Assembly (NCBI GenBank): GCA_030141605.1
Contig: JAQGDQ010000003.1
Span: forward strand, 1,736,001 to 1,800,000
Source: Tubiluchus corallicola
Lineage: Eukaryota > Animalia > Priapulida
Reading direction: 5' to 3'
DNA: 64,000 bases
The translations under genes and the position numbers were made by a program. How positions within the stretch are numbered: the stretch's first letter is position 1; each line of letters starts with the position of its first letter. The notes under the pieces are model-generated. The model was given only the letters and a program-made list of their open reading frames with translations. It had not been told where the DNA came from and ran no database searches. Shown here one piece after another: positions 1 through 64,000 of this stretch.

Positions 1-1280
1 TAAATGACACGAATAAGTTGACTAAATTAAGTAGGTACAATTTAGTGAAAGAGTTAAAAAATCAAAAATCATTGATTCAGTTGATCTTAATGATATCAGA
101 TTTATGTACTACATTTGACTATTTTTAATTAAAGTAAGAAGGATAAAATTCAAGCTCACGAATGTGCAGGCCGAGTTTTTTTACATAATGCCTACTGATT
201 TAGACTAGAAAGCAGAGAACTCAGACAGATCACAGTGTCTTGCAAAAGCAGTTCACATTCTACCATAGTCTGAAACTCACACATGAAAGCAATGTTTATT
301 TATGAAATCCCACTTTTTACTTTTTGCCATGTATTCTGATCTGGTATTTTATAAATCTGAGCTAGCAAGCATTAAATTTTCAATTTCAAATATTCACAAA
401 CAGATACAGTGTCTAAAACAGTCTAATGTCAACCCATCATTTTCACACAGGCAGACAAAATCCTCCCTTCATTGTACAGCAGTTAAACAGAGCTGAAATG
501 GAGAAAACTGTCAAGTTGCAGGAAGCCAATTAACTTTAATCCTGTCAACTAAGTAATTAACGGGGGACTAACCAACTGGATAAGCCTCCTACTGTAATGA
601 ATCGACTAAGCAGTCTTTAATCCTATTAGAATCTGAAAAATGTCTCCAGACGTCCTAATCTAGTTGCACACGTTTATAATTTCAACTGCTTACCACTTGC
701 TTGAGATCCCCACCTGAGCTCTCAAGTCTTAAGATTTCAAAATTTCTGCAAAGTTCTCCCTCCATTTTTTTAAATAAGAATTATTATCTGGTCAACGGGA
801 ATGTTCATTGAATTAATGGCCATAAACAGATTTTGGTTTCTGGTGCCTTGACTAGAATCATGGTGATAGCAATTTGTAAAGGCTTTATTTGAATAATGTA
901 CCTCTTTCTTTGACTCCAATTACAACACTCAATGGCTTAGGGATATTTCAAAAAGAAGCAAAAAATAATGACATGTGTTGACAAGGAAGTTTGCTCTCTG
1001 AAAAAGGAGGAGGAGGCAGAGGAGAAACATAGTGATTTGTGCAAAATTAGGGCACAAAAGTAATCCTAAGAAAGAGTACATCTAATCTGAAAAGCGAAAT
1101 ACATTTATCATAACCACAGTAAAGATTAACAAAGTAATTTTTAAAAATGATTTAATGGTTAAACCGTGCAGCTATACTGTATACTATGTGGTTTGTGTAA
1201 AATTTAACCACTTTTTTTTAGATCCTGTATAAAGCAACATTATTACTGATGCCAGCATTTTTGCACTGTGAAGGTTTTAC

Positions 1281-1397
1281 CTGTTTAAGAATGTTTCGCA
1301 GTCCCTCATTCCATGTCGAAGGGTAGTGTACCTGCTGCGTTTGAAACATCTGTCGAACTTCGTTAATTGGCGTCCCTGAATGTATATCGTAGGGTCT
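1281..1397 (-). CDS. STK32: STK32 kinase, exon 7 (gene continues beyond window start)
   Basis: ttccag|RPYDIHSGTPINEVRQMFQTQQVHYPSTWNEGLRNILKQ|gtaaaa; 117 nt; similar to STK32 RPYEIHS..TP. Confidence 0.93.
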
Positions 1398-2691
1398 CTG
1401 GAAAACAAAACAAACATCAATTTAAAAGAAGGCTTGTTTATTTTAAGAGTCTGTAAAGAATAAGCAATAAGTGCTATTAGTACTTTGAATGAAAACAAAC
1501 AGATGAAGAGCACCACTTTTCATATGTAAGACTACTATTTGCCTTAATGCTTCCTAAATGCTAAAACAAAATAAATCCAGCCACTTGTCCATTAAATCCA
1601 GAATTGGATCAACTATATAGATGTGTAATTTTTATCATTACTGTACCATTTTACTAGGAGATGACAAGACTGACACGATACAATTCCATTCACGTTTAAT
1701 AATATTTATCATCATATCAGATTAACTAGGTGGATCTCTCAAATCAAATGTGTAATAAAACCACTGATTAAAAATAAAATAGTTGAGTAGTATACTAATC
1801 ACAAGAAAAATATCCATTTAATTTCAGAGGAGAAACCTCAATGGTGCTATATCAGCGATGATCATGATCAAACAACTACAAAGACCGAATTACTTCAAGA
1901 CGGAAATTACACAAGAGGACATTGACTGACAGAATTTCCCTGCCTGATTGTAAACCTATTCTGTTAAAAAATTGGCCGCCATTAGGAATAAATGTCTAGG
2001 TGCTTCATTATTCTGTACTGGTTCATATTTTTGGCTTAGGAATTTAACCAACGAACAGAAAAAATTGCAAGGTAAACCTAAAGGTGTAAAAACTATCGCA
2101 GCCGTTAACAAACAAAGTGCATGAATGAAGCCGATAAACCTCCACAGACATTCTAAGCCAAGCCATAAATTACAAGCAAGAAACTACCAGGGTAGCAATG
2201 ATTCATGCATTACTCCCAAAAGAGACAGTAAAAAAGATACGAGCAGAATGAGAATAAATGAAATCATACTACAGAATGACTTGCAAAGTTATAAGAGATG
2301 ACGGCAATACAGTGATCACAGTAACCAGACAAATATAATGAAGCACGGTATCACACAAAGCATACAGTCTTATAAATGCTAAGTTACTAACTATATAGAC
2401 AATACTAATTATGCATACACCTAGCCTTACAACTATAAGATCACAGGAACTTTTGCAAAACACTGTTCCGTTGGAGAGTCAAAATTAAATCTACACAAAA
2501 ACAATATAGGAGATCTTATGCTGTTTCAACCAGACAAAAGAAGTGGGGACTTTTTAGTTTTAAAAGAATTTTTTAATATTAAATAGACCGGACTAAAGTA
2601 TGTCATACTCACAGTGAATTTCAGTCTTACAAGAAAAACTCTCCAAGATGCGATTGTAAATAGACATGTAGTTATTCTAACTGCAGCTTAC

Positions 2692-2795
2692 CTTTCCCCG
2701 AAGCATTTCATAACCGCAGATTCCTAAGGACCACCAGTCGACGGGAAAAGAATATCCTGGACATTCGTCTAGTGCGGTATCAAATACTTCCGGAG
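2692..2795 (-). CDS. STK32: STK32 kinase, exon 6
   Basis: (A)[34 protein letters not shown]|gtaagc; 104 nt. Confidence 0.96.
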
Positions 2796-3389
2796 CTGGA
2801 AAACAAAATTCAGCAGCAATTGCAACACTGGGCAAAAAATTGTACATAAGTGATTTGTCAGCCTGTAATTAATTTATCAACGTATAATAACCAGCAATAA
2901 ACATGGTTATAGCTATGTTATTGTTATTTCATTACAAAAGATTGAAAACGCTGCTAATAAAAAATTTATATATATGTATATACTACTGCACAAAATAAGA
3001 GAACAATAATGTGTCTTTTAAACTACTTAATTAAAACCCCATGTAGATAAACATAAAAATGGTTAACAATTAAAAAGTTAATCAGTGTTTATAATTAGAG
3101 GCTGATCAGAGGACCTCTCAGACTGTAACATTTTGGTGTCCATTAATGGTTTATCTTTTGATAGATCACGTTACCACACTTGCTTATGATTTATCTTTTT
3201 ATATGCAGCGTTTTCTCCTGAATAAATGCATTTTCAACTGCAACACATCGACTAAATGACGAACATCGAAATTTGATATTTATAAGATCATTTCATTTAG
3301 GACATAATCCAGGAATAACTCAGTACTTATTTCCAGGGTGATCCCGATTATTATTATCCGCAAGTTACTTCGATAAACCCGCGTGGTTG

Positions 3390-3502
3390 TTTGAAGAACT
3401 AGCTGTGCCGTTTTTAAGTCTTTGACATGACTTGGTAGGGAGTACCCGCGGACCTAACAGGTGGGAAGCGAGCACGCTACCATTGAGTTACGCCACCCGG
3501 TC
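3390..3502 (-). mobile_element. tRNA-derived SINE remnant
   Basis: Minus strand GGTGGCGTAACTCAATGGTAGCGTGCTCGCTTCCCA...GGTCCGCGGGTACTCCC (A-box and degenerate B-box), then GTCATGTCAAAGACT; a related GTCATACCAAAGACT lies at ~24415-24430. Confidence 0.55.
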
Positions 3503-5136
3503 AAGCACGTTTGTAGTTTTTTTAGTCAAAAAATGGAAAAAAATGACATGTCCATTCTTATAAAGATGAAAATACAAGAATGCATCAAGAGACTTTTCAA
3601 AGATCAGCTACCTGTAAGACTGTACACGTTGCTGTCTACAACACGTTCTAACCTTTACAACGAGCCAAAATCAATATGAGCTTTGATGCAGTAAGTTGCA
3701 AATAATGCTCACTTATTAGTTTACCTATATGAACAGCCAAAGAATGTCAATTATCTTTCTGCCAAATCGATTAGAGCACGTTTTTTTCTTCTTTGTAAGC
3801 AGAAATTATATCAGAGTTTGCTTCTCGTTTTGTTGTTTGCTGAGAAAGACTTCCATGCCAGCGTTTGGGTTTGATAAACAGAGGCTTACAAATGAATGGT
3901 AGAGTGGAATAACGATAATTTAGACATCTTCTTAATGTATTTTTACTCCAGTAGAAAAAACACTTAAACTGCAAAATAATTTATGCAAATTCAAAAAATA
4001 AGGAATCATGTGTAAAATTTCCGCAGCATCAGTGACAATAGTCAGCACATTTACTACTGTGAAAGTCATGCTTTTTTGGGCAACTCGGACATAATTTCGA
4101 CTAACAAGCAAATTCCACGAATACAAACTGAGTTCACACGCAATTGTGTAAATTACGTGTGAAAAGTAAGTGTTTAAGTGAAAAGTAAGTTAGACGGGAA
4201 GAGAGATAGAGTTTAAAACGGTTTAAAACAATAACAATGTTTGTTTTCATCGTTATTGCAGAAAAGATTGTTCACCAGTAGATATCACTAAAGGAAATTC
4301 AGCGCTCACTCTAATCAGTACAAACACCACATATTGTTCGACGGTGTCAGTATAAATGTAATTTTTTAAGTTACAATACTGTTAGTACAGAATATTATAT
4401 TTGAATGTTTTAATAGTTATTGTAACCAATCTTGTCACATTTTCTGACCACGGAGACAGTTTTGCTACACTTACAGTAAGACCCGCTTTCTACCAGGGTT
4501 GTACAATAGGCATTTTTGCCGATTTCATATTGAACTAAGTCTTTACAGCTCAAAGAAGCAAAACTGCGACAAAAACAACAATAAATGCAGATCTATAAGG
4601 GCTGTTTTATTATAGCCATAATTGAAACAAACTAGAAAAACTATAGTAAATGCAGCTTCAACTGCAAGCACTCTATCATTATACTTGCACTGCACAAATG
4701 AAAGCATATGACTTAAAAAATAAAGTAAATTTACTCTCTGCTTACTTAACACACAAAGAGGTGAGTGCAATAGTAAAAGACGTTCAATTCCCTTGATGGC
4801 ATGATCCATTATATTTAATTTTAGCTTCATTGATTTTCCGTCTAGAACAAGCGATTTATAGGTAATGCATGTCTTGCGAAAACATGACACGCACTAGAGG
4901 CTTTGTAGTCTACAAGCTCATAGTCATAAGCCAATAATTTTACAAAGCAGCAAAATAATTATAACGGCTGAAACAATAATTAGTTTGCCAATGTCAACAC
5001 ATGACAAGCTGCACCAAGAGGTTTCCCATTCTGTAGCACATCGCTGTCTTATAATGGGGTTATATTTTGAGTAAATTTAACTTCTAACTATCATTGAATT
5101 TGGAATTGAGAACAAACTCTTCATAACCCCCACCCA

Positions 5137-5205
5137 ACACACACGCACACGCACGCACGCACGCACACACACACACACGCACAAACGCACGCACCTACAC
5201 GCACG

Positions 5206-5296
<91 letters not shown>
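5137..5296. repeat. (CA)n/(CACG)n microsatellite
   Basis: Direct reading. Confidence 0.97.
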
Positions 5297-5300
<4 letters not shown>

Positions 5301-8033
5301 CGGTTCTACATATACAATTATACATAATTATACATGTATGCACGTCAAAACACAAACTACAGAATTCAATAGAAGGGCCTACTTAACGAGGATGGCTATG
5401 AAACTTGTGGTGAGACCGAAGCCTGGCAAATTATCAAGGCGATTTCTGAGAAGGCACGCTGAATCAACAGAGTGTCTTGGGCTCATTCGAACGTGAATAC
5501 ATCCCCCTCTCAATGAGATATACCAATTGTAGGGCAGTAGGTTCGTTTACGTATTAAACATCACAAGCTACTGGAATCCGCTCTAGTGAACATACAAAAT
5601 ATTAATTTAATGAATGTAATCTCACCAGGGAATAATCAATAGGTAATCTAGGTAACTAACAGCCTCAATTTAAGACCACTGTCATTCGCCCAGTCCTTTA
5701 ATTTTCGTTAACTGCCTAAGCAATCAGTTCCCATGGCAACCCCGACATAAGATAAAGGTGGAGTTTGGCATGCAGTATTTGCTTGCTTTCTTTGACGATT
5801 ATACTACAACACGAAAAGTTATTATTGTCTCCTGTATTTTTCTGCCGTCCTTAAAAACACCTTGAGAATAAATTATCACTTGAATATTAATCTAATATTA
5901 TGTTCATGTCAGTTTTGCAATTTACATTGTCCCCTGTGGGCACAACAAAGCAGAAAATCAGCAGTGTTTCTTATAATTTAATGTTACTCCGTACCATACT
6001 TGTTTGACAACATTAATGACATTTGAAGTGTCTCTGAATTCACATTTTTCAAGGTAACCGATTATTTAATATTTACAACGGCTTTAATAGATTTTGTGTG
6101 GTCAGTAGTACAGATGTGAAAAATAATTATGAAACGCCTAAGCAAGTTTTACAACTGAATGTATTAATATAGCAGTTAGAGAAGGGACGTGTTGTTGGCT
6201 CTACTAGGAACTCTGCATTTTCAATGTAACTATCCTTACGTAATTTTGTCATCTATAATTCTTTTCCCACAGTTTCACAGGAAGGCAGAATCAGGATGAT
6301 GAAAATTGAGGTTTACTGAACAGATGAACTGCAGTAGATAGAGGCTTTATTTATAATCAAACAGCAAATGTGTACTTCAGTTGGTGCTCTTATCAGGTGT
6401 ATAAAAGGGGAGTGTATCGCATTCCCACAAACACTGCTATTTTACATAAAAGCTGTTAAGAAAAAGTCTCAGTTTCAGCAAGACTTAATCTCCGTATATG
6501 TCAAGGAAACATTCTCGTACAGAACTGGCGACCTTGTTCATTTTTAGCCCCAGGGATGCGCAGAGGTAATCAAAACAGAACGCAGGAACGGTACTGTGTG
6601 ACCCAAAAAAATGAAGAACAAACTATTTTATAGCAAGTTGAGCTAGGAACAAAACAAACTGTGAGCAATTCACAAGTATCAACAAGTTTAATCAGTAAAG
6701 ATTAGGAACAAATTGATGGAATCGGGCAGATTAAGGAAGCCCAACATGAGGAAAACATCATCAGGTTCTGATACTCAGTGTAGTGGCAAAAAGGCAATTA
6801 AAGACAGTCATTTGGCATGTCCTCAAGTTATACAATGACAGCAATGGGGGTAACTGGAGTATTCCTTTTCCCAACGGAAATCTAGAGCTCTCTATTTGGT
6901 TGTGAGTGGGCTAGCTGAATGAGTAATAAAACTAATGGGTTTCCTAGTGGACACAAAACTTTGCAACGGCATGTGTAGATCTCAGTTACAATATTCACTG
7001 CAAACTTTTTCTGAAGTTGTAGTCTCCTATTCTTAGCAAAAGCAACTCCTGAAACTAAGCACCCAGAAGCGAAGCTAAAAAATATAACTTGATACCAGCA
7101 GACTAAAATACAGTAAAAGAAATCCCAAATAATCAGGTACAAACCTAAGCTGTCAATGAAATAGACCGCAGTTTCCACACAAAGGAATTTTGTTCTGGAA
7201 TGAGGATAAATTATGATACGTTCTAAGAAGAAAAACTAAATTTTGACCTTTAATTTTTTGACAACACCATTGCTATGTCAAACTTCCATAAAAAAATGCA
7301 TGGCTCCAAAAATATCTAAACGAATAATCAAGGTACACAATAATTATGGAATTCTACATAGTTGTGATAAAGCTGCTTCAATAATGATTACAAATAGCAG
7401 CTAAGCCTTATAAGCCTCATAAAGCTAACAAACGCCACCCTAACAGGTCTGACATTTAGCGTTTTGATCACATTATAGGCGACAGCTAGTGGTTTAATAA
7501 TGAATGACAAACCAACAAAGTGCAAAGGTGATACTAACACAGCAATTAGGAAACTATGCCATATGCTAGTAAATAACAAGCGTTGCAAATAAGTCCAAGC
7601 TAGAACTTAACACTTAAAAGACAAGCTCAAGTTTTAGCATAAATTTTGCTGCCACATTGTTAAGTTTTAAAACTTTTTATTTTGCTTAATTTATTTTCTT
7701 TTATTGTTGATCTTGTTGTTCTTGATGATGTATGTTAACTGAAAAAGTGCTTTCGTAGAACTGTCAAGTATTTATATTTAATTTGACTGCTTATTCATTA
7801 CTGCAAATTATAAATTTGTTCTTCCCAAACAGTACGGTGTAAATGAGTTTTATACGGAAGATTAATGAATTCAACTGTTCACGAGCATTGTTTTTCGACG
7901 GAAACTTTATTCTCTCTTCACTTTTCCCTGCAGTTTTAACTTACAAAACGGCACAAGTTAAAACTAAATTATACGTTACAATGACGCTCACCTAAACAAA
8001 AATTTTGGTGTTATGTCGGTGACCTTTACTTAC

Positions 8034-8123
8034 CCATATAAGGTTTGGTTCCTGACATAGAGGTAGCTAACTGTCCATCCTTTAATACAGTGGCTATATT
8101 GAAATCTGTGATATGGCAATGCC
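8034..8123 (-). CDS. STK32: STK32 kinase, exon 5
   Basis: (G)[29 protein letters not shown]+G|gtaagt; DFN in place of DFG is typical of STK32; 90 nt. Confidence 0.96.
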
Positions 8124-11100
8124 CTGTAAATAAAGTATAATCTGAATGAATTCATATTAGAATACTAATAAAGAGACTCTATAAAACATCTTACAAATCT
8201 CAATTCTCTTTTTGGGTAACAGAGATTACAGTAATAACTATTTTATCATTTTTGTCGTGAAGACTACTAAAGGCAGTTTGTACGGTATTCAGGACCAAAT
8301 ATGCAAAAAGGCAACATATAATTACTGTCACATATTTTGTGTATTGGCTGTTCATATGGCTCATACGTTGATACGCGACCTCACAATATACACAAGCTTA
8401 ATAAATCTGTTAACCTCTAAATGCATTAAATGGCAAGCAATGCACATAGGATTATTACTGCTGCAATGTGTAATCCGGGTGTAACAGTTCCATGCAGTAG
8501 GAAATGGGTAGGATTAGCTGAAAATCAGTAACGCTCCAGTTAATAGACCTGCAAGAAATCACAAATCCCCGGCTTCATGCCCAATGAGTTCAACTCAGTG
8601 GCAAAGTTCTGTGAACATAAAATAGATAAATCTGTAGACCAGAAATACAATACCAGAAATTCTATTCAAAGTTGAATTCTATGATCCAAATTCTCAATTC
8701 CTAATTCTGTTTTACAGAAAGTGTGCGCAAAAGTTTTGCATTTGGCTAGATAAAAAGATTGCCAGTTCTTGGTTTGTATCTGGTAGGTTCACTCCAAAAA
8801 CTTCAAATAGTGAAAACTGCTAGGCTCATATATTTAGTTCAGGCATTTTATGTAACAGATATGCATTTAACAGCATTATGTGGAGCAAAATTAATCCATT
8901 CACTGCATTTCATTCAATTACTTCAATTACGTCACAGAGCAATGTAGCAGCTTCTGATGCTAATGTAATCAACAGGATAATATTGACTTAACGTCCTTCT
9001 TAATCATGTTAGATACATAACACTGTATACTGGTCGCTGCAACTGTGATCGACTTTAATCACACTGTATTCTTGACAGACAATAAGGAAATTCTGTGATC
9101 GCCTATTATCTGTATTTTCTCCGTGCTTTACCTTTTATCGGGCTAATTTACATGTTTTCCTAGTTGTCCTTTCATGAAGAGTTCATCATTTGGGTTTCAA
9201 GAAAACTGCATGTATTGAGCATTTTGGAATTGATAATTTTAACTGACTGTGTTCTGCAGCTACTTGTGAGACAAACAATTTAGATAATAAATGAATGAAA
9301 AGAGGACGTTACTCAGCGAAATTGCACTATAGTTTTGTGTATTTTAACCACCATTATGATGCACTTTGAAAAAAACATGTGCAGGAAGTACCTGTAATGA
9401 CAGAAAGCATGACGGAAGCATGTACAAATATATATCCAACCATACATCCACGGGTTTCGCTTGTCAGCTTTTATATTTTTTAAATACCTGACTGTAGGCA
9501 CTAGTTTTATCCCCAAATGTGAATCCTTCCCAAAGTCACAACATTTGGGACAAATGAAAATGAGGACACAGAGATAAACTGGATTCTTTATAATGACGCA
9601 ACTCACAGCTTAGCTTTACTTAGCTACCACGTCAGAATGTACGCAATGCTTTGTAACAGGTTACAGATGACGGCTAGTTTATGTGTTGCATATCTGAGAC
9701 ATTGAGACAACAAAATAGAAGCCAAATGGTTATTCTATTCAATATTCTAGATTTCTAGATGTTAATATCTTATGAATAAAAGCATACAGTCAAATCTCTG
9801 TATACCACCTTCTTTGGAACGGCAAAGAAGTTGGTGTTGAGCGAGTTTGGCATTATAACGAGTTGCATTATAAAGTGAGGCGTAGGATCTCTGCTGCACT
9901 AACTGAGATTTTAATCTTAGCTCTTGTGTACATGTCTCAGCTGTGCCTGTACCCCATTAGTCATATATATTTGATGTGAAACCTCAATAGTGTGTAAAAG
10001 TAGGCCAAGCATTGTTCATTGATCAACAGACAGGCAATTGTGACAGATGTGGCAATCTGTAGCTGCAAAATCATGCAAAGTCATCCCCAGCTCTATTTAA
10101 TCAATGTGGCTTTATATAATGGCTTCATGTTATATTGATTACAGAGAGTAACCGATCAATAACATCATAACAAATGACATGCAGAAGATTGTTTAGAAAG
10201 AAAATCAAATTCAAGTTTGCTTCTCATTTTCTCAAATTGCAATGTTTGCACACACAATTGATTTTAATTTTATGCAAGTTGAAATAAGAAACGTAAAGAC
10301 AGCCTACATACTTACAAAATAAGCAAATCAACAATAAACAAGTTTACAAGCAGTCAGTTTACAACATGCAAACATGTCAGCTGAGAGTTCAAGTTTTTAA
10401 AATAATTCAACGTACAACAGTTGAGAAAGATTGAAATGTCTACGAAAACGTCGATATTTTACATCAACACCGAACATCGAGTGGCCAGGTCAATAACCGT
10501 ATATCATTCGAAAATCACTCAAGTAAAGTGTAAATTGCGCAATGAAAAAGAGAGCACAGACAAGTTTAATCCAGAGCTTGCAAATGATCCACTAATCACT
10601 TTTCTCCTGCTTTCTGCTATACCAAAATGTCAGGCTAAAGTAACAGAAATTCAAACTTTTGTACTCTGGGCAATGAACGAATGCCGTGTTTTTGCAATTC
10701 TTACGTTGCCACTGCTGTTTTACATGAATGACAGAAAAATTCAAGTAGATAGTGTACTAGTTTTCAAACTCCTAAGTCTGATTCCGTTGTCAGGTTATAT
10801 ACCAGTTATGATCTGCTGTGAAACTTTCCCTCTTAGAAAGACACTAAATCAACATAAAAACATTTTAATAATGGACGCGTCACACTGTTAGTGATATTTC
10901 ACTGCATTCTAGGCAATGGGCCAATGGTGGATGGCGCATAGTGTGACTGTAATACAAGCAACATTGATCTCACACACGTTTCATCATTCACTAAGGTATA
11001 CACTTGCAGAGCTCCAAATCCTTCGTGCATAAGTTGAAATAGCCTTCGTCGACTCGACAGCCATTCATTATAGTTTACGTCATTCGCTCAGTATACTCTT

Positions 11101-11696
11101 CTGATTCTCAAATCCCTTTGTGCATGATTTGAATTTCAAGTCGGAAAATATATTGTCATTCTTCTATATTCACCCATCTCTCAAGTCTGAATTTGTTAAT
11201 AGCACTCAGACTTCTAAACGATAATCACCATCTGTGGATAACGAGCTTTCACACAGCCACACTACTCACGTTAGGAAATGTGTCACATAGAATAAAATTC
11301 AGCAGCCTTGTCAGTAGTCACTCTATTAACTATCAGGTGAAGTGTTCACATTCAATCGTCTTTTCTTACAATTTCAACTTATTTCATACCACATTGTTAA
11401 TTTCAGTTATAACTCTTCCGAAGAAAAGGAGTCCACCAAAATTCCTGCTAAATTTCTCAGTTTTCCAAATGAGTGCGTGCAAGTTATAAATTATAATACA
11501 ACTACATACTTTCTACTGAGAGCCTGCTGAGACTTCAATTGCTCATCGTAGATGAATTTTGAATTGTTGCGTAAGCCACTTAAGGGTCAGCACTCATAAC
11601 CACTCACTTTTTAACGAATAAACATTTTTATTCAACCACTTAATGACAGACATTGCTCAAAAACCCTTAAAAAAGCCAGTTGCATTAAGAATCAGT

Positions 11697-11698
<2 letters not shown>

Positions 11699-11790
<92 letters not shown>
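11699..11790. repeat. (GA)n microsatellite at the LINE 3' flank
   Basis: Direct reading. Confidence 0.98.
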
Positions 11791-11989
11791 CATTTTATTT
11801 ATTTATTTAAAATCTTTATTAATAAAACTTGTAGGTACAACATTAGCATAGGTATTAATTTTACAAATTTTCTAATAAAATAAAGTGACTCTAAACACAG
11901 TATAAATTACGCATTAATATTACAAAGATAGCAAAAGTACAACCGCTACTTTAATAACACGTATCATAATACTCCTGACATTTGCTGTC

Positions 11990-14900
11990 TAATGAAGTCA
12001 TCCTTAATTACTTCAACAAATGATCTCAAAGTGTCGCTGTCATTTTGCTTTTGAATTAACACAGCAATGTTAGTGGTGTTAATGTTATTCTTAAAAACCG
12101 CTTTTGTGAGTCTACGAAAGGGCAGTCGAAAAGTAGATGTTCACAATTTTGGGGAAGACCACATAAACAAGAATTGTCATATATGAGACCTAATCGGAAT
12201 AAAAAATGTTTAAAAAATCCTTGTACATGAATAAAACTTAGAGCAATGGATTCGAACTCTCTATTTGTAGGTGAAATTGGTAAATTAAAGGGCTTACTAA
12301 GTTGTGGGATTATGCCAAACCATTCATTTCTGTTTTCTAACAAAATATAAGCATTGAATTGTCTGTGCCTAAGAGTTTGCTTGAATTTATCCAGATCAAA
12401 TTTTGTAACAGACCAATTAATAGATAGTTCTTCGTTGTTAATTCGCCCTGCATCTCTAGTAGTAGCTAAAAATTGCCTTAAATCTCTAGCATAATATTTT
12501 ACAAAGTGGTTATATAACAGATAAAAGTTAGTATTAAATATGTACAAAAGTTCTTTCTTAACTAGATCATCATCACCACCCTGCAATATTTTACTTAGGA
12601 ATCTTACATTATGAGCTTTCATTTCTAACAATACCCTGCAAGGTTTAAAGGATTAACCCGTTGCAGTTCTGAGGACATCTTAATACAAGTCATCAAATAA
12701 TGAATATTTTTTTAGCTAACCAAACACTGGCACTGTATAGTATAACAGGTAATACAAATGTTTTAAACAATTGCATAATAGTTGCCATTCTCATTCCTCT
12801 GTATTTAAAACACAGTTGTTTAATTTGTGTCCATTTGTGCCATGCATTTTTCGTAACTCTATTGGCATAATAATCAAATTTCAGATTACTGTAATAGTGA
12901 TACCCAGTACTGCACTATTTTGAACATATTCAATTTCATTATCACCAATTTTTAATTTGGGCAAATTGTTATTTACTATATTTTGCGTAGACCCCGTGAT
13001 CATAACTTCCGTTTTTTTTCCCATTACAGTTGACTTTCAGCCGCCATTTTTTACACCATAGATGTAACTTATTACAATAGATTTGCGCAGTATTACGACA
13101 CTCATCAGTCATCAGAGTTTGCTTTAGAAGCGTAAAATGTGCCATCGTTTGCGTATTTAAAGACGTCTGCCATTTTATTGGATCTTACATCATTCAGCAT
13201 TTCTGAGATAAAATTATGAATAAAAGAGGCGAAAAGACAGAGCCTTGCGGAAGGCCAATATTACTGTTAAACATTTGAGAACAGAAATTACCTACACTGA
13301 TAAAAAATGATCGACTCAAAAGCAATTCCTAATTGATACAATTTGAAGATTAAGCCTTTGATCCACACACTGTCAAAGGCCTTTTCAAAATCACAAAAGA
13401 CACCGATGGCAGGACATGTTTTTCTTTGTGAGGTCACTTTGCATTTTACTAATTAGGCGAAACAGATATCGTTCAGTACTATGTCCTGAGACAAAACACT
13501 CCTGTACTGTTCAATACCTCCATTGGGCATTTTAGAATTAATCGGTTAGCAAAGAGTCGCTCGACAAGCTTGCCTATGTAGGAAGACAACGACAAAGGAC
13601 GATATGCATTGGGATCCGCATATTCATCTTTGCCCTGTTTTTTTAATAAATATTATTTTGGATTCTAACCAAAGCCATTCTTGCGTGCTTAAGCATACAG
13701 TACTTACATTCAGAAGTATAGATTTGGCCCAAAATCATTCGGGGATGGATACCATCCATACCAAAGCTTTTACCGTTTGAAGAACTTGAAAGGAACATTC
13801 AAAAAGTCGTCATTTCCTTCACTATATTCTAAGGAGTCAACAAACTGATGAACGAACCCTTTCCAGTTGTTATCAAATACGTCGTTGTCCAAATGGTTAC
13901 CACCCATGAAGAAGGTTTCATGGAACAAGTTGCACTTGTCCTCATCAGTAATATAATAACGGTTATCATTTTTAAGATGTCAACTTGATTGTCTTTTATG
14001 TTAGGAAATACCTTATGATATGCTTTCCAAAAGTTTACGCTTTTGGACGAGTTCATATTAACTGAGTTATTGAGAATCCAGTTATCTATTTGTAAAATTA
14101 AACTGCCTTTAAACTCTTTAGCTTGAATATATGCATTATAGGCATTATGGGACGAGTAACGCTGATACCTCTTTTTGAGTTGTCGAACATTTTCACGTTT
14201 TAATTCGGGATTCCAAAATGGTTTACTGTATTTACATACACGTTTGACAAGCAGGATTTCGTTAGAAGTTTCAGTAATCAAATGCCTAAAGCGCTCCCGC
14301 AATTCTTTTGCATTTCGTAGATTCATACATGTAATAATACTGTTAAAATTTTCCCGTATTTTAGTTTCTAAAGTGTGAGGCCACAGAGCCCAGTCTGCAT
14401 TCTTCAAATCATAAACTCGGCGAACCTTACGATTTTCGCTATGTCCAGCGTTATTATTCTAATGAGTTATAACTGGATAGTGTCCCATTCTGGGAGCCCC
14501 AGAAAATAATTCAATTTCTTTTTCAACATACTGTTCGCGAACTTGAGTAGCAATACGGCCACTAGCCAAAATAAAATCTATGACACTTGTTCCATTAAAA
14601 GATTGAAAAGTAATATCGTCGGGGCTACCAGAACTGCACTATTATTAACAATATAATCGTACAGTAATGAACCGTGTACATTATTGGTAGTATCCCATAA
14701 TGTATGGCGACAATTCAGGTCTCCAGTGATTAAAGTTCCAGCTAGACTGTGCTGACTAGCAAATGAATTGGCTTCACGGCAGTTGTTTAACATAGCTTGT
14801 AGGACGTGGGGCGAATTTGGCGGAACATACGCTGACGCTGATAAAATTCTGTAGTTTTTAACACTAACTAAAACCCATACAATGTCAAGGTCTCTATGTT

Positions 14901-15172
14901 CTAATTCTGGGACTCTACAGCACGTAATACCTTTTCTTACAAGTAGAGCGCAACCACCTGATGTTCCCTGAGATGGTTTAGCATATGTTTTGAAATTAGT
15001 TAACTGTATCGATTTAATATTTTTGCGTTCAATTTTAGTTTCTTGGAGGGCTAATATGTCACAACCAGGCCTTAAATCATTAATATATCCATCTAATGCA
15101 ATTTTAGAATGCAAAGAAAGGTTATTGATATTTATCTGACAAATTACAAGAGGTTGCTCTTTATGCTCCACC
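11990..15172 (-). pseudogene. LINE ORF2 (endonuclease/reverse transcriptase), frameshifted
   Basis: Multiple frameshifts; catalytic YADD reads YAND at 13155-13144. 3' end approximate. Confidence 0.88.
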
Positions 15173-16374
15173 GTTGCTTTGCTGTTTCTTCTCCCACTTT
15201 TTGCAAGTCGGACAATCTGTGTTGTCAGCAGTATGGCGGCACGCACAATTTGCACATTTGGTTTCCTCTGATGAACAATCTTGCGTTTTGTGATTCCCAG
15301 CACACTTTTTACATACTGGATTTTTCTTACAGAGTCTAGCTATGTGATTGAACTTCTGACAATTAAAGTATCTGATTGGTTTTCGCAAAAACAAGAATTT
15401 GTCAACACAGCATAACATATTACCGATGAAAAGTCCTTCTTCTATAGCTTGTTCTAAGTCGCTTTCCTGTTCGAATTTCACCGTTGTTAGAATTTTCTCC
15501 TGTTTATGAAACCTTTCTATGCTTGCTCCAGGATAAGCTTTAGACACAAAGTTTTGCACTTCTTGATCAGTTAGTTCAGTGTCGACGTCACGTATTAATC
15601 CGATTCTGTTTTGTATAGGGTGTCTTGCATTTGAAACCTCCCAAAAACTCGGGTCTCCTATTAGCTACAACAGCCTGAGCCTCCTCAGCATCACGAAATT
15701 GAAGCTGCACATTACCTCTTGTGGTTTTGTAGGCCAATCAAATCTCGGTTTCGGAAAATGTATGCTGATGTGCTTCTTAATAAGCATACTATTAGCAATC
15801 AAATCCCTTCTTTTCACATTCTCTATAATAACAGTTTTGTTCGCCTCGTATTCAACAGTTCTTCGGTTCATTGGTTTAACTATACTACTTCCTGGACGAG
15901 CTACAGAATCGTTTCCATTCGAAGTTTTAACATTCTGCATTAGTTTACCTGCATAAGACATCTGTACAGAATTATTTTTCCGTGATTCATCTTCTAATTG
16001 CTGAATTCTAGTAAGAGACTGTGCATGACTAGTTTTTAACTTTTCCAAGGCAGCAGTAACGTTCCTTAACACTTTGAAAAGACCATCAATTATTTTGTGT
16101 AAATATTTTGCATACTTACAATCGTTAGCATCGCCCCAAGGTATTTTGTCATCCTTGCCTCCAACGAGTGCAGAGCGGTCAGGCGAAGTCGGCAACATAA
16201 TTGCTTCGGTTTCGTGATTATTACTATTTGACGAACATTTTTTTGTACACATTTGTTGCAAATTTTAAGCCCACCGAACTCGGGTCTTTTACAAACATCT
16301 GTGTTTCTACGGCAAATTATGCATGTGTTCCGCTCTCGTTTTCCAGTTGTATTAGCTGCTGCCACAGGTTTCAT
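15161..16374 (-). pseudogene. LINE ORF1 (gag-like), frameshifted
   Basis: Fragments in three ORFs; [Y]FNCQKFNHIARLC, CKKCAGNHKTQDC and CANCACRHTADNTDC knuckles. Confidence 0.85.
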
Positions 16375-16632
16375 TTTGTGTGCCAATTTCACCTTGTAAA
16401 TAGGCCTGCACACCTTTAACGAATTTTCAATCAATGTTCGAATGCCAATAGCACAATAACCATACCACGAAAATTGACAAATTATATATTAAAAGCACAG
16501 CAATATCACGAAGATTAAGATGCTCAAGTTATTTCTCAGCTAAGTCTGATTTTTCGCCACTTAAATTATCAAGTTATAAAAACTTTTCATGGACGATCAA
16601 GATTTGTACCTGCACAAAATGAGCGCATGCGC

Positions 16633-16652
16633 AGAGAGAGAGAGAGAGAGAG
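16633..16652. repeat. (AG)10 microsatellite at the LINE 5' flank
   Basis: Direct reading. Confidence 0.95.
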
Positions 16653-17450
16653 GGGGGGTTACAACTACTAGTAGTACTAAGCTGTCTACCTAGAGTCCTA
16701 GACACACTATTACACTACAGGTAATAACCGTCGTGACTCAGCAACTTTTGTTACGAGTTAGGCAGATTTTGTAGCTTTTGAAAATATTTGTCTGAAGTCT
16801 TTGCAACTGCAGAATTAAAATGGCAAGTTGTTATTCTGCCTGCTCAGCAAAAACCAAAGCCTCCATAAACCTGCTCTAAGCAGAACACAAAAAGTGGCTA
16901 GAAAGTCGACCAAAATCTTATTCTGTTTAATAGCTTTACGAATAATAGCTATTTGAATAAAAACAATGCTCAAAGTGTATGCCGAAAGATGCTATATTAA
17001 TTAGTCTGCTAACAAAAAATACGCTGTGAGCAATATATGGGTAAATTTCTATTTTGAGAATAAAATGATTCCCGCGTTTTGACATGCGATCTAGGCACTG
17101 TTCTAAAATGGAATAATTAACAGGAACAACTGGACATGCTACACACCATATGGCTAGGTAATAGGTACACTAAAAAATATTTATTGCTTTCACTGCTTCC
17201 TCTCATTGAAGTCCTTATCACTTCAGAACACAGATGAAAAATAATCTCTAGTTCTAAATATTTAGAAAAAAACAGAATGGCAGTAATACAACATAAGATT
17301 TTTACAAGTTTGATATAAGCAAAATATTAATTACTGCTAACAATGTTCATGCAAAAATGGTACAGTGAATTAGCTCTTGTCGACAGATAACACAGCGTGA
17401 TTAGTTTTATTTTAGTTAGCTGAGCACACAGTATTACCACAACTACTATT

Positions 17451-17503
17451 ACTAGTAGTAGTAGCAGCAGTAGTAGCAGCAGTAGTAGCAGCAGTAGTAG
17501 CAG
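17451..17503. repeat. (TAG/CAG)n trinucleotide microsatellite
   Basis: Direct reading. Confidence 0.9.
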
Positions 17504-18903
17504 TTTATTGACCAGTGACGAACACAACGGGTAACGAATTGTCTGGGTTGGTCCAACACATAATATAAGTATTGTCCAATTCGAAAGCATAAATAAAATA
17601 AATAACTGAAATTGAAAAAAGCAGAAAAAACAATAAAGATGTTGCTGTAAGCTGAATCAATGAAATCACATGTTCCGCAAGACAAAATTCTACAATGCAT
17701 TACAGCATAAGTGAATAAATGTTCAACGTTTCAAAAACAGCAGAACATAGTGTTTTACAACTTTCAGATCTGAAAAATTCCAACGATTTGAAAGTCTATT
17801 AAATGTCCATATTTATTTCTAACTGGCTGAGACTCAGCACACTGGCACAGTACATGAATCTCACATTGAACGTCTTGGCTTCTTAGCTGTCGCACATACA
17901 CTTCCGGTTGGTTACTTCTTGAAACTCGGTTTCACCGCACAGTTTCAATAGCATTATTCTACTACATTATTCTTATTCACATAACAGAAATTTTCAAAAC
18001 AAGAGTGGAAATGTAATTTCATACTGTTCAGGTACCATGTCCATGATATTATGCAGCAATTTCATATTATTCAAGCACCAAGTCCATAATATCATATAAC
18101 ACATCTTTATGAAATGTAAAATAATTAAGGCTGTTAGAAGTCGTGTGCTACTGTAATGCAACTTTATAAACAGTAACTAACCGCAAATCGCAGAACTTTT
18201 AATTTGCTTTACCACTCCCAAAAAAGTTTCAAGTTGCAAGAAAAATGAGAAATTCATTGGCATTACTAATCATTTACAAGAGCGTTAATGATGGCAGTAA
18301 TTATTTACGTTTAGGTTGATCATTAAAGACGGTTTGGTTGTAATGCGGCAGCCGACATTCGTCTCAATTAGAAAGTGAATTTGGAAACTTTTAAATTGGG
18401 CGATAAAATTTTGTGGCTTTGACTTTTTCTACAACTTGTAAAATGAAAACAGTTCGCTGTGCAAACGGCATCTTGACAGCATATGTAACCAGGCATCTGA
18501 AGCCTAAGGAAAGCCAGCAAAGCACAGGCAGACCAAGGAAACTGTCTTCAGTTCCAGCAATAAATGGTTTACAGATAGCCCATTTCTCTGTCCATTAGGC
18601 TAGTCAGATCAGCAAGGCTTAGTCAGCAAAAACGTTTTATTTACAGTACATTTACGTTGCAATATTGGTATGGTGTGAATGAATGGCATATTGTGAGGAA
18701 GCATTTTTTGGTTGGGGAAAAATGTTAGTTGTTGGCATGCATGAAAAGGTCTGATAAAGACGTTCTTCTGTTACAAGTTATATGGTAACCTGAGCGATTT
18801 TAGTACAAAGAAAATCTGAACTACAGAAACAGAAAAAGTGTAATTGAAAAACAAAGCCGATTAATTTTGCTTATTCCTGGTAAGTCTTAACAGACTGGTT
18901 TTA

Positions 18904-19165
18904 TGTAATGTAATGTAAATTCATTTATATAGCACACTACATCATTTAAAATCTCAACACGCTGAACAATAAAATACGTTTAAAATTCATAAGAAACATA
19001 AAATTTAAAGGATAATAAGAATTAAAAATAATTCATCATAAAAATACAATTTAAACAAATGTGTTTTAAGATGTTATTTAAAACAATCTCATGAATTTGT
19101 AGAACGTATAGCAACAGGTAAGTTATTCCAGAGACGAGGAGCACACACAGAGAAAGCTTTATTCA
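18904..19165 (-). mobile_element. L2-like LINE 3' end fragment
   Basis: Minus translation AFSVCAPRLWNNLPVAIRS...HLKTHLF, with a (TTACA)n tail. Confidence 0.7.
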
Positions 19166-19398
19166 GTTTTGTTTTGACATCAAGGGCAAACAGCGAGAAA
19201 ACTCAGTTGATCACATAAAACTAAAAATCTGTTTAGAACTTTAGTTCTATATCGGCCATTTTGGCAAAAAGATTCTTTTGTTGTTTTTTATAAATTTACG
19301 TAAATACTTCATTTGGCGAATGCTATTTAGTTATACCCCATAATGTATCCATCTGTGAGAATAGTATTATTTGATAATAAAATTTATTACAAACATAC

Positions 19399-19436
19399 CT
19401 TCTTCGTCTAGTAGAACATTGTCAGGTTTAATGTCT
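19399..19436 (-). CDS. STK32: STK32 kinase, exon 4
   Basis: ttttcag|(R)DIKPDNVLLDEE+G|gtatgt; catalytic loop; 38 nt. Confidence 0.95.
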
Positions 19437-19562
19437 CTGAAAAAACAAAGCACATACTTTATAAAATCCATACGCAAAATAGATAAGTCTCAGAATATTC
19501 AAAGATGCTATGGATCACGTTTATAAGAGGTGACAAATACATAAATTCTACTTTGGGATTGC

Positions 19563-20250
19563 TTAAAGGCCCAAGATAGAGCCAAAATGTAAGAATTACG
19601 GCATTCAGTTTCCATATTTCAAATACATTAACTCGCAAATGGAGAGGGCAATAATCACGAAATTTCCAGGCTAGATACCTGGAGAGGGACCTTGAAAATG
19701 GCCTCTGGGTAAGCGGTGACCTCGGTCAACAGCTCAAGAACACTGGACATCAATCAGTTTTTAGATTTAACTTCTCCTAGGGTTTGAGATAAATTCAAAT
19801 TTTTTCATAAGTATTTAGGTACTGTGGGTAGATATGTAGTTGGGCTTGTAAAAACCTGGGGCTCTTTAATGGTCGGAGAACAGCGGCAAAATGTATAACG
19901 TTAAATGTAACTCTAAACTACAGAAATTAGATTCACAAATATGTAAGGTAACACTCAGACTAGGGGCTCAGACGATAATATAATTAAAAAAGTTGGAATT
20001 GTGCAAGGACGCAAGACAGGAATGAAAATTAGAGCATCTAGTTTTAATTCATGTTAACTCGCAAACGAATAGTGTAAGAGTCACGATATTTGTAGGGTAG
20101 ACACCTGTGTTACGAGCTTTGAAAATTGTTTGGAGAAAGGTGACCTCCGTCATAGGGTCAAGGAATCTGCACACGTGTCAGTTTTCTTATTGTCAAATAG
20201 GCTGCCAGTAAATTCAGATCTTTTTCGTAAGTTTTAAGGCATTGTGGGGT
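19563..20250. repeat. Probable DNA-transposon remnant with two diverged internal units
   Basis: TAACTCGCAAA...TCACGA...TTGAAAAT...GGTGACCTC...TAAATTCA...TGTGGG occurs at ~19629-19828 and ~20055-20249; begins TTAAAGG. Confidence 0.55.
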
Positions 20251-22270
20251 AATGATCTACAGTTTTTTACATGAGTAAATCACAATTGTACAGGCATGGT
20301 GAAGTGATAAATACCATCATTTTTGTAGATTTCATTCTGAATCCATTCAGCCTTGTCCTTATAGGGATTTAAATCAACCTAATGATATCAAAATAACAAG
20401 GCTAAAATGATAGTGATGCGTTTAAAGAAGTTTAAGGAAGCTGACAGTAAACAACTCAGCCTGTTAACACGACCATAATTCAAAACTGCACCTCAATATC
20501 GATTACCGGTACCAACACTTGTTTTAGTTAACTTTTCTGTTGATTTAATGGTTTATTAAAAACTAATTAATTTGGACTTCAAGTTCTGAGTGGGTATTTC
20601 GGTAGCTGAATCTCGAGTGTAGATGCCTCTTCCAACCAATAAAACCAATAAGGTACACGAGGAACTTAAAACAATTTTAATTATGTGTTAACCTCTGCGA
20701 CCTGCTATCTTCTTAGCTTGCTGGTACCTTAAGGCATCTGGTAAAACAATACCTTCAGCGCTGCAATAAAACAATAGCTAGTAGACGAGTGAAACAGTGC
20801 GAGTACGTAAGTGCCTGCGACTGAGGAGGGGTGAGTGATTGAGATTCTAAATAAAGGTGATAGTAAAAGGTGAGAGATGAATGCATTAGGAAAGCATGAA
20901 TGGATGAACAGAACAGATTATTGTTTGATAGCCACGTCTATTATTACATTAAACCTTTTATAGTCTTGATGATCTCCAAAAATGCTGGCAGTCTGGCAAA
21001 ATATTTAGATTTGTCACCATTAGCATTGGTATAGTGGGTAGCTTATTGATTTACTTTCAGTCTTTTTCCAATCTGATTTATCATGTTATCAATGTTGTCA
21101 TTCTGCAGTTAACAAGTTTCTTACAAATTACTTTTCGAAAAGACAGATCTGTGCAATGCGGAAATAATTAACTAAACACTTGAATAAAATGAGAACTGTT
21201 CACTGTAGAATTCTGCAATTATTTGCAATAAACCAGAGCCAATTTAGGCTCATTCAAAAACTCGTTGCGTGCACTTCTGAGAAACACTCATATTTTCACA
21301 AAATCACGCAGAAACTAGCGACTGACGAAGACAGCTAGAAAATGGTAAAATAGGAATTCTATATTTCCTGTATAAATATAGCGTGATAGGCACACCGTAA
21401 CTTATGAGCTGTGTAACTGTAATATTTGCATTTTATTACTTTTCCTTGTTTTGATCTTAAGTACCGATTTTTTATGTACAAATTTATTTGAGTCAGTGTG
21501 CACTAATCCTGTAACTGTAGTTTCATTTTTTTCGAGACACATTTATTATTGGAAGAGAAATCGCCAGAAACTTACTGAATGACTGTACACTATATTACAT
21601 GTACAATATATATATTTTAACATAATATTGTAAGCATAGCTAACATAAATCAGAAATTATCTGGCTGGAAAAACCATGTAGTTAAGCAGTAACATGTAAA
21701 AATAACATATATGTAATGATGCAAAATGGTTGTTGCCTTGTTAGTTTCCTATATCCTGTTTTCCTATATCAAGATTATTTCTGAACAAGTAAAAAAGCTA
21801 CAAAAAGTGAGCAAAGCTATTTATTAATTTCCTATGGACGCCAAGCAGTGGCTCTCTAATAGTTTCCTTCCGCAATCTTCACTGTCCGAAAATCTTAGCA
21901 TGGATTTCCCATTCGGTGAAAACTAACGAGAAAATGATTTGCATTTTTAGACGCTCTTAGAAATAAAACTACACAAGCGATTTCACGGTAGTGATGAAGG
22001 TTAGAAGAAGGTGAAATCAAGCCTGAAGCAAAATGGATTAATGTCAATATTGTGAAAATTATACCCATTGACAGTATAGTTGTGGAAAAGGCTTTTTTAT
22101 AAAACTTCTTTCTTGTGCTATCCTGAACATTAACAGAAAATATCATAATGTGTAAGTATTGTAATTTACATTTAGTAGAAGCTATAAATTGCATGGAATC
22201 TATCGAATTAAGCGGTATTGGCGAGGTCCAATAGCAATCGCGCAAAACTTTCAAAACGCTTTTCCAGAAC

Positions 22271-22520
22271 TACTGGTATTCGAGTTTCGGGACGGGATCA
22301 AGATCAGCGGTTCGGGATTGGGGTTCGGGACGTTGAGTTCGAGGTCCGGATTTTTCGGCTTCGGGATCGAGGATCGGATCGGGATGAAATGTTCAGGGCC
22401 AGAATCCTCGAACAGTTATCAGTAAATGGAGATTAGAAAACTAAATCGAAATCCCGCAATTTTAGCTCCATTCTATTAATATTTTGATAACTGCTACACG
22501 ATTCACCCACTTGTATGTAC
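22271..22520 (+). mobile_element. Partial copy of the hAT-like element at 51420
   Basis: TTCGGGA repeats followed by TATCAGTAAATGGA...TTGATAACTGC, shared with 51446-51650. Confidence 0.65.
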
Positions 22521-23782
22521 ATTCAAATGGTTTACAGCAATTGATAACTCCGAGAGTACTTTCAGTAATGCTGGTTTTTACACTCGCAAAGAGAGAACCT
22601 CACCACCGAGTAGTTTACATAAAATTTTAAAGAAGTCTCTTTTAACAAACGAAAAATTTTCTATGCAAAATGTATCTTGCGCTTTACTCTACAGCCTCAA
22701 CAGTGACAGAAATTTTGAACAGTTTCAACATAAACGTTGTAAGGTTCTCTATAAAAAGGCTAAATGTGGGGTGATGAATGCACGTTTTTTATTAAAATCT
22801 ATTTAACAGTAATTATTTGTGTCAATGTAGTACATTTTATACCATAGAGGAAATAGCTTATGCAGGTGCTCTATCGCGCTACTAGTTGCCTAGGTAACAA
22901 ACTCACGATTTTAATTGATCAGCCTGCGAGGTGGGAAAGCCACAAGCGACGTTAGCTCTACATGAAGAAACTGCTAATGTGAATTTTTTTTACGAGCTGA
23001 AAGAGCTGCACAAAAGTCCTCAGGATTAGCAAGTATTTTTAGAAATTTTTAAAAGCGTTTATAGTTCCATAATGCATCTCCATTTTGCAGAGCAGTTACT
23101 TTGTTGGTGAACCGCTGCAACAATGCCCCATCAGGAAATGTACGACACTTCGAAGAAGCAAATATTTTCTTAATTACTCCGCAAGAGCAACTAAAGATGC
23201 CAGTTTTCATTCAACTGTTGAGCAAATCTCAGATGTATTTTTCATTCTTTCAAATTAGAGGATTTATGGCAGGAGGTGTTACAGTGAATTGTTTGGCAAA
23301 AAGAACAGGTGCTGCAGTTAAATGCACAAAAGAAAGTTAAGTACTACTGTCGAGATTTTGTTTTGATTTTTCAGCTTTTTTGCATAAATTAGCAATATAA
23401 CAACAGTCAGGCAGATATTTTACCACACAATAATAACACATCATTTTTTATAAATGCACGCGTAACACACGCAGTGGTACACAACAGGGGAAGTAATGTC
23501 TTGTGTGTTCTACATAATAAGAAGCCACTGTACGTGCTTTCTTAGAACCACAATGCTCGCAGAAAAAAATACATTAAGCTCCTGTTTTTCCGTTACTTCA
23601 CAAGGAGCCCTGTTTTGGGGCTAATAAAATTTTAAAAAAGTTACGAAATTATTGATTACATCTATTCACTTTAACATTAGGTCACTATTATACTGACTGC
23701 TAATTAATCGACTTTACAGGTAACACGATTAGGAACTGATAATAAAGATCGCGTAACAAATTAACTTCAGTTTTAACTTATA

Positions 23783-23857
23783 ATAGTAGTGGTGGTGGTG
23801 GTGGTGGTGGTAAGGCAGCGACGGCGACGGCAGCAGAAGCAATAGTAGTAGCAGTAG
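23783..23857. repeat. Compound trinucleotide microsatellite (TGG/CGG/TAG)
   Basis: Direct reading. Confidence 0.85.
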
Positions 23858-25495
23858 TTTGACAAAGATGATCTTGTTACACGGAGTGACATACATTACT
23901 AGCAGTAGAATAACAAGATGCATCTTATATCCAGTAAAAGACATGTCCTTTAACATTACTATAAAAGCAAAACAAAAATAAACAAACACACAAAAAACAA
24001 ACTTCGCATGTCAGAGTAAAACTGTACAAATCCGCAAAATTCAAAGTAGTATGTTAAGTGTAACTACAAAAAGTGACAAAAGTTACTGTCTATTTAACAC
24101 CTTTGCCCTAGAAAGACACTTATGGGATCTAGTGAAAAGCAGTCAGGGTGGAATCGAATCCATAAAAGCGGCTAATGACGTCAAATACATCCGGATGCAG
24201 GATCTATCAATCATCTATACTTAATCATCTATAGGAAATCTTATTTGAAAATCACTGAAACTCACGTTCCTTCATTAAATTTTATTTTAGTAAACAAAGT
24301 GCGTGCCCGTGCTAGCGATAGGAATTGCTCCTCTATTGGAAATTATTGCAATCGGTAGTGTATGCAGTATATGCCTGGGATTTGGCTATAAAAGAACTCT
24401 AGTTTGAAATATATAGTCTTTGGTATGACGATGCGAGATGAGAACGAACACACACCAAAAATCTATAATCTATAAACGAAAATCATTGATAATCACCGAC
24501 AATTATGTTAAAATATATTTAATGCGCGTACACACAACTTTCATTGGCGAATTGCTTGATGCTAATTTCGCAGTTTCCGCTAAAGTTACGCATCATGAAT
24601 CTTGAAACTTGAAAATTCGTCAACGACATTCAGTTTTAATTTCTTAGTACAATGTTTATAATGTAAGATTCAACGTTAGATAAGCAGCTCCGTAGGGCTG
24701 CTTACACATTTGTTTCCAGTAAGCAAAGAATATCGGAAACCAGCAAGCAATTTCATTCTGCGTGTGTGTTTCCCCAAACGAAGCAAGGTGGATCAAACAA
24801 ATCCCATTATATTGTTTTTCTGCTTTCATTTAGATGACTCTGAATTGGGAATACATTGCCGTTGCTAGGCACAAGATTATTGAACAACTTGCAAAATTGC
24901 GCTAAACGACATGAGCTGAGAAGAGCGGCATAGCAAGCGACGAGTGACTAGACGCACAGAGGTGCCCGCGCGTCCGGCAAACCGCTAGCCACACAGCGAT
25001 AATTAAAACTGTGACTTGACTCACTTTAACAGAACGAATATTATTAATGCTATTGTGTTGAAGAGCATTACTCATTTAAGAATAAAATTAGAAAAAGGTC
25101 AAAAGTCAGTCAGAGATTCCACAAATGCTGTAACGCTAAAGCGAGTTAAAATGAGCAAAATGCTGAGCTAATGCGATAATTACATGTGTGTAGTTTATTT
25201 ATAATCTCACGAAAGAAACATTTTTATTAAAAATAAGAAATTCCGCAGTATAAACTAATAGTCTAAGACACGCAAAACTAGCCTTCTACTCAGACAAGTC
25301 AAATGTTATATACCGTATCAGAAAAACACAGGTAATATAAATTTTCTAATCTTCATGTTTAATTAACAAGCAGATGCTGAATAGGTATATCTTGATCTGC
25401 ATATATGGGATCGCTTAATGTTTCTGACATCTAGCTAACATTTTAGCAGACGGAAAAAGTCAAATACTGAAATGGACAAGGGTCATGTACATTTT

Positions 25496-26332
25496 GGGTG
25501 TAAGTCAAAGGACCACCAGACGAAAGACCAAAGGTAAGATGATCACCAGACAAATGAACACCAGTCAAGGACCACCAGTCGAAGAAATAAGTACCACAAG
25601 ACAAGTAAGGACCACTGGTAAAAGATTCACCTGAAAAGACCTTGCAAATACAAAGGACCACAGGTTAAAGTACCACCAAATAAAAATTAACAGACCACGC
25701 AAATGTGAATGGAAAAACCATTAGAGAATGAGTTATACTATAATATTTGCAAAGGTCAAACTGTAAAATCCTACATTATTTATTTGTGAGTACCTTGTAT
25801 TCACTAGGCCGCTGCTGTTTGTGCACTGAATTACTCGACCAGGCCTATTCCCATCGTGAGTGAGTCACTGAGTGACACTGATCCGCAATCATTCACGCAC
25901 GTTGGGTACCCCGATGATTGGATATGGGTTTAAACTATAGTATCAGGCATTCCTGATGGATCGTGTCCTCGGCATTCATAAAAAAATTTGTTTAAATATT
26001 ATTCCACTACAAGTTGTGCTTTAATTATTATTATAGCCACCTGTGCAAAAAAGAAAGAAAAGTCTAAAAGGCGAACCTGGATAAAAAAGTGACTACTGCA
26101 TTGAATTGCAAGAAAATTACTTCCAGATATTTTAAGAGCTACAGCTGGAAGAACTTGACAGTTTTTGCAATCATATACAAATGAAACTGGTCAGACATTT
26201 TCTGTTTTTTGCTGGACAAAGTCAGAGTTGTAATTTCACTTTTATAATGCCGAAGGTGATCCTTTGACAGGTGATCTCTGATTGGTGGATTTGTCTGGTG
26301 GTCCTTTTGACCGCCCACCTTTAAACACACCC
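25496..26332. mobile_element. Non-autonomous TIR/foldback element with GGACCAC subterminal repeats
   Basis: Left end GGGTG..GTCAAAGGACCACCAGAC with ~8 degenerate repeats; right end GTCTGGTGGTCCTTTTGAC..CACCC (inverted). Confidence 0.65.
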
Positions 26333-26872
26333 AAATTTTTGCATAAATAAATAAATATATATGTCATGGTTGAAGATATATATATTCCTCTCTTATTCCT
26401 AGTACATCTATAATAAAGGATCCAACAAGTTCATTATTCCACAGCATTTTTGTTTGCTCTAAACCAAACCACTGATCAGTGTCAAATTTCTACAGAACAG
26501 GACAATACTCGCCCTGAATATTTGGACTAAAATAAACTAGAGTACAAAACCGCTGCAAAATACAAACAAAGCTGATGTGGGTACAGTACTTGTACATCAT
26601 CACTGAGCACTCCTGAAGTCTTATATGAATAAAAAGAAAATTACCCACCAATTTCAAAAAAGCAGATAAATAATATAGCCCATTTGACTAAAATTAAACT
26701 CTTGTTTTAAAAAGGATATGAGCCAGTCTCCTAATTATGGTGGTAGTAGTATTCTTACTGAAATGAGACCACTACAAACATGCAATGGCAGTGCTCAATT
26801 TGTTCAACTGGTCTGACTGTACTGTCATAGTAGAGTCATAAAGAATTACATGCAAATATATACTAAAGAAAA

Positions 26873-27008
26873 AGTAGTAGTGGTGGTGGTGGTGGTGGTG
26901 GCAGCGGCGGCAGCGGCAGCGGTAGCAGTAGCAGTAGCAGTAGCCGTAGCAGTAGTAGTGGTAGTAGTAGTAGTAGTAGTAGTAGAAGTAGTAGTATATA
27001 TATATATA
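26873..27008. repeat. Compound (TGG)(CRG)(TAG)(TA) microsatellite
   Basis: Direct reading. Confidence 0.92.
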
Positions 27009-27151
27009 CGCAAGCAAAGGCGTCAACTTTGACAAAGTTACAGACTGCTAACCAATGATATCTGAATCAGTGCAGCCAGTCTCAAAAAATCTTAAGAGCA
27101 GGAATCTCGTTTATATTTCAAAATATTTCTAGTAAAAATGACGAAGACTTA

Positions 27152-27478
<327 letters not shown>

Positions 27479-29874
27479 CTACAATATAATAGCATAATGA
27501 TCAACGGCTGGAAATCTTATTCATGCAACATGGCAAAAAAGTTGTAACAGGCGCTGGAACTATGTTGGTTTTGTAAAGTCAGTCTTTCATTTCAGTTGTT
27601 TTATACTTTCAAAAGTATTTGTCCCATCGGTCTCGACGCACACACGGACGTGCCAAAGAAAATAATCAAATCAAAAATTGTACCTAAAAATCTCTAGTAA
27701 TTATATGAGTAGTATCCTAGTTGCCATTGCTACCAGATTACCCAAAAACTGAGAGAAGCTGTCAGTGGAAGAACAAAATACTCAGTGACCCATTTTTCTG
27801 CAAAAATCTTAGCCTGCAAACTATTATATTGACTATTGTATGGACGTATCCACAGCAAAACGACAGAAACATTTTGTAGAGCTGGAAGTGCAAAAAATTT
27901 CAGAATGTGTACAACAAATTAAACTCTCCTCAACCAAGCAACATAGCTGTAAGTCAAAACTCCAATTTAGGAAAAATGGTTATATATGGGGAAAATTCTA
28001 CATTTTTTGACAAATAAATAAGTTCAAGAAATTAAGAAGCTTACCCTTAATGGTACAACAAACATTCCATTCTGAAATGTCTGGAAAACGTCTTAAGTTT
28101 TGCCTGAGCAAATCCTAATGGTTCTCATTTTTTCGGAATGTTTTATTACACGTGTTTTCCGGTGTAAGAAATTTTGATAACTGCCATGAACGTCAGTTTT
28201 AGCAATTTCACAAATGTGCGGCAGAAAAATAAATGGAAAAAGCAATTGCATTACTGCTTGTACAATTCTAGTGGAGCTAATGGACAACATAATGTGTTAG
28301 GTGACGCCATTAATAATAAGTAAAATTATCGTTAATCATTCGTAGCTAGAAATCGTTTATTCTTCAACTAGGTACGTCTCATTTCTGCTTTTCATCCGTA
28401 AATTTCAAAAGTTTCAATTAAATTAGTAGAAAGGCGCTTCACAATACAAGCATGTCTGTCACGGTAACTGCAGCAGTTCTTGTTTTTATCCACGTAGAGC
28501 TAACGACTATAATGACGATTTTGCAAGCATGTTGCAATGCACGTACTTTGCTTTTATCATCAACTAACTTTAGATGGCAGTAATATTGAATGTCAATATT
28601 ATTCAACCTTACAGTAATTGAAAAACAAATGTAATTATATTACCTGCGTATTCTACCTTTATTTGTAAGGTTTTGGCTGCGCAACAAGTAATGCTTATTT
28701 CTTAGAGATAATGATAATATACATAATTTATTTAGATAAATATTTTAAAAGATCATCCATTAATGACAAAATTAATTATAAATTAATAATTATCTATTAA
28801 TTACTATTTTTATGAAATTAAATATGTTTAAAAAAATGCGGGCTTATTCTGACTTTTTATAATTTTTATTTTGGTCACATTTGCTTTCAAAAATTCAGTA
28901 ATAATAGAAATTCAATTTTCTGTTAACACCAAATATCAATCGAGTTACAAGCAGAATAATATGCCATGCGACACATGCTGACCCAGGTCAAGACTGGACA
29001 GTCAGTCTGCAGAATGGAGAAACAATTCACAGGCCGCATCAAATCTCTATCTAGGTTTTTTCTCATTATGAAAACGCTACCACACTATTTACGTTCATTA
29101 ATATTTTCTAATAATGGATTTTAAGCTCACGTAGACCGTATGTCTTCAACGCAACTTCACAAGAAACGTTTCGTTTTACAAATGGACCGTAGTGTGGTGC
29201 TCGAGTGACAACCTGACGTCTATATAGAACAGAACCGCATAGCACCGCATAGTCTGGCTCGCCAGGTGCGTTTACCAAACTGGGAAATTAGTTAAATTAT
29301 GCAGTATACACTGTTAACCCAAGACGATCCGCTGTAACTAGAACCCTAAAGCAAAGCCAAAAGAGCTAGCGCTACATTACACACAACTAATAAGATAAAG
29401 CCATCGTATTCATCCAGCGATTTACAAATTAGTCCCTCTCGGAGATTCTTTAATGCGCCCGCCTCTCATCCAATTTTCGCAATTATCAAACAGGGCGATT
29501 CATTAAATTTACACCCTGGGACGCAGTAAAATTACATTACAACGAAACCAGTTTATAAAGCGAAGCCACAGCCGAATGACTGTTAAATGCTAGCCAACCA
29601 TATTGAATGTAGATAAAAAAGACACAGGAAAAGGAGCACAGAAGGAAAACTAGGAATAAATAATTAATTAATACACAGATATATTTTGTTATCTATTTTT
29701 GTTACATATTTTGTTAATACCACAGAATCATAATCAACAATGCACGAATATCCTACATTGTGTTTGTATACAATTCAAGGCTATACATAATAGCAAACAT
29801 GCATAACAATACATAACAGACAGTGTTACATGGTTTTCCAAGGTATACATATATATCCTTAATTAAAATATTAC

Positions 29875-30014
29875 CCTTAACAGTAATCTTAAGTTTCATA
29901 TATATGAAACTTAAGATTACTGTTAAGGATAATTATTCTAATTATTTTTAACTCTGCAAAGGAAGCTATATTTTCAATTAAAATAATTATCCTTAACAGT
30001 AATCTTAAGTTTCA
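29875..30014. repeat. 54-bp perfect palindrome plus a third copy of the arm
   Basis: 29875-29928 is self-complementary; 29982-30014 is the reverse complement of 29905-29937. Confidence 0.9.
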
Positions 30015-32615
30015 ACACAGTTCATTTTCCCGACCAATGCGTTATCCAACAATCTGTATGTATTTTTACTTATCTGTCATGAGTTCCCTGTGATTTTCTA
30101 AACGTTTTCTAAACAAAAAAATAAAGTAAACTAAACTAACTTCATCTGTACCACTCTTTATTCTGTCCTATTAGCCACGTGTAGTTACTTTATCGGTTAC
30201 CATTATAGTCGCTACAAAATACTTTTAGTGATGGTTGAATGTTTAAAAAAAGTTTGTGCACTGTAAAATTTAAAAACTCCTACGGTAGCTTGATACAAAA
30301 TAAATTCTGTTTTTATGTTGCACTACCCGAATGATAAACGTTTTTCAAGACAGCCGTTTTATAATTGAAAAGCCGTTTTACTATTAATGCATCTGAAAAG
30401 GACAAAAGCGTTGAGAGTCTTCTCAATTTCATAGATGAAAGTAATTGAGCCGCAAGCAAGAAATGACTCTCTACCAAATTTAATGTTATATTGATGATAA
30501 TACACTGCAGTCTCAATCACGTAGTCAACTACTAATTAACGGTAGTCACTACAGGATTGTATATGACAGCAAAAATCCAGTCGATGACTCAGATAAGGGG
30601 CTCACATGACTGTGGTTGGCCGTTCAAGTCGCAAGTGCTCGGAAGAAACGACTCGCAGAATGATTCTGTTGTAACTGTTCTAATTCTAGTTCTAACAAGG
30701 ATTTTGATAAGCGGCCATGAGGTGAAACTGCAGGACACCATAACAGGCACCATTACTTAGACAAGTGTCGTGATCAGCTCTCGTAGTCTGTACTTATAAA
30801 TATGAGTACTGGTGAATCTATGCTTGTCAAGCTCAAAGCAATCTATACGACAATAGGTGCATTAGTTATTATCAAATGAGTATTATATAACTGTGGGTGA
30901 ACAGTGAATCTGATACTAACTAATTCAGCAGACAAGTACTAAGATAGAGACCCATGGACCGAACTTAAGCGTTGACTAACATCACCTCGACACGTACTTG
31001 GACACGCGGGGGTGTAGGAGCATTGTTGACCAACTTGCTCTTTCAGTATAACTCCAATTCAGCTGTCCAAGGGTTACATTAAAGTCGGTCAATTCCAAAA
31101 GTTAAAAGTAGATGAGGATGCGTGCGCAAAAGAATCTGTACTTAATTTCAGGTACTGGCAATGTGGTTGAAAGTGCTTGCTCTGTGTAGTAGTTGGATGG
31201 TGGCTATTGGTGAATGTATGCTAGACAGTACCTATGAGTATATGAAGAGGTGAATAACAAATGGTAAAACCTGCAATTAACCATATCACCATGGCCATAA
31301 TTCCAGACATTTGTTAGAACTGGTGTCTTCCAAGCTTTAGCAATTCATGGTTATGGTCCAAATTATCACTAAATGTGCCCTAAGTAATATGCTTGTTAAG
31401 GTTGGTGCTGGTCAGTCTCACAAAAACCCTTCATGTCACTCACCACAGTCACCACACAAATAACCTTTGGCAGCTGCCAACGTTTGTTCCGACGACTATC
31501 AATGCTAGCTAAGAATATCGCTAGTGAAGTCTGCGTGCAGCTTTAATACACCAGCAGCGTCACAATAATCACATTTCCACATTATCCGTAACCTTGTGCT
31601 TTGAGACAGGAAAACTGCAAGCACACAACAGATTGTTAAATCAGCTACCAAAAAGGCGTGTTGCAAAGCACTGAGATAATCTAAAATACAAAGAAATGCA
31701 CCAACCAAGAACTAGTAATAATAAAAGTATATCCAAAACATGAATGTACTCAACAGGGAGAAATGCAACTAGGTACTTTCAGGTTCAACAGCTAACCTTT
31801 CACGCCTCCAAACTGTTTGTCAGGAGGAAGCAACTATAAGAACAAGATAATAAACTCACTTTAATAACAATTTACCCTAAAAGAATAGGCAATTGGCTCC
31901 AGGGGAGAAAATACGTTACATTTGCTTTAAAATACATGCGCCAAGCTGGTAAGGCTCCAGGTAAAGTACGTAATGAAAAAATGATTAAATATATGATGGA
32001 TAACAAAGAAATCTATTTTTATTAAAATTAAATCCTCATGTAATGCGAATATAAGATGCATTAATGGTTTCAGTGTCCATAGTGAAATTGCCCAGAATTT
32101 TGCTAATTAATTTTAACAATTGTATACCTATGTGGGATATGATGATATGCATAGTTAAAGCTCGCTCGTTGGCAATATCATGTCTTTCTTGGTGGTATTT
32201 CTTGTTTATTCACACCAGTAAATCTTACATTTACGAACAGCAAGCGTGAAGGATCGATCGGTTCTAATCATTTGTAACATGCTCCTAGTATTTTGTTTGT
32301 TTATTTACGTTTGCTGTTCAGGGCAATGATAAGTCGCATGTACTGTCCGAAGGTGGAAGTGTTACCTGCTGTAATAATTGTAGGGAAATAATTGCTCTTG
32401 TATCTGTCGGAGAACTTCGAGCCTGGCTAATTCTGATTAAGCACGGAAACAAACTTCCATCTTCTGGCCTTTGATTTGGTTTCAAGAAGATTACATCCAC
32501 AACAATATGTGCTTACATGTTGAAATTGTCGACATGATATATATAGAGAAACTGACATCTTTTGTGCATTTCTTGATGCATCACGTGCATTCGACAAAGT
32601 TTACGAAAACGTTAA

Positions 32616-33305
32616 AGCACAAGAAAACCTTCCACTTACATAAAAGCTTAAAAAATTCGTCTCGAAAGTGTATACCACTTACATGCTGCCTTTGTGCATA
32701 CAGGACTTGCGTTCGGCAGTAACGCTGTATAAAACATGTAAATTTAAACCCCCGCGATGACCGTTAGGCGCAGCCATTTTGACGATAAATCATTTGAAAC
32801 AAGTTTAGATAACACTGAGTAATGTTTGAAAAAATAACCAAAGCATTCGTAGCGCGCATGTCACTAACTAAGTAAAATTTTAAATTACTGCATCTTCTAA
32901 ATAAGAATAAAAAATGTTTTTTGGTTGGCGAGTTGTGCACCCTGGAGGGTGGTGAGTCAGCGACATTTTACCAACTAGAAAAACATTTTAAATAATTAAT
33001 AATTTTCTTTTCTAGTTACAAAAGTCTTGCAAGCAGGTAAGCGAAATGCTAAGTAATATAATATTGCATGGAAAGTTTTTTGGGACATAGTTTAACATTT
33101 CCTTTTCTTCGCCTGATTTACGTTACTCATATAATTACGTCATGTAATGGCGCGGTCGGTACAGTGGCGCGGGAAATTTAAAATGAAAACAAACAAAATT
33201 TTTTTCAACGAAAGTACAATGCAAGCATAAAATCGCTAAAAAGTAATATAATTGTTGAAGGCGATTTTTCGGAAACCAACTTCAGGTACCACCAATTATT
33301 GTCCT
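32616..33305. mobile_element. Kolobok-like non-autonomous DNA transposon
   Basis: TTAA at 32612-32615 and 33306-33309; termini AGCACAAGAA and (revcomp) AGGACAATAA match 8/10; removal rejoins the RT. Confidence 0.7.
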
Positions 33306-34323
33306 TTAAGATATTGCAGGAAGGAGCATTGCCATCTAGGAGTATGCAGTTTTTTGCTAGTATGTACGCAGAATGTTTATGTTAAGTGAAGCCAGGAATC
33401 ACCAGATTCAAATGCTGTGAAAAATGGTGTGAGGCAGTCAGCTGTTCTGTCCCCTACTGTGTTTATTGTCTACCATCACGGCCTGTTGGTAAAACCGCAA
33501 GAATATAATTTAGGGTGCTACATAGGAGGCGTCTTACGGGGCTTTGGTATATGCACTGATGATTTGTGTAACTTCGCTACTTCTTGTAGAGCTCTTCAGA
33601 AACTGATTACAATTTGTGGAAAGTATGCAACTTATTGTTCATATAAACTTTTAAGCTGTCAAGGCAGCAGCACATTTAGGTAATGTTGTGACCTTTAATT
33701 TATGTGATGACGATGACACGGGCAAGAAGAGGGGTGAATTTACAGGAGTCACAATCAAGTATTTAGTAATATGAGCTTTGCCAGAAAAGACAACATAATA
33801 AGTACCTGCAACTCACCATCTGCTGACTGCCAGTCTTGGAAGCTCGATTCTGTTTTTAAAGAACTTAGACAAGGCATGGAAGATAGAAACCAGAGGCTTT
33901 TCAGATTACCAAATAAGACACATACAAGGTTGTTATCGTTAATATCAAATGGGTGTCTTCCATCATGGCATATAAAAACAAGAGCATCCTGCTTTATAAA
34001 ACTATGCTGATAGAGAGTATTTATGTCAAATTTCTCACTGCAGACATCATTGGCGATGTAAGAAGCGTTTTGGGCTATAATACCAAATTTCTTTTTAATA
34101 TACACAGCTAATATACAGAATTATAATAGTTGGAGTGTAATTAATTGTTACAAGTGGATAAATTATGTCAAATTGGAAAATATTACAAATTGGAATTATC
34201 TGTTGCTCAGACAAAGATGATTTCATACATGCAAGTATTGTATGAGAGTTTCTAATGTGTTAGAATTACTATATAGGCTAAAATTACCATGAAATTACGG
34301 ATATACTTTACTATGTATTAACT

Positions 34324-34495
34324 AGTTAACTTTCTTTAGGTAAATTCTGCATTTACCTGTTTATTGTTTACTAACTGTGCTTGATGATTGTGCAGTGTAT
34401 TGATGTGTGAGTTAACTTTCTTTAGGTAAATTCTGCATTTACCTGTTTAATGTTTACTAACTGTGCTTGATGATTGCGCAGTGTATTAATGTGTG
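34324..34495. repeat. 86-bp tandem duplication in the LINE 3' UTR
   Basis: Units 34324-34409 and 34410-34495 are near-identical. Confidence 0.92.
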
Positions 34496-37400
34496 TTTTT
34501 GTATACATGTGCTTATTTTAGTACGAATAAACATAATAATTTGCACGTTTGCTGCTCTGATAACCTCTCTTTTTTATAACAAAGACAAAGCCAAAAATCA
34601 GTGGACAGACGTTGCATGATTACGCGCACAAGATACATTTGTCAATGTAATTCTGCACTTTGGTAATTACTCAATAACCAACAACCAATGTAACACAAAT
34701 CATGACATTTTCCCCATCGAATATGCCCGCATTCATTTGACGCCTGTATTCAATATAAGAACAACGTAAGCGTGAACAGTTATTAACAGTTCTTGTAATA
34801 AGATTATTTCTAGCAAACGGCGTGTTAAGTACCCATGAGAAATGAATGCTAATGGAGCACAAGCTTAAATAATAATAAGAAAGTAGAGCGCGTATTTTCG
34901 CTCATAGACAGTAAAAAACAACAAAAATAAAAAGCCAACAGCAATAACAGACTGCTCTGTCAACTTGCTACAAAAGCCCATTATTATTATTATCGACTTT
35001 AAAGGGTTAGATGTCTGCATCTTATATGGAGCCATACGTCTACAAGCTACACAGAGATGAAAGAGTGAGTTATGTTTCAAATCGGGTCTCATTATCTGCT
35101 ACCTCCCATCAACTAAAAATAAAGGATGCAGAAATTGAACAATAAAATTGAATGGCAGACTACTACTAAAGAGAGTAGTGCAAACAGGCTAAGACTAAAG
35201 TGGGTTAGTAGTCGAAAAATAAGCTGTAAAAAGAGCAGTTCATCATCAATTTCGAGCGCGTATTACATCCAAGGTAACGCTGCAGCACGACCAGCTAGGT
35301 TAGACCAGTAATCGATACCTTTGCCTGGCGCAGGGCAGCTCAGAACCTTTTGCAGGCAAACAGTTGGAATCCAATTCTATTACCATTAACTAGAGCAGAA
35401 ATGGTGACCGAGATGAATGAGTCCATGTTTGGCTTCATTCACAATTCACTGTTTGAAGCCGGTTTTGCGGCATTACAGGCAACAATCATTCTGATAAATT
35501 TAATAACCTTTGAGACGTGCTAACCTTTAAGACAGAGCAACTTTGGCACTCAGATAACCGAAGTTTAAGAAGCGATTCGATATTAGCAGTCAATATTAGC
35601 AATATTAAGCATTAATGTTAGGTTCGTTTACTGTACAGAAATTAGAAGTTCAGGCTGTCAGGCCGCTTAGTTATTTTGGAACTAGGCTACTGAAAGAGTG
35701 TAAATTCTAATGAAATTTAGTTCTAATCAAATTTTGAACGTTCAAAAATTCAGCCAGATATTAGCATTGAAAAAAGCAGTAAAATTTTGGAAAACAATAT
35801 TTTTAATCGACTGAAATTTGGTCACAAACTGAACTTAAGAAGTGTCGTATTCGCACATTGTATTACCTTACTAACCAAAGTTATATGTCTGCCTGAAAAG
35901 ATGGATATAATCGAAACAAGTGCTAATTCATATTGTAATCAAATGGAAGCAATTTGTCACATGGCAGCTGACAGATGGGCTAAAGAACAGTGGATAAAAC
36001 AGTCGCTGCTATTCAATAATGGCGTGAAAAAGAAGCAAATGGCGATAGAAACAACTCAAACAAGCAGGGCTTTCAGTGATGCATTTTAGCCAATAAAGAC
36101 ATTCAAGTCAACAACACACTCAGTAGTTAATTGTTGCATTGCACACATGACTGGGTTGGATTTCAAATATTAAGAGTAGAGTAATCAAGAAACAATGGAC
36201 CACTGACTGTAAAGCATGTTATCAGATGTCATTAGAAATAAAGTCGCCAAGGTAATACAAGCAGGCCTTTTAAATACATAAACGCCATTTTCGGGAAACA
36301 AAAATAATCAACCACGAATCTATACAAAATTATTCTATTGTAAAAATTTCAAGTGTCAGCAAATAATGTTGCCAGCAAAGAATGTACAAAATGCTACGGA
36401 ACGCCTGTTATTCGAACAAAAGAAATTATAAGCTGGAACATAAGTGAAACGTGCAAAATATCACGCACATCAGTTTAATTTGTTGTACATAAGCGCCTAT
36501 ATAACTTCAGTCTAATTAAATATATCAAGTTATGCACACCAAAATTCATCAGGGCCATAGCGCCATACTAAATACGTTTATAATTACGAATTCAATTACC
36601 TGCCGAGAAGTCAAGACCCTCATATTAATATAATACCAAACAGAGTACGTTGTTTTTCTGAGTATTTTATTTTTAGTATGGCTTTCATGGTTTTAATATT
36701 AAAACAATTCAAATGATTCTGTATAGAATGAGGACCGTTATTTCCACAAGACAGTTGACGGGACATAGCTGTGCTTTTTTATTTATCTTTACCTATAACA
36801 GCTGTAACAAAAGGCAGGCAAATGCCCATAACAAGGTTCTAAGTTACAATTTCGAAAAAAAAGTGAGCCAAGAATTTCCCAGGTGTGTATATTGTTGGAA
36901 AAGTAGCATGTTTAGTTGTTGAAAAAGCAAAAAAGGCATCACTTTCGCTTAAAGATCTATAATAATGTTTAACTGCACAAACAAAATGATGCATTGACTG
37001 TTCAAGTTAAGCTTTCTTAAAATAGCACTTAACGTCACTTAGAACCCTGTTCACGAATTACGTAGGTGCTTTGCGCTTTTCTACAGTCACAACGAAGAAA
37101 TACTTGTATGCCTCTAAGTGAAAGATGTGATTGCCCAGTCTCATACGTGACAAAGTCGTAAACCTACACACTTGATGCTCACCTCCAATCAATACACCCA
37201 TCATTATAACATCACTGGCTTCTACGCGCACAACAACACATGCAGCATCTATGGATTAAGAAGCCAAGACAGGAATAATGGGCCGTAATATTATTACGCT
37301 TATTAGATGCGCTGAATTTTTCAACAGTACTGACTGAATTAATTATTGATAAAAGAAAACCAACTATAACAATGCATAATAAATAACGGTTTTGTTTAAC

Positions 37401-37604
37401 TAAAACTCGCTTAAAGGAAGAAAACCACGTGAAAAATGTACAACAATCATTAAGCGAATATTTGATAGGTGTCTTAAAAAATCAGAAGGGGCTGATTCAG
37501 TAAAGATTATGCAGTTTTACTCAATGTCAAAATCACTTAGCTCTGTTTGTCTACAGTGACGTGACAGTTATTGTATTTGCACTTGAATATTTTTGTTTGA
37601 TTAC

Positions 37605-37720
37605 CTGACTTTCCCTCCTAGCCAAAATTGTGACTTTTTTCTAGCCACCATAAATTAATTGTGACTTTTTTGCCTATAACTTTTTTGCTAGCCAAAATTG
37701 CGACTTTTCTTGACCTTTTT
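37605..37720. repeat. Short degenerate tandem repeat (TAGCCA...TTGTGACTTTTT)
   Basis: 3-4 degenerate units seen. Confidence 0.6.
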
Positions 37721-40700
37721 CTTAAGACATTACCAATCACCAAAGAATCGTATCGTGGCAAGGTACATTAATTATCTTAGATTGTTCAAAGGATGTCATA
37801 CAGGGTGGCTTCGTTTTCCAGGAGACCTGAGCAACTGGGAGTATATTGGGACAAGATTCGGAATTTGCCAAAGGTGTGACAGCTGTTCTAACCACAGTCT
37901 TTAAAGAAAACAAATTTTTGCAAAAACAAAAGTCATTTTTGAATTTGGTTGTAGTCTCAGGGAAAATTAATAAATCCCATAAATATATTTCTGGAAGCTT
38001 AAACGAGAGGGAAACGGTTTACGAGTTGCAAAACATTCACTTAAAACACCTCTACTGGACAAAATGAGGATGATGCAGTTCGGTATTCCTATTTCGGCGT
38101 TTTCCTGATAAGAGTCATCGTTATCCAATAATCCTGAACGCATTTTCTGCATTTAAGCAATAAGCACACAAAACACTCGACTACATTATGAGAATATTGG
38201 TTACAATGAGCCTACGCTCAGCCTTCAGACTCACGACTTGAAAAATGTTTCTCACGTTTCTCTATTATATTTTCTAAATTATTGATAAAACCTAAAACGT
38301 TTCCCAATAAATTCCGCCATGAGAAGGAGAATAGTCTCGAAGCATTCTTCTAACAGCGTTAATTGACGCAATTTCAACACAAATATACCACTGAATTACA
38401 AACATTTGCTTGCAAACAGTGGCTAATAAAAGACAAATATATGTAACGAAGAGTTACGACGGTTTAGAAAAATTGCCCAACGCTCGAAGGCGATCGCGGA
38501 TCGATAAAAGAGAAACAGAATCATACCACCAACACGATGACGCGTACGGTTGTTAGTACTGTAGCTGAAATCGCAACCGACGAATATTTTCATTGTCAGA
38601 GCATAGCATGTCAGAACATAAGCAAATGAACTGAAATTATAAAAGCTAGTTTTCCTTCTTAATATACGGTTTTTTAGGTATCAGCTCCTCTGACGAGTTG
38701 ATAATGGCTTTCAGGCAGCATTACACATTCTTCCTACCCAGATAAGATTATATGATTGGCGAAAACATTAGACAGTCACACTTTCCAAACAGCTTAACTC
38801 GTAAAACTGAAGCCGGGGATAAGGATTCACTAAAAGCTCACAATGATCACAACTGTCCCACTTAAAGATGCTCTATATTCAGCAAACGTAAACAGATAGT
38901 GAGGGCATTAGCGCTTAAACAGTTGTAAATTAGGAAAAATGGGATTAAATTGCGCCAGCATTTGTTCACAGTAATACAATGCAATCATTCCGGTGCCTTA
39001 AAAAACTATCAAACTTATTTCCATACAGACAAACATCCCTACTGTTTTGAAAATGCGCTAGAATTGATCCCGCCATAACCATTCATTTCTAATTTCTAAG
39101 ACACAGTAATACTTTTATAGCTCTATTACAAAATAGCCATATACCACGCAAGGACAAAAAATGATGATAAGCTGGTTTACCGACAAACGAAATTACTTCC
39201 TAAATGAATTTTCGAGCAATTCCGCGGGTCACCTTTGTAATAACAATTCAGTTTTAATAAATGCTCGGCGCAGAAAGCAGCTACAATGGTATATTTACTG
39301 CTTTGCACAATATTACAGCCTCTTCCCGCTTCCTCAAAGCAATGAGAAAATCTTCACATGCGAGTTTGGAACTGCTGCATACTGTCATGCACAATAAACT
39401 ACAGTTCTTGATAGATATATGGCCGACATTGTATTACAGCTGATTTTAAAATCTAGACCCTACTTCAGCAGCGAAATCAGTACATGAATGTTCGAAGTCT
39501 TGGGTCAGTGTACCGCGTTACAAGAAACTGTCAGTTTTATGTTCATCAATCATTGAAATACTGCTTAATGGAAAATTTATGCTGTTTTAGAAAATGAGAA
39601 CGTACATTCATGAGCCTAAACTTCAGATAAATCATCCCTTTCAGGACAACAAGATAAAGGCATTTTAATTTACAGTGTCCCGCGCTCAACACCCTTTTTC
39701 GATCATAAAAATTCTCTTCCTGTTTACTCAGCATGAGAAATAATCAAATAATGTAGAGTTCAGCAACTAAAAAAGAACAGCGCCTAGCTGAAATGCACAG
39801 TCTGAAATTTGTTGACTTTAACGTCTGACACTGCTAGTTATTTTCATATCACCAAATGAGGATGAACAGCCTCACCAGCTTTGTAATGGCACGGCTGCTA
39901 GTAACGGACACTTCCTAAATTTTAGCATAACCATGATTCCTTATTCCTGGCCTTCAATTATTCACTAATAAACTACTGGTGATACTAGCACCCGGGAGCC
40001 ATCAATCACCATCTGGAGCATTCCAGTAGCAGATATCAGCAGTAAAGTAATTTTGTACTTAGATCAGTGCACCTATCTGAAATGAAAGCACATTAATTCT
40101 CATTATTCTACAGACATCAAACTTTGCAGCTTATTGACATTCACAACTTTTAAACTACTGATTTACAATTACTTCTGATTTCCCTAAATTGTGTTGCTTA
40201 TCAGACCATTGATAAATTTTAAATTGTATTTGATCCTTTATCATTTATGTGTTTAGTTTAGTTATTTAATCAGATTATTTCTCTCGATTTTTGTATGTAT
40301 CTTTTATGTTTTTATTACATGATTACAGAACAAACAAGCAATTTTTAGGTTACAAAGCTACCTGTATAAATATTGTTTTCAAAATAAATCCGACTTTGCT
40401 GTGACCTTGACCTCAAATTATTCACTTCTACATTATTCCCAAATTATGTAGAAAGGAGCTCAACAAACAGCTTGTTAAGTATTGAAATATTACCACAAGC
40501 CATTTCCTAGATAATTCTCTAGAAAAAGGACAGAAGGACAAATAATCAGGCAGACAGAATCTATCAATGTACTGCTGCCCTATTACTTGTAAGGTCTAAC
40601 AATGAGTACTATCACAAGTTTGTCAGCAATTTAAAAACTTTGCTTTCTGAATTCTTCTTAGTGATGGCATTCTCACAAGTCACAAGCAACCAAAGCTAAG

Positions 40701-41551
40701 TATGGCACTAACATAGCCGTTTCAGTCTTGGCATCAGACTTGAGCTTTGCTTCCTCAGCACTGAACTTACTGCAGTCACTTAGAGCAATTGTATCAGTCT
40801 CTCTCTCCGGCACACTGCCAGTTACAAAAAACCAAACTTTTAATGGCACAGCCAGTTAACCCATCATTTTATTAATGGCAGCTTTTTTCAATTTTCTAAC
40901 AAAACGTAAAGATAGAATTTTACATGCAAATAAGTAATAAATCATGCTGCAAATTAGTGATAAATTATGCTCTTACATCCAGTATACTAATTACCGTAGA
41001 AATGCACCAGAGCACTAGACAAACACGACAAAAATGACGTCAGAGTATAAACACTAAAGTGTGCCTAGACCATAGGACATTTGTCAGCCTTAATGAGTCT
41101 CATAAATTTTGCATTTAATCATCATTAATTCAAAGCATCACCTAAACGCAAGTTAATGAACCATGGTTTTCCGATGAAATTCATTGATATTCATTGCAGG
41201 ACTTACGAAATTCATTAGGAAGGGTTGAACAATAAGCCTTCAAAGAAAGTAAAGCATCGGCTGTAATACATATTAACATGAAAACTGCGTATGTATACAT
41301 GTATGTGCAATATACATGCAAAGCCAGTACAATAAAGAGCATAAAACATGAATATTAATCCTAAAAAAAGGAGGCAAACTAAAAACATTACTATAACACA
41401 CACACACGCACGCCTACACACACACACACACATGCATGCGTGCGCGCCACATTATTTCTACAAACTAGAGAAATTAATTTAATAAAATGAAAAATTCAGA
41501 CACTGTTAGCAACAAAATAAGAATACGAATTGTTTATCTAAATAATATTCA

Positions 41552-41647
<96 letters not shown>

Positions 41648-43390
41648 TCATTGTAAGCAATGGTAAAATATTATCAAAGGAAACTTGTTCAGCAACCAAT
41701 ATACTGGGTTACACACCATACAAAAAGGAAAGGTTACAAAACATTTTAGCTTATAAAGATATACGTTATTACATTTAGTTGACAGAAATATAATATTAGC
41801 AGCTTAACTTACTTACTGTTAAGCATTCACACAGGTTTCATGTTATAATCTAATTAACAAATCTAGCAAACTTTAAAATATGTAACTAGCGAGTAATGTA
41901 GAGTGATTGGCTGCTAAAAAGTATAGACTGCTCACTTTATTGAGGCACCTAAAAGATATTTATTACTCGTTAAAGTCTCGTGGATCAATCTCATTTAAGC
42001 CCATCCCTTAAAAACAACAACATTGATTTGCTTGCAACTGCACAGTACAAAACTATCTGTCTGTAGTGATTGCAAAGAATCTGTTTTTGGATCGAATTTA
42101 GCAGGACCTGCAAAACTGTTGGATTTGATCCAGGCTGACTGCAAGCAATAAATGTACTATGCTGACCTGTGCGGGCAAGTACATGTCCAGGTACATGTAA
42201 GGTTAAGAAATTTGATTTGGCAAGTAGGAGATTCGATACAATGACAGACATTGTATTTTTTCTGGTACCTAATTAATCGTTCAATAAATCAAAGTTATCA
42301 AGTCGAACATTTATGCCACCAAAATAATAAAATTAATCTCGTTTAATAAGGCAGATTTCCAGGTCACTACATTATAAGTCAAAAGCTGAAGCTGAAAATT
42401 TTTAAAGCATTAGGCAACGGAACTGGAACAAAAATGCACCGAAATGATAAAAATTAGTTTTAATCATATTTGCACTCTTCCAAAGTTACAGCTGAATAAG
42501 CTGGTTTAACTACTGCAGATGTCAGTGTTGTTACTGCTTACCAACGTGCAACTTCCAGCAAGGCCCAGCACCCAGCATGAATAACAAGAAATTTTAGGCA
42601 AAAATATAGTACTAATGGTTAAAAATAAGTCGAAGTATCACATAAAATATTACTTACTAAATATAATAGCATATTATCACTAGTAACAAGTTGCATTATA
42701 AAGGAAGAGAAAAGTACTAAAATTATAGATTTTAACAGCTAGTTAATGATATTGTTCAGAGGTCTATTACAGTGAAACTATACCTTTTCATGTTTCAATA
42801 AGTAAGATTATTTACAGCTATCTTTTCAAAGAAAATTCAAATGCTCCATAATATATAAAATGTCGAGAAGAATAATTATTATAATATCATACATCCCATG
42901 AACTCAAAGCTAGTCTTTACAGCACACTGTATATGAACAAAACTCTATCTACAGTAAGCAATAAGTTTATAACTGAGACCATGTCAACATGTTATCAACC
43001 TGTCAAAATGCCGTTACTTGCATTGCAAACAGTTCCAAATTGCAGTGTCTTGATGTTATCAAACTGCATTTGATGGTGCATTGAGATTTTCAAACATGTG
43101 TTTAGTTCTAATATATATTGTGGACTTGGTTTATAGTGTACATTTTTTTTGAAACTCTATCACTTGTCACTTGATGACTATCATTTACTGTGTCGTTATT
43201 ATTCGAATTCAGGACATTATACTAAACTTGTAATAATTAGTATTAACTACACATCTACTAATTAATTAGGCACTAATCAAACGCGACTTAGGAACTTGAC
43301 GTTGAAATATTTCTCTTACTATTTTTAATTATTTTATACTTATTTTACTTACAGTAGTGCGTGTCTTAACATAACAGTTTATTAACTTAC

Positions 43391-43442
43391 CTTCGCCACT
43401 GGCATCAAACGATACCTTGCGTGTAGAGTGGTTTCCACCCAT
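43391..43442 (-). CDS. STK32: STK32/YANK kinase, coding exon 1
   Basis: ATG..MGGNHSTRKVSFDASGE+G, then GTAAGT donor; 52 nt, phase 1. Resembles the STK32B N-terminus (MGGNHS...); MGxxxS myristoylation consensus. Confidence 0.9.
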
Positions 43443-43979
43443 TGTGCAACCAATTTTGACTGTTTACCTTGGGCCTGTCTGTCACAGCAGCTGAACCTCA
43501 GCTACTGACCGACAAGCTGGTCAACGAAACCTAAAAGTGGTACAAGCTGATGACTTGACGCTTATTGCATGTCCAAAAACCTCTTAAGCAAACTGCTACA
43601 TAAACAAAAGTACTGCATTCACGTGTGAATAACTACCAAGTAATCTATTGCTTATTCGACCAATGGGCACTGTAGCGATAACTTGATCGTCAGAAAGCGT
43701 TAGATCGTCAGTTAGAACGCGTTTTTGTAGTTACTAAATAGCAACTGGCATTCCTTCATACAGCACTGAATAGTCCAACTAATACAGGATATATAAAGTC
43801 GAGAAAATGCACAAACAAACCAATAAATGTATTGGAAAGATGACTAAACAAAACCACATACCATAACTTTCTACAAACTGTACACAATCTGTACAATACT
43901 GTACATAACTGCGCAGTGACTTCAACGCATCCGGGCAAACAAGCTATGTAAGAGAATCAGATAACTGAGCACAAGCTGT

Positions 43980-44050
43980 TGTGGCGCCATCTATTATAAC
44001 AAAATGCGAAAATGAAATCGAAAAAAGATACTGTCTATGTCGGCCAATCA
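43980..44050. promoter_or_regulatory. Candidate promoter elements between the divergent STK32 and LRRC27-like genes
   Basis: TGGCGCCATCTA (YY1/CTCF-like) at 43982-43993 and GGCCAATCA (CCAAT box) at 44042-44050, about 550-600 bp upstream of the STK32 ATG. Motif match only. Confidence 0.3.
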
Positions 44051-44136
44051 CCTTTCAAGACATCTAAAAGCTACAATTAAATATTTCTGATAAATCTGCT
44101 AGTTTAAAAGATGGGGGTGTCAAAATATTTTACTTT

Positions 44137-44412
44137 GTCAATTCAATTCAATTTTATTGCATAAATACAATAGTGTATCATGGCAAAAAATTACAGTTAC
44201 CAAATATCAAAGTACAAGAACAAATACAATTATGCAACGCTGCAAAAACATGAGTTTTACAACTTACTTAATTTTAATTCAATTCAATTTTATTTTATTT
44301 CACAAGTACAATAGTGTACCATGGAAAAAATTACAATTACAATCAAAGTACAAGAAATACAAAACATAACAACGCACATTGCAAAAACACGAGTTTGTAC
44401 AACTTACTTAAA
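44137..44412 (-). repeat. Two tandem diverged copies of a retroposon-like 3' end
   Basis: ~135-bp units sharing TACAATAGTGTA..TCAAAGTACAAGAA..TGCAAAAACA..TACAACTTACTTAA; on the minus strand each ends in AATAAA plus (TTGAA)n. Confidence 0.7.
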
Positions 44413-47139
44413 TAGCCTACTTAAATATAATAACAAATTATGTGCTCTTATGAAATAATACTTTATGTTACAACTACAAAGAACTAATAAAAACACAAAA
44501 CCTAAATACAGTTAAATTAATCACAAACGCAGCACAAGGTTTATCCAGCACTCACAGATTACCACCTAAGATATAACTGCCTTTTTAATCACATTCATTT
44601 AAGTAATTTCCAAAGTGAATAAGGTCTTCTAAGTTTATATTTAGAATGTAGCTGTCAAAGATTACTCATATGAAGAAGAGTGGTCAACTGACTGAACGAG
44701 ATAGCTGGAGCAGTTAAAATGTCATCAGGTATAACAACAGAAAAAATGGTATGATGAAAACGGCTACTAAATCAATTAGCTCATCGAAGCAAACTGGTGT
44801 CAGCAAAAAAGCAGTTGAGCTTGAGGCACATGCTACCATATTGTGACCTCAGAAATTCCTCTGTTATTTAACTCATTGCTAAGATCTGGCAGAAAAAATC
44901 TATCTGCAGACTACACCATCATTCTCAAACCTTGGAAAGAGCACTTCTCTACCTGTGTGAATAGAAATTCAGCAACTGTTGACACTTCCTGAGAAATGTC
45001 ACTTTCTATTTCCCACCTGTGAAAGAATTTTGGACTCTCATATTAAACATTAAATTAGTAGCTAAAATTATAAACGTCCAAGAGCCCGATAACACCTTAC
45101 AGCATGGAGTATTAATTAAGCTGAAAACTACACTTTTAAATTTTATTCAAAAAATGTTAGAAGCACATCGTGTTCCCAAAGATCTTGAAGATGCAGTCAT
45201 ACTGACGCCTACATAGTCATCATCACGTATCTTCAAAAAAGTAATCAAAAGTTCTGTGGAAAACCGTTTGATTGAAATTTCATTACTTTGCTGGAAAAAT
45301 CTTTGCTCATATTCTCCTAAAATGCTTGCATAACATCACAGCTAGAAACATAAAGCCGCCATGAATTTCAGTATGATTTTCTATCATTTACCTGAAACAG
45401 CTGATGCAATATTCTGTGCTGCAGTTGCAAGACAAAGGCAAAGAAAGCTGTTTCAATAGCCTTTTTTCTGGTATTCTATGACCTGGAAAACATTTCTATT
45501 CAGACCTATTATAATTATGGCCGTTTAGATGTCCAGATTCACGTCACAGATTCTACCACTCCATGAACATGACAGGATTTATTTAGGCGTTGTGAATAAT
45601 ACAATGCATCGTACCTATTTTTTCTCTGTATTTTGCTGCAATGTGATTCCGAATTCCCCCAGGCAATTCACTGATACTGCTTCGTCTGAGAACCAGCTTT
45701 TCGTTGAGAACCAGATTCAACTTAAATGCGTCACCTCTACTCAAGTGTATTGGTGACAATGCAACCCCTTGTGCAATTCAAGCCTTGAACTTCGGGTATC
45801 AGTCAATCATTCCTGCATTATTGTTGGCCGTTTCACCCTTATGGTAAACACCAAGAAAGTCAAGTTCTTCTCCACTTCACCTGAACATCACAGGACAATT
45901 ATATCACTAGCCTATCACTATCCTCAGAGAACCAAACACCCATACATCAACAATTAAATTATGGAAGTTGAAACACTATAATCTATCTTGGTTGATCAGG
46001 ACATATAACCAGAATGGTTTTTTTTCTGTGAATCCATAATGTTAAAATGAATGGAACTGAAGCCAGTAGATTCGAAAATGTTGTCCAACAGCGCTTCAAC
46101 TGGTGATGGTGGATCTACGATGGAACAAGCATAAAAAAGCCAAAAGAATGAGAGAAGAAGAAAAGCCACAGTAGCACAAGATTTGCTAATTTAAGCTGAA
46201 CCATATATCCACCAATTCTGAACTGCTCGTTTCACAGCAAGTTTCATGCACGCATAATGGTCTCGAGAGTCACCAGTCTCATCACTACAAAAGAGAAGTG
46301 ATTTTAATTTTCAGGCACGAGAAGAATTTTAACAAAGCATATTATGTGGCGTAGCATAATCGTTGGCTAAGAAGTAAAAAACAAAAAAGTAATAATACAG
46401 AACAATTTACTACAACAAAGTAATGCTGAACTGATAGAGAATCTACCATCATGATGCTCTCAATATTTAGTGTGAAAGTCTCATGCATCTCCCAGAGCCT
46501 GCTGTCTTGAGGGATATAATCAGAGATTCAAAGATATCAGGGGCAAACTCAAGACACAAAGGACATGTCTTGCAGGTGTCTCGCTAATTTGTCATTTGAA
46601 TGTTGAGCAATGGTGTGTTTTTCAATCATCTTTATTGCCATGCCACTCATGACCAGCCAATCTGTTAGGATATCTCCAATGTGTTCGACGGAGTTGAAGC
46701 ATTGTGAATTACCAGGCCATTCATATCGACCAGCTAGAATCATAACCCTTCGGACAAGGCTGCAAGCTTTTCAAGGTGAATGAAGTTTCACATTAACGTT
46801 GAAGACATGATCAACAGATTCTCTATTAACTTTGTAATAGTTTTACCTATTATTCGTCAATTTTGTACCACATTTCCCTAACAAAAGATTATGTGTACCC
46901 TGGACCTTTCACTTAGGTCTTTAAGCTAGATTTTCAGTGTTGATTCTGTAGAACAAGCCTGACTGTAGCAATCATGCTTGAAATAAGGTATACCTAAATG
47001 ATAGCATAGTTATTGCTTTAATACTAGCATGTGAAAATAATTGTTCAATTTGTTTCTAAATTGAATTTCATTCGGAGCCTGAGTATGAATATCTCTCATT
47101 GATAATTTCTATGAGACTGTCAGTAGCTTGCCGATAGGG

Positions 47140-47418
47140 AAAGAAGGAGATTAAGATGAATAGGACACGTCATGCGACTACCAGATGACAGTCCATTAAA
47201 GTTAGCTTTTAAAGAAGCACTGCAGAAAGAAAAGAAACCGCAAGGAGGACAGCTGCTGACTTACATCAATTTCATACAAAAGGATCTTGTCAACACACTA
47301 TTAGATATTAAAAATGCACAGACATGGGAGGTTGTGGGTGACAGGGCAGCATGGAATAAAGTGATCAGGAGGGTCATGTCAAATGACGTGTGACTCCAGA
47401 GATGATGATGATAATGAC
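47140..47418 (+). mobile_element. RTE-like LINE 3' fragment
   Basis: GHVMRLPDDSPLKLAF...KKPQGGQLLTY...DRAAWNKVI, with a (GAT)n tail. Confidence 0.75.
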
Positions 47419-47601
47419 AAAAGCCTCATTCTCCGGCGATGCGTTTAATTGAGATGATCGCATCATCTCGTCTTATCTTACGAATTGCCAAACGCAAACA
47501 ACCGTTTTCAGCGTTTTCGAATCTACTAGTGTTTCATTCAGTTCATTTGTTTGCATCTAGATTAAAAATGTTTAAGTTGCTGTTTAGATAAATGTTAAGC
47601 T

Positions 47602-47778
47602 ATGACAAGAAACCGAAGTTTGTCAGATCTTGCTATTCATCACGTTGAAGACAAAGAAATAGGAGACGGTGTTTTCAAAATTTCTAAATCCTATGGCAGC
47701 GATGCGAACCATTTGGACTATTGCAATAAGGCTTTGACAGAAGTCCCTTCACTCGTTTTACAACTTTTTCAGCTAAAG
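47602..47778 (+). CDS. LRRC27: LRRC27-like protein, first coding exon
   Basis: MTRNRSLSDL...HLDYCNKALTEVPSLVLQLFQLK|gtaaag; LRR-like; phase 0 joins the next exon. Confidence 0.75.
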
Positions 47779-49351
47779 GTAAAGATAATAATGAAAGTTT
47801 AACATAAATGTCCTTCAACTGTTTTACAGCTTTTTAGATAATTTTCAAACTAAAACAAAGGCTAACCAGCTGTCTCAACATTTATATCGCTGGAAAACAT
47901 TACTATTTCTAGAAAAGAAAACCTTTTTAACACTGATCGTAGACTGTGGATACCTGCCATCACTCCATAGAAAATGCTAAGTGTAATGAAGCAGTTGTTG
48001 CAATTCTTGTATTAATCCATCAGAACCACTTAAAACGCGAACTACCACTCATGACATCGTATCCTATTTTGATAACGTATGGTTTGTTACTCTTTCTCAT
48101 TTGATTGGTACGACATTTATACTAATGACTTGATGCAAGGGATAAAAAAATGAAAGGTATGATCTTCAAGATTAAAAAATGGTCAGGCTGGCTTGACCAA
48201 AACATCTGAAAAAGTTCTAAAATGCTCATCTGCAGTTTCCAGACTATGGAGAACATATCCAATGAATATCAACTAGAAATCACATTAAAGATAAGCCCGA
48301 GATAAATAATTTGCAATAATATAAATAGGAACTGTTTGCTTTCTCATTGTTTGTCATTATACGTCATGTAGAACATGTTGTAATGCATCAATGGCATGTG
48401 TACGAACAGGTCTACGTTAGGCGTTCTCTTATTCATAATTTACACCATTGATCCAAAGAATTGTTTATCACATGCTAAAATGTTTAAGCGTACACTTTGT
48501 ATGCATGTCATTTTTGTTGAAACAAAGCTCATCAATACTCAATGTTTAAAGGTAAATTTTAACTATTTATTCATACAGTAACTCCTTGCATAACAACGCT
48601 AATGCATTTCAGCATAATGCGACATTAAGGGAAACATCATAAATAAACTGACTTAAATAGAAAGCAATGTAAAAGAAGTGAGATACTTTCCAGAAGCAAA
48701 AATCAATGCTGTTGAGTCATATAATTAAACTTTTTATGAGTTTTATTCATATTTCTGCTAACTGCTTATTAGCTGCTTCTGTTTGCTTGAAACCATCTAG
48801 CTCTCTTATCTATAGCTAGACTTGCGAGCAGTTTCTCTTGCCAGTTAAACACTGCGTGTTAAACACTGGGTAATGAAAGCCAAGCCCTGCATGGAGCGAC
48901 CTTAAGACAATTTTATGCAGTACTGAGCTGGTTTCAGTGGCAAGAGGTTGCAGACAAAGTTTCTTGGCAAAATTTTAAGCTCAGGTGTCTGGAGGCGTAT
49001 AAATCGGCAAATAGATCACACTTGATAAAAACAGCTAGAATTTAATACGTTAGTCGGGAAGCAAAAACATTATAATAATTGCACTGTTTAGATTACTAAT
49101 CCTTTTTTAGAACAGAATAATGCAATATGTACTGTTTTAGTTATTCAAATTAGGTAAAAAGTAGTTGATAAAATAATTAATGGCTGTGGGCAAAGTAAAA
49201 AATCGTTATTAATATTAACTGAGAAAAGGGTGGCAAATGTTCAGCATCGTTAAAATGAAATAATGTCGCTAAACAGGTAGTCGTTAAGCAAAGACTTACT
49301 GTATGGTGTGTGCTACAGATTATTGAATTAGTTAGTTTTTTTTATTTGCAG

Positions 49352-49541
49352 GACATTAACATGTCTTCAAATGAAATATCATGTTTGCCAGAAGATTTTT
49401 TTGTTTGCTTACCATTTTTGGAATGGTTAGATATGAGATGCAACAAGTTACAGTTATTACCTTCCTCTATAGGACAGCATCCTCATTTGAAGTATCTCCT
49501 TTTGTCTAACAATAATTTGACTAAACTTCCTACTTCTCTGG
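49352..49541 (+). CDS. LRRC27: LRRC27-like, LRR exon
   Basis: tttgcag|DINMSSNEISCLPEDFFVCLPFLEWLDMRCNKLQLLPSSIGQHPHLKYLLLSNNNLTKLPTSL+G|gtatgt. Resembles recalled human LRRC27 ([33 protein letters not shown]). Confidence 0.9.
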
Positions 49542-50098
49542 GTATGTTAGTGCATCCAATCTCAATTTTGCTAATATATTTAATACTTGATCATTAAGAA
49601 TTTTCACCATGCTGCTTTCACATTTTCACCTAGCCAAAATCAGTCTGATTCGAAGCAGTTTTGTTTTGTATTACTTATAGGAATGTTGTTGCAATTGGGT
49701 ACTAAAATATAATCAGTGCATTGGCATATGAACTTCTACTTCTTGTTCTTCCAGACATTTAGAGGATTTATCATGACTTACACTTCTTCTATAGCTTTTT
49801 TTTATTTTTACATATTTTGATTATTATATATTCAGTCATCCTGTAATCGCTTGAATTGGTTGGCTAATTCACTGCCTGGACTTACTGTGTAAGCACCAGG
49901 TTCAGGTTAACACTACTGTTTTGAATGCTTATTGATAGTTTTAGCAAGTACCGTGGCTTATGGTTTAGACTCTAGTTTTGCATAGCTTGTTACTAATCTG
50001 CTTTGTTTCCATGCATTTTTTACATTGCTAGTATAACAGAATAAAGTTATAATATAAAGAAACTAGTTTACATTGTTTTTCATTCTCTTTTCTTTCAG

Positions 50099-50254
50099 GT
50101 TGCCTAGAAACGCTTTTAGGGTTAAACCTGGCCAACAACCCTTTGATTTTTCCACCTGACCACATTAGAGAGAGTGGGTATAAGGCAGTACTTACATACC
50201 TGCGTGATGCATACAAGGATGACTTTTCTTCCACGACTTTTCGTAATATTATAG
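50099..50254 (+). CDS. LRRC27: LRRC27-like, last LRR and cap exon
   Basis: ctttcag|(G)CLETLLGLNLANNPLIFPPDHIRESGYKAVLTYLRDAY...|gtatgt; phase 1 to 1. Confidence 0.9.
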
Positions 50255-50506
50255 GTATGTGTTATAAATAGCTGATCTTCCATACAACTTCTGAAATTTG
50301 ATAATCAAAAGTTAAATTTTATGTTTTTTAATGCACCATTGAATTAAGAAATTTGTGGGTTTTTTGCCTGGTGAAGTATAGTCTTGATCAAAATAAGAAT
50401 GCAAGTAACATTACTTGCTAAATGCTATTCATTTACAAAAGACAATAAAATGCCTTAATAGTACGTTCATAACTTAGTAACCTTTAAAAAACTTTATCTG
50501 ATATAG

Positions 50507-50690
50507 TGGAAAACCAGTGTCAAATGCTTTCCTCACTAACTGAAGTGATGCCTTCAAAAGCAGCTAGTCTAACATCAATTGAGAAAAAACCAGACAAGGA
50601 ACCTTCCATTTTTCCTGAGTGTGTGCAAAAACCATCTAAACTGAAAACCAGCTTTTCTGAAACAGCAACCAAAGTGTGTAGACCAGCAAG
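50507..50690 (+). CDS. LRRC27: LRRC27-like, low-complexity exon
   Basis: (V)ENQCQMLSSLTEVMPSK...VCRPA(R)|gtagaa; open frame, phase 1 to 2. Confidence 0.7.
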
Positions 50691-51419
50691 GTAGAAGCTA
50701 CTGTATCTAATCTGACAACCAAATGTTATTTTGACAGCATTATAGATTTTAATTATATTAATTGTTATTTATAATGCATTGCTTTGCTCTGCACTTGAGA
50801 AAGTTTTCAGTGGGTGTGTAAACCAGGTTTAACACTGTTTGACAGATTTCAGAAAAGTTTTTCTTAATAAAGAAACTTACAAGATGCCTTGAGGCTGCCT
50901 AAATATCAGTTTTTGAAACATATTTTTTTCATTTTAGGTTAGTAAATGCTTTCTGGAATGTTGAAAGCATCATCTGCTTTCATGAATATACAGCTTATTT
51001 GTGTAGATTGTTTGAGCAAAAATGCATTACCTCATTTCATTTCAGCAAGAGCTATTTGTGTCAGAGTTTATTTTATTCTGTATTAATATGAACAAAATAA
51101 ATGAGTAAACGCATCAAAATTTCATATTACACATTATTATTAGTGGTGTGGTATTACACTTTGGGAGAAGTAGAGCAGATATGCTTAGAGTTTACTGCTT
51201 GCTTTTTTTGGTGTAATGTAGTTTACAATTTATAATTTGCATGATTTCTTTTGTTTAATATTGACTTTATTATTTACCTATGAGATTTCATGTGAATTGC
51301 CAACAACAGCAGCTTACATTATGAAGTATTTATTTATTTTGTGGAAGGTTTCATCAGCATTGCACTTTTGATTTGTTGCACTTTTATTTACAAAGATAGA
51401 TTACACAATTTCTGTTTCT

Positions 51420-52625
51420 TAGGAGTGCTCAAGCTCTGGACAGAATAGAGGTTCGGGTCGGGATTAGTGGCTTGGGATCAGGGTTTGGAATGCTAATTGA
51501 GTTCAAGGTCGGGATTTTTCGGGGTTCGGGATCCCGGAGCCTTAAATATAAATATCAGTAAATGGAAACTGAAGAAAATTACAGAAAAGTTTCACATTTG
51601 TTGCTCCACTTTGTTAATATTGATAACTGCAACATCATTTACCCCGCCCGTAAGCCCATGCTCGGTTCTGACCTTTTCTTATTTTCTTTTTGACCACATG
51701 ATTTCGTAGATTCAATAATTGTAGGTTTATTTCACTAAGTAGTAGTTTCAGTAAGTAATCTTGAAATTATGATTATATAAATATTTAAATGTGTTTGTTT
51801 ACTGTGGTGTTTAATTTACCATCCTTAATTATAGGTGCCTAGAATTCTGGACGAAAATGTGTCTCGACTATAATGAACAGATTTCACCCAAACACACTGC
51901 CTGGTAGCTTGTCAGCTAAAACGTATTAATTACTCTGTTATTCAGTGAATGATTCTGTAAAACATTTGCTTGCTTGGTCCATTATGTATTAGTGATAAGT
52001 GCATTCCTCATTTTTCTGGGGTGTCTCCTACACTAAACCTGCATACTGCACTATGATAAGTAAGCACCAAGTAAACTTAGTAGTAGTCTTTTTGCTATGA
52101 AGTTATATTAACTGTTAGAAAGAATAAATAGAAAGGACCTACTGACTAAGAAGTATTATCTTCTTTGGCGATATTTACACAGAAAAGACGCTAGTAGCGG
52201 TACTGTGAGACAAGAAAAACACAAAATATTTTTCGTGAATTGTTCCAGCATTATTGGAAAATGCACCCTGCCAGAAGTGTTACGGTCACAGATGGTCAGA
52301 TGCAATCTGTGCTGCAAAAAGCTAATCATGTATTTACTTTAAACTACTTACAAGACACTTTAGAAAATAGCATTAACAATCACACGATGCAGCAATGGTT
52401 AAAAAAATCTCATGAAAAATATGCATTCACGAAATTTAAGCAATAAGAACTTGATGAATGGCTCATTTTTCTTCACACTGCCATAGAAACCCAAAGTATG
52501 CATTGTTTTTCAAAATATTATAAACTTTTAGAGTTCGGGGTTGGGATGGGACGAAAAGTTCGGGAACATGATTCGGGCTCGAGATTCGGGGTCATGATCA
52601 AGTAACTGCGATCTCGAACACCCTA
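51420..52625. mobile_element. hAT-like non-autonomous DNA transposon
   Basis: 8-bp TSD CTGTTTCT at 51412-51419 and 52626-52633; termini TAGGAGTGCTCAAG and (revcomp) TAGGGTGTTCGAG; TTCGGG subterminal repeats at both ends. Confidence 0.8.
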
Positions 52626-52697
52626 CTGTTTCTGAAAAATGAATGTATGTTTCTTTGTTTTCTGTTACCTAAAATAAGCTAGCGCAATACTTTTCAG

Positions 52698-52841
52698 AAA
52701 GAATTTTGGTATATCTACATCTCAGAATAGATTTTGTGTTCGGCCTTTGATCATGAATCTCCAGCAGATAACAGCAGAAAGAAAAAAAGCATGGCAATTA
52801 GAACGTAAAGAGAAACAAACGAGATTTTCTCATTTACAAAA
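52698..52841 (+). CDS. LRRC27: LRRC27-like, coiled-coil exon
   Basis: ttttcag|(R)KNFGIST...MNLQQITAERKKAWQLERKEKQTRFSHLQ(K)|gtaagt; phase 2 to 2. Confidence 0.65.
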
Positions 52842-53442
52842 GTAAGTAAAATTTGTTAGTAACTGTCCACCACTTAGCTACCTTGTTAAAATGCTTACCA
52901 CTGTTCGTTTTCACACTAATAACTGTTACTTAATTATTTGTGCAAATGATTAGGGCAGAATACAGTTTCATTAGTTGAATGGAGTAGTATGGACTCACAT
53001 AGTATGAATTACAATGTATATGACGTTTACTAACAGACAGCGTGCTAAAACCACCACTTTTTAACCATGACATTACCAAGACCAAGACTCTAGATCAAAA
53101 CCGTGTATTGTAAGACTAAGTATGGAAACATGGTTTGTAGAAATTATCTTTGGGCATATTGAGGCTTTACGTTTGCTATATAATTAATGGTGTGAATAAT
53201 TAAAAAAGTAATTGGCTAAAATTCAAATTAACTGCATTTTGCACATGTGAAATGTCAAAAACAAACTTCTAGACCTAGACCAAAGACTTTATGCTGGCAA
53301 AAATTGGCATCCACAAAATCAAGATCAGTACTGACACGACGATTTCCAGAATCACATCTGTGCTGCAAGTTTTTGTGTGAACTATTAGTACTACGAATTA
53401 TTTAAAATTTTTTGTTTGCATAAATTTATCTATAAATTATAG

Positions 53443-53492
53443 GGAAAGAGAAGAGAGATGGAACAGGCAGGTCAGAGGTGAAACTGTAAAAG
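53443..53492 (+). CDS. LRRC27: LRRC27-like, small exon
   Basis: ttatag|(K)EREERWNRQVRGETVK+G|gtaatg; phase 2 to 1. Confidence 0.6.
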
Positions 53493-54795
53493 GTAATGCA
53501 GCTGTTGTGATTACACATTAAACTTTCGATAAGTAAACTGATCAAAAACACTTTGTGCTTGATATTTTTTCGACTTAATAACTGTTTATCACAATGGCTT
53601 CATCATTTGCAGAAATCATTATTGATATAAAAAATATAAAAACATAGTATACCTTGAATAGGGAGTGCAAACACTTTCTAAAGTAGAGTTTAAATTAATT
53701 TCGTTGCAGCATAGTTTAAAATCGCATACTTTTTAAGAGAGTCTAAAACTTTCGTTTAGCAGGAGAAGTAGCTTAAAATAGAATAAATAGCATAATTATA
53801 GCATAATTACAGACGTAACTCAGCTGTGGCCTCTTATTTATTAGGTTTATGATGAATTTTAGTCTACTATTTTTAGCTTAGTTGCGGCATTAATTAGATG
53901 TGACTGCTATGTAATTGTCTGTTTTTCTGTATGTGCATTGTGCATAGAGCTTTCTGGAATACAAAATTTGCAATAATATATATTCCCCAAATCCTCAAGT
54001 GTGCTTCACTTAGAAGACAAAAGGTCTCAAATTTTTTCTATACATCGCACACCTCTACCCGCAGTTCAGTGATAGCACTTTGTCGCTAATACTTGGACTG
54101 CACTTTATCAAAATTTAGTGCAATAAAAATTAATATATCAAAATTATGGCTTCAAATGTAATTAGGGGGGGAGGTGTCCTCACTAAAAAGAGACTAAGGT
54201 CTAAATGACCTACTCTACTTTGAATAACTAAATGTACGCTATGCAATGCCACTTTGCGTGACTCCAGCACTTCCTACTTGCAAACTTACTATAGTAATAA
54301 TCTGCATTTTGAAGACCTACAGTTTAATGCTGTATTCACTTATTCTCAAAGTGCTGAGGTGGGTGAGATATTTTCTAGAATAATTGTTTTCGAGTCATTA
54401 ACTAACTAGTCAGGGTGTGTTCGTTTAGTTGGTTCCTATTTTAGCTGTGAAACGTGTGGGCCTATTTTTAGGCATTTTAGGTGTTTGACGATGGGGGAAA
54501 AGCAGAAACCCGTGTTTTTTTGGGCATGTATATGTATTTGGGTGCATTTCTAAAATCTTTAAAAAATATTGTTATTTAACAGTCCTAGAGCTCTAGTGAT
54601 AACAAAAATAACAATTTATCAGATTGAAAAATAATTTATCACTAAATTTAATTAATAATTAATCCAAGTGCAATTAACATAATTGAAGTAATATTGAAGT
54701 GATTTGAGTATTTATTATAAGAATTATTAAGTTGTATTGCATTTCTGAAATTTCCATTTTAACTTACCAACTAATTTATTGTTTTTATTTTTCAG

Positions 54796-54833
54796 TTGCC
54801 GCTAAATATAGTAGTCTGGAATATATCCCAAAG
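54796..54833 (+). CDS. LRRC27: LRRC27-like, small exon
   Basis: tttttcag|(V)AAKYSSLEYIPK|gtgagc; strong splice sites; phase 1 to 0. Confidence 0.6.
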
Positions 54834-54965
54834 GTGAGCATTTATAGGCCAAAACCATCATAAATTGCAAAATTGTAATAATCTTATTTTACACGTCTTT
54901 TGATAGGTATCAGCTTGTTAATCACTTCCTGTTGTTATCTAGTAATTAATAATTATTTTTTCAAG

Positions 54966-55024
54966 GGTAATGACAGCAACTGTGCCTCAGTTATAAAAGA
55001 CAAAGTTCAGAATTTAGGCATAGG
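54966..55024 (+). CDS. LRRC27: LRRC27-like, small exon
   Basis: ttttcaag|GNDSNCASVIKDKVQNLGI+GG|gtacgt; supplies the phase 0 to 2 link needed by the flanking exons. Confidence 0.5.
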
Positions 55025-56129
55025 GTACGTATTGTGCTTTGCATTTAATTTTGCACGATTTTTGATGAAATACTTTGTTGGAACTTATATTCAGTCACAT
55101 TAGGTTAGTATTTTTGAATTTTAAGTAGGTTAACTTGTGAGTAATATTTACTTCTTATGCATGAAGAGTACTTTCTTTTTCAACTCTTAAGTCAACAAAA
55201 GTCAAATGCACGATGCCTACAATGTACAACTTAATTTTTCCCCTGCATATTTGAGTTTTGACTTTGTGACTTTGTGTTATGCTGAACTTTGTTGGTGTGT
55301 TACAATGATATTTAGATCTGTCATTATATAACCGAAGTTAATATATATCAATATGAATTACTTTCTTTTTTATGACAGAAGTTAATACATATTAATATGC
55401 ATATATTTGACTTTTTGGCACAATATTGCATAAATTTATTATTAAAGAAATATATATATATATATACAGTCCCAGACTATATTTAATTAAAAATTAGCAT
55501 ATAGTCAAAAGATTATTTCAAATTTCAAATTTGTCCATTCAGAATAATAGAAATGCAAGAATGACCTTGCAGTCTAAATATTTATTTTTACCTTTTTAAT
55601 TAAATACAAATTCTCTTGCTTCATTCTTTCAATGTGATTCAGAAATCTAATAAGAATAGTTTGGGCTTACTCCATCACTCACGGGATTTATATCTTAGCT
55701 AAAGCCTAGTGCACGAGGAGGGTAGAATACAAGAAATTCTGAATTATTTTATAGTGGTTTTGTGTTTACCTACTGAAACGTGCTCACAGACGGTATGCTT
55801 CCTGCAAATGAAAAACAAAACGCATGCTAAACAGAACCATAACTATGTCGTGATTTGTTTTTGATCGATGGTTAGCTGTCTTGTGTTTTGTGAAACAGCT
55901 ATTGTGCAGTTGTACACTGGCATGCAAAACAATTTGTTTTGTTTCATGAATCTAGCCATGCTTGTTTTGTAAAATGTTTTTGTTTTTTTCTCTTACACAC
56001 TGATGTCAAATTTTTTGTTTTCTGTTTACTGTCCCTTTTGTGTTTTCCCTATTCGTGCATATTGGGCTTAAGACTTACTTGCTTCTTAGGTGTGGTGCTA
56101 TCGTTAACCACAGATTTATTGTATTGCAG

Positions 56130-56250
56130 GAAAGAGTTTTCAACACCGAGATTAGAGCGTCAAATACGAGAGAAGCAACTGGAGACTAAAAATATGGGTC
56201 TAAACAGAACCCAGCCTACACTTCGCTCAAAATCTGCACCTAAATTACAG
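56130..56250 (+). CDS. LRRC27: LRRC27-like exon
   Basis: attgcag|(G)KEFSTPRLERQIREKQLETKNMGLNRTQPTLRSKSAPKLQ|gtacaa. Confidence 0.6.
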
Positions 56251-57417
56251 GTACAAAACAATAAAGATGGAAAAAATTTCATACTGAGATCTAGGTACCC
56301 AGATTTACATTGTTATCAATGTATAAAAAAAGCATTTTAGTAATGTTTTTAGTCGTGGTCTATTTAAACTACATTTTGTTTATTGTATACGTTTACTAAT
56401 CAATTTCAAGCAGTTTGAAATTACTGACAGCTTTAGAGATGTACTATTGATTTTTTATATGTCCCTGTCAAAAAATTTTATGGAGTTCAGACAGATTAAA
56501 GGTATCGCCAACTATATGACATCCTTTTACTACCAATTAAAATAAAAAATTGCCCATTTATTTTTGTTAAAATGTTAAAATCAAGCACTGTTAAGTTAAA
56601 TTGAGTACATGTATATGTATAATTAGGCTGAGGTAAAGATCTACTAGTTGACCGTTTAGTGCTTCCAACATTTTTCCATATTTGCATTAGCACATCTCAA
56701 TTTGCTAAAGTTTATGTCATATTTATTGCTTTCCTACGTTTCTAAATTTTTGATGGCCACAATGTTTGATATGTGGCATAGCGGTTTAACTCTAGATACT
56801 GTGTCAACATGTTTTTTCTATACAATTTGGCAATCAATGATGATCATGAAAAGCTCAAAGCTCAAAGGTTATTTGTACTTATGCAGCATTAACAATGAGT
56901 TTGTGTACATTAGCAATGCCATGCTTTTACTATTGTCATGTTTCAACTTCAAGTGATGTTTATTTACACTATCTGACTGCTATAGCCCTTTAAATAGATT
57001 TAGATCAGAGTACTATGTTACATGTAGCATATATTAGTTTCATTGGTAAATATATTTGCAGGCATTTGCCCGTTTTTTTTGCAAAACTCATACCTCTTAT
57101 TTCTAGGAAGCGAGAATATGCCGGGGGTGTTGCTGGTAATGGTAATGGGGCTATTTAGAATTTGCAAGAGAGCCATAGTTTCCTGCAATAGACTTTTCCC
57201 GGATTTTGTGGAAAAATGTACAAAAAGCCTTCAGAAAAAATTAATTTCTGCAACTGTTCGGGCATGTTGTAAAAAATAAGCACACTTTTAGAAAGAGGAT
57301 AAGTGGTCTACGAGGTATGAAGGTTTCATAGGAGAGATGTCCATGTGTTTCAGAAATTATGCAGCTGTTTCAGGCATACTCATCACCCAACAATATAGTG
57401 TGTTATAGATTGTAGAA

Positions 57418-57975
57418 GATTAGATTAGGTAAGATTAGATTTATTCATTCCAAATGTACAGTTGCACATACACAATAAAATCTTATAAATAAATATGATT
57501 AGCTAATGTTTTAGGAAAGGAGAAAGCCACCAGGCATGAATGCACTTATGGTGACCCACATTAATTAGTTATTTCTATTAAATTTACAAAAAAGAATTAA
57601 AATCAAACATAAGTAGTTTAAATGAAAAGAAATGTAAGCTGTTAGCAATAATAATTTCTGAAGGTAAACTGTTCCACATATCAATCACCCTGTTCGCAAA
57701 AGAGTATTTAAAAGCATCAATACGACAATAATTTTTGTACGACTTATAACCATGGCCCCTTAATCAGAGACTAGGTGCGTAGGTACAAAAAATCATCACA
57801 ACTTAGATCTATAAGTGCATGGCAAATTTTGTACACCATTTTCATATCAAAAATAAAATTTCTAGTTTCAAGAGCCTGTAGTTTCAAATGGTCTAGTCTT
57901 CTAAAATAGTTAACATAAGTTAACCCATATTTTGCATATAACTGCTTTGTAACATATCTTTGTACTCGCCTAAGA
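57418..57975 (-). mobile_element. CR1-like LINE 3' fragment
   Basis: LRRVQRYVTK...Y..RL..LKLQALETR...DMKMVYKI and RGHGYK...FANRVIDMWNSLP; tail AATAAATCTAATC. Confidence 0.8.
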
Positions 57976-58194
57976 TAACCAGATAACTCGCTATCAGATA
58001 ACAAGTAAGTTATCTGGTAGCTTGTTATCGTCTGAGAAGCAGTAAGCAAAAATTATGTAGAATGTACGTGCATTATTGATTATTGGTAGATATGTCTAAT
58101 AGCATTTTGTCATAGCACACAGTTTCAACTTTATGCAAGATGTTTTACATTATGTCGCTATGCTGTTGTATTGTTGAGTTGAGTGTTGCTGGTA

Positions 58195-58325
58195 TCATAT
58201 TGTCATTGTCGTCATCATCATCATCATCGTCATTGTCAACATCATCACAGCATGTTGTGGAGTGGCATGGTATAGTCTGTATGGTGAGTGTAGTTGGTGG
58301 GTTGTTGTTGTTCTTGTTGGGTGAT
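58195..58325. repeat. Low-complexity (TCA/TCG)n and (TTG)n
   Basis: Direct reading. Confidence 0.7.
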
Positions 58326-59177
58326 GTAGTCTAATGTGGTGTGGGTTTATGTGCAAAATTACACGACTAGTTTACATTAATTTTAGTCAAACATATTAAT
58401 TCAGCTGTCAGCTTACCTGATATGACTTTTATTGAATTTGCTATTTCCAAGTGTAATAACATGATTATAGACAAGTGAGAGTACCAGACTATCAGGTAGT
58501 TGAGGTTGGGTGGGTACCAGCTTAAAAGTACAAGTAATCTTTGATCTACTGCAATTGTGCATGTGTTAAAGAAACTCTAAAAAGACTTATTGTGACTCAA
58601 CAATAGCACTTACTGCTGTTGTTGAATACATATGGCTGGAACCTAGCTGATTATCAAGGGTAAAGCTCTTCTCTTGGTCTCTTTGATGACACTCTGATCT
58701 GGCAGAGTTGCCTTAGCCTCATGAAGGCAGGAACATTCCTAATACAATTAGGCTTGGCTGTACTTAACCTCAGGGCCAGACACAGTTTGTAGCCATTTGC
58801 GTATGTGCACTCATTTGATAAATGGCCAAAATTTGAAAATGGGTAGTCTGGTGATTGTTGTTTCTTAGTTCACTGTAATATGTCAGGTGAAAGCTAATTA
58901 CTGAAAGACTTTGTTAACAGATTTCATTTCAAAGTTGCAGTGTCTCAAAATTGCTCAGTATCAGTCAATAAACTATATGCTGTAAGCTAGTGGTTACTTC
59001 AAAATTACAATGCCTTATCTTTAACAGCACACACTGCAGTCCTTCACTGTATAGAACTGAACTAGAATTGTTATATACAAGTGCTTTAAACGTATTCTTT
59101 TTTTCACTTTTCTACTCTCTGTGCCATAACTTATATATTTTTGTTGGTTCTTCTGAAAGCTGCTTATTCTTTCTTAG

Positions 59178-59198
59178 AAAAGGCAGTTGACCAGATGA
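59178..59198 (+). CDS. Possible terminal coding exon of the LRRC27-like gene (KRQLTR*)
   Basis: Strong acceptor ttctttcttag; phase 0 gives a short peptide and TGA. No homology support. Confidence 0.3.
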   Translation, partial: KRQLTR

Positions 59199-62172
59199 AG
59201 ACTTTTTTTAGAGATGTGGTCTTGAAGATTGCTTGCAATGTTTTGATTTCTAAGTAAGTTTTTTTAATTAATTAGTATTGATAATGTATTGTAAGCTATA
59301 ATGTGCCAGTGGCTCATATTATCATTGCTAACTACTAATAAACATTCTTGCAGTGATTTTTATCAGCTATGATGTTTCTTATAAAATAAACTTGCACTTC
59401 ATTTCACTTGAAATCACGTGCCTGATGCTGTTTTATTGAAATGTATCTTTTGTAACCAAATGACATTGTTTTTTTTTGCTAAATGCAAATAAATGCTTTG
59501 GTTTTATTCCATTTCAATAAAATCATCAGGTAATGCTTTAAATCAAGTCATGTTGCATAGTGAAATTTCCTGGAAAATTTAGCAAAGGCCTGCAAAACCT
59601 ACAAGTAGAAGAAACAGAAAAAAATGTGTAAGTTGTCAAGGGTTTGATTTGTCGTCCAGTCATTTCCAAAACCCTTTGGTCACAGTTCAGCCATATTAGC
59701 CTCTTGTACTTTGTAGTGTGTACCCAGCACATGCCACGAATGAATCACATGATTGATTACAACTTGTATTAGATGAAATAACGTTTAGCAAGATTTTATG
59801 CACTATTCAATCACTGACAAGTTTTTTATGCTTTAAGCTTAAAAGCAAAATGTGGCATTAACAACTTAATGCGGAATTTAGATAATATCACAATAATTTT
59901 AGGAATACGATAAGCTCATACTTAATAACACTCACATTAGTCTTCTCTAAAACACCCTTATTTTCTAATAGAACAGGTGTTCATAGTTCATCAGCATTAA
60001 GTCAATAAAACTAGTTTTGTTTTGAAATGCTATTCTGTTGCACAAATTTTTCGGGTGGACCTGAAACAAGCAGGAGGCTGTGAGACATGCACGAAATGCG
60101 ATTTCAGTAAAAATTTTGCACTAATTGGACCTAAAATCGGAATGAACCTGCAGGAGGATAATGTCCATAGTCAGGCAAATTTTCAAGTTTTAACTGTACT
60201 TCTTTTTGGCAGTTATAGTGTGGCACTACAACCAAGCAACGGCATACAATGAAGAGAGTTAAAATGTTGCTTGCCCACTCTCTGATAAGGTTAAAAGCTA
60301 CAGTAACATGTTTCTTCTAGTGAACATCAATATTCACTTAGAATAAGGTATGCCCAATTTCTTTCTTTCAGATGTTTGGCAGGATAATGCAATAGAGCCT
60401 AATCCATACTGACATGATACAAGTTCACCATTTTTATGAACTACATCACTTATCACATAGTTACAGTTAATTAAAACTTGTATTGATTTTTTTTCACCAA
60501 AATTGGTGAATAATAGATGAAATAAAACATTGTTACTTATTTAAATATTTATTAGTACATTAATACAAGTCAAATTAGCACTTTACACAAATTACTTTGC
60601 ACAGCTGTAACACACTGCATTAGTTCTGATATTTATTGGGTTAGTCAGTACAATTTAAATAAATAGCACTTTCTTTACTTTTAAACTGCTATAAAATTTA
60701 TGCTGACTTATACAATTATAATCTCCATTTCAAACAAACACATCTTGCTTATTTGGTTAAAGAAAATCTTTTTGTCGTTCAAAAGACCTTATTATAGAAT
60801 CGATTTCCCATATTTACTTTTATAAATTTAACAGGTAACTAATATAAAAAAAAGATTACGAAACAAATCACATATTATTTCAACAATTTTGATGTTAATG
60901 AAAATTTAAAATCATGTGACACATTGGCAAAACGTGCCAAAATTACCAAAATTTTTCTTACTGGCTAAAATATGTCACTTTCGAAAAGGAAACATAGTCT
61001 GACTTTTGAAGTGACACATTTGAAAAAAGTATGTTATAAATGAATGCAAAATACAATTTTTGTTCATTAACATTTACATTCATTTATTTTGAGGCTGAAA
61101 CCAAATGGCAACATTTATGAACAATGTCAATGTTGCTGTATTGTGCAAATGACCTTAGCTTGCACCACCATTTTTACTAGCCAATCTTAAATTACACAGG
61201 ACTATCAAATTTTGAATTAGCTGCATAATGTTTGGCACAACTTTGTGAACAAACAGTTTAACAGAATCATACCAAAATGCTGCTTCTGATGTAACACAAT
61301 GCCAGCTGTGTCACAATCTTATTAATGGCTTTTATTAACCACATTTGAAACCAGAAGTAACCAGTTACACCATCTAAATTCACGTACAACAGGCACGTCA
61401 TAGTCATTTTGACAATATAATTATGTACATCACAAATTATACACATGAAAGTCGGTTACAGTTAATTAGTACAGTCTCAACAGATCAAAATTGAGAATTG
61501 TTGCACAAATTACATATCACACCATTGAATTACTTGCAACAAAGCAGTTTTAAAATCTATCTTACATGAAAATGCTGAAACAAGATCCAATTCTATACAC
61601 GCCTATTACCAGGTGACTCGGTGCAATGCGTTTTATTCAGTTTTATAATAACAAAACTAACCACACGTTAAAATTGACAATCAATGCAATGTGATATAAT
61701 ACTAACTCAGCTATATAACTAACTATGTAACTCAGCTATAAATATAGCCAGAACAAAAAATAAATTGCAAACTCGTGTATTAATTTTTTCAATAAGCCTC
61801 AGAATTTCTTGAATGACTACATTTAAATGCTTAATATGAATAAGGCATAGGTTAATGCCCACTATTTAGTTTACTATATCATGAAAGCGAAAGAGACAGA
61901 AAAAAGAATAATACACTAGCATGAAACTGAAATGCTTTGTTTCATTATCAGTTAAAGATATTACTTTTACTGTCTGTCACTGAAAACAAAACCTATATAA
62001 CTCCAATTCCCAGCAGCATAATTGGAGATAGCTAGTACTAATCAGAATCATCAGACCATGTGAAATTAGACAATTCTGAGTTAATTACATATTTCCTTTG
62101 TGCAACAAGGTTTAGCTTGTTCAGAAAAATAGAAAGTACAAACATGTATTTGGTGCATAGACACAGCAAATA

Positions 62173-62754
62173 TCAGCTGGAGTTAGGCCAGTTTTGAAAG
62201 TAAGCAGAATATCCCGCCAAAGCATTGAGCAAAAGCGAATCGTCCGGAAACATTTGCTCAGAATAGGGTTGCGCTGTTGCCGGACTCTGCAACAAATCTC
62301 TATATCGTGCTTGAGCGGAATTGAGATATGTGGAAGCTGAAGAGCAATATTCACTTTGTGGAACTTCTGCTAGTAACGCATTCTGCAGAATCGAATCACC
62401 ATCCCTGTCTAGTCTTGGGTGTGAATTATTTGCTACTGTTTCCCTGTAATCATCTGCTAAAGTGCCATAAAATGACGATACAAACTGATTATTCCTGCGA
62501 TGCTGTGTATCATACTGCGAGTTACTTTGTCCAGCTAGAGCACGTCGGAGATTGATCCTCTGCTGAGCCTGGTTCTGGTAGTATGCACCGTACTGACTAG
62601 TAAAATCAAACGCAGGACTGGTGAGCCCGGATAATGAGCCAGAAAGAGCGCTGAAGAGAAAAGAGTTAGGATCAGATGCCTCCGTTTTCACGTTCAGCCG
62701 TTGATCGACAGCCGTGTGTACACTGCTGGGTTGGACAGCACGGCTTGCACCTAG
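62173..62754 (-). CDS. Putative stop-codon readthrough extension of PIAS (193 codons plus TGA)
   Basis: Open frame directly in phase after TGA-CTAG; visibly more GC-rich than the 3' UTR below 62170. Confidence 0.7.
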   Translation of the reverse strand, partial: LGASRAVQPSSVHTAVDQRLNVKTEASDPNSFLFSALSGSLSGLTSPAFDFTSQYGAYYQNQAQQRINLRRALAGQSNSQYDTQHRRNNQFVSSFYGTLADDYRETVANNSHPRLDRDGDSILQNALLAEVPQSEYCSSASTYLNSAQARYRDLLQSPATAQPYSEQMFPDDSLLLNALAGYSAYFQNWPNSS

Positions 62755-62757
62755 TCA
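62710..62757 (-). promoter_or_regulatory. Readthrough signal: UGA-CUAG plus 3' stem-loop
   Basis: TGA CTAG GTGCA AGCCGTG...CACGGCT; arms at 62745-62739 and 62716-62710. Confidence 0.65.
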
Positions 62758-62904
62758 GTCCAAAGATATGCAGTCCTCAGGGGAGCTAGCCTGCTGGTTG
62801 TTAAATGTGGAGTGAATCACCTCTGGTGTAGAACTTGCTGTACGGAAGGCACCATTGTTAGTAGGAGGGCTGTAGGATCTCTCTGGCATCATAGTTAGAC
62901 CCAG
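62755..62904 (-). CDS. PIAS: PIAS-family SUMO E3 ligase, last coding exon to the canonical stop
   Basis: tttttag|LGLTMMPERSYSPPTNNGAFRTASSTPEVIHSTFNNQQASSPEDCISLD*; the end matches the PIAS1/2/3 C-terminal SIM (DIISLD*). Confidence 0.8.
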   Translation of the reverse strand: MGLTMMPERSYSPPTNNGAFRTASSTPEVIHSTFNNQQASSPEDCISLD

Positions 62905-63325
62905 CTAAAAATAAAATTGTGTCAGTTCAGAACCATAACTATGTTAGTTTTCTATACAACATTAGTTTATAGACATACACAAAATATGCCAATTTACTAA
63001 AAATGCTATGGAGCTTCATAACAGAGAAAACTTGTGACAAATTCGTGGTTACAATAATAAATACATTAATTGAAATTTGCCTTGGTACAGGTTTAACATT
63101 TGTGATAGTACAAAACAGAAAATATTATCATGTTTTATACCTTCACACTGCAGTTATACGGCAAAAGTATGTTTGCATTTTTAGCAACAGTAACTTACTA
63201 ACTATAAGGAAATACTTATTCCTAGAACATGTTCCAAGCTCATATTTAGTTGTATGTATATAACAAAATGTTTCATGTGAACAGTTCTAGTTATGCAAAA
63301 GACGGACGTATACAAGTCAACTTAC

Positions 63326-63369
63326 TTGTCTTGCCTGTTCTTGCTGTAACATGCTGAACAAATCGTATC
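63326..63369 (-). CDS. PIAS: PIAS-family SUMO E3 ligase, penultimate coding exon
   Basis: tatttag|(G)YDLFSMLQQEQARQ|gtaagt; matches the recalled PIAS3 segment GLDLFSFLQTESQ. Confidence 0.75.
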
Positions 63370-64000
63370 CTAAATACAAAAGGCACAGTAATCAACAGCA
63401 TGTAAAAATCAATGATGTTGCACGATGTACAATCGTGCACATGTAACAAGATGTCTGGTAGATACATGCTCAAAAAATTGGGGTACTAGGGACTATTAGG
63501 TATGGGCAGCTGTAACCTTCTTAGAAATAGCAATAATCTCTTACCTATTCATGGATACTTTGGACAAAATTGCCAGTATTTCACATTTTCTAAGGAAACA
63601 GTGTGTTATGTTTATTATAGTTTTTCACTTGCACATCAGAATACGTTTTCGAAAACTAATGGTGCGAGTTGGTTTGGCATGCACATAAAAGCAATGTTAG
63701 GATGCAATGGTAATCAACTCAAGCACAAAGGCAAATGTGAATTTCACTACGGTTTAATGTAAAAATATATTAAACAAGTCTTGCTTTTCTTACTAGTGCA
63801 ATTTAAATGGCTGATTTGGCATTCAAAGTTGGTACAACTTACATCAGGAGGGCATGCTAAGCTGATAACTAAATCAGTGAAATAGTATTAAAAGCACAAA
63901 TTACTAAACTGTTGCTCACTTGTTAACCACAAGGTGCACTCATAAATTAGCAGATCGAAGTAGTGAATGAAAAAGTAATAATATTTACTCATCAAACTTT

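Follow-up and report, generated by a model that had tools for sequence, protein, structure and literature searches.

An important question raised by the 3' end of a PIAS gene on the minus strand of the window, i.e. the whole stretch of 64,000 nucleotides that was analysed, is whether the TGA that closes its reading frame always ends translation, or whether the CTAG directly behind it lets some ribosomes pass into the long open frame beyond. A functional UGA-CUAG readthrough of PIAS, giving rise to a long isoform, is in our view the probable answer; that it occurs in this animal itself is what we infer from its sequence. A sequence-only reading of the same DNA had proposed such a readthrough. 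Its coordinates for the last acceptor, the last exon, the first TGA (62757-62755), the CTAG, the 193 sense codons and the second TGA (62175-62173) are all exact (table 1), and the extension is indeed more GC-rich than the UTR beyond, as it had said (0.468 versus 0.307 in the next 579 nt, with 0.291 in the last intron). With the recoded stop included, the tail of a readthrough product amounts to 194 added residues.

Table 1. Layout of the PIAS 3' end; positions are those of the window, P0123 and P0122 are two proteins of a relative and X1 is a set of genomic contigs (see text)
Feature	Position	Strand	Remark
Penultimate PIAS exon (2 nt + YDLFSMLQQEQARQ)	63326..63369	(-)	phase-1 acceptor, phase-0 GT donor; 13/14 residues as in P0123
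Last intron, GT...AG, phase 0, GC 0.29	62905..63325	(-)	absent from spliced P0123
Acceptor AG of the last intron	62906-62905	(-)	
Last exon, coding part, 49 codons, LGLTMM...SSPEDCISLD	62758..62904	(-)	46/49 residues as in the last 49 of P0123
Terminal CISLD, putatively SIM-like by pattern and position	62758..62772	(-)	CVSLD in P0123
First stop TGA, likely readthrough codon	62755..62757	(-)	unchanged in X1 contig; end of P0123
CTAG readthrough context; its AG doubles as a weak in-frame phase-1 acceptor look-alike	62751..62754	(-)	
In-frame extension, 193 sense codons, rich in S/A/L/Q/N/D/Y, one Lys	62176..62754	(-)	
VKTE, extension codons 22-25, SUMO-acceptor consensus	62680..62691	(-)	pattern match, seen post hoc
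Acceptor look-alike in codon 35 (CTAAC, 12 pyrimidines, CAG), phase 2	62651..62670	(-)	
Length difference of 9 nt, in frame and stop-free (three residues), window versus X1 and relative	62551..62552	(-)	
Second stop TGA(T)	62173..62175	(-)	P0122 ends on the same residue
Inferred 3' UTR, GC 0.30, CpG o/e 0.40	60530..62172	(-)	
AATAAA signals in the inferred 3' UTR	61637, 61336, 61088, 60637, 60553	(-)	

When the read-through protein was compared with 1.84 billion representatives, two matches were returned, P0123 and P0122, from the one relative found in that collection. P0123 (262 aa, partial, from a Logan contig) spans the window's last intron and ends at the same residue as the window's last exon. 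It starts with a partial zf-MIZ tail (E 0.002, below the curated cut-off), matches the structures of PIAS2 (E 2.7e-20) and PIAS3 (E 1.6e-15), has a concordant Atlas lead (score 0.85) and comprises an SP-RING end, a SIM-like acidic stretch in its centre and, at its C-terminus, a hydrophobic-acidic motif. Because P0123 crosses the intron, matches PIAS2 and ends where it does, the gene is, as judged from these matches, a PIAS SUMO E3 ligase, its splice frame is set, and the TGA at 62757-62755 is on the same grounds the normal PIAS stop and not private to one assembly. SP-RING membership is shown via P0123, with the zf-MIZ domain itself lying outside the window and the SAP and PINIT domains beyond both the window and the partial P0123. 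All three points had been made before, from the end motifs of vertebrate PIAS proteins, and all three stand: the identity through the matches of P0123 (zf-MIZ tail, PIAS2 and PIAS3) and not through those motifs, the reading frame through the phase-0 donor of the penultimate exon together with P0123 running across the junction, and the ancestral or normal status of the stop through its being common to the relative's spliced product. A PDB search with the 49 residues of the last exon alone gave no match.

The same frame runs unbroken up to the stop and on beyond it, as would be expected if a longer PIAS had recently acquired a nonsense change or if the TGA were a sequencing error. However, the stop is also present in a contig of X1 that shows differences from the window at other sites, P0123 ends at the same residue, and 4 of 11 distant PIAS loci (counted out of 44 from metagenomes after 33 without a callable stop had been dropped, with ends read from open frames, and including the near-copies L033 and L035 and the close kin L019, L036 and L013) end directly on a SIM-like motif, so that an error or nonsense change is largely refuted and hardly credible. 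CTAG follows the stop in none of these 11 loci, whose second frames measure 0-39 codons; thus, the signal is not family-wide, and UGA-CUAG on PIAS seems to be lineage-restricted. As an observation in its own right, L013, L019, L033, L035 and L036, all animal-type PIAS, have a long last exon with a serine/proline-rich end and no terminal SIM-like motif; going by these sequences, SIM2 may have been lost in some lineages.

Is the extension coding? Its frame is stop-free in only 3 of 20,000 dinucleotide shuffles, which carry 8.1 stops on average; over the same stretch there are 8 and 14 stops in the other two minus-strand frames, and 11, 11 and 9 in those of the plus strand. GC content steps from 0.465 down to 0.304 at a change point at 62151 (range 62214-62131) that brackets the second stop and not the first, and stretches of 579 nt reach a GC of 0.44 only here and at a CA microsatellite near 5 kb, the other exons found being shorter. 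At 0.79, the CpG observed/expected ratio of the extension resembles the 0.76 of ten other exons in the window, unlike the 0.40 of the UTR. The amino-acid skew, run with a Markov null and as a mononucleotide version, is specific to the frame: in frame 0 it was reached by none of 4,000 frame-blind Markov simulations, as compared with 248 and 214 of 4,000 in the other two frames; six UTR controls gave 581-915 of 1,000. Behind this skew are scarce lysine (1 versus 6.6) and isoleucine (2 versus 10.7) and abundant glutamine (18 versus 9.6) and aspartate (12 versus 5.4); alanine is also rich and asparagine enriched, and leucine and phenylalanine are not depleted. Codon-position periodicity is marginal (P 0.048), by a score that was trained on 348 codons and that, applied to the real last exon, fails to pick the correct frame. 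CTAG, making up between 0.3% (window) and 0.9% (extension) of tetramers, points to more than chance. On the other hand, a chance TGA-CTAG will be expected when many windows are scanned, which counts against readthrough.

Three other explanations for the open stretch were rejected: antisense coding, given 9-11 stops in each plus-strand frame; a CpG island, because the CpG ratio equals that of other exons; and a recent repeat, with one contig at depth 11.5 on the extension versus several hundred on nearby repeats, depth being a rough guide. Searches for homologues gave no family in Pfam, no match among proteins of 339-2000 residues, no usable match in the Atlas and, in metagenome contigs, 256 pattern matches with none confirmed; an alignment search returned P0122 and P0123 alone. 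AlphaFold, run on two sequences, gave a mean pLDDT of 39, which is uninformative and no proof of disorder. Separately, a single CpG is present in the 147 coding nucleotides of the last PIAS exon (62758-62904; observed/expected 0.12), as against 0.79 in the extension, a contrast for which a methylation boundary close to the first stop is a possible cause.

Comparison with the relative adds a record of how the extension has changed. P0122 (157 aa) corresponds to extension codons 41-193, i.e. the part of the extension that the relative covers, with 129 of 157 positions identical (82%), the same last residue, and two in-frame indels (3 and 1 codons) with no stop. The earlier reading had named frameshifts or stops in the extension of relatives as a refutation, and over these codons P0122 has neither. 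For P0122 and for P0123, the only contig given is one of 3082 nt; because of this equal size, one spliced transcript probably holds PIAS (P0123), its stop and the open extension (P0122). Of the 3082 nt, the coding core takes up 1383 nt and leaves 1699 nt, and there is an AATAAA 1619 nt past the second stop; this fits one unspliced transcript and equally well a splice of 100 nt, and was not counted.

X1 consists of genomic contigs, since introns are covered. In its contig over 62032-62950, TGA-CTAG is unchanged, a single substitution lies 3' of the second stop, and 9 nt are inserted in frame at 62551/62552, encoding three additional residues that P0122 has as well. The contig may be a second allele with one of the two indels of P0122, and X1 perhaps comes from the window's own sample. 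Within the last intron, this contig folds back at 62933-62973 (41 letters, opposite strand), which is a small inversion, a palindrome or an assembly artefact. Gaps in X1 coverage were given no weight, and a second set, X2, had no contig over 61000-64000.

These comparisons bear on whether the stop could be leaky with an idle stretch behind it, i.e. a GC-rich 3' UTR, perhaps a decaying exon or tail, open by history or chance. At the distance of P0122, the neutral chance of meeting no stop is by itself 0.21. Judged against neutral change, the 23 differences in 152 codons show no excess of conservative substitutions (P 0.25-0.31), and the extension diverges faster (15%) than the last two exons (4/63; Fisher p 0.11). 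The 9-nt length difference lies within a species or close kin, and short-lived, lineage-restricted, disorder-rich extensions are described in flies in the accessible part of 10.64898/2026.07.13.738141. Against such idleness, however, both indels keep the frame, whereas 11 of the 12 indels listed for nearby repeat-rich non-coding DNA are not multiples of three; taken together, no stop and two in-frame indels have a neutral probability of 0.002-0.023, according to the share of in-frame indels that is assumed. The end is shared, and the differences lie away from the ends and cluster in the middle of the extension (P 0.004-0.019 over four window sizes). The frame-specific composition would still require a coding history. 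An idle extension is thus decidedly unlikely; selection on its frame and ends is likely, and on most of its residues selection is weak.

Translation or recoding might also take another route: a separate downstream ORF could start at a codon other than ATG, A-to-I editing could turn UGA into a tryptophan codon, or selenocysteine could be inserted. In the relative, a gene caller placed a separate start at codon 41 of the stretch, and there is an in-frame GTG at codon 22, but in the window codon 41 reads TTA and an in-frame ATG comes no earlier than codon 168. No paired structure lies over the stop, and none of 25 inverted-repeat pairs spans it, which argues against editing. With respect to selenocysteine, an Rfam search of 59000-63000 up to E 5 gave two chance-level matches and no SECIS, an element that can escape such a search when divergent. 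These routes are very improbable.

Alternative splicing into the extension would explain every coding signal described above. The extension would then be an alternative last exon, which a minor isoform enters at 62751 (phase 1) or 62651 (phase 2), bypassing the TGA. The first of these sites, the AG of CTAG, is in frame with the weak cryptic donors at 62852 and 62843 to which the sequence-only reading had pointed and which are present, with a third GT at 62834, as well as with the phase-1 donor that precedes the penultimate exon (its phase taken from P0123 and the exon, the site itself not being located in the window). The second site, a look-alike overlooked in that reading, has CTAAC followed by 12 pyrimidines, a tract that arises in 1.2% of codon shuffles and, with both strands counted, three times in 64 kb; the real last acceptor, scoring 1.0, is close to the 0.4 of 62651, and P0122 begins downstream of both sites. 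Yet on splice-site matrices that are small and built on the same real sites, 62751 scores -2.3 and 62651 scores 0.4 as compared with 1.0-13.0 for nine real acceptors, and the cryptic donors at 62852, 62843 and 62834 score -4.6 to -8.3 as compared with 3.8-9.5 for 11 real donors. Moreover, 62651 is in frame neither with the two donors that flank the penultimate exon nor with 62820, no phase-2 GT exists in the last exon, and the intron offers one 8-nt cassette look-alike. Upstream of 62651 the frame is already open, GC-rich and carries VKTE. Protein searches returned no protein in which PIAS is fused to the extension, which is a weak argument, and splicing does not predict a leaky stop context. 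Overall, we regard splicing into the extension as unlikely. A side observation is that joining 62651 to the donor of the penultimate exon would yield a PIAS with a 14-residue alternative end and without the terminal SIM-like motif.

How would readthrough operate here? The PIAS mRNA would remain unspliced across the first stop, and at UGA-CUAG a near-cognate tRNA would compete with release in a few percent of ribosomes, such that a minority decodes UGA as an amino acid and continues to the second stop. The residue inserted at UGA would be Trp, Cys or Arg. The product would be a long PIAS with the 194-residue tail beside the normal protein, in which the terminal SIM-like CISLD becomes internal and to which the tail adds a polar, probably disordered stretch with one lysine of the SUMO-acceptor type. 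This only lysine of the extension lies in VKTE, which conforms to the SUMO-acceptor consensus; [VIL]KxE turned up in 0.4% of 200,000 residue shuffles and a looser pattern in 1.7%. The location of VKTE upstream of 62651 favours translation from the first stop onward. What the long form might do is speculative, with altered partners, self-SUMOylation, stability or nuclear-body location as potential effects, and the main targets of selection would be the frame of the tail, its composition and both its ends. A stimulatory RNA structure at the stop was not found (z -0.42, and -0.08 to -1.36). According to the accessible text of PMC4132726, the UGA-CUAG motif works without a 3' structure, 12 nucleotides 3' of the stop are enough for readthrough in reporters, and reporters in human cells show readthrough between about 3.5% (MDH1) and 31% (OPRL1).

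The remainder of the window provides a genomic setting. A STK32 kinase gene on the minus strand (43442-1281; seven exons found, one with the donor GTTTGT) extends past the window's start; its best match is from Priapulus caudatus (84%), with which it is grouped at 100/95 in a tree of the window's protein and 37 of the 120 listed proteins, none of the 120 being from a named arthropod. On this footing, the host can be placed as a priapulid or as some other ecdysozoan that evolves slowly. Leucine-rich-repeat exons on the plus strand (49352-49541 and about 50099-50254) belong to a gene that converges on the PIAS 3' end; an exon at 56130-56250 (plus) is possibly part of the same gene (49352-56250), whose last exons were not found. 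Several long but broken open frames at 12059-16488 (minus) look, by eye, like a decayed non-LTR retrotransposon, and 57068-58200 is a high-copy repeat with many variants and a summed X1 contig depth of up to about 470. The 64-kb window has no tRNA.

If PIAS readthrough is real, a core enzyme of the SUMO pathway joins the genes controlled by readthrough, with a long and selected extension in an animal group for which we found no such case in print, and this bears on whether long readthrough tails are a speciality of insects and crustaceans. The locus is also an annotation trap, with gene callers splitting it into PIAS and an orphan ORF (P0122). Its reach is limited by a textbook mechanism, a seemingly lineage-restricted signal and an animal that is difficult to work with, and its support comes from two taxa and from sequence data. 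A far bolder picture, which we put forward tentatively and think rather doubtful, is that PIAS readthrough serves as a SUMO E3 switch in a priapulid-like worm, with a buried SIM, a disordered tail and a dedicated lysine for self-SUMOylation, and that long insect-style tails on ecdysozoan nuclear regulators occur in lineages remote from Pancrustacea, whether inherited from further back or evolved independently.

The mechanism itself is known, and it is the PIAS gene and the lineage that are new for it, with no earlier report found. Our literature search found no report of PIAS readthrough, which subscription papers or parts of supplements could hold, and no paper on stop codon readthrough in priapulids. 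The main text of PMC4132726 contains no occurrence of 'PIAS'. In the gene table of Jungreis et al. 2016, as far as it is accessible (PMC5100048), hdc is present, and the fly PIAS identifiers and 'var' were not found; the accessible part of a 2026 fly atlas (PMC13278127) includes kelch and headcase, and no 'Suppressor of variegation' or PIAS gene.

Three known systems provide the relevant comparisons. PIAS1-3 carry a second SIM (SIM2) at the C-terminus, as stated in the accessible text of PMC8998487, and P0123 resembles them in its SP-RING end, central acidic SIM-like stretch and terminal hydrophobic-acidic motif, whereas an in-frame tail behind the stop, as in the window's gene, is not reported for them in the accessible text of the papers found. 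UGA-CUAG readthrough was described for OPRL1, OPRK1, AQP4, MAPK10 and MDH1 (Loughran et al. 2014, PMC4132726, accessible text). PIAS shares with these genes the identical seven-letter context, the independence of a 3' structure and a second frame with coding marks. In contrast, their tails, as far as that text goes, are short (13 residues in MAPK10), vertebrate, widely conserved and shown by reporters, while the PIAS tail has 193 codons, is from an invertebrate and is seen, as sequence, in two taxa.

The closest parallels in length and composition are found among flies and mosquitoes. In its accessible text, PMC5100048 (Jungreis et al. 2016) places abundant readthrough in Pancrustacea only and reports that Drosophila and Anopheles second frames diverge faster than first frames; vvl gains 286 residues by readthrough, as reviewed in the accessible part of PMC8863297; and the top-tier fly extensions in section 7 of PMC13278127 have less K and I and more Q, D and A. 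The window's tail shares the direction of K, I, Q, D and A with these top-tier extensions, whereas N, L and F behave differently. Unlike the insects, the window's host groups with Priapulus, and one gene says nothing about how abundant readthrough is there. Nevertheless, as far as the accessible insect data go, the likeness to Drosophila and Anopheles extensions includes the TGA-C context, the long GC-rich second frame, its faster divergence, and a tail rich in Q, D and A and poor in K and I that is attached to a nuclear regulator.

Follow-up and report, generated by a model that had tools for sequence, protein, structure and literature searches.

The last exon of a gene for a PIAS-type SUMO E3 ligase is followed, in frame and directly after its stop codon, by a long run of sense codons, which raises the question of whether these codons are translated and by what route. 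The gene lies on the minus strand of the window, the 64,000-nucleotide stretch of DNA that was analysed, in an AT-rich animal genome (GC about 0.30-0.38), and only its last two exons fall inside the window. Minus-strand translation of 62904-62173 gave LGLTMMPERSYSPPTNNGAFRTASSTPEVIHSTFNNQQASSPEDCISLD, TGA at 62757-62755, 193 sense codons and a second TGA at 62175-62173. As judged from the sequence, the 193 codons past the first TGA are probably translated at low frequency through readthrough of UGA-CUAG, which would add a disordered, lysine-poor tail to the ligase.

Host gene and canonical C terminus

The two exons were placed as follows.

63326..63369, minus strand: penultimate PIAS coding exon, 44 nt, encoding (R)YDLFSMLQQEQARQ, with the phase-0 donor CAA/GTAAGT
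62758..62904, minus strand: last PIAS exon up to the canonical stop; 49 codons that follow the acceptor ...ttttatttttag and finish with the family C-terminal xSLD (here CISLD)

The 49 residues before the stop matched one protein, P0003, and were 94% identical over the end of P0003. This protein matched solved PIAS2 (4fo9, E 2.7e-20) and PIAS3 (E 1.6e-15). Its start corresponds to the end of an SP-RING (zf-MIZ) domain (Pfam E 0.002, under the cut-off because the domain is truncated), followed by a SUMO-interacting motif (SIM) of the CIDLT-plus-acidic type; in the window's gene, both of these parts lie beyond the window end. Because P0003 carries the PIAS2 and PIAS3 matches, the SP-RING end and the SIM, and its tail shares 94% identity with the exon, sequence comparison identifies the host gene as a PIAS-type SUMO E3 ligase. 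P0003 reads ...PRYDLFNMLQQEQARQ joined directly to LGLTMMPE, and the window has an intron between these pieces. Since P0003 is continuous from ...YDLFNMLQQEQARQ into LGLTMMPE across that intron, the contig of the relative was taken to be a spliced transcript.

Compared with Pfam, the 49 residues before the stop gave just a weak DUF3736 match (E 0.24), which was disregarded. The last exon up to the stop aligned with the C termini of Priapulus and scorpion PIAS proteins. The nearest annotated protein, PIAS2-like of Priapulus caudatus, was only 40% identical, a sign of sparse sampling of the lineage. The P0003 lineage (window exon 62758-62904) and Priapulus have in common a tail that finishes with SSTPEV[IV]...SP.E.I.LD, and in both of them the terminal xSLD seems to be preceded by a second xPEVI element; in the scorpion protein there is just one TPDVISLD.

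Position and context of the first stop

The canonical product ends ...SSPEDCISLD directly before the TGA, and the product represented by P0003 likewise stops after ...VSLD. Among the 120 homologues listed, 86 end in ISLD and none has an internal xSLD with a further tail; Priapulus ends IPLD. On this comparison the position of the first stop is ancestral. The idea that a recent nonsense mutation had shortened an originally longer protein was considered and rejected, the stop being where 86/120 homologues end.

The bases that follow the stop are those of a known readthrough context.

62751..62757, minus strand: stop and readthrough context TGA-CTAG (TGA 62757-62755, CTAG 62754-62751)

In RNA terms the stop reads UGA-CUAGGU. 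CTAG occurs in the window at 0.0028 per base, and coincidence is an unlikely explanation for its position right after the stop, ahead of 193 open codons. RNA structure 3′ of the stop was tested against shuffled sequences, and none was significant (z -0.09, -0.46, -0.08). The one hairpin of note, with a 7-bp outer stem (about 62710-62745, minus strand), begins 9 nt past the stop and was no better than shuffles (z -0.46). Thus no extra 3′ RNA structure for readthrough is supported, and none would be required.

An open frame of 193 codons

Beyond the first stop, the following features were defined.

62176..62754, minus strand: in-frame extension, 193 codons, with no stop between that of PIAS and the second one; raised GC; lysine-poor and rich in S, A, L, Q, N and Y
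62173..62175, minus strand: second stop, TGA, ending the extension; GC beyond it 0.25-0.33; the relative's open reading frame P0001 has the same ...NWPNSS end

The first-pass annotation had given the extension as 62176..62691. The frame itself is real, but this interval is just its GTG-started part, as the frame is open back to the PIAS stop. Over the 579 nt of the extension, there are 0 stops in frame 0 and 8-14 in each of the other five frames. The probability of 193 open codons, calculated analytically, was 2.5e-4 on the extension's own composition and 1e-6 on flank composition. GC was 0.40-0.57 over 62160-62905 and 0.23-0.38 on either side; it did not fall at the first stop, and the step ends exactly at the second. 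Of the five stop-to-stop frames of at least 190 aa in the 64 kb, all but this one belong to a retroelement at 12-16.3 kb. Since the sole Met of the extension is residue 168, the extension does not have an independent ATG start.

Serine (28 residues), alanine (22), leucine (20), glutamine (18), asparagine (14) and tyrosine (12) make up much of the 193, in agreement with the S/Q/Y/N-rich spacers that had been described. The extension matched 0 Pfam families and gave no usable match in the ESM Atlas. A metagenome scan with the extension yielded 97 pattern matches, 0 of them confirmed. The idea that the extension duplicates the tail or body of PIAS was rejected (BLASTP E 3.7 and 7.8).

Other features of the window

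A cluster of open frames of 132-253 aa at 12056-16488 (minus strand) is probably a non-LTR retrotransposon; one frame encodes an endonuclease/exonuclease/phosphatase domain (E 1.3e-10) and weakly matches an endonuclease-reverse transcriptase (E 6.9e-06), just under the Pfam cut-off. An exon at 27149-27478 (minus strand) encodes a partial protein kinase domain (Pkinase, E 2.6e-22), and one at 49259-49597 (plus strand) encodes leucine-rich repeats (LRR_8, E 2e-10). A long (CA)n/(TG)n microsatellite at 5077-5496 gives runs of repeated residues in several frames.

Conservation in a relative and within the species

When 1.84 billion representative proteins were searched with the extension, one true relative, P0001, was recovered, and a near-length search likewise returned P0001 alone; P0002 was a repetitive false match with 0 matched stretches and was dropped. 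P0001 is a 157-aa open reading frame on a 3082-nt contig and aligned to extension residues 41-193 with 84% identity (129/153) and two in-frame indels, of 3 aa and 1 aa. The last 13 residues and the end position are the same in P0001 and the extension. P0001 and P0003 presumably come from the same contig; because each derives from one 3082-nt spliced contig, the mRNA of the relative appears to join the stop and the open reading frame.

Between the relative and the window, the extension is 84% identical and the segment before the stop 94%. By rough estimate, ~7% neutral nucleotide divergence could yield 84% identity, and the joint chance under neutrality of no stop and two in-frame indels is ~0.03-0.04. 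Because neutral drift could give 84% and this chance amounts to a few percent, the comparative evidence is supportive, not decisive: conservation of the extension frame in one relative is suggestive at the sequence level. The readthrough candidates of Jungreis et al. 2016 are said to rest on multi-species codon-substitution signatures.

Run X1, from the same species, is DNA-like and covers introns. It has a 9-nt in-frame insertion behind 62551 (62551/62552), which places D-T-Y after N68 and before L69; P0001 has these three residues too. As D-T-Y is common to X1 and P0001, the window allele looks like a derived deletion. No X1 substitutions were found in the 732-nt exon, and all 5 listed lie in ~1360 nt of non-exon sequence; zero in the exon against about 3 expected is a weak hint that the extension is coding. 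Another run, X2, possibly of RNA, matched only 60538-60851 at <95% likeness with loose ends; this is probably a repeat, and X2 was left out of the analysis.

Taken as a whole, the 0 versus 8-14 stops, the GC step, the 84% identity and the in-frame indels lend moderate support, at the level of sequence comparison, to the proposal made in the first-pass annotation that the frame is under selection.

A lone lysine in a SUMO consensus site

The extension has a single lysine, which lies in a candidate modification site.

62680..62691, minus strand: VKTE, a psi-K-x-E SUMO consensus, extension residues 22-25, holding the sole lysine, K23

This agrees with the earlier statement that VKTE lies 22 residues past the readthrough position and holds the extension's only lysine (1 K in 193 residues). 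A psi-K-x-E site arose in 0.5% of 100000 shuffles of the extension, and VKTE is a plausible SUMO acceptor site on its sequence. The single lysine compares with 6.3 expected from first-order nucleotide statistics of the region (P 0.012) and leaves lysine-free runs of 22 residues before K23 and 170 after it. The lysine-free tail of P0003 is 140 residues long, and the median for PIAS proteins ending in xSLD is 120 residues (n = 87). By these counts the extension carries on the lack of lysine seen in the canonical PIAS tail. One consensus lysine 23 residues past the SUMO-binding motif of a SUMO ligase would make a coherent design.

Four LxxAL segments in a tail predicted to be disordered

Four similar segments had been reported in the extension, and translation places all of them at the residues listed.

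62638..62667, minus strand: motif copy 1, NSFLFSALSG, residues 30-39
62530..62559, minus strand: motif copy 2, RINLRRALAG, residues 66-75, holding the site of the D-T-Y insertion of X1 and P0001
62368..62397, minus strand: motif copy 3, DSILQNALLA, residues 120-129 (relative: ESLLQSALVA)
62212..62241, minus strand: motif copy 4, DSLLLNALAG, residues 172-181 (relative: DSLLLNALTG)

The pattern [LIFMV]xxALx[GA], which was chosen after seeing the data, occurs 4 times in the extension compared with a shuffled mean of 0.07, and 4 occurrences were reached in 0/20000 shuffles. In a pattern-free analysis of ungapped 10-mer self-similarity (2000 shuffles), the top-six sum was reached by 0.15% of shuffles and the top score by 2.2%. 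Per residue, the pattern is ~500 times less frequent in a set of 121 PIAS sequences than in the extension. A derivation of the segments from a conserved D-L-F-S-x-L-type tail motif was dropped, that motif being present in 4/121 and L..AL.[GA] in 3/121.

In the relative, the core L, A and L positions of motifs 2-4 are all identical (9/9). Motifs 2-4 as a whole are conserved no better than the spacers, an outcome that the first-pass annotation had named as refuting its claim: 25/30 residues (83%) are identical versus 104/123 (85%) for the rest, a comparison of a single pair with low power. The LxxLL/CoRNR-like character that had been proposed was not found, as the 193 residues hold 0 matches to LxxLL, [LI]xx[IV]I or LxxxIxxx[IL] and the core is LxxAL. 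The canonical SIM pattern likewise gave 0 matches in the extension.

AlphaFold2, run on a two-sequence alignment (a weak input), gave a mean pLDDT of 34.7 with 193/193 residues <50, and drew helices over all four motifs with pLDDT <50 throughout. The helical hydrophobic moments of motifs 1-4 were 0.25, 0.40, 0.61 and 0.20, compared with a mean of 0.24 and a 90th percentile of 0.39. The multivalent amphipathic helices suggested earlier thus find little support: no residue reaches pLDDT 50, motifs 1 and 4 are at the mean moment, motif 2 is marginal, and motif 3 alone is high. The extension is predicted to be a disordered region, and the four LxxAL segments are most likely repeated short linear docking motifs, not a folded helical domain.

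Alternative explanations for the open frame

Most of the frame could instead be expressed by alternative splicing, from the donor at 63326 or 62820 to an acceptor within the extension.

62592..62611, minus strand: candidate alternative 3′ splice site, ...tttgattttactagtcag/TACGGT, first exon base 62592, phase 0, from a consensus scan

The product would have a second PIAS C terminus beginning YGAYYQNQ..., and would lack the terminal xSLD, VKTE and motif copy 1. The scan gave exactly one in-frame donor/acceptor pair and one pyrimidine-rich phase-0 acceptor (62592); no other acceptor-like site matches the phase of either the upstream donor or the donor-like GAG/GTGATT inside the exon at 62820. 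Alternative C termini are also common in the PIAS family, since 34 of the 120 homologues listed do not end in xSLD/xPLD and many are annotated isoforms. Splicing would, however, leave TGA-CTAG as a coincidence at the CTAG frequency of the window, and the pyrimidine score of the acceptor is modest (0.65). Also against it, all 54 codons from the stop to the acceptor are open, GC peaks there (0.57), and directly before the acceptor 14/14 residues match the relative, whose transcript contig keeps the stop and the open reading frame together. We regard splicing as the main rival to readthrough, but as an improbable source of the frame. The alternative that the frame is untranslated or functionless 3′ UTR, young enough that stops have not yet been acquired, with the motifs and VKTE arising from low-complexity composition, is doubtful to a similar degree. 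It would fit the single close relative found, the faster divergence of the extension than of coding sequence (84% vs 94%), the lack of a family, fold or Atlas match, and the fact that human UGA-CUAG stops can be without a downstream coding signature, as noted in PMC4132726. Set against it are the low probability of an open frame (2.5e-4 to 1e-6), a GC step that coincides with the second stop, indels between and within species that are all multiples of three, the unchanged C-terminal 13 residues and stop position in the relative, a lysine depletion that matches the PIAS tail, and the non-random repeat statistics.

A-to-I editing and selenocysteine decoding are known ways past UGA, and the first stop codon is a UGA that editing could convert to UGG. 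Such removal of the stop at the RNA level is very improbable here. No SECIS or other Rfam family was found in 59000-64000 on both strands at E up to 1, and there is no significantly stable duplex around the stop to recruit an editing enzyme. Programmed readthrough is preferred because the TGA-CTAG coincidence is unlikely, no SECIS was found and extra structure is not required.

Among acceptor-like sites in the extension, the strongest is at 62631-62650 (minus strand; ...cctaactcttttctcttcag/C, pyrimidine fraction 0.88, phase 2). Joined to the upstream phase-0 donor, it would yield a different short C terminus, not the extension frame.

Proposed consequences of readthrough

Under programmed readthrough, some ribosomes would insert an amino acid at the UGA and continue through the extension, so that a long PIAS isoform would be made in which the normally terminal xSLD SUMO-interacting motif becomes internal. 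This shift of the SIM had been put forward in the first-pass annotation and is supported by the host being a PIAS gene: because xSLD is the usual C terminus of the PIAS family, readthrough would internalise it. The added tail would be intrinsically disordered, with four LxxAL docking motifs, and self-SUMOylation would have K23 in VKTE as its only available acceptor. A more elaborate reading, in which programmed readthrough serves self-regulation and the long isoform is a self-SUMOylating multivalent PIAS scaffold, different from the short enzyme, with its SIM buried, a ~190-residue lysine desert, one SUMO-consensus lysine close to the SIM and four LxxAL motifs, is speculative and, in our judgement, has only a small chance of being right in full.

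If the long form is made, recoding would give a core enzyme of the SUMO pathway a second form, with an internal SIM and a long disordered lysine-poor tail, and the locus would offer a natural test of the effects on ligase activity of SIM position and of having one designated acceptor lysine. It would also mark an annotation gap, as gene predictors would stop at the TGA and miss 193 codons.

Comparison with known systems

PIAS proteins have two SUMO-interaction motifs, and the C-terminal one (SIM2) is attributed to Lussier-Price et al. 2020 in PMC11367828, as cited there. In known proteins and in the canonical CISLD product this SIM is at the very C terminus, whereas readthrough would give a product with 194 residues after it. 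Lysine deserts have been described for components of the ubiquitin system (PMC10169902, PMC10665810). Those cases and the PIAS gene are alike in having long disordered lysine-free stretches in a lysine-modifying enzyme; they differ in that the former concern ubiquitin and proteasome components and the latter a SUMO ligase whose desert has one SUMO-consensus lysine.

Animal readthrough is established, and most verified UGA-CUAG cases add short tails. According to Loughran et al. 2014 (PMC4132726), UGA-CUAG is common to the four mammalian genes with efficient readthrough, deletion of CUAG abolishes readthrough, UGA-CUA alone gives about 1.5% readthrough, and a stretch of about 12 nt 3′ of the stop is enough. 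The heptanucleotide of the vertebrate genes OPRL1, OPRK1, AQP4, MAPK10 and MDH1, UGA-CUAG, is the same as that of the PIAS stop (PMC4132726); with two further bases, OPRL1 has UGA-CUAGGC and PIAS UGA-CUAGGU. In the vertebrate genes and in PIAS alike, an in-frame extension follows an otherwise normal stop, and in PIAS its frame is conserved in one relative. The vertebrate extensions are 13 and typically 28 residues long in two genes (PMC4132726), compared with 193 in PIAS, and the vertebrate cases were verified by reporters and deep phylogeny (PMC4132726), whereas the PIAS case rests on sequence and one relative, in a sparsely sampled invertebrate lineage.

Readthrough is reported to be abundant in Drosophila and in Anopheles (Jungreis et al. 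2016, PMC5100048), where, as in the PIAS gene, the extensions stand behind a leaky UGA in animal nuclear genes; a search of the main text of that paper found no mention of PIAS. No report of readthrough of a PIAS ligase was found in the main texts of the open-access literature covered. Readthrough as a class is well known, and what stands out in the present case is how long the extension is and which enzyme is concerned.
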